This document shows positions 1 to 64,000 of a stretch of 64,000 nucleotides of DNA, in pieces (the stretch's first letter is position 1; the number at the start of each line of letters is the position of its first letter). The notes below the pieces were generated by a model that made no database searches, had not been told where the DNA came from, and saw only the letters and a program-made list of their open reading frames with translations. The position numbers and the translations under genes are program-made. The DNA comes from Bugula neritina (taxonomy: Eukaryota; Animalia; Bryozoa). The DNA is taken from assembly GCA_964035545.1 (NCBI GenBank), contig OZ037772.1, positions 12,460,818 to 12,524,817 on the forward strand. Reading direction: 5' to 3'.

Positions 1-713
1 TCGCTATGAAAGTGTTACTGCAACATTTAAAATCACATGAAAAGCTGTTTTGTTCAGACTTAGAGCCCTTCAAGAAAAACTACTTTGCATATCGTCAACC
101 TGAGAGTATGGAAACGTTTGCAGAGAATTACAACGAGATAATGAGTGACAAAAATAAACTGTGCTTTCGAGGTTCAGCTAGAGATTTTGACAAGAAGGTT
201 TTGTTTTTAGATGCATTATACCCTAGCATGGAGGCAAGTTACATAATACTCAAACTGAAGTGTACTCTCCACCCCAACGCCATGGATCTAAAGTCTGCAG
301 AGGTCTTGACTCCATCAGGACAGCCTATTGTTCTCATCAAATACTCAGCTGATGGCAAACTCTCCACAGTGATGAATCACTTTGCTGGTATTATCGGTAC
401 AGTTGACAGGCAGCAGATTAAAGACGCTACAGGCACGCATCTGGCTGATATTGAGCAGAAAGGGCAAGGTAGACTCACCGTGTTTGAAGGTTCAGATTCG
501 GCTGGCAGGATGTTTACTGTTAATATAGGCAACTGTATCGACAGTGTAGAGCTTTTTGTTGATGAAAACGCAGGGTGGAGAATGAATGTGCTTGCTCTTG
601 CCTTTGCACTTAAAGCTGGCTTTATGGAATACAAACTCTACCAATATCCTTTACCTCGTATGGAGGCTATTTCATCTCTGGCAGATGTGGATGGAAGTGA
701 AGAGAATGATTAA
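1..713 (+). CDS. 3' part of an intronless triple scramblase/tubby-like domain protein (5' end outside the window)
   Basis: Translation aligns with residues ~391-636 of the 1720 ORF (KNYF..RQP, C.RGSA, FLDA..P, AEVL...G...VLI.YSADG, FEG..S.G..FT.NI, NAGW.MN.LALAFA, YKL.QY.LP). The frame is open to the window edge, so the ATG at 6 is internal. Confidence 0.85.
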   Translation, partial: AMKVLLQHLKSHEKLFCSDLEPFKKNYFAYRQPESMETFAENYNEIMSDKNKLCFRGSARDFDKKVLFLDALYPSMEASYIILKLKCTLHPNAMDLKSAEVLTPSGQPIVLIKYSADGKLSTVMNHFAGIIGTVDRQQIKDATGTHLADIEQKGQGRLTVFEGSDSAGRMFTVNIGNCIDSVELFVDENAGWRMNVLALAFALKAGFMEYKLYQYPLPRMEAISSLADVDGSEEND

Positions 714-1719
714 TGGCTGATATTATTGAAACAAATTTATGTAGTAACATATTAGTGTTGGTAGTAGAAGAAGATAAGATAACAAAAACTTGTCAATTCA
801 CTTATTTGCATAGTTGCAGTGGTAGTTTATTTAACTTAGAAAAAATACACAAACTTTTGTACTGAAGATTTGTTGACAAATCCTCCAATCATTGAGTTCT
901 CAAGTATATTGATGAGTCAAGTATTACATTATACTTATGTATAACAACTTAATGCTCTAAAAACATGTATGTATGTATGTATGTGTATAATAAAGAATAT
1001 TATAATAATGACCAAAATTTTGTTGTATATGTATCACAATATTAATATAATAATGACCAGAATATACTCCTTTTTATGTATAATAAGTAACAGAATGATG
1101 ACTAAAAAATATTGTAGGCCTATAATATGTGTAATAATATAATTGCCAAAATATTATTATTGAACTGTATAATGTTTTATAATATAATAATATAATGATC
1201 AAAGTAGCACTGTATTTTAATAACAGTAACAAAATGCTGCTGCATATGTGTAAAATATAATTAATACAAATATAAGAACAAAGAAATGTGTAATTAATAT
1301 TATAATGGTTGGATGTTGTTACATTCAAAATATGCAGAAGTTATTTGCTTATAAAAGTCTAAATGGCAGATGCAATTTTATTCATTTAAGATTTTTTACT
1401 TATTATATTTCAAATGTGACTGAACTAAGCAAATTGAATTAAAAAAATACATTTTCTGCTTCTAAAGGAAAGGTGTAAAAATTAAACTGAAAGTTAGAGA
1501 AAAACAACGAGCATGCTAAATCTAGTGTTCTTTTGAGTAAAAACATTCTTTTGAAAAAATATTAAAGATATTTATTGAAATATTCCTGTTATTTGAAACG
1601 CATAGCAAACTGCACATTCTTGTGCAAAAAGCAAAAAAAAAACAAAGTATTTAGTTGCTTAAAGTTTTCAAGTTACAGCTGCTAGTCTGGTACTAGAGTG
1701 TAACAAGATTGTAATACAA

Positions 1720-3630
1720 ATGGCTACAGCAGGTTCTGGGCAACTCTGTGCCGACAGAGAGTCATCTTATCCGTCACTGGAATATCTCAGGAATTCCAGC
1801 TCTATCTCAATAGGTCCATCATTCTTTAGGGGTAATAAATTCTTGCTACTTGTGTCGAATGACTCAGTTACTCACTGCTGTCCTCATGACAAGCACTCAA
1901 GCGCTGACCTCGTTATCAGAGACAGAGATCACGCCAACGTCAGGTTCTGTATTGGTGGAGCTGCTTTGGCCTTACCCACCATTAGAGCCTACATTCAGCA
2001 TAAAACAAGCAAAATTGGAAAAATTGTAAGTGGAAAGGTGTTTGTTAATGGAGCAAGTGGAGAGAGTGCCGGCACTTTTACACAGGAACTCACCGTACAA
2101 GATCAATATAAATACAGGTATGTTGACGAGGGAAGTAAACAGGAGCAAGCTGGAATCCTGGTTACCGATGGCTTACTGACTATAAACATGGAAGTTAGTC
2201 TGTCAACATCTATTAAAGCCTTAATCATATCCTACGGCGTGATGCTGGCCATGTCAAAGCATAAGGAGATGGTTGTGAACTTTCTAGGATCGGTGCCCGA
2301 GATCACTAAGAAGCTGGGTACTATTACCAACCAGTGCCAACCACTTCCGGTTTTTGAATGCGGTAATCCGAGGTTTGCAAGTTTCAACATACCGAAAACG
2401 GAGCAGATGAAAATTAGGCTGTACCAGAAGAACAAAGCTCACACTAAATATTCGTTTGTTTTGATGGATGCTAAGAACAATAATGCAGTGTGTATGACTT
2501 TGGTTTACTGCCTTGATAGCAACAGGTTGGAGTTTGTAGAGCCATTTGGCTCTGTAGCATACCATGCAGTTGGTTTGAGTAGCTTATATCAAAAGTTGCA
2601 GTTATTTTCAAGTCCGATAGGAGAATGTTGTGGCGAGATTGAACCAATCAGTCGACGAGAAAGACGATGTGGACAGTCTTATGTATTTCATATGACTGAT
2701 GAACCGGACAACCACCCAAACAAAACGCTTACCTGCTTTGTTTCGGAAAAACTCGAATACTGCAGGAATCTGAAAATAGTTAATAGGGACGATGAAAGTA
2801 TATTAACTTTTAACATCAGTCGTTTAGAAATTGATTTGAACATGTATGCCTTTTTGCCGCATTCCGAGAAGCTAATAGCTATAGCGTTTGTATTAAGACT
2901 GTTGGTGCGACTTATAGATCATCACTATGAACTTTTTTGTCCAGAAATGAGGCTTTATAGAAAAAATTACTTTTCTAAACGGCAACCTATACCAGTGGAG
3001 GCTTCCAATACCAATTACGAATCGATAATGTGTAGCAAGTTTTGGATCTGCTTGAGGGGTTCAGCTATGAACTTAAATGAACGAGTAATATTTTTAGACG
3101 CGATTCGCCCGGGAGCTGAGGCCAACCCTTTAATGCTTAAAGTGAGGTGTAAGTTTTACCCTAACATGGTGGACATTAACACCGCAGAGGTTTTACTCAC
3201 GACTGGTGCTATCGTAGTTCTCATCGAATACTCAGCCGATGGTCAGTGCTCAAGGGTGAGGAGCAATAAATTTTCTTCACAGATGATTGGTACACTAAAT
3301 GGAGACAAGGTGAACAATGGAACAGGTGCGCAATTGGCACAAGTTTATGAGATAAAGCGACCATGCCGGGTGTATAGTGGAAAGACAATCACAACATTTG
3401 AAGGTCACAATTCAGAGGGCAAAATATTTACCATTAACATAAGCAATAGCCTGGATACGGTGTCACTATCAACTGACAAGAATGCTGGGTGGAAAATGAA
3501 CATACTGGCACTCGCCTTTGCAATAAGAGCCTGTTTCCAAACATACAAACTCCAACAATATGCTTTACCGCACGTCCCGAGTTTTCCAGCCGTCGAAGAT
3601 TTAGATGACAGTGAATGTGAAGAATTGTAG
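1720..3630 (+). CDS. Intronless 636-aa protein with three predicted scramblase/tubby-like beta-barrel domains (copy A)
   Basis: Uninterrupted 636-codon ORF conserved with three paralogs in the window. N-terminal PSLEYL and SLSTSIKALIISYG resemble the scramblase motifs PGLEYL and DLDVKMKAVMIGA. Hydrophobic helices recur at ~165-178, ~383-397 and ~592-605. The ORF is solid; the fold is inference. Confidence 0.85.
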   Translation: MATAGSGQLCADRESSYPSLEYLRNSSSISIGPSFFRGNKFLLLVSNDSVTHCCPHDKHSSADLVIRDRDHANVRFCIGGAALALPTIRAYIQHKTSKIGKIVSGKVFVNGASGESAGTFTQELTVQDQYKYRYVDEGSKQEQAGILVTDGLLTINMEVSLSTSIKALIISYGVMLAMSKHKEMVVNFLGSVPEITKKLGTITNQCQPLPVFECGNPRFASFNIPKTEQMKIRLYQKNKAHTKYSFVLMDAKNNNAVCMTLVYCLDSNRLEFVEPFGSVAYHAVGLSSLYQKLQLFSSPIGECCGEIEPISRRERRCGQSYVFHMTDEPDNHPNKTLTCFVSEKLEYCRNLKIVNRDDESILTFNISRLEIDLNMYAFLPHSEKLIAIAFVLRLLVRLIDHHYELFCPEMRLYRKNYFSKRQPIPVEASNTNYESIMCSKFWICLRGSAMNLNERVIFLDAIRPGAEANPLMLKVRCKFYPNMVDINTAEVLLTTGAIVVLIEYSADGQCSRVRSNKFSSQMIGTLNGDKVNNGTGAQLAQVYEIKRPCRVYSGKTITTFEGHNSEGKIFTINISNSLDTVSLSTDKNAGWKMNILALAFAIRACFQTYKLQQYALPHVPSFPAVEDLDDSECEEL

Positions 3631-4231
3631 TTCAACCTTCCTTCAAATATATCCTCTATAAATCTATCATCTATGAATCTATAATAATTTATTACTTAAA
3701 GCCTTCCTACGTTTGTGAAGAAAGTAAATAAGGCAATGTTACAGTACTTCACTTTGTTTTTCATTCTTTTGAAGTTGTGTTTCATGAATTTGACATCAAC
3801 AAATTAATATTGAAAACTTGCCAACTTGCATATTATTATTATAAACTGTTTTAAGAATTTCTGCAACTGCACTTAACAACTCATCACAATATGAGATATA
3901 CTTTGCTGTTTGCTTACATGAAAATATTGTCTACTTTTGCTAATTTTCAAACATCTCTGACACTTAATCACACAAGAATATCTCTCTCACCTCATTGTTG
4001 TCTTTCTCCAAGGGTTATAAAAACAAAGAGCATACTAAATCTAATTATCTTTTGGGAAAAAACATTCTTTTGAAATAAAATTCAATAAAAATTTCTGCTA
4101 TTTAAAATGTATAGCATATTACAAATTGTTCTAAACAACAACAAAAGAGCAACAATTAGTGTTTAGTTACCTAAAGTTTTCAAGTTATAGCTGCTAGTCT
4201 GGTACTAGAGTGTAACAGGATTGTAATACAA

Positions 4232-6142
4232 ATGGCTACAGCAGGTTCTGGGCAGCTCTGTACCAACAGAGAGTCATCTTATCCGTCACTGGAATATCTC
4301 AGGAATTCCAGCTCTATCTCAATAGGTCCATCGTTTTTCAATGGTAATAAATTCTTGCTACTTGTGTCGAATGACTCAGTTACTCACTGCTGTCCCCACG
4401 ACAAGCACTCAAGCGCCGACCTAGTTATCAGAGACAGAGAACACGCCAATGTCAGGTTTTGTATTGGTGGAGCTGCTTTGGCCTTACCCACCATTAGAGC
4501 CTACATTCAGCATAAAACAAGCAAAATTGGGAAAATTGTAAGTGGAAAGGTGTTTGTTAATAGAGCAAGTGGAGAGAGTGCCGGCACTTTTACACAAGAA
4601 CTCACCGTACAAGATCAATATAAATACAGGTATGTTGACGAGGGAAGTAAACAGGAGCAAGCGGGAATCCTGGTTACCGATGGTTTACTGACTATAAACA
4701 TGGAAGTTAGTCTGTCAACATCTATTAAAGCCTTAATTATATCCTACGGCGTGATGCTAGCCATGTCAAAGCATAAGGAGATGGTTGTGAACTTTCTAGG
4801 ATCGGTGCCCGAGATCACTAAGAAGCTGGGTACTATCACCAACCAGTGCCAACCACTTCCGGTTTTTGAATGCGGTAATCCGAGATTTGCAAGTTTCAAC
4901 ATACCGAAAACAGAGCAGATGAAAATAAGGTTGTATCAGAAAAATAAAGTTTGCACTAAATATTCGTTTGTCTTGATGGATGCTAAAAACAACAATGAAG
5001 TGTGTATGACTTTGGTTTACGACTTTGATAGCAACAGGTTAGAGTTTGTAGAACCATTTGGCTCTGTAACGCACCATGCAGTCGGTTTAGGGGGCTTGAA
5101 TCAAAAGTTGCAGTTGTTTTCTAGTCCGATAGGAGAATGTTGTGGCGAGATTGAACCAATCAGTCTACAAGAAAGACGTTGTGGACAGTCTTATGTATTT
5201 GATATGACTGATAAACCCGACAACCACCCAAACAAAACACTTACCTGCTTTGTTTCGGAGAAACTCGACTGCACTCATAGTCTAAAAATAGTTAACAGGG
5301 ACGATGAAAGTATATTAACTTTTAACGTCAGCCGCTTAGAAGTTAGCTTAAATATGTATGCCTTTTTGTCGCCTTCTGTGAAGCTATTACCTATAGCGTT
5401 TGTATTAAGAATGTTGGTGCGACTTATAGATAGCAACTATGAACTGTTTTGTCCAGGCATGAAACGTTATAGGAAGAATTATTTTTCTAAACGGCAACTA
5501 CCATCAGTGGAAACATTCAACACCAACTACGAATCGATAATGTGTAAGGTATTTTGGGTCTGCCTGAGGGGTTCAGCTATGAACTTAAATGAGCGAGTAA
5601 TATTTTTAGACTTGATACACCCTGGAGTTGAGGCCAACTCTTTAATGCTCAAAGTGAGGTGTAAGTTTTACCCTAACATGGTGGACATTAACACCGCAGA
5701 AGTTTTACTCACAACTGGTGCTATGGTAGTTCTCATCGAATACTCAGCCGATGGTCAGTGTTCAAGGGTGAGGAGCAATAAATTATCTTCGCAGATTATT
5801 GGTACACTAAATGGAGACAAATTGAATGATGGAACAGGTACGCAATTGGCACAAGTTTACGAGATGCAGCGACAATGCCGAGTGAATAGTGGGAGAACAA
5901 TCACAAACTTCGAAGGTCACAATTCAGAAGGCAAAATATTTACCATTAACATAAGCAAAAGCTTGGATACGGTGTCACTATCAACTGACAGGAATGCTGG
6001 GTTTTTAATGAACACACTGGCGCTTGCCTTTACAATCAGAACCTGTTTCCAAACATACAAACTCCAACAATATGCTTTACCGCACGTCCCGAGTTTTCCA
6101 GCTGTCGAAGATTTAGATGACAGTGAATGCGAAGAGTCTTAG
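4232..6142 (+). CDS. Intronless 636-aa paralog (copy B), tandem duplicate of 1720-3630
   Basis: Same length, no indels, about 70 amino-acid differences from copy A by manual count. The ~60 nt before the ATG are nearly identical in both copies. Confidence 0.85.
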   Translation: MATAGSGQLCTNRESSYPSLEYLRNSSSISIGPSFFNGNKFLLLVSNDSVTHCCPHDKHSSADLVIRDREHANVRFCIGGAALALPTIRAYIQHKTSKIGKIVSGKVFVNRASGESAGTFTQELTVQDQYKYRYVDEGSKQEQAGILVTDGLLTINMEVSLSTSIKALIISYGVMLAMSKHKEMVVNFLGSVPEITKKLGTITNQCQPLPVFECGNPRFASFNIPKTEQMKIRLYQKNKVCTKYSFVLMDAKNNNEVCMTLVYDFDSNRLEFVEPFGSVTHHAVGLGGLNQKLQLFSSPIGECCGEIEPISLQERRCGQSYVFDMTDKPDNHPNKTLTCFVSEKLDCTHSLKIVNRDDESILTFNVSRLEVSLNMYAFLSPSVKLLPIAFVLRMLVRLIDSNYELFCPGMKRYRKNYFSKRQLPSVETFNTNYESIMCKVFWVCLRGSAMNLNERVIFLDLIHPGVEANSLMLKVRCKFYPNMVDINTAEVLLTTGAMVVLIEYSADGQCSRVRSNKLSSQIIGTLNGDKLNDGTGTQLAQVYEMQRQCRVNSGRTITNFEGHNSEGKIFTINISKSLDTVSLSTDRNAGFLMNTLALAFTIRTCFQTYKLQQYALPHVPSFPAVEDLDDSECEES

Positions 6143-6648
6143 TTCAAACTTCCTTTGAATCTATCATCTATAATCAATAAATATATCATCTATAAATCTA
6201 TGATCTATAAATCTATAATCTATAAATCTATAATCTATAAATCTATAATAATTCATTACTTAGAGTTTTCCTATGTTTGTGAGGATAATAAAAAAGTAGC
6301 ATTACAGTACTTCACTTTGTTTTTCATTATTTTGGATTTGTGTTTTATGAATTTGACATCAGCAAAAAACTAATAATATGCATTGCATATTGAGAACTTG
6401 CACATTATTACTATGAACCGTTATATATATGAAGATCTGTCTGCGCACGATGTAGCCGCAGCGCATGACTCATAATAATAATATCAGATCTACCTTGCTA
6501 GCTGTTTGCTTATGCAGAATGTTATAGCTGACTTCTGCCAGTTTTCAAACATGTTTGAAGACTGGCTTTAACATAATATCTTGAAACACTCATAATTATT
6601 TTGAGCTGAGAGTTAAAAGAAAATCGGTGTTGCAATTATAACCCAGTA

Positions 6649-6720
6649 GTCTCTGTGCTGTAGTGGTTAGCACACTTTCTTGCAAGCCAGAGGTCTCCAC
6701 TTTTAATCTCAGTGGGGGCA
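6649..6720 (+). pseudogene. Decayed tRNA-like sequence (tRNA pseudogene or tRNA-derived SINE head)
   Basis: 72 nt, GTCTCTG...TGGGGGCA with acceptor-stem-like ends, A-box-like TGCTGTAGTGGTTAG and AGGTC at the variable-loop position. The T-arm/B-box (TTTTAATCTC) is degenerate and the anticodon stem does not pair. Confidence 0.45.
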
Positions 6721-7449
6721 AATTATTTTACAGGTGTTTCATTACTTCCAACACAATCAGTACAACCATTATATTGATTAGTGTAAAAACCCGTCATATT
6801 TATTTATTCAATTTAGTATTTGCAGTAAGTGTAAATTTATACTACTCATATTAGTTTGTAGTATGACTGCTGCGTTTTAAATTTTAAAAAGTGTTAATAA
6901 AATTTGTGCAGAATTATAATAACGCTTTCCTTCAGCATACATGCAATAGAAGTATTTGATTAAGTAATTTACAATATAGTTGTGTATTTACAGTCATAGG
7001 TTTGTTGGACAACTTGAATTCACTTGTATTGCTGGCATTAAAAGATTCAGATAATATTTGAGATCTGTAACCTTGGTGTGCAAACATATTACAATCATAT
7101 ATTATTTATATGCCAGTGTTTATATAAGCAGGCCTATAATATAGTGATTCTGCTACAATATCTCACAAGTAATGCGATAATATTAAAACTTTGCATAAGT
7201 TAGTGAAACCTGAACATAATAATATGTGGCTTAGCAGCATTGTACTTTCTTAATCAGTTTATTTGTAACAATAAACATACTTGACATACTTGACAATAAA
7301 TATGAGTACGAAAAAAAGACATATCAGAATTTATCCTTTGATATAAAAAATTGCATAAAATATTGAAAACTGGTGGACTAATGTACTAATCTACTAATGT
7401 AGATGAACAGCCCGTCAAGGGTGCTACACCCATCTATGGTGAGACTCTG

Positions 7450-10400
7450 TTAGTTTCTGTATGACCTCCTGGAAGCTGGTCTGCCAACAGAAGAGCTTAT
7501 CGAGTGGTTGGTTCTTCCGGGAGACTGAGAACGGCCGGCTTGTCTGCTGCCACGGGGAGAAGAGGCTCGTGGTTGGCGCGCTGCCGGTGTCAGATAACTG
7601 GGACTACTAACTCCAGTCATGTCTGAATCCTCACCAACCTGAGAGTAGAACATATGCTATGGCACACAGCAGTAGAGAGTAGAGTACGTGCTATAGCACA
7701 CAATAGTAGAGAGTATATATTATATGCTATAGCACACAATATTGGGGAGTATATATTATATGCTTTAGCACACAACAGTAAAGAGTAGATTATATGCTAT
7801 GACACACAGTAGAAGAGAATAGAGTACACGCTATAGCACACAATAGGAGAGAATAGAGTACATGCTATAGCACACAATAGGAGAGAATAGAGTACATGCT
7901 ATAGCACATAATAGTAGAGAATAGAGTACATGCTATAGCACACAAGAGTAGGGAGTTGTCTCACCTCCTCGTAGTCTTTCTCCAGAGCCGCCAAGTCGTG
8001 CCTAGCCTCAGAGAACTCGCCCTCCTCCATGCCCTCGCCCACATACCAGTGGACAAAGGCTCTCTTAGTGAACATCAAGTCAAACTTGTAGTCTAGTCTG
8101 CTCCACGCCTCCGCTATGGCCGTAGAGTTGCACAGCATGCTCACCGCCCGGGTGGTTCTGGCCAGATCACCGCCTGGAACCGCTGTTGGTGGTCGGTAGT
8201 TGATTCCAACCTTGAATCCGGTTGGACACCAGTCAACAAAGTTGATGCCTAGGCAAGAGAAAGTCAGCTTACATGGTAGAACATAATATCAGGTAAACAA
8301 TAAAAAAGATTGTGCCTCAGATTGAGGTAATGGAGTTTGCTGAATAAAATGCTGGTGACAATAAGAGTACAACACAAGAAAACATATCAAAGGCTGAAAA
8401 CTTAATGAATATTAGAAGACTGAATATGCAGAAAGAATTGCAGGAGACAAACATAAAGAGTTAGCTGAAGGTGATAGATGCCATTCTGACAACACAAAGC
8501 AGAACTGTGAGGTCATCACAGATTCTCTTTTATTATGCACACACAGGCGAAACATGAGTTTAGCCAACCAATGCAATTTGTCATAATAAACGTCAGTCTA
8601 GCTGCTTCACGGATGAACATTAAACCTGGTTCACCTCTCTTAGTCTTGAGAGCAGCAATGGTGGCATTGACGTCTTTGCTGTTGATATCTCCGCGGTAAA
8701 GCAGACACACAGACATGTACTTGCCATGACGGGGGTCACACTTTACCAAACAGTTAGCAGGTTCAAAACATGAGTTGGTGATGTCAACAGTGGAGAGCTG
8801 GAAAGGGAGTGACAGGTGAGTGACAGATGTTATATAGTGAGTGGCAGGTGCTATATAGTGAGTGGCAGATGAGTGACAGGTGCTATATAGTGAGTGACAA
8901 GTGTTATATATTGAGTAACAGATTAGTGACAGATGTTATATAGTGAGTGACAGGTGATATATACTGAGTGAGATGTGTTAAACGCTGAGTGACAGATGTC
9001 ATATATTGCGTGACAAGTACTATATGGTGAGTGACAGGTGTTATAGTGAGTGACAAATCTACATAGTAGGTAGCAGATTTTATAGAATAGGTGACAGGTA
9101 CTAAAGAATAAGTGGCAGATGTCATACAGTAAAGTGACACCTAGTATCATATAGTAGCGGTGTCATATCGAGGAGTATATGGTGTGTTATGACTCACCTG
9201 CTAAAGGTGTCATATATGGTGTGTATGACTCACCTGCTAAAGGTGTCATATATGGTGTGTATGACTCACCTGCTAAAGGTGTCATATATGGTGTGTATGA
9301 CTCACCTGCTAAAGGTGTCATATATGGTGTGTATGACTCACCTGCTAAAGGTGTCATATATGGTGTGTTATGACTCACCTGCTAAAGGTGTCATATATGA
9401 CGTGTATGACTCACCTGCTAAAGGTGTCATATATGGTGTGTATGACTCACCTGCTCATGGTAAGCTTTCTCAGCTGAGATTATCGGAGCGTAGGACACGA
9501 GAGGGAAGTGGATTCTGGGATACGGCACGAGGTTTGTCTGGAACTCCGTGAGGTCAACGTTTATTGATCCTTGGAAACGTAGACTAGCTGTGACAGCAGA
9601 GACAACCTGAATTATAACAAGGAAGATAGTGGGATATAATAAGGAGATATAACAAGGAAGATGGTGGGATATAATAAGGAGATATAACAAGGAAGATGGT
9701 GGGATATAATAAGGAGATATAACAAGGAAGATGGTGGGATATAATAAGGAGATATAACAAGGAAGATGGTGGGATATAATAAGGAGATATAACAAGGAAG
9801 ATAGTGGGATATAATAAGGAGATATAACAAGGAAGATGGTGGGATATAATAAGGAGATATAACAAGGAAGAAGGTGGGATATAATAAGGAGATATAACAA
9901 GGAAGATGGTGGGATATAATAAGGAGATATAACAAGGAAGATGGTGGGATATAATAAGGAGATATAATAAAGAGATATAATAAGGAGATATATATAGTAA
10001 GGAGTTTTAAACAGCATTAATTATAGAGTTTAATAAATGATTGTAGTATTCACAATGTTCCACTTTGAAAGAAACTATAGAAATAAACACGTCTAACAAA
10101 CGTAAACCAAGCTATTAGTTCCTACCAGACTCATAATAGGAATAAGCTTTTGTACGTTTTCCAAGCAGCAGTTCACACTAATCTTACATGGAAAGACTCA
10201 CCTGCGCCGTAAGCCGGTTCAGGTTGGTGTAGGTGGGACGGGTAACATCCAGGTTCCGATGGCAAATGTCATAAACTGCCTGGGAAGAAATACAGACATA
10301 ACACTTGAACAAAAGATGACATGGAACTTTCTGATTATGCTTGATTGCTGCTCATTGCATGCGAGATCTGGTGGAATAGTTTAAGATTTCAAGATTTAAG

Positions 10401-12620
10401 ATATTCAGATATATACTGTAACACACTGTAATATACTGTAATACACTGTAATAGACTGATATATAGGCTACTGTGAAAAACTGTAATATACTGTAGTACA
10501 ATGTAATACATTGTAATATTATGTAAACCTGACAAGCGCAGAAATTCAGGCAAAGAAGCTTCCAGATAACACGCCTCACACAAACTATAGCCTAAGCTCC
10601 TTACAAACAAACAGGAAGTGTGGGCAGACAAACCTCATTATCCATGAGAAAGGCGCAGTCAGAGTGTTCGAGGGTAGCATGGGTCATAAGGACGGCATTG
10701 TATGGCTCCACAATGGTGGGTGATATTCGAGGGGAAGGGTAAATGGCAAACTACAATATTATATGTTTATAATATGGTATAGTATATATATAAGAGGAAA
10801 CATTTTAATTACTGCACTACTTGTATTAAAACAAAGCTCTAAACTCTTACTTTAAATATCACAAGGTATACATCTTCAATTATATATACTGGTATATAAT
10901 AATAAAATCATTAATACTACAAGAAACTTTGCTCTTTATAAATAGTGCTGGTGGTAAGAAGCTAGGAACATATTTGAAAGATTATAGTATAGCTTAATTT
11001 GTGCATCTAAAATTCCTGTATACTGTGGTACAAACTGTAGTATAACATGTATGCGGTAGTATAAATTGTAGTATACTGTAGTATACCGTAGTATAACATG
11101 TGTATTGTAGTATATGTATACTGTAGTATAACATGTAGCATACTGTAGTATAACATGTAGTATACTGTAGTATAACATGTAGTATACTGTAGTATAACAT
11201 GTAGCATACTGTAGTATAACATGTAGTATACTGTAGTATATTATGTATATACTGTAGTATAACATGTAGCATACTGTAGTATAACATGTATATACTGTAG
11301 TATAACATGTAGCATACTGTAGTATAACATGTGTACCTGCATCTTACACAGTTTGGGATAATCGTAGCTCATACGCTCCATGAGAAGAGAACAGAAGCCA
11401 GACCCAGTACCTCCACCAAATGAGTGGAAAACCAGAAAGCCCTGAAGTCCCGAACACTGCTCTACCTGTTGTATAATTCACTGTGTATATCATTCTTGCT
11501 ATTACGTGTCAACATAATTTAGTTCTGACGTACTAGTGCTCATGCAGACCAACAGGGGTCTTTCAAAAAGCTGGCATAAGCATTTCTTTAGGAAATTTTA
11601 GTATGTTTACATTTGATGATGATATATTCCAGTAAGAATTGACCAGAAGGGAGAAGTAACTCCTGGAAAAATTCTAAGTGGGAGAAAGCTCTATAACTCA
11701 TATACTTTTCAATCAACTATATAAAACATAATATTGTAGTTTCACTATTTGTATAGTTAATGGATACATGGTTACCATTGGCATATCAGCAGTCTACTTT
11801 AAGAGGATTGCCAAGTGTTGGTGGTAGAAGATTCTAATAATAAAATACTAGAAGATAATTTCTGAATGTTTGAGTAGAGAAGACAACTACCATATTTTAG
11901 AACATACTAACCAATTTTCTGATTCTGTCTAGCACCAAGTCAATGATCTCTCTACCAACTGTGTATTGACCTCTAGCGTAGTTGTTGGCTGCATCTTCTT
12001 TCCCGGATATCAACTGGTCCGGGTGGAAGAGACGACGATACGTACCAGTCCGAATCTCATCTGAAACAGGCCCATTGCTCTAAGGAAACAGTAACAGAAT
12101 GCTTACAGGTTGTTAAGGTAGGTGCTAGCTCTCTCTTACCAACCACCGTAGGCTCCAGGTCCACAATGGCAGCTCTGGGAACGTATTTACCGGCTACGGT
12201 CTCCTCAAAGAAGGTCTGGAAACTCTGACTTCTATCCAGGCCACCCGAATACTCCAGCCCATCTGGCAGTATACCTGTGAGATGTGAACAGAGGCCTGAG
12301 GTTATAGCTTACAGTAATACAGAGAGCATGCCTTCATAATAAGATTCACACCAGTAGTGCTAGCAAGTAGATGGGCCTTAGAAATTTCGTAAATATAATT
12401 ATTTTCTTTCACAATTAATTAAATTAATTTCATTAAATTAAAGTCAAATTAAATCAATTAAATTCAAGGCAAAATTTATCTAAACCTGCATCCAGTGTGA
12501 TAACTAATATAGTGTAGCTACATGTTATTTATTCTAACCATGTTCTAAGCAGTAGAGTTCCCAGCATGCATTTCCAATCTGACATCCTGCTTGTCCGAGG
12601 TGCACAGATATGACTTCCCG
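7450..12620 (-). CDS. TUBA: Divergent alpha-tubulin (~494 aa). Exons 12620-12539, 12274-12140, 12060-11912, 11465-11337, 10750-10634, 10279-10202, 9606-9451, 8797-8635, 8248-7965, 7638-7450; the ATG-only first exon is not pinned (candidates 13470-13472 or 12851-12853)
   Basis: Phase-consistent GT-AG exons give [82 protein letters not shown] and [38 protein letters not shown] on - at 7258-7263. Confidence 0.95.
7650..7950. repeat. Degenerate ~34-37 bp minisatellite filling the last tubulin intron
   Basis: Repeated tatagcacacaatag(t/g)agagaatagagtacatgc units. Confidence 0.8.
8805..9130. repeat. Degenerate gagtgacag(g/a)tg-core repeat next to a tubulin acceptor
   Basis: Recurring atatagtgagtgacaggtg / gagtggcagatg units. 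Confidence 0.7.
9175..9455 (-). repeat. 36-bp minisatellite (~8 copies) containing the tubulin exon donor junction
   Basis: Unit gactcacctgctaaaggtgtcatatatggtgtgtat; on - each copy reads AGCAG|GTGAGTCAT. The copy at 9446-9455 is the real donor. Confidence 0.95.
9613..9990. repeat. 35-bp minisatellite (~10 copies) abutting a tubulin acceptor
   Basis: Unit ataacaaggaagatggtgggatataataaggagat, pyrimidine-rich on the transcribed strand. Confidence 0.95.
11020..11332. repeat. ~22-bp minisatellite abutting a tubulin donor
   Basis: Unit atactgtagtataacatgtag(t/c). Confidence 0.9.
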
Positions 12621-13889
12621 CTATAAGAACAACCCATTTGTATTTGTAGAGTAACATGTATACCAACATTCATGTATTTGTAGAGTAACATGTATGCCAA
12701 CATACATGTATTTGTAGAACAACACATTTGTATTGGTAGAGTAACATATGTATACCAACATTCATGTATAAACATAGATGTGATAAGATAAACAATAGAC
12801 AAGAAACAATAGAAACAAGACTAATGATATAAAGATGCAATATTTGTAACCATTATAAGTGAGAGAAGTATATATAATATAGTAAATATAAAATAACCCA
12901 GAGTCATGAGCCCAGTATGTTGTAGTAGAAGTAGGAGTAGGAAGTAGAAGCAGTTATCAGTTTTCTCCTGAACTAAATGTCAAGTAAAAATTTAAAAACT
13001 AGCTTTTGGTGAGGAAAGAACTTTACATAAAGAGGGTATACCTAGCAGCAATTTCAACTGAAAATAATGGATACTGTAAAGCAGTAAACTGTAAAGCAGG
13101 ACATCAACTATCACATACTAGTTCAAATGGCAACCAAACTAACAATATTCTATTCTATTAATTGTGAAAGAACTGAGAGAGACTATCCTATACAGCAGCT
13201 AACCTGGAGTTATAAACAAACACCTATCTTGGTGCTTGGTTGGTTACTTGGTTTTAATAACCACTGATTGAATAACTCTTACAAAAACGCAAAATGTATA
13301 ACAAAACTACCTTTACTTCTTCAAGCTCCCTGCAGCCTTCTAAAATTCTCTGTATATGTATGTTCTAACTACTTTTACTTATGTAATTGTAGTATTTTAC
13401 TATTTTAAATTTCTTACATTCACATTATACCTGTTATTCTTTGTGAGAACTATATTGTATTATATTCACCATAATAAAACAAGGCACACTTCAAACATTA
13501 ACAGCTGGAATAAGCACAGTGTTAAAGACCTAATTCTTTAAAAAGCTGACAGTGATACCGATATTTCTGCTACAACAAGTATAAATAAACAAGTTATACG
13601 TATACCTATCACCTATAGTCATAGCAAATGTAAAACTAAAAATAAAAATTAATTATAGGGGCATTAGCAACCAACACTTAATACTAATATTAATACTAAT
13701 AGTCAAAAGTGTGAAATTTAAACTCAAACTGTAACTCAAACTGCAAGACAGAGAGGGGTTTGAACAATATTAATCGCTACATAACTAACAACAATGCAGG
13801 TTACACAATAACGCATGCTTTCAAGAATCTTACCGCCATTGAAAGAACTGAATTTAAAGTGAATAACTATACTTGTTTGCACAAATTTC

Positions 13890-14270
13890 AGCTTTTAATT
13901 CCAAGTGACGTGCATATCGGTCGTCGCGCTGCTCCATTATTGTAACATTTTTGTAGCAGACATGTTGACTCGCTACGAAAACCTATATGCATTCTGTGTT
14001 CCCTTTCCAAGGAGCGAATGTATTTAAAGCGACGCTAGATGCGGCGCAAAGTTTAGAGCCACAAAGTGCAAAGTTTGTTCATACATCGTTACCTCCTAAG
14101 CTTTCAAACCCAATCACAAACTCGGAACTTGTGCAACTATGTGCTGCATCAAGTGATTTTTGTTCGCTAGTCGTTAATTATTACAAACCTTGGCCTACTA
14201 CTTCCTTTTGCCATTGATATCGAGCTGTTCGCAGAAATTCCGACTTTTATATAAATCGATGTCTAAGGTT
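13890..14270. promoter_or_regulatory. CpG-enriched segment, possible shared promoter of the head-to-head tubulin (-) and RABGAP1 (+) genes
   Basis: Local CpG cluster (cggtcgtcgcgc, gcgacgc, gcggcgc) in CpG-poor DNA between two divergent genes. A candidate RABGAP1 5'UTR exon with AG/GT ends lies at ~15982-16031. Confidence 0.4.
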
Positions 14271-16345
14271 TTTTGCTAAATCTTAAAGTTTTACTTTTCA
14301 TCAACTGCTAATGTTCAAGTCTCAAGATTATCTTATCCTAAATCAGTAGACGGTATTCAAGATTAGTATTGGGTATTAATATTACTCTCACTAGTGCGGT
14401 AGTGGATGAAGAAATTATTGATTAAAATCTTCATAAATGTATTGAATTTGATGAACTAGATAATCTCCTAGAAGTAGAACAGACTCAACAGGAACTAACT
14501 CAAAGAGTTAAACTTAAAGTTGGGCTAGGTCACACTCAGTCACACAGTCAACACTCAATGTAAATGTCACTGGTCAGTAGTCGTGGTAGTAGTCGCAGAT
14601 ACTGATATCTTATCCTTACAGACTGAACCTCAATTACAATGTGAATATCACTATCTTTAAGTTTAAGTTTTAGTTCAAATTTAATGTTTCTCCATTTGCA
14701 TTTCTAATCGGTAATCCTAATCACCTATAGGCTATAAGTATAAGTATAACTGTATAAGTATAAGTTATAACTATTACTTTTATATTTACTATTACTATTA
14801 GTATTATATACAACTAATAACTACAAGTATACCTTATAAGCATTAATCTAAGTCTATATTATTAGTTCTAGTATGAAATGATCATATTTATATTGATTAT
14901 CAATATCATTATAATTTAATTTTATGACTATCATAATGAGTGTCGATGTTCACTGTTCAGAGCGAGAGTCAGAGTGTGAGTATTACAATCAGTATCACTA
15001 TGACTATAAGTAACACTTTGTGTTACTGTTACTGTTAGGTATCACATTGATTATCAGACTCAGTATTGCTATCACATCCACTGTGAGCATTGCTACCGTC
15101 TACGATAGGATTATAGTTGTGCATATCAACTCTGACTTGACTATGCCTAATTTATATTTGTTTTTATATTTGGTTGATATACAAACTAAATCAAAATTAA
15201 ACTGTTATTTTATTAAATTATAATTTATTTTCAAATTTATATATCCAATATTAGCCTTGCTACTTGTAGTCTAGTAGTAAATAAAATAAAAATGGTTATA
15301 GTTCTCATGAGGAGCAATCAGTAAAAGTTACCATACTACCATCATACTGCCGCTGTACCATCACGATACCACCATACATCACGCCGCCCCCATACTACCG
15401 CCATAATACCATCATATTACCACTATACCACCATCATATTACTACCGCATCATTACCATATCACCATCATGCATACTTTAAGGTTTCTTTGGTCTAATTT
15501 TTTTGCAACAAATTCAGTGCAGATTTACAAGCATTTTCTAATTTAGTAACTTTAACCACGAGTAGAAAGGTAAACATGTGTGTTTGAACTGACTATTATG
15601 TTAAGACTTTTTAGTGACACAATTTTAATTTAGTTCCAACCTATAGTAAATAAGATTGTTTATTAAAAAATAATAGAATTAAGCTAAACACTATTTAGTA
15701 TTTTTTGAAAATTTATAATATACAATTGCTATTATTACTTAAATAGCAAATATGTTATAGTCTGCTAACTGTTTTATATAAACAATAATAAGTATCAAGA
15801 ATCTATAAAATTATGTATAATTGTGATAAACAACCAAAGTGATAATTTCTGATGTGCAGTAGTAATAATTATTGTAAATTACAGACTACCAGCTGTGAAT
15901 ATTTCTCTGCTTAGCCATCAGTAATGATTGCCACTAATAGTTATTTCCTCTCATGTTATGTAATATTTTGTTTATTTTCAGGCTTACTGATGCAACAGTT
16001 AATTTATGAAGGACAGATAAAATAAGCACAGGTAATTTCAACAGTTTTGTTTTCCGCTCATTGGCTGATATTTTAGATAAACAACAAGCATTAAATATCA
16101 CTGTCTCAGGGATTGTATAGTTTTTATTTATTTCTGTTAGCCAGTTATTACATGTGAAATGAGAACGAGTTTAATTTAATAATGCGCTCTCAGTTGATAG
16201 TGTGTGCTCTTATATTTTCCTCTTTCTAAATTTATGAAATTACTTTCAAATTAAAATTGTGCCAATACCAGAAGTTGTCTTTCCACTACTCACTTTATTG
16301 TATAGTAATAACTGTGTAATAATATTTGTTTCTATTTAGCGTCAA

Positions 16346-16743
16346 GCCTAGGGCCACACTGTGCGTATTTTCGCATGCGAAAATTTAAACCACAAGTAGA
16401 AAAGGTGTCCACTGTAGCGTCAGTGAAATCGAAACACTACTAGCTAATAATATTTACGTTAAACTTCACTGCTCGCCTTGTTGCTATAGCTACACTTGCG
16501 GAATAAATTAAGTTTTCATTTTTAAATCCCACTCGCTTTCAATAAAACGCAATTTGTTGGAATGTAGCATTAAATTCAGAAAAGTGGGCTCATTAAATAA
16601 CTACTAGCCAATTAGGTGACGACGAAGACGATTTGAACTTGCGTTCAGAATGCTGAGCGACAAGTGCGAATATACGGTGGACGCCTTTTCCACTTGTGGT
16701 TTAAATTTTCGCATGCGAAAATACGCACAGTGTGGCCCTAGGC
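16346..16743. mobile_element. MITE (~400 bp) with ~70-bp terminal inverted repeats
   Basis: gcctagggccacactgtgcgtattttcgcatgcgaaaatttaaaccacaag... at 16346-16416 is mirrored at 16673-16743. No ORF. TSD ambiguous (TA if the element is 16351-16738). Confidence 0.9.
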
Positions 16744-17004
16744 ATAGTTCAAATAAATAAAATATAGTACTTAGTATCTTGCAGCAGGTGCACCAAGGTG
16801 ATGGCAGCTCAACCATTTCAACCCTGCTTTGCCTATTAGAATGACCTATTACTTGAACTACTAGTTCCATACTAGCCTAGTGGTATATCAGGTCAATTTG
16901 ATTACAGCAGTTAGCAAGTTGTATTTATTTTAAGCAGAAAGTTTCAACTTGTAAAGTATTACTCTTGCTGATAGCCTTTCTCCAACAGGTAACTCTGCAC
17001 ATAA

Positions 17005-33026
<16,022 letters not shown>

Positions 33027-34678
33027 GATTTCTATCTGCATGTCGGAGTTGTCTTTCTTTGTGACATCCTTGTGAGGACTGGAAGCTGCTGACTATCCTC
33101 TGCTCATGCAGACTGATTGGACGAAATGGCTGCCTGGGAGATGAGATTCACTCAGCATAATCATCTTCATATTATTTACAGTAGTTGAATATCCTGACTC
33201 TATTTATTTATGTTGCATTTAGTACGGTCAAGTACTCTTGCCTGCTTTGGCCAAAGTTTATACCATGAACTCTGTTACTTTAGGGTGGCTCAGCTACCAC
33301 CCAACCGCTGTTTGTTAGATGCCCCATCAGTTCACAGCTATGTATATTGTGTTGTCACATTCAGTTCTATTCATATCTATCTCTATTTACAGCTCTTAGG
33401 TGTGTTTTAGAGTCGCTAAATTGTAAATAATAATTCTCGTATTTTTTATATTATCGTAAATGAATATTGTTCAATTTTTTAAATATATATTATATTGCCT
33501 ATGGATAATTTTACCTAATAATTTATTACCCACTATATCTCTCTAGCTTTTAGCTATTTTTTACAGTTTAACCACTAAGTATATATAGTTTAGAGTATAT
33601 ATAGTTCCTTGCAATAAACTGCTAGAATGTTGACAAATGCAGCTGAATAAGCAATGCTTTTTCTCATTTTGCTCGATTGTCTATGTTTTTCCTAATATTT
33701 TAGTAATGTTGGTGTTATGCCTTTTTAAACTAGAAAAAAATATCTAAAAACTAAAGTGATATAGTGTTTGTTAAACTGAGTAAAATGGCCCGCATTTAAT
33801 TTTCCTCTTGATTTATTTACAGTAATAAAAATATAATATTACATATAAACTGCTCTTTGCTCACCTCAGCCTCAGCTCCACTCTACCAACTATGTAGTTG
33901 CTATTCTCACAGGAAACACCAACTATGTTTAGTTTAATTCCATAAGTTCAAGGTTATGTGTCGGACAGGAACTCACACTATTCATGAGATACTCAACTAG
34001 TGACCTCTTGTGACTTTCTGCTTGCAAGCCAACACTTTGTTGATATAATGGAGGAATTTTACTCACGAAATTGATCAAGAACATAAAAATAAGATAATTA
34101 TATAATGTAGCATATATATAACACAGAATATACATTATTATATTCATAGAATTTATATTATATATTGGCAAGTCTTTTCAAAGACTATCAAGTAATGCCC
34201 TCCACCTTTTAGATTCATCTGTGGTGAAAGTGCTACTTCAGCATGTATGAGTTAGGAGTGACTATTCCCCTAGCAGCTTTTGAAAATGTAGCAAGCATAT
34301 TTTACGTAAGTAGAGTCAAAGTCAATATGATAGGAAAGCTTTATAGCAAAAAACATGTATGTGTGTGACATATACTACAACTACATACAATGCTTTAGCT
34401 ATGTGTGCTGGTAGTTCACATAAACATTAATTTTGTAATTTTAATTCTTCATTTAAATATGCAAGGGTTTACAAGGTCAACCATTTCTGCTAATTATTCA
34501 GTTTTCTAATCAACTTATACTATATTTGATATTGAAAATGTAACTATTTAGGTTAAAAATTCTTATTCTTATCTTATATTTATTGCTTTTATTACTTGTG
34601 GAACCACTGTTTTAGTTAAAATTATATATCTATAGTGTGTATAACATAAACAATTATTTCAGACTCGCGGTCAATTAA

Positions 34679-34876
34679 TTTTAGGAGTCATCTCCCATGA
34701 ATAAACTTTTCTACTTAAACACACTTTTTTATTTGATGCAAAGTTTTTTATATGAATTTTTAATAATGGTTTTTTTTTATATTATATTATAAATGTTTTG
34801 TTCTAAATTTTTATGTTAAGATGCAATATTTAGTTTTCAAAATATTAATAACACTCACTTTAAAGCAAACCTAAAA
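34679..34876 (+). promoter_or_regulatory. Putative snRNA-type promoter module (distal SPH-like motif plus proximal block); homologous modules at 36190-36389, 36789-36986, 37648-37845, 38173-38371 and 38794-38992
   Basis: Distal TTTAG(G/T)AGTT(A/G)TCTCCCATG with TCTCC at 34691, 36201, 36801, 37660, 38185, 38806. Proximal TTTTAGC..ATAAA...AT(A/G)ACACAT...TAT.TAAACCTAAAA with its ACAC 160, 163, 160, 160, 161, 161 bp downstream. The repeated motifs are observed; promoter function is inferred. Confidence 0.55.
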
Positions 34877-34889
34877 TTATAAATTTCTT

Positions 34890-35074
34890 GTACGCATTCA
34901 ATCGGTACCAGTTTTGCCAATGAATTACATATTTAAATATTTCAAAATATTTTTTCCGGGGCTACGAATAGCTCCAATACGCCGGTACGATAACACGCCT
35001 CACCCCCCTAAATGAGTCTAGAGACGTGGTACCAGGGCTTTGCTCTAGGACTGTTGCTAGAAGCAGTGTAGAGT
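34890..35074 (+). ncRNA. Putative structured small RNA, cassette A
   Basis: U-tract, then GGGGCTA-cgaa-TAGCTCC (34958-34975), bulged stem GGTAC/CACGCCTC...GAGACGTG/GTACC (34984-35033), and GCTCTA..ACTGTT/AGCAGT..TAGAGT (35042-35074). Ends are estimates. Confidence 0.5.
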
Positions 35075-36402
35075 AAGGTTGAAATGAAAATAAGGCATCA
35101 GTAAAATTTGCAATTTTAATATAGCTGTAGATTTTATGGCTATAATTTCAGAGCTGATGGAGTATATAAGATCACAAATTATAAACAACTGGTTTTGAAG
35201 TTTCTTACTGACTTTAATGCCCAATTTCCAAATATTCAATTGACAGGTGGCTACTTCAGCCGCCAGTAAGATGTGTTGACAGTTAACTGGATACAATGTA
35301 TTATACTTATCATATACACATTGGCACAAAGTAATTCATTGTATACATAATATTATACATAGTGAATAAAATATATAATGTAGAGTCTAGACTCTAGAGT
35401 CTGACTTAGTACCATAGCATCTTTTCTGTCACACAGATTACATATGTCATATGACAATACATATAGTTTTTTATACGACTATATATAGTTTTATATATGA
35501 CTATATAAAGGTCTCTTGACAGGTCTATGTATAGATAAATATCCCTTGTAGGTATAGCTATACTATATTGTCTATTAAACATTTGAGCCTTCCTTAATGT
35601 CAGGCAATGCATTATATTTGCACTTCACCGATCAGAACTCTGTGCTGTCAAATACTAAGATGTACGTCTACATGGATATATATATTTGTAAATTCCCACT
35701 ACTGCTCATATTTGTGGAGTTGTCATACTTGAAGTATACTCACTTACTTGGGACTGGGTACTCATTGAAATATTATGTTGTATTCTTTTTCAAGTTTTTG
35801 CTTTCGTTTTATGCTAATCATTTAAAGCACTAATATATGAACATGAAGATCACAAACATTTTGTGTAAATTGAAGCTTTGATTTCAATAAATTCAGTAAA
35901 TTTACCATTTCTTGTTGAAGTTTTACTTTTTAATAGAATTACTGTATTTCTCTACAGAGTATGTTTCGAATTCTTAAGAATCAATACCCAACAGTTACTG
36001 CAGGCTGCCTGCATCTTTTGTAGAATGTTATATAAAAAGACATCCAAAATTTGTGGTTTTTACTATAATTCATATATGTGTGTGCAAAGTAACTTTGCTT
36101 GTTATGCCTTAAAGAGCCATGTAAATTCAGCCCTGGTATAGACTAAAGAGTATAAACAGTTCTGTTGCATGGACTCACAGTTGAGTGTCTTTAGTAGTTA
36201 TCTCCTATGAATAAATTATTTTATGAAAACCTATAACTTATTTTAAAATGCATGTATAACATTTCAGGTTGTTTAAAATTATTAATAGCGTAATCTATCA
36301 AAGTTTTATTTTAGCTAATAAATATTATTGTAACTGTGTTTTGTAGCCAATAAAGTATAAATAACACCTAGTAATACGTAAACTTAAAACTAATACTGAC
36401 CA

Positions 36403-36572
36403 GCTACAAGCATGGTATAATCCTCTTGCCACTGGAAAAATGTTATATTTATAGTATCTGGAATATGCTGTATTCAGCCAGCTCAATGAGTAAATTGCTA
36501 ATACCCCGCAAGCAAATGATTACGCCGCAGGTTGCAAGGTATGTGTTAGATGCGTTATGCAACTTATTTGCT
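36403..36572 (+). ncRNA. Putative structured small RNA, cassette B
   Basis: TATCTGGA, then GCTG-tatt-CAGC (36467-36478), then bulged stem AGCAAAT/AGGTTGCA...TGCAACTT/ATTTGCT (36511-36572). Confidence 0.45.
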
Positions 36573-37002
36573 AGGAAAGTGTTCCAAAGTAAATCTACAT
36601 GCCTAATTTTTCATTTCAAGTTACAATATTAGGATTAAAAGTCAAACATCGTGGGACTTATTTCAGTTTTTTCAAATAAATTTACTATTATCTTTGAAGG
36701 TTTTATGTTTTTAGCTATTACCACTTTTGTTTTGGTTTTGTTTAACATTATAATTACACCCTTAGTAATAGAATCTCGAGTATCCCAGTTTTAGTAGTTG
36801 TCTCCCATGGGTCAAATATTTAACAAAACCGTCAAATTATTTTAATGCAAATAATATGTGTAGTATTTTAAACAATTCAAATATTTTTAATAGCAAAGTT
36901 TAAAAGTTTACTTCAGTATTTGTTTTCTATAATTATAATTTCAGTAATAAAATATAAGTGACACATGTTATTATGTGAACCTACAACTTATAGAAATTAA
37001 TT

Positions 37003-37175
37003 GCAACGGACTCGATAAATCACAATGCTAAACATTGCTAATATAGGCGTAGAGTCTACACTACCTAATACTATTTGGAGCGGACTGTGTCAGTCTGTAA
37101 ATTACAGTGAAGCTAAATTTGCTAATCCCACACTATAATGCATAAAGTATAGGCTACAATTGGAAGCATTTACAG
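37003..37175 (+). ncRNA. Putative structured small RNA, cassette C
   Basis: TAGG.GTAG/CTAC..CCTA hairpin, TATTTGGAG, CGGACTG-tgt-CAGTCTG (37081-37097), then CTGTAAAT...ATTTACAG enclosing CTATA/TATAG. Confidence 0.5.
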
Positions 37176-37848
37176 GTTTATTGCATTCTTCTTATGTAAT
37201 ATATATTAGTATTATTTAGATGATGGATATATGTGCTGTTGAACATTTTGTGAACTTCTATTTTATTGTTTCTTTTATTAAACTATTTTACTAGAAAGAG
37301 AATAAGAAATTTTCGGATATAGTTATGAAATGCTCTATAGCTAGTTAAAATACAACAAGCTTGTAATTTACTACAATTCAGTAAACTTGATGCTACATGT
37401 TTGGGCTGTAAACATGTTTAAGTTATGTTTATTGTTCTTATTGATTTGCAATCTCATCTCTTAGAATTATAGAGTAGTGACTAGTATCCTTATTTTGGGC
37501 TAGCCGTTAATCAGTTTAGTAGGTATTTCTTATTAATAAAGTTATATATTATCTATAGTATAGGTATATAACTTGAAACAAACGCAATACTAGAGGTCCT
37601 ATACCATTTGACTTTGAGCATCATTATTTCCGATCAATGGTAGCCAATTCTAGAAGTTATCTCCCATGACTAAATAATTCAGTGAAAACTTCTGAGTAAT
37701 TTACCCCGAAATGCATGTGTAACTTTAAAGCTATTTAAATATGTTTAACTGCAGACTTTAAAATTTATTCTAATTGTTGAAGTCTGTAACTATAGTTTTT
37801 AGCCACGAAAAGATAAATGACACATAATATTATATAAACCTAAAATAA

Positions 37849-38005
37849 ATAATTTACAGACATGGACAGAGTTGGTTCACTGTAAATTATATTGAGATAG
37901 AGAATGTTATATTGGAACATTTTTTGGAGTGAGCTGGTGTCAGCTCTCGTAACCAAGCTAAGACATGCATGTGCACACTGTATACACGGTATATGTAAAT
38001 GAGAG
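37849..38005 (+). ncRNA. Putative structured small RNA, cassette D
   Basis: ATAATTTACAG/CTGTAAATTAT inverted repeat, Sm-consensus-like ATTTTTTGGAG, GAGCTG-gtgt-CAGCTC (37931-37946), then G.U-rich stem CTCTCGT/GCATGTGC...GTATATGT/ATGAGAG. Confidence 0.55.
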
Positions 38006-38384
38006 TTCTCTACTAAATCTATGTTCAGTAATTAGTTAAAATTATCAAACTGGTTTTTGCAAATAAGCGCATGGGGTGTATATGTTGTAGCTTTTATATT
38101 ACGTAATACTTGTTATTTCATCTGTATTAAACTTGAAACAGAGAAACAAAAAAGCTAATAGCCATTAAATAGTTTTAGTAGTTATCTCCCATGAACAAAA
38201 TATTTTGTCAAAAACCCATCTATAATCGTATGGGAAATGTGTATATATTTTTGAAACTGTTTAAATTTGTAAGAGCAACTAGTAACATCTTTTCATAATT
38301 ATAAATTTTATATATTCACTATGTTTTAGCTGATAAATATACATAACACATATTATTATTTAAAACTAAAAATGTAAATATGAT

Positions 38385-38523
38385 GCAACATGAGCGTTTC
38401 AATCATGTAAACGTTGAATCCAACCTTTTTTGACAACATATCTTAATATTATTTGGAATGGGCTGGCCACAGCCCATGTTGTGATGACATTAGTAATTCA
38501 GAGGTGTTAGCAAATGTTGCAAT
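38385..38523 (+). ncRNA. Putative structured small RNA, cassette E
   Basis: ATTATTTGGA, ATGGGCTG-gcca-CAGCCCAT (38458-38477), then G.U-rich stem GTTGTGAT/GACATT...GGTGTT/GTTGCAAT. Confidence 0.55.
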
Positions 38524-39003
38524 ACATATAGAAATTTAAAAATCTATAAATGCCTCACATGTATTTAGTAAGTGCCCCATAGAGAATGGAATATCAGCAG
38601 CAGTATTACGATCTTAATATTTGTTATAATAATAATGTATGAATATATATATAAAGTAATTGGAGAATTCGCCATTCCAACATAATATGCACATAGCTTT
38701 TATATTACGTAATACTTGTGATTTCATCTATATTAAACTGAAATTAAACATGCAGCAAGAGAGAAATAAAAAGGGCCAGTAGCCATTAAATAGTTTTAGG
38801 AGTTATCTCCCATTAACAACATATTTTGTTAAAAATCTGTATATTATCATATGTGAAATGGATATATAATTTTTAAATTGTTTAAATTTGTAAACATAAC
38901 TAACAAAATCTTTTCGCAGTTGTAAATTATATATTTTTAATATCTTTTAGCCGATAAATATACATAACACATATTATTATTTAAAACTAAAACATTATTG
39001 ATA

Positions 39004-39121
39004 AGGCAACTAGCTTGCCTCCCCTTCTTAACACTTTATGCGCTATAAAGCTATTATTTGGACTGGGCTAATGTTAGCCCTTGGTTGATTAATATTATTC
39101 CTCTATACCTCTAATATCAAT
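39004..39121 (+). ncRNA. Putative structured small RNA, cassette F
   Basis: AGGCAA/TTGCCT and CTTTAT/ATAAAG hairpins, ATTATTTGGA, GGGCTA-atgt-TAGCCC (39065-39080), then a weaker AT-rich stem. Confidence 0.55.
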
Positions 39122-39586
39122 TAGTACTCTACACATTTCTCATATGGCTATGATTGGGTTACATGTATGTGTAGAAAAGATCTTCATATAAATGGGCTAG
39201 TAGCAGTGCCAGTGTGACAATAATATTTGTTATAATAATATACTAAAAGTAAATATAGAATAGGCTCTTGTACAATATATGTACTTCTAAAGAAAACTGT
39301 CAACTTGTTCTAATCTTATTATTTTATTCTATTCATTTCCATTTTCAGTGCTCCTTTATTTAATTCTATGGTTCAACTAGTCTCATCATAGCTGAACTCG
39401 ACTAGCTGCAGTGCTATTACGCCATGGGCCTTGTCATTTTGTTTATTTTCCTCAACTGTATGTATTTTTCCGTCTGCGGCAAAATAAAACAAACAAACAA
39501 ACCATGCAAGTGTTCTTTTTTCTATTTTATTAGGAGTAATAAGTAATAACAATTGATAGCAGAGGTTTGCATGCTTAATCTTGAAT

Positions 39587-41389
39587 TCACTCTGTGAGTA
39601 TTCTTCCGTAGTAGTTGGCAATTTGAGGGATGGCAAACTCTTGGCTACACGACCCAAGGTGCTTCTCTAATGTCAAGGTCATAATGCACATGATTTCCTC
39701 GCCGGTACAGGTTTTACTGAGACTGGTTCGCACCGCTGCACTTTGCTGCTCTGACGCCTCATTTCTGTTGATCTCAGCTATCACTTTGTTCTGGGAATTC
39801 TCAACCTCAAGCACGTCTAGAATGTTGCCTGGAGTCGTCTGCCCACACGGAGAGTACGTGGTCTGGTGGAAAGTAACAACTATTTGGCAGTTTCTCCGTG
39901 CGAACCCGTCTTCATACTTGAATAAGGAACTGGCATTGACTGCTGCCGGCTTCACAGAGAGAGCAGCATCTTGCAGAAGGTTGGTTATGGTGAACAAGTT
40001 GCGACCGCTCGGCAGCTTTACTGTTACCTCCCCCTTAGAGGCAGCAACCCGATACTCTGCCACCATCATAAGCAGACCTTTCTGGGCATCTAAGATGTCA
40101 ATAAACTGAGTTCCCATGACTCTGTTCTCAGCTGCTAGCCTCACAACCATGTGACGCCCTCGCAGCCCAGTGATCACTTCAAACGCCGCCTCACTAGAGG
40201 GCGCCAGTAGCGGCGTGCTTTCACTCCAGCCGTCTGCGAGGTAGCAGGTGGGAACCGCCATGGCCGGTACATCCGAGCTGCACTCACCTGCCTGGTGTGC
40301 GCTGTACATGATAAATACTATAAGCAGTGCGTACTCACTCTGATTGGCTCTAGCAAATATCTGAATGCTAACTCTCTCGCTGTCGCTAGTAGCAAGGGCT
40401 GCTACATTTTCACAGCTGTCACCATGAGAAACAATTCTGAGACGTTTCTGACCGCTGTTAGTGCATAGAAACATTCTCTTTTCAGTTTTCAGAATCATGG
40501 TATCTTGACCGCAGTCGGGGGAGTTCTCTATCATCCCCACAGCTATGAGGTTAGCCTTAGCGAACAGGTAGGTGGAGTTAGAGTCGGGGGGTCCGGTTGT
40601 CGTGTAGTACTGTGTGATACCAGACCTGTCTATCATCTCCATCTGTCCAGAGTGTAAAGTGTAGCTGAGGGAACACTTTATCAAGTTATCATCACCAGGC
40701 TCCATTAAGGTGTAAGTCATGTTGCTACCATCCATGGTGCGAGTGTAGGGTATTAGCAACATGGTTGTGTTGTTTCGGAATGCTAGCGGTGCAGCCGTAC
40801 TTATAGGCTTGCCTGACTTCTCTGTACTCTGTCTGTGGGAGCTGTAGCATTGTGATGCCACAATCCTGTGACACAGCACGCTCTGTAGCTTTGTCAGTGC
40901 AACCTGAATGCCGTAGGATAAGATCAGCGTCTTGAGTTCCGGTAAACCCATTACCTTTTCGGTGAAGTGGAAGATTAGCACGTCGTTGGTGTAAGTCATG
41001 GAGCCAAAATCAATATTTCTCAGGCGCACGTTATACTGCAGACCGTCTCCATAGTCATCAATAAACTGACTCATTGCCTTTGGACTTGCAAAGTTTTGGC
41101 GCGCAAAGTACGCCGCGTCATTAATAACTGAGCCAATGGGGTTGTGGATTGATTCATAGACGTCGATGCGGCCATCTTCAACTTCGGCTCCTCTGATACA
41201 GAATCTGACCGCATGGTGCTCTCTGTCCTTTACTACCAGGTCACTGGTCCCGTGCTCTCTCTGACACATGTCAACTGCATTGTCACTCACCATCATAAAC
41301 AGGTTATCACCTGAGAAATGAGGTCGCAACTCCACGACGGAAATGCGACGCAAGTATTCCAAAGTAGGAAACATTGGCTGGGTAGCCAT
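39587..41389 (-). CDS. Intronless 600-aa distant paralog of the triple scramblase/tubby-like family
   Basis: FPTLEYLR vs YPSLEYLR; SDLVVKDREHHAVRFCI vs ADLVIRDREHANVRFCI; LKTLILSYGI vs IKALIISYGV. Three units, each ending in a hydrophobic helix. Confidence 0.85.
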   Translation of the reverse strand: MATQPMFPTLEYLRRISVVELRPHFSGDNLFMMVSDNAVDMCQREHGTSDLVVKDREHHAVRFCIRGAEVEDGRIDVYESIHNPIGSVINDAAYFARQNFASPKAMSQFIDDYGDGLQYNVRLRNIDFGSMTYTNDVLIFHFTEKVMGLPELKTLILSYGIQVALTKLQSVLCHRIVASQCYSSHRQSTEKSGKPISTAAPLAFRNNTTMLLIPYTRTMDGSNMTYTLMEPGDDNLIKCSLSYTLHSGQMEMIDRSGITQYYTTTGPPDSNSTYLFAKANLIAVGMIENSPDCGQDTMILKTEKRMFLCTNSGQKRLRIVSHGDSCENVAALATSDSERVSIQIFARANQSEYALLIVFIMYSAHQAGECSSDVPAMAVPTCYLADGWSESTPLLAPSSEAAFEVITGLRGRHMVVRLAAENRVMGTQFIDILDAQKGLLMMVAEYRVAASKGEVTVKLPSGRNLFTITNLLQDAALSVKPAAVNASSLFKYEDGFARRNCQIVVTFHQTTYSPCGQTTPGNILDVLEVENSQNKVIAEINRNEASEQQSAAVRTSLSKTCTGEEIMCIMTLTLEKHLGSCSQEFAIPQIANYYGRILTE

Positions 41390-41955
41390 TTTAACCTATT
41401 CCAGGTTTTAGTAATTGTTTTTTGATAGAATATGCATTTTTGTTGAAAAAAAGTTATTTTCTTCTAGAATCTTATAATAAATTAACATTGCATTAGTCAA
41501 ATTATTTAAATATTTCCTTCATTCATTACTGCATAGTTTATTTTATACATAAACAATTTATTTATCAATATAACGGTTGTTGGCATGTTGTTTCACATTT
41601 TGTTCTTAAGCTTTTATTTGTTGATGTTCAATTGTCTTGAAGAATATATTTTTCTTCTACTAGCTGTCTAGTCCTTTGCTCCTCCTTTTTATTTCTAGCT
41701 GCATTTAAAATACTAACAAATTTGTGTATTGATTTATCAACTTGGGCAATATGAATATTTAGGAGTTGTCTCTCTTAGCAAAATGTTAATACTAAAATCT
41801 TTAAATAAATATTTATTTTTTACTGTTTTTTTAAATTTCCAATGTTTCAAAAATTTAATTATTTTAATTTACTTATAAAAATATAATATATTTTATATTT
41901 CTTTGCAAATTACTACATTAAATAATTTATTACACTTTTATAGTAAAATATGATC

Positions 41956-42062
41956 ATACTACTTACTATCGCACGCGCCAGTCGTATGGCCACGTTTATA
42001 GTCTCACATCCCTGTGAGTTTTTTTATGATGGAACTTTTGCAGGGAGGCACTTCAGCCTCCT
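41956..42062 (+). ncRNA. Putative small RNA with U1-like topology, cassette G
   Basis: Upstream TTTAGGAGTTGTCTCTC (TCTCTC at 41769) with ACAC at +163. Then ACTTAC, closing helix CTATCG/TGATGG, hairpins GCCA/TGGC and CTCACA/TGTGAG, AACTTTTG, GGAGGC-acttca-GCCTCC, followed by GTTTATTGTTAAA. Confidence 0.5.
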
Positions 42063-42995
42063 AGTTTATTGTTAAATTAATATATAATTCCTCACTTACA
42101 ATATTCCCACTGGCATGGGTAAATGCGGGCCAGGTATTACTCTATCAGTTGAAGGTGTACATAACATTAGTTGTAAGTCTAGTAATTTAATTGATAGTAA
42201 CATATTATTTTACTCTACATTTAGATCTTTTCTGGATAGCAATCTCCCATTAGTAAGTGCTTATTTATCTATTCAGTAGATAAAGAAATTTTTACTTAGC
42301 TGAGAATTATTGAAGAATGCAATTTATATAGACTCAAATCTTACTTTTGTCTTCATTAGCTTATAGCTGAAACTAAATTGTGAGCATTACATCACATGTG
42401 GTTAGCTAAAGCAGTGCACATTTATCAAAGATTATTAATGTGAGAGTTATTCTCTAACTACCAGTTCTGCTGCATTCTTTATCTCTCTTTTAGGTCAAGG
42501 TCAATTTTGAAGTCAATGCTATGACTATCCATGCAACTTCCATGTAGGCCTGAGAATAAGATAAATATAACAAATAGTAATCACTTTGCTGATTCATTCA
42601 GTCACCAGTTTATCTCTTTCTGGTTTGACAAGAACTGATATTGTCATCAACAAATCAGAAGGGGTGAAGCCAGAAGGAGTGGAGCCAGGGAGATTATTTT
42701 ATAACCAAACATTCAAGTTTTATTTATAATTCATAACTGACTTTATTTCCTACTATTAGCATAATTTCATGTATTGCATCGCAAGCTTTTGGAAATTATA
42801 TTTAAGAGGAGAGCATGAGTAGTATCTACTAACATGAAGAGAGTTTCCAGAGCCTTACACCCCTGAACATCTGAGGGGGTAGGGGTCAGGAAGAATAAAA
42901 CATGAACTTTGACCTTGTTTATCATTTGAACATATTATCCCACTCCTCAGCTATTTGCTAGGGCTGTAGAGGGAAGTGAGAGGAGAGCTGAAATA

Positions 42996-45900
42996 ATGGC
43001 CGGACTGCAACTACGTTAGTTTTTCTGTATTATTATATGTTATTAATAAAAATGATATTACTAATCTTTACTATGTATTATATTACTACTCTTCATTATA
43101 TATTATATTACTATATTATTCAGTATATTATATCTTCACTATAAAGTTATGTGATAGAATGACGGCGAGGGACGGTGATTTGGTATCCCTTTTCTTGCAG
43201 GTCTAGGTGTCACGACCCTGAGTCTAAGCGATGCAGATTGCACTCTCCTTCTACAGGCATCCATTGCTGTCACTATTCTGCTTGCTGCCGTACCCTGTGT
43301 TGTTCTATGTGCTATTTACTATAGAAGGCTAAGGTTAGTCCTGTGCTATTTATTATAGAAGGCTAAGGTTAGTCATGTGCTATTTACTGTAGAAGGCTAA
43401 GGTTAGTCCTGTGCTATTTATTATAGAAGACTAAGGTTAGTTCATGTGCTATTTATTATAGAAGGCTTAGGTTAGTCCTGTGTGCTATTTACTATAGAAG
43501 GCTTAGGTTAGTCCTGTGCTATTTATTATAGAAGGCTAAGGTTAATCCTGTGCTAGTACAGTTCACTAACACCAGGTACTGGTGTGTCCTGGGATGTATT
43601 GTATTGTGTTATACCAAAAGTATATATTACTACTTCAGTATAAAATATATAAGATATTTCCTCACCCATATATTCAAATGCTTTATATTACATAATTAGT
43701 ATATTATATTATATAAAATTTTATTATATTATATTATATAATTCTTATATTCCCGAGCTTCATTTAATAATTGATTAAGTTCTAATAATAATGGTTAAAG
43801 TAGGCGATTAGCAAGGCAAGTTCAACCTATCATCAGCTACTGGAATTGTCAACTCTCTGTAAAACTGGTTGTATAGTAAGACTACTTATTTCCCTTCAAA
43901 GCTGCTAGATAGATTGAACATACATATTTATGTCTTTCAGATCAAAGAGAAGTACGGAGCGGTACAAAACCACCCCAACATTAGAAATACCGGACTCCAC
44001 ACTAGCTGGACATGAAAGGTATGCTATGGTAGAAATGCCACCCGCAGCCTCCCCCTCAATCCAGGATCTCTACCAGCAAGGTAATGGTGCAGAGTAATTC
44101 TTCATGGCTCTTCCAAACTTCTACAAAGTGCTACTGCCATCTGTAAAACTCATGCTAACTTTCTACACAATAATTGGATACATAATATCATATCCAGGAC
44201 TTGACTTACCCTTTTGACTTGAATATCATTCACGAATTAGATTTGGGACTTTTGATTCAACTAGTTCCGTGTCATTTCTACTCTGTGAAAAGATTTATTA
44301 ATTTCTTTACCAGCTAGAGATTGGATAAAAGGACAATCAGCACTGGGTGGCTACAACATGGCATTCTAATCTAATGTTGATAAACCCAGACTGTATGCTA
44401 ATAACATGAGCAGAGATTTTCGTATCTTAGTCCACCATAGCATCTTTCTGTCCATTCATTGCATGAAAAAGGAATTTTTGTCACTAATAGTGAAGCTCTA
44501 ATGTAGTTCCAAATCATGTAATAATTTCTAGTACTGTTGTGTTATGCATTCTTACAAGCTTTAAGCAGCTTCACAAGTTGAGTCGCAACAAAGCTATTGT
44601 TATTATTATTGAACACTTCGATACCTGCAGGTGAGTCCTCTCCAGGTGCAGAGGGTGATCCTGATTTACCAGTCACCAGTTTCAGCAACACAATCTACTT
44701 CTCTACCCCAAGGTATGCCAAGCTATGTATAGCTACTCAAAGTGTGCATAGGGGGGGACACTCTTCTATTGGTTTACCAGTTTCATTTATTGACTACTTT
44801 TACTGTTTAACAACTTAATTAGTTATTTCAAACTTTCTTAGTCTGCAACTTTTATGTGGTTGAGAAAAAGTGACACTGAAGTTTAGCCAATTTATCTGCT
44901 TTTTGAAAATATGACAGGTAAATGATGTATATGTGTACAGTTTCACATTATACTCTTTGCTATTTTGGAAATAACTATTATATAGGGTTTATCTAATTTA
45001 AAGGTTGCGTGATTGAAAACTCATTGCTAGTATCTATATTAGTTAGTCAATCAGTCAGTCTGTCAGTCAGTCAGCTGGCTAGTCAGGTATTGAAGTAGTA
45101 TCAACTATTAGGGTTACACCTACACTCACATAGTATAATAAATATTCATTAAATTAGTAATTATGTCCCGCAGGAATACCGACTTTACCAACCTCACATT
45201 CCGTAAGACTGCAGAGCAAGATGGAGCAAAAGTCGTCAAGCCGAAAGAAGAAGCTATTTATGCTGGTCAGTTTAACACTGAGACTCAGTTCTGGTTATGA
45301 TATTAAACTAGATATCAGATTGTTGTAGTGGGCTGATTTTAACATGCTATATTGTGTCAACAACAATAACTTGCTATATTGTGTCAGCAACAATAACTTG
45401 AACATCAACATGTATAGTGTCTTATTCAGTATTTCACTTTTTGAAAATAAGGAGATAAATAACCAAATTCATCATGTTACTAATTTAAGGACAATAAAGC
45501 CATCACCTAACAGAGCTGTAGATCTTGTTCTATATTACAGAACCTGACGTGCCCCAACCAGGGGTAAGTAAATCCGAACCCGAGACTGCAGGCGTTTACG
45601 CTTATATTGATCCAAAGAGTTTGAAGTCTGCGAGAAACAGACATCCTGTTTGTCCAAGTAAGGGAGGACAACTCGTAGTGCCAAGTAAGTATATAGATTT
45701 TAATATAGCATAAATTACTTTATTCTACATATTAATGAGCAGTGTCAGGTGTATCAGTTCATCAAAAGAAACTATCAAAATAAAAGTTTAGTTGAGATGC
45801 TTTTAAGTTTTGTGACTTTTTAATTGTAAACTTTTGCAACTGGTTGCATGTGAAATAATAAAATCATGTTTTATTTATTTGAAAGATTTCCAACTGCCCT

Positions 45901-46290
45901 TCATGCAATAAAATTATTTCTTCAACATGTTTGAGCAGTTGTCTTCTCTCTGTTTTATTAGCTCCACCCCAGAAGCCTGCAGCTAAACTAAAAGCTGTTG
46001 ATGTGGATCTGACATCACCAAAAGATGTGAATGTGGATATGACATCATCAGAAGGTGTGAAGTTGGATATGACATCATCAGAAGATGTGAAGTTGGATAT
46101 GACATCATCAGAAGGTGTGAAGTTGGATATGGCGTCGTCAGAAGGTATGAACGTGGATGTGACATCATCAGAAGATGTGAATGTTTACATGGTTATATCG
46201 GATAGTACGCCAGCTGATATACCATCAGAAGACGTGAAAATTGATATGACATCATCAGAAGATGTGAATATTGATATGACATCATCATAA
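42996..46290 (+). CDS. Single-pass membrane protein with a tyrosine-motif cytoplasmic tail and C-terminal 10-aa repeats. Exons 42951/42996-43014, 43201-43333, 43941-44080, 44631-44712, 45174-45265, 45541-45684, 45962-46290; true 5' end uncertain
   Basis: Seven phase-consistent exons: MAGLQLRLGVTTLSLSDADCTLLLQASIAVTILLAAVPCVVLCAIYYRRLR (TM plus basic stop-transfer), then YAMV, NTIYF, EAIYAEP, GVYAYI and DMTSSEDVKL-type repeats. Confidence 0.75.
43309..43555 (+). repeat. 34-bp minisatellite (~7 copies) duplicating the exon end plus donor
   Basis: Unit gtgctattta(c/t)tatagaaggctaag|gttagtcct; the first copy lies in the TM exon. Confidence 0.95.
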
Positions 46291-47188
46291 GATGTGCAAA
46301 ATGCAGCCTATTAATGCTAAGTATAATAGTTGTTCAGTTTAAGCTGATTCACCATCCAATAAGATTGCATAAAATATTCAGTTTACTTGCATACAGATAC
46401 TAACCAACTTGAATAGTATATCTTACATGACAGCTGTTTAACATTATTCAACTCAAACTATCAGTATTACAGTAAGCATAGGTATAAGATTTATAGGCTT
46501 TTCTGTTGGTAAAAATTTAAAGTATATAATATCTATTTGTATATATAAGACTGCTGTCCAATGAGGTCACACTTATACCTGGTATATGTTTGATATTCAA
46601 CTCTCTACTAATTCTGTTTCAAATGACAATGTGTTTTTGTTGAAGAGTTTATTTATTATATATTAACACATTAACATAAGTGACTATTCTATAATATTAG
46701 CTGTATAGTTAGTGCTCTATTCGACATGAACTTGCTTTAAGTTTACTTGAGATAATAAATACGGTGAGTGTAAGGAATATTTTACTTTATACCAGGAGTG
46801 AAATGCATCTGCTGGAGAAATTGTTAGAAGTAAAATTAGCAATAAGACCTGATAAGATTGTCTAACATGTAGAGTTTGTGTAGGAGTATGTAAAATGGGT
46901 AAAGTTGGAGTTGGGCACACATTGGGGTCAAAGGTGAGACCCAGTTTCAGAAGAGTTATATTAGGATAATTCCTTCTAAGAAGTTGCCATGAAGTTAGGT
47001 TTGAAAGTCCCTACTTTTTACTGACAGGTACATCATGCAGTTAGGCTTTTCTCATTCCTAAGACTCCATGCTGATTGGGTTAAGGTCTAGCAGCTTCATG
47101 ATAATTGGTTAATTTACTGGATACTTTAAACTAACTGGCAAGTAAAATAGCCAGGTATTAGCAAATATCAAAGTGTATGAAGTGACTA

Positions 47189-50100
47189 CTAGTCCACATT
47201 TTCAGCAGAATTCTCATTGGCTGCATCATTAAAAGCTGGAGTTTCATTGGCTGTGTCATTAGTTGCTGGTTTGTCAGAGATGGCAGAATTATTGGGTGGA
47301 ACATCATAAAGATTAGCATCAGTAGCTGGACTACCATTGGCTGTACCATTAGTAGCTGGACTATCATTGGCTGTGCCATTAGTAGCTGGACTATCATTGG
47401 CTGGTGGTGACCTTTGTAAAATGCATGATATTGTTAAAATATGTATTTCTAATTTTAGTAAAGTGTAGCAGACAAAGTTTCACAAAACATGAAAACTCTT
47501 AACTGAAAACTAAAGACATTTCAATTATAAACAAAAAAACCATTCTGAAACTTTCTAATCTCTCCACTGCACGTGGAATATAAGCTTAGGGCTGCATATG
47601 AGAGAATGGTAGACAAGATACATAGTTCAGCCTTTTACCTATGGGTTTAGACTTAGTACCATTCGTTATAGCAGTCATATATTTACTGGGTGTCAGTGTA
47701 AACATGTACTTATGAGCAGTGGTCAAGGAACAGAGGCAATGGTGGAGGATTATCACTATTATCACTAATCTGGCCCCTAAGATTCTATGGGCCTCAAATA
47801 TCTAATCAAAGATCCATCTTGCTTATTTGTTCAAGTCTGTCATCTTATTTCAGGCTGTAAGTCTAATCATTGTTTGTGAAAGATAAACTTGAAAGTGAAA
47901 AGAAACATTTAATTAATTGTCAATTTTAAGTATGAAAATAGTAATCATTGTCCCTTGTGTACTGTGTATGTACAAGCATCTATCAGGCTGCTTTGGGGAG
48001 TTTTAAATAGAATAATATGATTTATTATATAATTTATATTCACTGGTTGAAAATAGTTTGTATTCATCTTTATAATTCCACAAATAAAAACCAGCACAAA
48101 TAATACACAGTGACTTGAAAGAGGTTAGCAGAGTGGGCAGATAAACTGCCATTTCAGAAGCTATTGAAATAAGGACAATGGCTATATGCTGAAGAGAGTG
48201 TTTTGGCTTTTTACATTCCACAAAGCTTTATTCATTATTTAATCACTAATTTCACATGCACCTTATTGTATACAAGCCTAAGCTAAGAGGAAAACAAATA
48301 GGGACACCCTCTACATACCCCCTCACTTTGACCACAGCTTGGTGTACTTACGAGGCTGCTGAGAAAATGGGTGTGGCAGTAGAGACCTTGACCTCAGAGT
48401 CAGACTGCACTACGACAGCATCTAGGTCGGTGATTGCTGCTGAGGGTTCAACTGACCGGGTGCTGGGAGTAGAGTTCTTCCTGAAGAGTGTGGCGTCTTC
48501 TGAGAAGCTGTGAGTGGCTCGGGAGATGGGGTGGTACACTGACGTCCCCTCATATCTCTGCATCGGGTAATCGACTAGAGACCTGGAGTGAACTTCTTCT
48601 TTACTTCTGCACCTGTGAGAGTAGGTATTGAGTATATACTTACTCTCACAGAGTATATATACTTACTCTTACAGTATAACTTACTCCTACAGTATAACTT
48701 ACTCATACAGTATAACTTACTCATACAGTATAACTTACTCCTACAGTATAACTTACTCATACAGTATAACTTACTCCTACAGTATATACTTACTCATACA
48801 GTATATATACTTACTCATACAGTATATATACTTATTCCTACAGTATATATATTTACTCATACAGTATATATACTTATTCCTACAGTATATATATTTACTC
48901 TTACAGTATATATATTTACTCCTACAGTATATGTACTTACTCCCACAGTCTATATACTTACACTTACAGGATATATATTTACTCCTACAGTGTATACTTA
49001 CTCATACAGTATATATACTTACTCATACAGTATAACTTACTCATACAGTATAACTTACTCATGCAGTATAACTTACTCATGCAGTATAACTTATTCCTAC
49101 AATATATATACTTACTCATACAGTATAACTTACTCATACAGTATAACTTACTCATGCAGTATAACTTATTCCTACAGTATATATACTTACTCATACAGTA
49201 TAACTTACTCATACAGTATAACTTACCTTTACAGTATAACTTACTCCTACAGTATATGTACTTACACTTACAGTATATATACTTACTCCTACAGTATAAC
49301 TTACTCCTACAGCATATATACTTACTCCTACAGTATATATATTTACTCCTACAGTATATATATTTACTCCTACAGTATATATATTTACTCCTACAGTATA
49401 TATATTTACTCCTACAGTATATGTACTTACTCCCACAGTCTATATACTTACACTTACAGGATATATATTTACTCCTACAGTGTATACTTACTCATACAGT
49501 ATATATACTTACTCATACAGTATATATACTTACTCATACAGTATATATACTTACTCATACAGTATATATACTTACTCATACAGTATAACTTACTCCTACA
49601 GCATATATACTTACTCCTACAGTATATATATTTACTCCTACAGTATATATATTTACTCCTACAGTATATGTACTTACTCCCACAGTCTATATACTTACAC
49701 TTACAGGATATATATTTACTCCTACAGTGTATACTTACTCATACAGTATATATACTTACACTTACAGTCTATATACTTACTCCTACAGTATAACTTACTC
49801 CTACAGTGTACGTGACAAGACGCTAACTCACTGATAACACCACTGGTTCTTCACGCAGCAGATAGTCAGCATGATAAGTATGAAGAGGAGGACAGCACCG
49901 GCTGTCACACAAACAGGTATGACGTATGGAGGTAGGTTTGCTTCTATCTCTACAGGTATTATACAAAGTAGTTACACCAGAATGGTGCTTTGAATCTTGT
50001 GTTATAATTACAAATTACATAATTACAATTATCATTACAAGGGTGTTACAAGTGTTATATAAATTCCTATTAGTAGACTAAGATTTTGGACTTTGAAGTT

Positions 50101-53100
50101 GCAAATGATGGGCCTAGAAATTTGCATTCTGTTTATGATATGTAATTTTCTCATTCAAGTTGTTTGACATTTCAAATATCATTAACATAACCTGAGTTTA
50201 AGTACTATATTAACTAGAAGGGGAATACTACAAACAGTATGTGAAATGCTTTGGCTTTTGAGTTATATAGCAATACTACTTCACTGTTTCCCTCATCCCT
50301 TTCTTTTCTGCCTGATCATATAGCTAGAAATAGACTTAGAGTTTGCGTTAGTAAGATAACTCCTGAGTTCGTGTGTTCTGTAACGCACCCTCAATACAGG
50401 CTGGTAGACAAGATCCAAACTGCCACACTCCGTCTACGCATGTAGCCTCAGCACTTTCGCATTCTGTTGAATATCCTTCATCACACGTGTACGTAACTCT
50501 AGTGTTGTGAGGGTACTCAGTCTTCACGGGTGAATAGTCACCATTCTCTGTAGATGGAGGTTTCGAGCAGACGTCGTTTTCTACAATTAGTGTGTAGATT
50601 AAACAGGTAACTTGCAGTATACCAGCAGTATACCTACAGCTCACCTACAGTATACCTACAGTATACCAGGAGTATACCTACAGTGTACCTACAGTATACC
50701 TACAGTATACCTACAGTATACCTACAGTGTACCTACAGTATACCTACAGTATACCTACAGTATACTTACAGTATACCTACAGTATACCTACAGTATACCT
50801 ACAGTATACCTACAGTATACCTACAGTATACCTACAGTGTACTTATACTTTCATTGCAAAAAGACATACCTTGGTTGCTGCAGCTTAAGCCTGTAAACCC
50901 AGCGTCACACTCACATCGGGGGTATCCCCTGCCCCCCTCTGGCTCTCTACATTTTCCATTAGCTCCACAGTTGATTAGATAGACATTGGGTGATACTTGT
51001 GTATTGCATTTGTACCCTCCTAGGAAAGACAACTCCCACATTACTAGTACGCTATGCACTAAACTCTCTCAACATACAATTCATAGATAGCCTTAAAATT
51101 ATACTTTTTTCTTTCTTTTATTTTTGGAAATATTTACTTCTAACCACCAGCTCTTGAAGACAGCTTCTGGTACATTCTCCACTAATCTGCAGATGAACTT
51201 ACGGTGCCAACTTAAGTAACCATATAGTTTTGGTGACAATGTGAAGAGATTTTGAGCTGTATAATACTTACCAACAACTGATATGTCTGAAAATTTAATC
51301 ATTTGCTGATCTGAAATGGTTGTGCCATCAAAGGTCAGTTGAAAGTCATTGCTCTGGAGCTGGGAAAAAGCTGTCTGTACGATGTCCGTCACTGATACAA
51401 CCCCCGAGAACTTCACTTGATACTCCACCACTGTGCTGAGACTGCAAGGAATTTTCATTTTAAAAGTGAGGGGACAATTCTAAACTCTTAAAACCCAAAT
51501 TATGTAAGTAATAGTTTTAAATCTGGAGATGAACATTTTACAGCTTAGAATTTAGAGTTAATTGTTTTAAATCAATCAACTTTGCTTTAAAAAATATCTT
51601 GAAAAATTAAACTATCAATAATGCTCAAAAATATCTTAATTCCTGGTTTCCAATTCTAAATTAGCCTTTAGTAAAATGCTCAGAGTTGTAGCAGTCTTAC
51701 AGCTGTGTCAAATAACACAATAACTTCCTTTATGAGTTATCTCTACATACTTGGCTGTTGGATATACTTGGGGAAAACTAGTTCCTTGCTGTGGAGAATC
51801 AAAGCATCAAATTTGAAACGAAATCTCAGCAATGGCACTCAATATAATCAAATTGCTGTGAGACTGTATTGTTTGCTTTAAGATCAACAACATATATTAT
51901 CATATTGCCTTTTTCTTACTTCCTTCTTAATGAGTGAAGCATTGAATAATAATCTTGGGCAAACATACTTCCTTGGAGAGAAACAATGGCTGATAAGGAA
52001 CCTTCTGATAGCCTAGTAGCCAATAAGCGGCTGGTATCTTAGTTAAGTAGCTCTGCAGATGAGCTGAGGTGGCCTAAGGTGGCCTAAGGTGGGCTAAGGC
52101 AGGCTAAGGTGGGTTTAAGCTATCAATCACTGCCAGTGTAAAACAAAATTAAATATTGATGCAGCAACCACTCCTGCTTGCATGTGAAATAAAAACATAA
52201 ATAAGTTTAAAAGTTCTGTTTGGTCTGTGTTTTAGGGAGGGGGGGGTGTGATAGCCCGCCCTGCACATGTCATGTACATGATTGGAGCAAGAGCTAAAGT
52301 CACTCAGTGCTTCTTGCTCTGAAGCTGTACACAGGTTTCCTCAGGTTCCCCCAGGTACACCCAGGTCAAGTCACTCAACAACTAGTCATACAAATATTAC
52401 TTGCACACAAAGTAAAGCATAGTTTCCTACTGCTATGATCATACTTGGTTAGGGCACGTTTACGTCGGCTCCCCGTAGCAACTCCCTGCACACTGATGAT
52501 TTCTATGTCCCTGTACTGTGCTAACGAGTCATACAATGGAGCTAAGGCTTGCTTCATGGAGTTGTCAAACTCTTGCCGCTCTGCAGACGTGTTGTCGTTC
52601 CAGTTGGTGTCAAACTTCAGGCTGAACACCTGACTGACCTTCACCTCTGTAACACAGTGGTGACTCGTGATAGCATCGACATTAGAGTTTTAAAAAAAAT
52701 ATAGTTCAAGTTAAAGGAATTTAAATCTCTTAAACTCATAATATTTATACTAAGTGTGGTTGCAGCTGACTCAGCATGTACAAGAGGAAGCTCTGAATAC
52801 GTGTAGGAAGTTGGGTGTAGGCTGAGCACATGCTGCTGTAGTTTAAACAGAGCTAAGGAAATTATATTCTTACTGTGACAACCACCAGCTGTTGTAACAG
52901 AACCCTGCAAGTCTTCAAGCTAAATTTATTTTGAAATTTTGAAATATATTGAGAAGGAGAAACATCTGCAAGTGTTGAACAGAATAGCGATCAGCTTAGC
53001 AAAGGTTTCTATCACTAGTTATTATAAACCAAGGGGCAGAAAGCTGATCATGCTGCAATGACATACTAAAACATAGGCTAAAGATGAACTCTACAGAGCT

Positions 53101-54511
53101 TATGACTCATACCTGTAGATTCCAGTCCAGCTGTTGTAGTCTCGCTGATTGCTGACCCTGTTGTCATGCTTGCTGTCGTGAGAGTAGCGTTGGGTACTGC
53201 TGTTGTGAGAGTAGCGTTGGGTACTGCTGTTGTGAGAGTAGCGTTGGGTACTGCTGTCATATTCATTGCTGCCGTTGAGTCAGTGGTAACTGTTGATGAC
53301 GTCATCGCTGTTGTAGTGGTTTGGTTGCCAGAAAAGGTCATGTTGACACTTACTGTTGAGTTTAGAGTCGGAGTTGTCATATTAGGTTGTTCAGAAGTAG
53401 CTGAAGATGTCGGCAAAGTTGAAGTGTCAGGTGATGGTGTTGTGGTGTTAGACGAAGATGACGATGATGTTGCAGTGGGAGGTATAGCTGTAGCTGTGGC
53501 AGTAGATTGAGTTGTAGCTGTGGCAGTAGATTGAGTTGTAGTTGGTGGTGTGGTGGTTGGGGGTATAGCTGTAGCTGTGGCAGTAGACTGAGTTGTAGCT
53601 GTGGCAGTAGATTGAGTTGTAGTTGGTGGTGTGGTGGTTGGGGGTATAGCTGTAGCTGTGGCAGTAGACTGAGTTGTAGCTGTGGCAGTAGATTGAGTTG
53701 TAGTTGGTGGTGTGGTGGTTGGGGGTATAGCTGTAGCTGTGGCAGTAGACTGAGTTGTAGTTGATGGTGCGCTAGTAGATTGAGCTGTAGTCGGTAGTGT
53801 GGCAGTAGATTGAGCTGTAGTTGGTGGTGTGGTGGTTGGGGGTATAGTTGTAGCTGTGGCAGTAGATTGAGCTGTAGTTGGTGGTGTGGTGGTTGGGGGT
53901 ATAGCTGTAGCTGTGGCAGTAGATTGAGCTGTAGTTGGTGGTGTGGTGGTTGGGGGTATAGCTGTAGCTGTGGCAGTAGACTGAGTTGTAGCTGTGGCAG
54001 TAGATTGAGTTGTAGTTGGTGGTGTGGTGGTTGGGGGTATAGCTGTAGCTGTGGCAGTAGATTGAGCTGTAGTTGGTGGTGTGGTGGTTGGGGGTATAGC
54101 TGTAGCTGTGGCAGTAGACTGAGTTGTAGCTGTGGCAGTAGATTGAGTTGTAGTTGATGGTGCGCTAGTAGATTGAGCTGTAGTCGGTAGTGTGGCAGTA
54201 GATTGAGCTGTAGTTGGTGGTGTGGTGGTTGAGGGTATAGTTGTAGCTGTGGCAGTAGATTGAGCTGTAGCTGGTGGTGTGGTGGTAGATTGAGCTGTAG
54301 TTGTGCTCACTGACAAATGAATGCCAATAAGCAAACAACAAATCTGCAAGAGAATAAGAAAGTTGCTGACAACATAGACGCTGCTCAAAATCTCGGCAGC
54401 AAATGAAATTTTCAACAGAAATGAATTAAATTCAAAGCTTCTCTAACAAGACTTCTTTCAGCAAAAGTAAGAGCAACTCACCAAACTGGCAGGCAAACTT
54501 GGTAGCATCAT
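47189..54511 (-). CDS. Membrane mucin: signal peptide, Thr/Pro/Ser repeats, SEA-like, EGF, sushi (CCP), TM, tail. Exons 54511-54482, 54343-53113, 52646-52445, 51441-51272, 51019-50870, 50580-50389, 49949-49832, 48612-48352, 47411-47189
   Basis: Phase-consistent. MMLPSLPASLICCLLIGIHLSVS signal; TTQSTATATAIPPTTTPP repeats; SEA-like ..IEIISVQG..RRKR..STVVEY; EGF C..CGANGKC..CECDAGFTGLSC; sushi CSKPP..ENG..YTCDEGY..C.DGVW; TM YVIPVCVTAGAVLLFILIMLTICCV. Confidence 0.85.
48630..49810. repeat. 18/21-bp composite minisatellite filling a mucin intron
   Basis: Units agtataacttactcatac and agtatatatacttactcctac; on - most copies contain GTAAGT. Confidence 0.95.
50616..50845. repeat. 11-bp tandem repeat in a mucin intron
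   Basis: (tacagtatacc)n; on - it reads ctgtAG-GTata. Confidence 0.95.
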
Positions 54512-57500
54512 GTTGGATAATAAGTCAGCAATCTGGAGAGAAGTAGATACTCGACATCAAAGTGAAACTACTACAAGGAAGTGAACTGGTGCTACTATGT
54601 CCCCAATACCGAGCTGCTACCTCGTCAGTGAGTGATTCAAATTGATGAAAGAAAGCTATGCAGGTGATATCTATTGTAAATACCTCTACACCAATGAGCA
54701 GAGCACAATGGACTCCTAAATCGCTGATTCTCTTCAACAATCACAATAATAGAAGTTTGAAGTTTATAGCCCTTTGTATTGAACTTATTACATCAAAGTC
54801 AAGGAGACAGATGGTATTATGATAGCAATCTCTTTAGTGCTGGGATTGTGTTTGTTTACCCTCAGTCTATATCAAATTATTGCTATTAGGTAACTTAATT
54901 AGTTTGGTAGAGAGGCTGGTTCTAAACTCATACCTCTGCTGGTGTAAAGCATAGTGGGCGGAGCTAAACACCCTCTAGTTTGATCTTTTCTAAAACCTCA
55001 ATTCTTATTGGAGCAATTGCATGGATTTATGTCGGCCACAAAATTGTACCTAGACTGAGAGTAGCACCCCCCCTACCCACCCTTTATGTTATAGTATTAC
55101 TATTGGTTACTTAGTCTACAAGTAAACTCTGAAATTATAGAACTGAAAGTTTATTTTATACAATATAAAGTCACATTCCAGAAACAGATTTTTAGGCTAA
55201 AGCATAATGGCTGGCCTAGTGTCACACACTCCGTGTCCCATCACAGTAACGTCACGCACTCCAGTCACATCAAACGTCCAACAAACCGCAGCTGGAATTA
55301 GACGTCAAAATCAGGTCTTTCAAATATGGTTGCCTTCCGTGGGAATCAGCGTTGTTATTAGCTTCCAGATGACACACCTCCTTGCTATTAGGACACACCC
55401 CCTTGTTATTAGGACACACCCCTCTGCTAGTAGGACACACCCCTTTGCTATTAGGACACACCTCTGATATGTTTACACCTACAAAGTAGAAAATTAATTG
55501 AAAAAAAAATAATTGCACTTTCAAACGAAGAAAGATGTGAAAAGTATTATAATATTGTGGATAATAAACGTTCCTTTATGTTAGTAGTGAAGCTTTACTT
55601 AAATTTCCTACTAAGTTTCAGGATGTGACTAACAGTTGTTTACTTTCAGAGTTGAAGAGAAAATAACTCCCATGATACTATAGATGTTAGCATAATCAAT
55701 ATAATACTATGATTATTATGATATAACATACTAATATACTATAATATAATACAGTAATATAATAATATAATATCATAATAATATATTATCATAGTATATA
55801 TAATGATATAATGCAATTAATTTACCATTAAATATACTGTAATATAATACCATAAATATAATAGTTTGAGAACATAAATATAATGCTGTAACACTGTATT
55901 TTTATAGTAATATTAACTGAAGGATCATGGGTCAGCTGTGATTGGAGTTATGACATCATGGCTTTTTGTACTGCAGGTGAGAATCTTTCTGATAGCCGAG
56001 AACAGAATGCATGTAACAGCTGGAGCCGTATTGACTCACCTGATAGCCTGAGGTCTCTCAGCTGCTGAACTATAGACCGGGCGGTCAACACGTCTGCCTC
56101 TACACGCCCCGCAGATCTGCGTAGCCTGAGACAGCTCCACAGGTAAGAAATTAGACTTCCAGCACGCAGGTAAAGCACGCAGACAAAATGAATAATAGCC
56201 AATGCACCAAACATGATCAAACAAGTCAGAGCTGCAAAATAGACGGTAGAGTTACACTAGAGTTTATTGAGTGTATTTATATAATATTCAAACATTTCAA
56301 TGAAATATTTATTTCTAAAATTCAGAAGTTAAATTTTAATCAAAGTTTTTATTTATAAGTTATATATTTATTGCAAACAAACTGTCATGATGCAGATCAC
56401 ATTCTATGTTTTCAAGTATAACATAAGCACATTATATTGTCAATTGAAGCCAATGCAACTCGTATACTGATCTGATTGCTGGAAACTAATAGATATGATA
56501 AGATAACTTCTATGCATTGCTTAGTATCTACTACTATATTCAATAGCTCTGAACAGCTAGCTAGTCTGTGACTCACTAGCTGAGGTCAAGGTCAAAGTTG
56601 AACAGAAAATACTCACCGACCGGATCTATCCGTGACTCATCTGAGAGCTCAATATAGCTTGAGTTCTTCTGTATGTAGTAACACAGATACACAGTGAGTC
56701 CATTTATACCAAAGTACACAGCTATAGACTTGTTTCTGAGACTAAGAAGGTCATTCTGCAGCATAGCCTCAGTTTCTATACTCGGCGAGTAGGGCTTTAG
56801 GTAACCTCTGATGAGACTTTTCCAAAATAGAATTTCATTTTCATCTAAGAAACTGGTCTACAAAAGATAATTGCAAGCAGTCACTTTAAATACTGAAGTA
56901 TTTTTTTATTTTTCCATAGTTAATGTGCTGAGAGAGGGGAAACAACTTTAAATCACAATTTTTATAAAGTTTTGTAGTTAAAATATTGCAATAGATTCAT
57001 AATTAGACATCCAAAAGTATTTTATTAATATTTCTCTATTACAAAATTACACAATTTGAAAATATCATTTCAGCAATTATGAATCCCAGTTTGTAGATGA
57101 ATAAATGGTAATTGTCTGCTCTCTGTTTACTTACTCTAAATTTCTCAAGACTTCTACTCTCCAGCCAACTCGGATTGACAAGATCATTGATTGACTGAGA
57201 GCGCTTTCTTCCAGCTCGGTTTGAGGGGGGCGTCCTCTCGCGCGTCCCCCAACTGATGACATTGAGATTCATGACGCAGTAAATAATAAGAATCATGCTG
57301 GTTGTAGGCATCATCGTGTAGTAGAGGTAGAGAGGAAGTAGGTCAAGGACTTCCCGGGGATGCATAATAGCGGTTAGTGTCGATAGGGAGCTTAGAACTA
57401 AATAATAATGCAATAACATGCTACTTATATACAGTACACAATGTGATGATAATACTGATTGTATATATTCATAAGACTGGTATTGTAGCGGCACACATAC

Positions 57501-58062
57501 TGATGACGGCCAGCGCCAAGGGAGAACTGAAACTGCTATCCGCAGCTGAGTAGGATTGGAAGAGGAAGTAGAGAGAACTCAAAACGGCGTAGTACACTGA
57601 GAGGACGCGGGCGACCTTGACCTGGCTGTCTCTAGCCAAGACTAAGCACAGAACTGCATAGAGTAGGGGTGGCGCTATCGACCCAAGGTAGGCTTCTTCT
57701 AAGGTGAGCTGGAACACCTGAAATATTCAGATTGTAATGCGGAGCTGAGCCGGTCTCTGGAAACAGTGGAACTGAAGGAATAGAGAAATGGCAAACAGAT
57801 AACTTAAACTAGGAAATGTGAACATAACTTCAGTTATTATGAGAACCAGGAAGGTAGGCTGAGTTACTCACTCCAGTGTTGGCATAGACTAAAAACAGAA
57901 TGATATAAGATGGACCAATCAGAGTGAACAGGAGAATCAAACTCTGGAAGAGGAGGTAAGAAAGTGAGATGTCTTGGTTCTTGTGATAAGAGTTCCGCCA
58001 TTTGATGAGCAGGTCCAGCTGATTGACTACGGTAGATACAGTCCAGCGGCGTCTCTGTCAAC

Positions 58063-58275
58063 GTGACATATATACTCTGTGTGACATATATACTCTACTT
58101 CACATATATACTCTGCGTGACATATATATACTCTGCATGTGACATATATACTCTGCGTGACATATATATACTCTGCATGTGACATATATATATATATATA
58201 TATACTCTGTGACCCATATATACTATATGTGACATATATACTCTGTGTGACATATATATTATACTCTGTGACATA
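58063..58275. repeat. ~16-22 bp repeat filling a chitin synthase intron
   Basis: gtgacatata(ta)ntactct units abutting the acceptor of the RRRW exon. Confidence 0.9.
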
Positions 58276-59101
58276 GATTTATTGACAACGCTGTTCAAAT
58301 CATATTAACGAATCACCTGGTTGAAGAACTCCAGCAGACTCTCCGGTGCATGAGTCATAGCTGACGCTGCCGGTACGTACTCACACCTGTGACCTTGCTG
58401 AAAGAGGAGAGAGCATAGCCAGCGATCTTCTCCCTGCTCACTCTGGATGGCGCTGTACCCGTCACCAACCTGCAAGAAGCCGCAGTAAGCACTCAGGTAT
58501 ATAAATAGACTACACTACACCTCACCAGCCTTTCACATTTGGTATTAAGAGTTGTGTTTTCTATACGAAATCCCCTGGTTGCCCAACCTCTCTGCTGAAT
58601 GTTTTGATAATGTTGTGGTCCATAAGAGCTGAGGCTCTGAACATAGAGAAGGCACCGGGCGTACAGAGCACCACCCCCATAACTTTCTCAGCCGTCTTGT
58701 GTAGCCAGTGGGTTATGGCATACTCAAACCTCTAATACCAAACCATCACACCTGTAACATATTCACACACTTAAAGAGAAGACAACTTCAATCAGTATTG
58801 GAAAAAACTTGTAAATTTCAACTTGGTTCAAACAAGTGGACTACAATTAATTGTTTTGTTATAGACTGCACTGTTACTATATGTTACCTGATCCCATTGG
58901 ATGAATTCTACCACAAGCCACGCCCACATTGCTATCCTGCTGCAACTGTGTAACTAGCTGCTGGACGCTATCTGGCTCAAACTGTACATCACCGTCCACA
59001 GTGAGTATGAAAGTGCGATCTGCAGATAGTTTTGTTTTACTTGACGTCTTCCAAGAGAAATTCTCTCCGTAATCTTCAGGGTATTTAGATAGTAGCTTGT
59101 A

Positions 59102-59280
59102 TCCCAGTAGATAATACATGTACTGTATCTATAAATAGATAGTACATGTACTGTATCTAATAATAGATAATACATGTACTGTATCTAATAATAGATAATA
59201 CATGTACTGTATCTAATAATAGATAATACATGTACTGTATCCCAGTAGATAATGCATGTACTGTATCTATAAATAGATAA
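59102..59280 (-). repeat. 28-bp minisatellite (~6 copies) duplicating a chitin synthase acceptor junction
   Basis: On -, most copies read ..tag|ATACAGTACATGTATTATC, the start of the IQYMYYLLG exon. Confidence 0.9.
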
Positions 59281-59482
59281 ACAATGTAGGTGACACACAT
59301 ATCTAAAAATCAAAGCCAGGACTACAAAAATATGATGAGTTGTAATTTAACAAGACATGTTCAACTGATAACTAAATCATAGGATTTCTTTCTGATTAGA
59401 TTCTATATGCTAGTATATTTGACTTAAGCCAATGTTAACACAAAACACCAAAGATTAGATTAGATCTTAAAAATAGGACTGG

Positions 59483-59735
59483 AGTAACTTGAGCAACTTG
59501 AGCAACTTGAGCAACTTGAGTGACTTGAGTAACTTGAGTAACTTGAGTGACTTGAGTAACTTGAGTAACTTGAGAGACTTGAATGACTTGAGTAACTAGA
59601 GAGACTTGAGGGACTTGAGTAACTTGAGTAACTAGAGAGACTTGAGGGACATGATTAACTTGAGCAACTTGAGGGACTTGAGTAACTTGAGAGACTTGAG
59701 TGACTTGAGTGACTTGAGTAACTTGAGCGACTTAA
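59483..59735. repeat. 9-bp tandem repeat next to a chitin synthase donor
   Basis: (acttgagt(a/g))n with variants. Confidence 0.95.
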
Positions 59736-61220
59736 ACTGGCTCACCATGGACCACCTCTTCTTGTTTCTAACTCTCAGTTTATCTTTCAGATGAACTACC
59801 AGTATACTGCCTCCCGGGAGACGAAAGGTCAGCTGACCTCCATAAGGGGCGGGCAACTTCTCTGGCATCTCCATAATTTCTGAAACAACAAGAGTATGCG
59901 GAGCTTTTAGATCCATCAAGTCTTTAAAATTTTAATGTTTGGATGATGTGTTTAATCTTATCACTTTGAACATTGTTATAAATGTCCAGGACTGTGTTCA
60001 CAAGTATTCTAGAGGTTTTACTTGCAACAAATTTCTATTACAGGTGTCACAAAATAAATTGTATGCTATAAACTATATTTCTAGAGATGCTCTAGCAACA
60101 ACAAGGCACTATGAATATGTCTCTATCTTTAGAGTTGTACTATTTTTTTATTATATTATACTTCATAGTTGGTTTATATATCACTCAGGTCTGATATTTG
60201 CGTATTAATACAGGCAGCCAATGACTATTGTATCCTCACTAAAACACAATGATAATGTATTATTATACATCAACAGTAATAAAAGGTGAACTTAATGGTT
60301 ACTTTCTTTAGTACTAGAAAAAGCTGTTGCAGTTAAAGACTGGTAGAGTTCCATGTACTTGTTCATGTCTTCAGTTACATTAGTCAAAATGAGTGAATAA
60401 AAGGTGCCCAACTGAATTAATGTAAAATGTTGATAATAAAGTCTCAAACAACACTTTTCTGAGCTTTACTGTTGTCTGACCACACCAGCACTGTCTACAG
60501 CCCGACTGTAACTTACTTTTTAATTTTTTTTTATTCCGTAAGTAAGCATCGGAAATGCTCATGTCTCAAGACTATCACTGCTGGTTCTGTTCTTACTCTA
60601 TACAAGGATAGTTACTCAGTGATTGACTGGTAAACAATGCTAGCAACTAGAATGCCAATGTCATAATTGCATTACAATTTATAATAGTATTAAATAAAGA
60701 TATAATTTAACTTAATGAACTTCTTTGCTTTGGTCATCTTATTGCATGTCTTATTAAACTAGTTAAAATTGACGAGCTTTGATGTTTGTTGTTTTCTTTA
60801 TATTATATTATTGTGATTATTATATTATTATTTTATACCTTATTACACAGTATAAATATGCACACATAATCGCTTTCTCAGCATTACAGAGTCTGTCTTG
60901 ATTTTTAAAGATTACTAAAGCAATAAATAGTATATTTTCAATAGCTATCTTACAGTCGCAAGTGTTTTTAATTCAATTATTTGAAAATAAAAATAAGTAC
61001 CAACAAATTTACATTTAGGGTTTATCTCCCTTGGTACAGTGATCGCATTTTATAGAGAATCTTATTATAATAACACACAAGAACGAGAATGTTTTAATTT
61101 TAAATTTTAATATAATTGGTGAAGTTATTTAAAATAATGTATTACACTATATTTACTAATTCTACTGCATTATAGAATTTAAAATACCTTGCACACCGTT
61201 TACTAATCACTCACGATTTA

Positions 61221-61425
61221 ACTAGTAGCGATGCGACATGAGTGTAGAGATAGAGTGTGTTAATAGCGCACAATTACATACACACCAATCGACTAGCGAA
61301 CCTTATTGTTGCTTAAAAGGTAAATATCGGACTAAGTTGTTCAGTCAACTTACTAATGCATCTGAGGTTATTTAGTAGAATCGTACCTAGTGTCGCAAGA
61401 CGCACCCTTGGCCTACGGTCCAGAC
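61221..61425 (+). ncRNA. Putative structured small RNA, cassette H
   Basis: TTTAGGGTTTATCTCCC (TCTCCC at 61025) ~200 bp upstream. Nested stems CTAGT/ACTAG, CGAT/ATCG, GTGTA/TACAC; ACCTT/AAGGT; AATATCGGA; TAAGTTG/CAACTTA (61333-61352); GNRA hairpin GTGTC-gcaa-GACGC (61390-61403). Confidence 0.45.
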
Positions 61426-62644
61426 AGTGTATGTCACTGCTGGTACTGTCATAATGTAAAGCAAGTAAATTACAATAGTCGCTGCCGACTAGAATGTATG
61501 GCATCGTCTCACTATTAGAAAATTGATACAAAAAGAGTTGCTTGCCCTTGTGAGAAAGCAATGCATACTTCTTGTTACAGGTGTATTCAACATTAGAATT
61601 AGGTGACCGAGTCCAGCTATTTGCGATTCTTGATAAAATAGACACCCAACACTGAATATATATTTTGAAAACCATCTGTGACAGTTTGACTCGAAATGCT
61701 CTGAATCAAAAACACGATCTCACTTGGCCCATACAGAACATGCTTCACTCACTAATTATGTGTAAACATAGAAATAGATCTTCAATGCAGTTATCAGCTG
61801 TAATCTACACTTCGCAATATAAAACTTCGGAAAAAGCGCTTTCTATGTTACTATTGAACTCACCAAATCAACTAAAGCGGTCTACAGTACAGATATTGCT
61901 GTAACTAAGAATATTTCTTCACAGGTGAAATCAAATATAATGTAATGATGCACAAAGCATAGTCTTTATGTTTCTAATAGATGTGCAAAAGCAATTATGT
62001 TGACATAATAATGTTGAGAATTTTTTCAAATTAAAGTTAAAATTGTATATTTTACAACTATACGGACAAAAAATTAAGCAAAATGTCTTGAAGTGTCATC
62101 TTGAAACACTCAATATTTTAAATTTTAGTTTTTAAATACACAAATGGATTTTTCTCTATATTGATGCTAAAATTCAATTTATTTATTTTGTAAACCTGAT
62201 GTTTTTACAACAGAAAAACAGTTTAGGAAAGAGTATTAAGTAAAATGCCTTTTTTCACAATAAAGAGATATGGAAGTTGGATTGTCTTATGCGACTATGT
62301 GTATTTCCAACTGAGAGAAAACAGTTAGGTTCTTCTGATACAGTTGTAAAAGTAGCCCAACGAAATTGACAATTTCACTGAGGTTGATTTACCAGTTCAC
62401 TTTTTTATCTCATATATTATTATAATGATAGCGTATTTGAAAAATTAGGATTTATCTCCCCATACGTCTATTTAAATTTTATTATCTTATGATATTTAAA
62501 AAATAAACATAATATACAGACACAAACAAAGTTTAAAACAATAAATAAACTTTAAAATTAAAATAATGTTTTAAAATGTAAATAATTTTATAAATACAGC
62601 GGTTTTGAAATTTACACACTTGAAATTATATTTTATTATTTTGA

Positions 62645-62836
62645 CTAGTCATCTGTGAAAACGTAGAGTGTTCAGAGTGTGAAATTTTAGCACATGATTT
62701 CTGCAGCACAATTCTGCTGATGAACATCAGTGGCTGGAGCGAACCCCTGAGTTGTTCAGGGGTTCGCCCTAGCATCTGAGAGAATATGCAATGTCTGTGC
62801 CTACAAGCATTGACTAATGTGCTTGTTGCAGAATGC
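62645..62836 (+). ncRNA. Putative structured small RNA, cassette I
   Basis: TTAGGATTTATCTCCC (TCTCCC at 62455) with ACAC at +159. GTGTTCA/TGAACAT enclosing two hairpins; GCTGGA; perfect 12-bp stem GCGAACCCCTGA/TCAGGGGTTCGC (62739-62767); bulged stem TCTGTG/ACAAGCA...TGCTTGT/TGCAGA. Confidence 0.5.
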
Positions 62837-63022
62837 ACTACAGGCAATTAAAGTGCAGTCGCATGCATTTCTCAAGTTAGGAAAACATGATTCCAAACTT
62901 GAAAATAATGCACGGCTGCACACAATCACCCTCAACAGGGTGCTGGTTGTAAAGCAATCGTGCATCTACGAATATATGCCTGTATTTCACTACACCGCCA
63001 AGAATTTCCAAGTTTAATTTGT

Positions 63023-63994
63023 GCCAGTCCCAACCTAAGCGGAGAGTTTCTGCATAACAATTTAAAATACCACAATCAATATAGCAGACCGAATTAATTT
63101 CAAAAATAATTTTGCCAGCTCCCTGAATTTTTTTATGGCCGATCCAGCAGGCTCATTTTTGTGGCTCAAAATTTGCTAAAATCAGGTGCAGAGTTGTGCC
63201 CTCGTGCAGGACAACTCTACAAAATGCTCTAAAATGGTCCAAAAATTCGCACAGAACTGCAAAAATATTACACAAAAGGCACTTTCTGCCATCCTAGGTG
63301 CAACAGGATGAACCCAGAAGCAGTAAAAACCTGCATAAAATGGAAAACCGGCATAAAATTTCAAAAAATTCGCATAAAATAGCTTTTCGACTATCCAGGC
63401 ATCAGGATGAGCCCTAAAATGAATTGGAATCAGTGAAATCGACCAATAAAACTGTAAAAATACTAAAATTGTGCAAAATCGTATTTTGTAGGGCTGAAAA
63501 AAATTTCTAGATCAGACATTTTAATTCCCGCACTACAGCAGTGGTGGTTTCAATTTGGTGTGCCAAATCTCATTTTTTAGTATTTCACTGATTCCAACTC
63601 ATTTTAGGGCTCATCCTGATGCCCGGATGGTCAAAAAGCTATTTTATGCGAATTTTTATGCCGGTTTTCCATTTTATGCAGGTTTTTACTGCTTTAGGGT
63701 TCATCTTGTTGCACTAGGATGGCAGAAAGTGCCATTTTGTGTAATTTTTTTGCAGTTCTGTGCGAATTTTTGGACCATTTTAGAGCATTTTGTAGAGTTG
63801 TCCTGCACGAGGGCACAACTCTGCACCTGATTTTAGCAAATTTTGAGCCACAAAAATGAGCCTGCTGGATCGATCGGCCAGAAAAAAATTTCAGGGAGCT
63901 GGCAAAATTATTTTTGAAAATAATTCAGTTCGCTATATTGATAGTGATATTATAAATTGTTATGCAGGAACTTTCCGCTTAGGTTGGGACTGGC
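63023..63994. mobile_element. Foldback-type / long-TIR non-autonomous DNA element (~970 bp)
   Basis: 63023-~63440 (gccagtcccaacctaagcgg...cagtgaaat) is the near-identical reverse complement of ~63582-63994; ~140-bp spacer; no transposase ORF; TSD not assessable at the window edge. Confidence 0.9.
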
Positions 63995-64000
63995 GCCTGT

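Follow-up and report, generated by a model that had tools for sequence, protein, structure and literature searches.

Seven small-RNA cassettes with snRNA-type promoters, probably a lineage-specific snRNA family, in the bryozoan Bugula neritina

Organization of the cassette cluster

We analyzed a 64,000-nt stretch of Bugula neritina DNA (hereafter the window), in which seven small-RNA cassettes (C1–C7) lie in one cluster on the + strand. Six same-strand cassettes had been described in an earlier note and were found again, with the distal promoter motif on the + strand at 34686, 36196, 36796, 37655, 38180, and 38801 (6 found against 0.81 expected; 0/100 shuffles). C7, which is single-copy and lies past the adjacent ORF, is an additional cassette that was absent from the six-copy account. 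After each promoter, the cassettes follow one layout: a copy-specific part of 30–55 nt, then a U-rich site with UUUG(G/C) at its end, and finally a G+C-rich hairpin of 6–8 bp. Their features are as follows, where the profile score is that of a promoter profile trained on U1, U2, and U5.

34681..34877 (+), C1 promoter: distal element 34681-34699, AT-rich spacer, ACAC of the proximal block at 34851; profile score 22.8; conserved in L077
34910..34975 (+), C1 predicted RNA of ~65 nt: U-tract 34950-34957, hairpin arms 34959-34964 / 34969-34974; start estimated from the distance to the promoter
36191..36390 (+), C2 promoter: distal element 36191-36209, ACAC at 36364; profile score 22.7
36423..36481 (+), C2 predicted RNA of ~58 nt: U-rich site and hairpin both degraded, with 4 bp remaining; the sister lineage retains a complete hairpin of 7 bp
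36791..36987 (+), C3 promoter: distal element 36791-36809, ACAC at 36961; profile score 27.3
37020..37097 (+), C3 predicted RNA of ~77 nt: Sm-like site 37072-37079, hairpin arms 37082-37087 / 37091-37096
37650..37846 (+), C4 promoter: distal element 37650-37668, ACAC at 37820; profile score 20.4
37879..37947 (+), C4 predicted RNA of ~68 nt: Sm-like site 37921-37928, matching AU4-6G as no other copy does, and hairpin arms 37931-37936 / 37941-37946
38175..38372 (+), C5 promoter: distal element 38175-38193, ACAC at 38346; profile score 26.6
38405..38477 (+), C5 predicted RNA of ~71 nt: Sm-like site 38450-38457, hairpin arms 38460-38465 / 38470-38475
38796..38993 (+), C6 promoter: distal element 38796-38814, ACAC at 38967; profile score 27.9
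39026..39081 (+), C6 predicted RNA of ~55 nt: Sm-like site 39055-39062, hairpin arms 39065-39070 / 39075-39080
41759..41958 (+), C7 promoter: distal element 41759-41777, ACAC at 41932; profile score 33.4
41992..42062 (+), C7 predicted RNA of ~71 nt: 5' hairpin ~42003-42018, U-run, Sm-like site 42035-42042, 3' hairpin 42043-42062

The cluster is not an assembly artefact, because short-read contigs from a public run, possibly the assembly's own source, span it with one substitution. The cassettes are not a high-copy repeat, since copy-number searches returned a single locus. Nor do they fit a transposon or satellite unit: many dispersed or head-to-tail copies with termini were sought, and only the single locus, with no tandem array, was found.

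Promoter elements shared with spliceosomal snRNA genes

It had been predicted, as a test, that the species' own snRNA genes would carry the cassette promoter elements. Analysis of the U1, U2, and U5 genes bore this out: they carry the distal motif and an ACAC at ~−58. The distal motif is located at ~−225 in this set, with the U2 copy reversed and at ~−245. The proximal ACAC block is present in all seven cassettes, and the distance from distal element to ACAC (165–168 nt) matches the spacing in U1, such that the spliceosomal snRNAs of this genome, as seen for U1, U2, and U5, share both elements and spacing with the cassettes. This distance agrees with the earlier placement of ACAC 160–163 nt after TCTCC, which is 165–168 nt past the first base of the distal motif. 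The motif string originally given is exact in C3, C4, and C5 and one base off in C1, C2, and C6; it resembles the SPH/ZNF143 element and may be its counterpart.

The promoter profile, whose training set consisted only of this genome's U1/U2/U5 promoters, scored the cassette promoters highly: all seven fall within the nine top-ranking + strand sites of the window, with scores of 20.4–33.4 against a shuffled-window maximum of 16.9 ± 1.9. The predicted starts, ~58 nt downstream of ACAC, were placed with the same profile. A search with a loose promoter pattern was uninformative. The promoters of C5 and C6 are 81% identical over 242 nt; despite this similarity, the 5' parts of their RNAs cannot be aligned with each other.

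Promoters of the Pol II snRNA type have no TATA box 3' of the PSE (PMC6004067). The cassettes have no common TATA; C1 has a TATA-like word near −31, in the least conserved region (69%). Internal U6–U8 runs, which would stop polymerase III, are present in C1, C4, C5, and C7. The U-runs argue against polymerase III, and RNA polymerase II would be the predicted enzyme.

Predicted RNAs and their conservation

The U-rich site and hairpin are as previously described in C1 and C3–C6, whereas the hairpin of C2 is degenerate here and intact in the sister lineage. Except in this degraded copy, the 3' stem-loop adjoins a single-stranded U-rich site. Similarly, in U1 and U5 of this genome the U-rich site ends in UUUGG and the 3' hairpin follows immediately; the Sm sites of U1, U2, and U5 are all AU5G. 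The strict RAU4-6G Sm site was found in none of 14 sequences. The Sm-like site of C4 is the only AU4-6G, and the other copies have AU3G or A/G-N-U4-6G variants.

The compensatory changes reported for the hairpin were confirmed, with 91.7% of cells paired, two-sided changes in five of seven pairs, and 0/500 shuffles, in a count that ignores relatedness and reads the structure from the same sequences. Compared with the orthologs, the C3 hairpin showed two pair-preserving changes and the C4 hairpin an A-U to G-C double change. The predicted C7 RNA folds with a z of −2.45. A second, longer stem had also been proposed, but the 70 nt past the hairpin fold no better than shuffles (z −1.7 to +1.3, 14 sequences). 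Because this stem is unsupported, the RNA size, formerly put at 120–190 nt, is now estimated at ~55–80 nt.

All seven cassettes are kept in the sister Bugula assembly. Identity between orthologs is 93% for the distal element, 91% for the proximal element, 91% for the U-rich site, and 89% for the stems, compared with 69% just 5' of the start, 70% in the 50 nt 3' of the hairpin, and a background of 75% (83% without gaps). Against the gap-free background, the U-rich site and stems are borderline (p 0.07–0.08), and the pooled 5' parts show no excess conservation (p 0.28). Among single copies, the C5 5' part is identical to its ortholog at 43 of 45 positions, and C7 differs from its ortholog by one substitution and one extra U. 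The conserved block of C7 begins at the predicted start and ends after the hairpin, with sharp borders; by this comparison, C7 is the most strongly constrained copy. The site and stem of C6 are identical across L076–L079, and 13 nt of C6 are duplicated in the sister lineage. C2 is probably decaying in this genome. The covariation of the first hairpin and the conservation across lineages together support structured RNA genes. The conservation seen is within Bugula. Homologues of the neighbouring ORF led to no cassette-bearing locus outside this genus, and metagenome scans returned no relatives.

Identity of the family and alternative explanations

Scanning against Rfam gave no significant match for the window as a whole, for the cluster, or for C7. 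In agreement with the earlier note, no similarity to U1, U2, or U5 that was consistent between the lineages was found, and U1, U2, U4, U5, U11, U12, and U4atac are all located elsewhere in the genome. From these sequence comparisons, we put at about 0.6 the probability that the seven cassettes form one lineage-specific family of snRNAs at a single locus, transcribed by Pol II, probably of the Sm class, and differing from copy to copy in their 5' parts. The cassettes probably encode a previously undescribed group of small nuclear RNAs, and their assignment to the Sm class is likewise probable.

Local duplication of an snRNA-type transcription unit would have produced the seven genes. Following established snRNA biology, SNAPc would recruit RNA polymerase II to the promoters, a capped RNA of 55–80 nt would terminate just past the hairpin, and an Sm ring would load on the U-rich site, after which the particle would go back to the nucleus. 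Most speculatively, the shared 3' module may be a chassis for stability and assembly, the copy-specific 5' part may provide specificity as a base-pairing guide or protein-binding surface, and the cassettes may act as accessory snRNPs in pre-mRNA processing. A bolder version, which we regard as doubtful, is an expanding family of U7-sized guide snRNPs with a fixed Sm-site/hairpin chassis and exchangeable 5' antisense domains, each copy having its own pre-mRNA targets, in a 600-kb region rich in orphan snRNA-type genes; this might represent an undescribed bryozoan RNA-processing pathway.

As far as is known, the Sm-class snRNAs hardly vary among animals, and only a few additional ones are confined to particular lineages (LU in flies; SmY and SL RNAs in nematodes and some other phyla). 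If true, a seven-member conserved orphan family in a bryozoan would mean that new snRNPs arise through duplication of promoter and 3' module with replacement of the 5' domain. The U1/U2/U5-based promoter model offers a homology-free route to further bryozoan snRNA-type genes, including the still missing U7.

Drosophila LU (Like-U, CR43708) is a lineage-restricted orphan RNA with an snRNA promoter, an Sm site, a covarying 3' stem-loop, and no known function (PMC4053861). The cassettes are similarly orphan and lineage-restricted, with snRNA promoter elements, an Sm-like site, and a covarying 3' stem-loop. However, LU is encoded by a single gene of 116 nt, and its association with Sm and TMG has been proven, whereas the cassettes are seven paralogues, with predicted RNAs of 55–80 nt, whose 5' parts cannot be aligned among the seven; no homology with LU is implied. 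The short SmY RNAs of nematodes form a small, clade-specific gene family whose members combine an Sm site with a 3' stem-loop (PMC11229312). The cassettes are also short, multi-gene, and clade-specific, with a 3' stem-loop by an Sm-like site that is non-canonical, whereas SmY has a canonical Sm site, a conserved first stem-loop, and a role in SL1 trans-splicing. Neither an SmY-type shared first stem-loop nor an Rfam match was found in the cassettes.

Alternatively, the cassettes could be SNAPc-driven non-Sm RNAs, in which the U-tract and hairpin act as a 3'-end or stability signal, or precursors of shorter RNAs; in nematodes, piRNA precursors are SNAPc-driven. The non-canonical Sm-like sites fit this explanation, as do at least 13 promoters of snRNA type in this part of contig C8 (12.27–12.87 Mb), some with unrelated sequence downstream. 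We consider it unlikely, as the UUUGG-ended U-rich site directly 5' of a hairpin is the U1/U5 arrangement in this genome and the cassette hairpin covaries.

It is quite unlikely that snRNA-type promoters were duplicated while the RNA bodies are mostly non-functional and drifting, with only C7, or none, working. Retention of the seven promoters in both lineages, the pairing kept by stem changes in C3 and C4, and the nearly invariant C5 and C7 bodies argue against such drift, although the degraded C2, the C6 duplication, and the pooled 5' parts at background level would be expected from it.

A divergent U7 snRNA or U7-derived family for histone mRNA 3' processing is very unlikely. The cassettes equal U7 (RF00066) in size and three-part layout (single-stranded 5' part, Sm site, one hairpin), the genome has 37 above-cut-off histone stem-loops with a clear downstream element, and no U7 above cut-off or with a promoter was located in it. 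However, UCUAG, the defining feature of the U7 Sm site (PMC12360213), is in no copy, nor was a AAUUUGUCUAG-type Sm site found. Pairing with 27–29 histone elements was at background (−4.5 to −7.7 kcal/mol; control −11.8 kcal/mol) except in C4, whose copy in this genome forms a 13-bp duplex with a single histone element; this pairing overlaps its own U-tract and is gone in the ortholog, such that no conserved downstream-element pairing was seen. A better U7-like word, a candidate, is located at G000:C1:35346776; U7 searches by model and by histone-element-derived patterns stayed at chance level.

The least probable of these explanations, with only a slim chance, is that the cassettes encode spliced-leader RNAs, or helpers resembling SmY, for a bryozoan trans-splicing system not yet described. 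SL RNAs are clustered and short, with degenerate Sm sites (PMC7986045), as are the cassettes. The 5' hairpin of C7 covers a GUGAGU that lies 22 nt from the start, with the U-rich site 21 nt further on; C7 also matches AC?T4-6G. Nevertheless, no leader exon is common to the copies, C1, C5, and C6 have no GU donor at least 10 nt from the start, the C7 donor has no G at −1, C7 is single-copy, and the first stem-loop is not shared as in SmY. Searching for a shared leader exon with a GU donor 20–60 nt before the Sm site yielded a candidate donor in C7 only. A literature search returned no paper on bryozoan trans-splicing, and a metagenome scan gave one match, rated as chance.

A search for telomerase-template words returned none, and no consistent pairing of the cassettes with U1, U2, U5, or histone elements was observed. 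Among 21 comparisons, one showed the 5' part of C7 pairing with U5 in both lineages (−27 kcal/mol, p ~0.01), in a G.U-rich duplex against a strand that is paired internally in U5, which might be a weak lead to U5 ancestry.

Promoters and layout of the cassettes

Six plus-strand cassettes (C1-C6) occupy 34679-39121, where the distal motif was counted six times against 0.81 expected, and a seventh (C7, predicted RNA at about 41992-42062) lies beyond the adjacent ORF. In each of the six, the distal motif is followed 165-168 nt later by the ACAC block; then come a U-rich site and, after it, a short hairpin rich in G+C. The earlier note had described them mostly accurately; however, the motif is exact in three copies only, the C2 hairpin is degenerate, and the second, longer stem was rejected because the segments 3' of the hairpin folded no better than shuffles in both lineages. 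Short-read contigs span the cluster with one substitution, and an Rfam scan of the window and the cluster returned no match. A high-copy repeat was dismissed, as neither the cassette-type proximal block nor the site-plus-hairpin pattern nor the underlying DNA recurs outside this locus; distant family members may lie elsewhere in the genome.

The adjoining orphan ORF, on the minus strand at 39587-41389, matches Bugula neritina proteins, including KAF6038391.1, at 95-96% identity, which places the window in the B. neritina group. Intronless ORFs of 600-640 aa at 6-713, 1720-3630, 4232-6142 and 39587-41389 belong to a single rapidly evolving family that lacks a Pfam match and has expanded in tandem in Bugula. 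Between C1 and C2, 35964-36135 holds a dispersed repeat of ~150 bp with at least 39 other copies (71-81% identity).

Comparison with the species' own snRNA genes bore out the proposed snRNA-type promoters, which are of the U1/U2/U5 type. In the U1 genes this distal motif recurs at -220 to -228, with ACAC at -58; the U2 genes carry the motif reversed at about -245 (4/5) and ACAC at about -59, and the U5 genes carry ACAC at -56 to -58. The motif, a putative ZNF143/SPH element, would fit a distal enhancer element, with which orientation independence is consistent. A two-part profile was trained on this genome's U1/U2/U5 genes only. Its nine top plus-strand sites in the window (scores 20.4-38.7) were the seven cassettes and two unrelated sites at ~61.2 and ~62.6 kb:

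61015-61370, plus strand: snRNA-type promoter, ACAC at 61193, score 28.7, unrelated to the cassettes
62445-62790, plus strand: snRNA-type promoter, ACAC at 62616, score 38.7 (the window's highest), unrelated to the cassettes

Shuffled windows peaked at 16.9 ± 1.9 (highest 21.1); six of the seven cassettes exceeded every shuffle, and C4 was borderline. A TATA box directs PSE promoters to polymerase III (PMC6004067). Since no TATA box is common to all cassettes and internal U6-U8 runs lie upstream of conserved sequence in four, they are probably read by polymerase II.

Conservation, RNA borders and hairpin

Conservation was assessed within Bugula, against a sister lineage (GCA_010799875.2) about 94% identical to the window in coding and 75-83% in non-coding sequence. 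All seven cassettes are kept there in the same order. Pooled identity was 93% for the distal element, 91% for the proximal block, 91% for the U-rich site, 89% for the stem arms and 85% for the 5' part, compared to 69% for the 32 nt before the start and 70% for the 50 nt after the hairpin. Against a background of 75% (83% without gaps), conservation of the promoter elements and of C7 was significant either way, and that of the U-rich site and stems reached significance when gaps were counted but was borderline when they were left out.

Conservation also delimits the predicted RNAs. Over its 71 nt, C7 has a single substitution and one additional U relative to the sister lineage, and its flanks have diverged (20/32 identical upstream, 22/50 downstream), so its borders coincide with the predicted start and the end of the hairpin. 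Measured to the end of the hairpin, the predicted RNAs of C1-C7 are 65, 58, 77, 68, 71, 55 and 71 nt long. C1 and C5, with 84-86% conservation over the next 50 nt downstream, might conceivably give longer RNAs. The C5 and C6 promoters are 81% identical across 242 nt, whereas their 5' RNA parts are unalignable; nevertheless, the C5 5' part is identical at 43/45 positions between lineages. This contrast suggests fast replacement after duplication, then stasis, and hence a copy-specific function of the 5' part.

The claimed compensatory hairpin was upheld: 91.7% of cells were paired in twelve C1-C6 sequences, with two-sided changes at five of the seven pairs. None of 500 shuffles reached the covariation score, in a test inflated by sequence relatedness, and the ortholog changes are more telling. 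These are A-U to G-C in C4, and G.U to A-U and G-C to G.U in C3; one closing pair is broken in C5, and the C2 hairpin, intact in the sister lineage, is down to 4 bp in this genome.

Known RNA families and proposed role

The U-rich sites are Sm-like but non-canonical: RAU4-6G occurs in no cassette and AU4-6G in C4 only, and the family was therefore not filed as proven Sm-class. Degenerate Sm sites occur in SL RNAs (PMC7986045), so Sm binding by the cassette RNAs is plausible. U7 was considered because size and layout match and a search of this genome found no U7. However, UCUAG, the defining U7 site (PMC12360213), occurs in no cassette, and pairing with the species' AAAGAGTTGTTC-like histone element was at background except for C4 of this genome, where it overlaps the U-tract and is absent in the ortholog. 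A U7 identity is thus unlikely. SL RNA is unlikely since no exon or donor is common to the copies (C7 alone has a candidate donor, within a 5' hairpin), and SmY since the cassettes lack its shared first stem-loop (PMC11229312). Spliceosomal snRNAs were excluded, as U1, U2, U4, U5, U11, U12 and U4atac each have a hit above cut-off at another place in the genome and the cassettes do not consistently resemble U1, U2 or U5.

The cassettes are well supported as an orphan small-RNA gene family. Given the observed promoter type, conservation and hairpin, we propose, at a probability of roughly 60%, that SNAPc and polymerase II would produce capped RNAs of 55-80 nt, that an Sm ring would load on the U-rich site adjoining the hairpin, and that the RNAs would act as accessory nuclear snRNPs with specificity from their 5' parts. 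The closest parallel is LU, a Drosophila orphan snRNA of the Sm class that is confined to one group of flies (PMC4053861). No literature on these RNAs or on bryozoan trans-splicing was found in a search that covered few subscription journals.

Other observations in the genome

The genome's best U7-like word (assembly contig C1, 35346776-35346796) is a histone-element complement followed by ATTTGTCT, with no ACAC at the expected distance. Histone downstream elements (L052-L071) seem bipartite, with AAAG(A/T)G, a variable spacer and GTTC. One U2 gene (L024) is interrupted just past the branch-point region, and a highly divergent U1 that lacks the snRNA-type promoter (L029, small contig C244) is probably from another organism.

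The RNA predicted to start at ~62674 contains strong hairpins together with words resembling C/D boxes (TGATGA, CTGA), and the copy at 61251 appears to be a diverged paralogue; neither had a significant Rfam match. At least 13 snRNA-type promoters lie within ~600 kb of assembly contig C8 (12.27-12.87 Mb), none coinciding with known snRNA hits in the genome: 12274330, 12275225, the seven cassettes, the two near the window's end, 12620394 and 12730910. One further distal motif lies at 12873940. At 12730912 (L016:1505-1800), a full promoter precedes unknown sequence without an Rfam match, resembling the U1 5' end in its first bases only. Similar promoters were also observed on assembly contigs C3 (2098842 and 18809396) and C7 (2447674).
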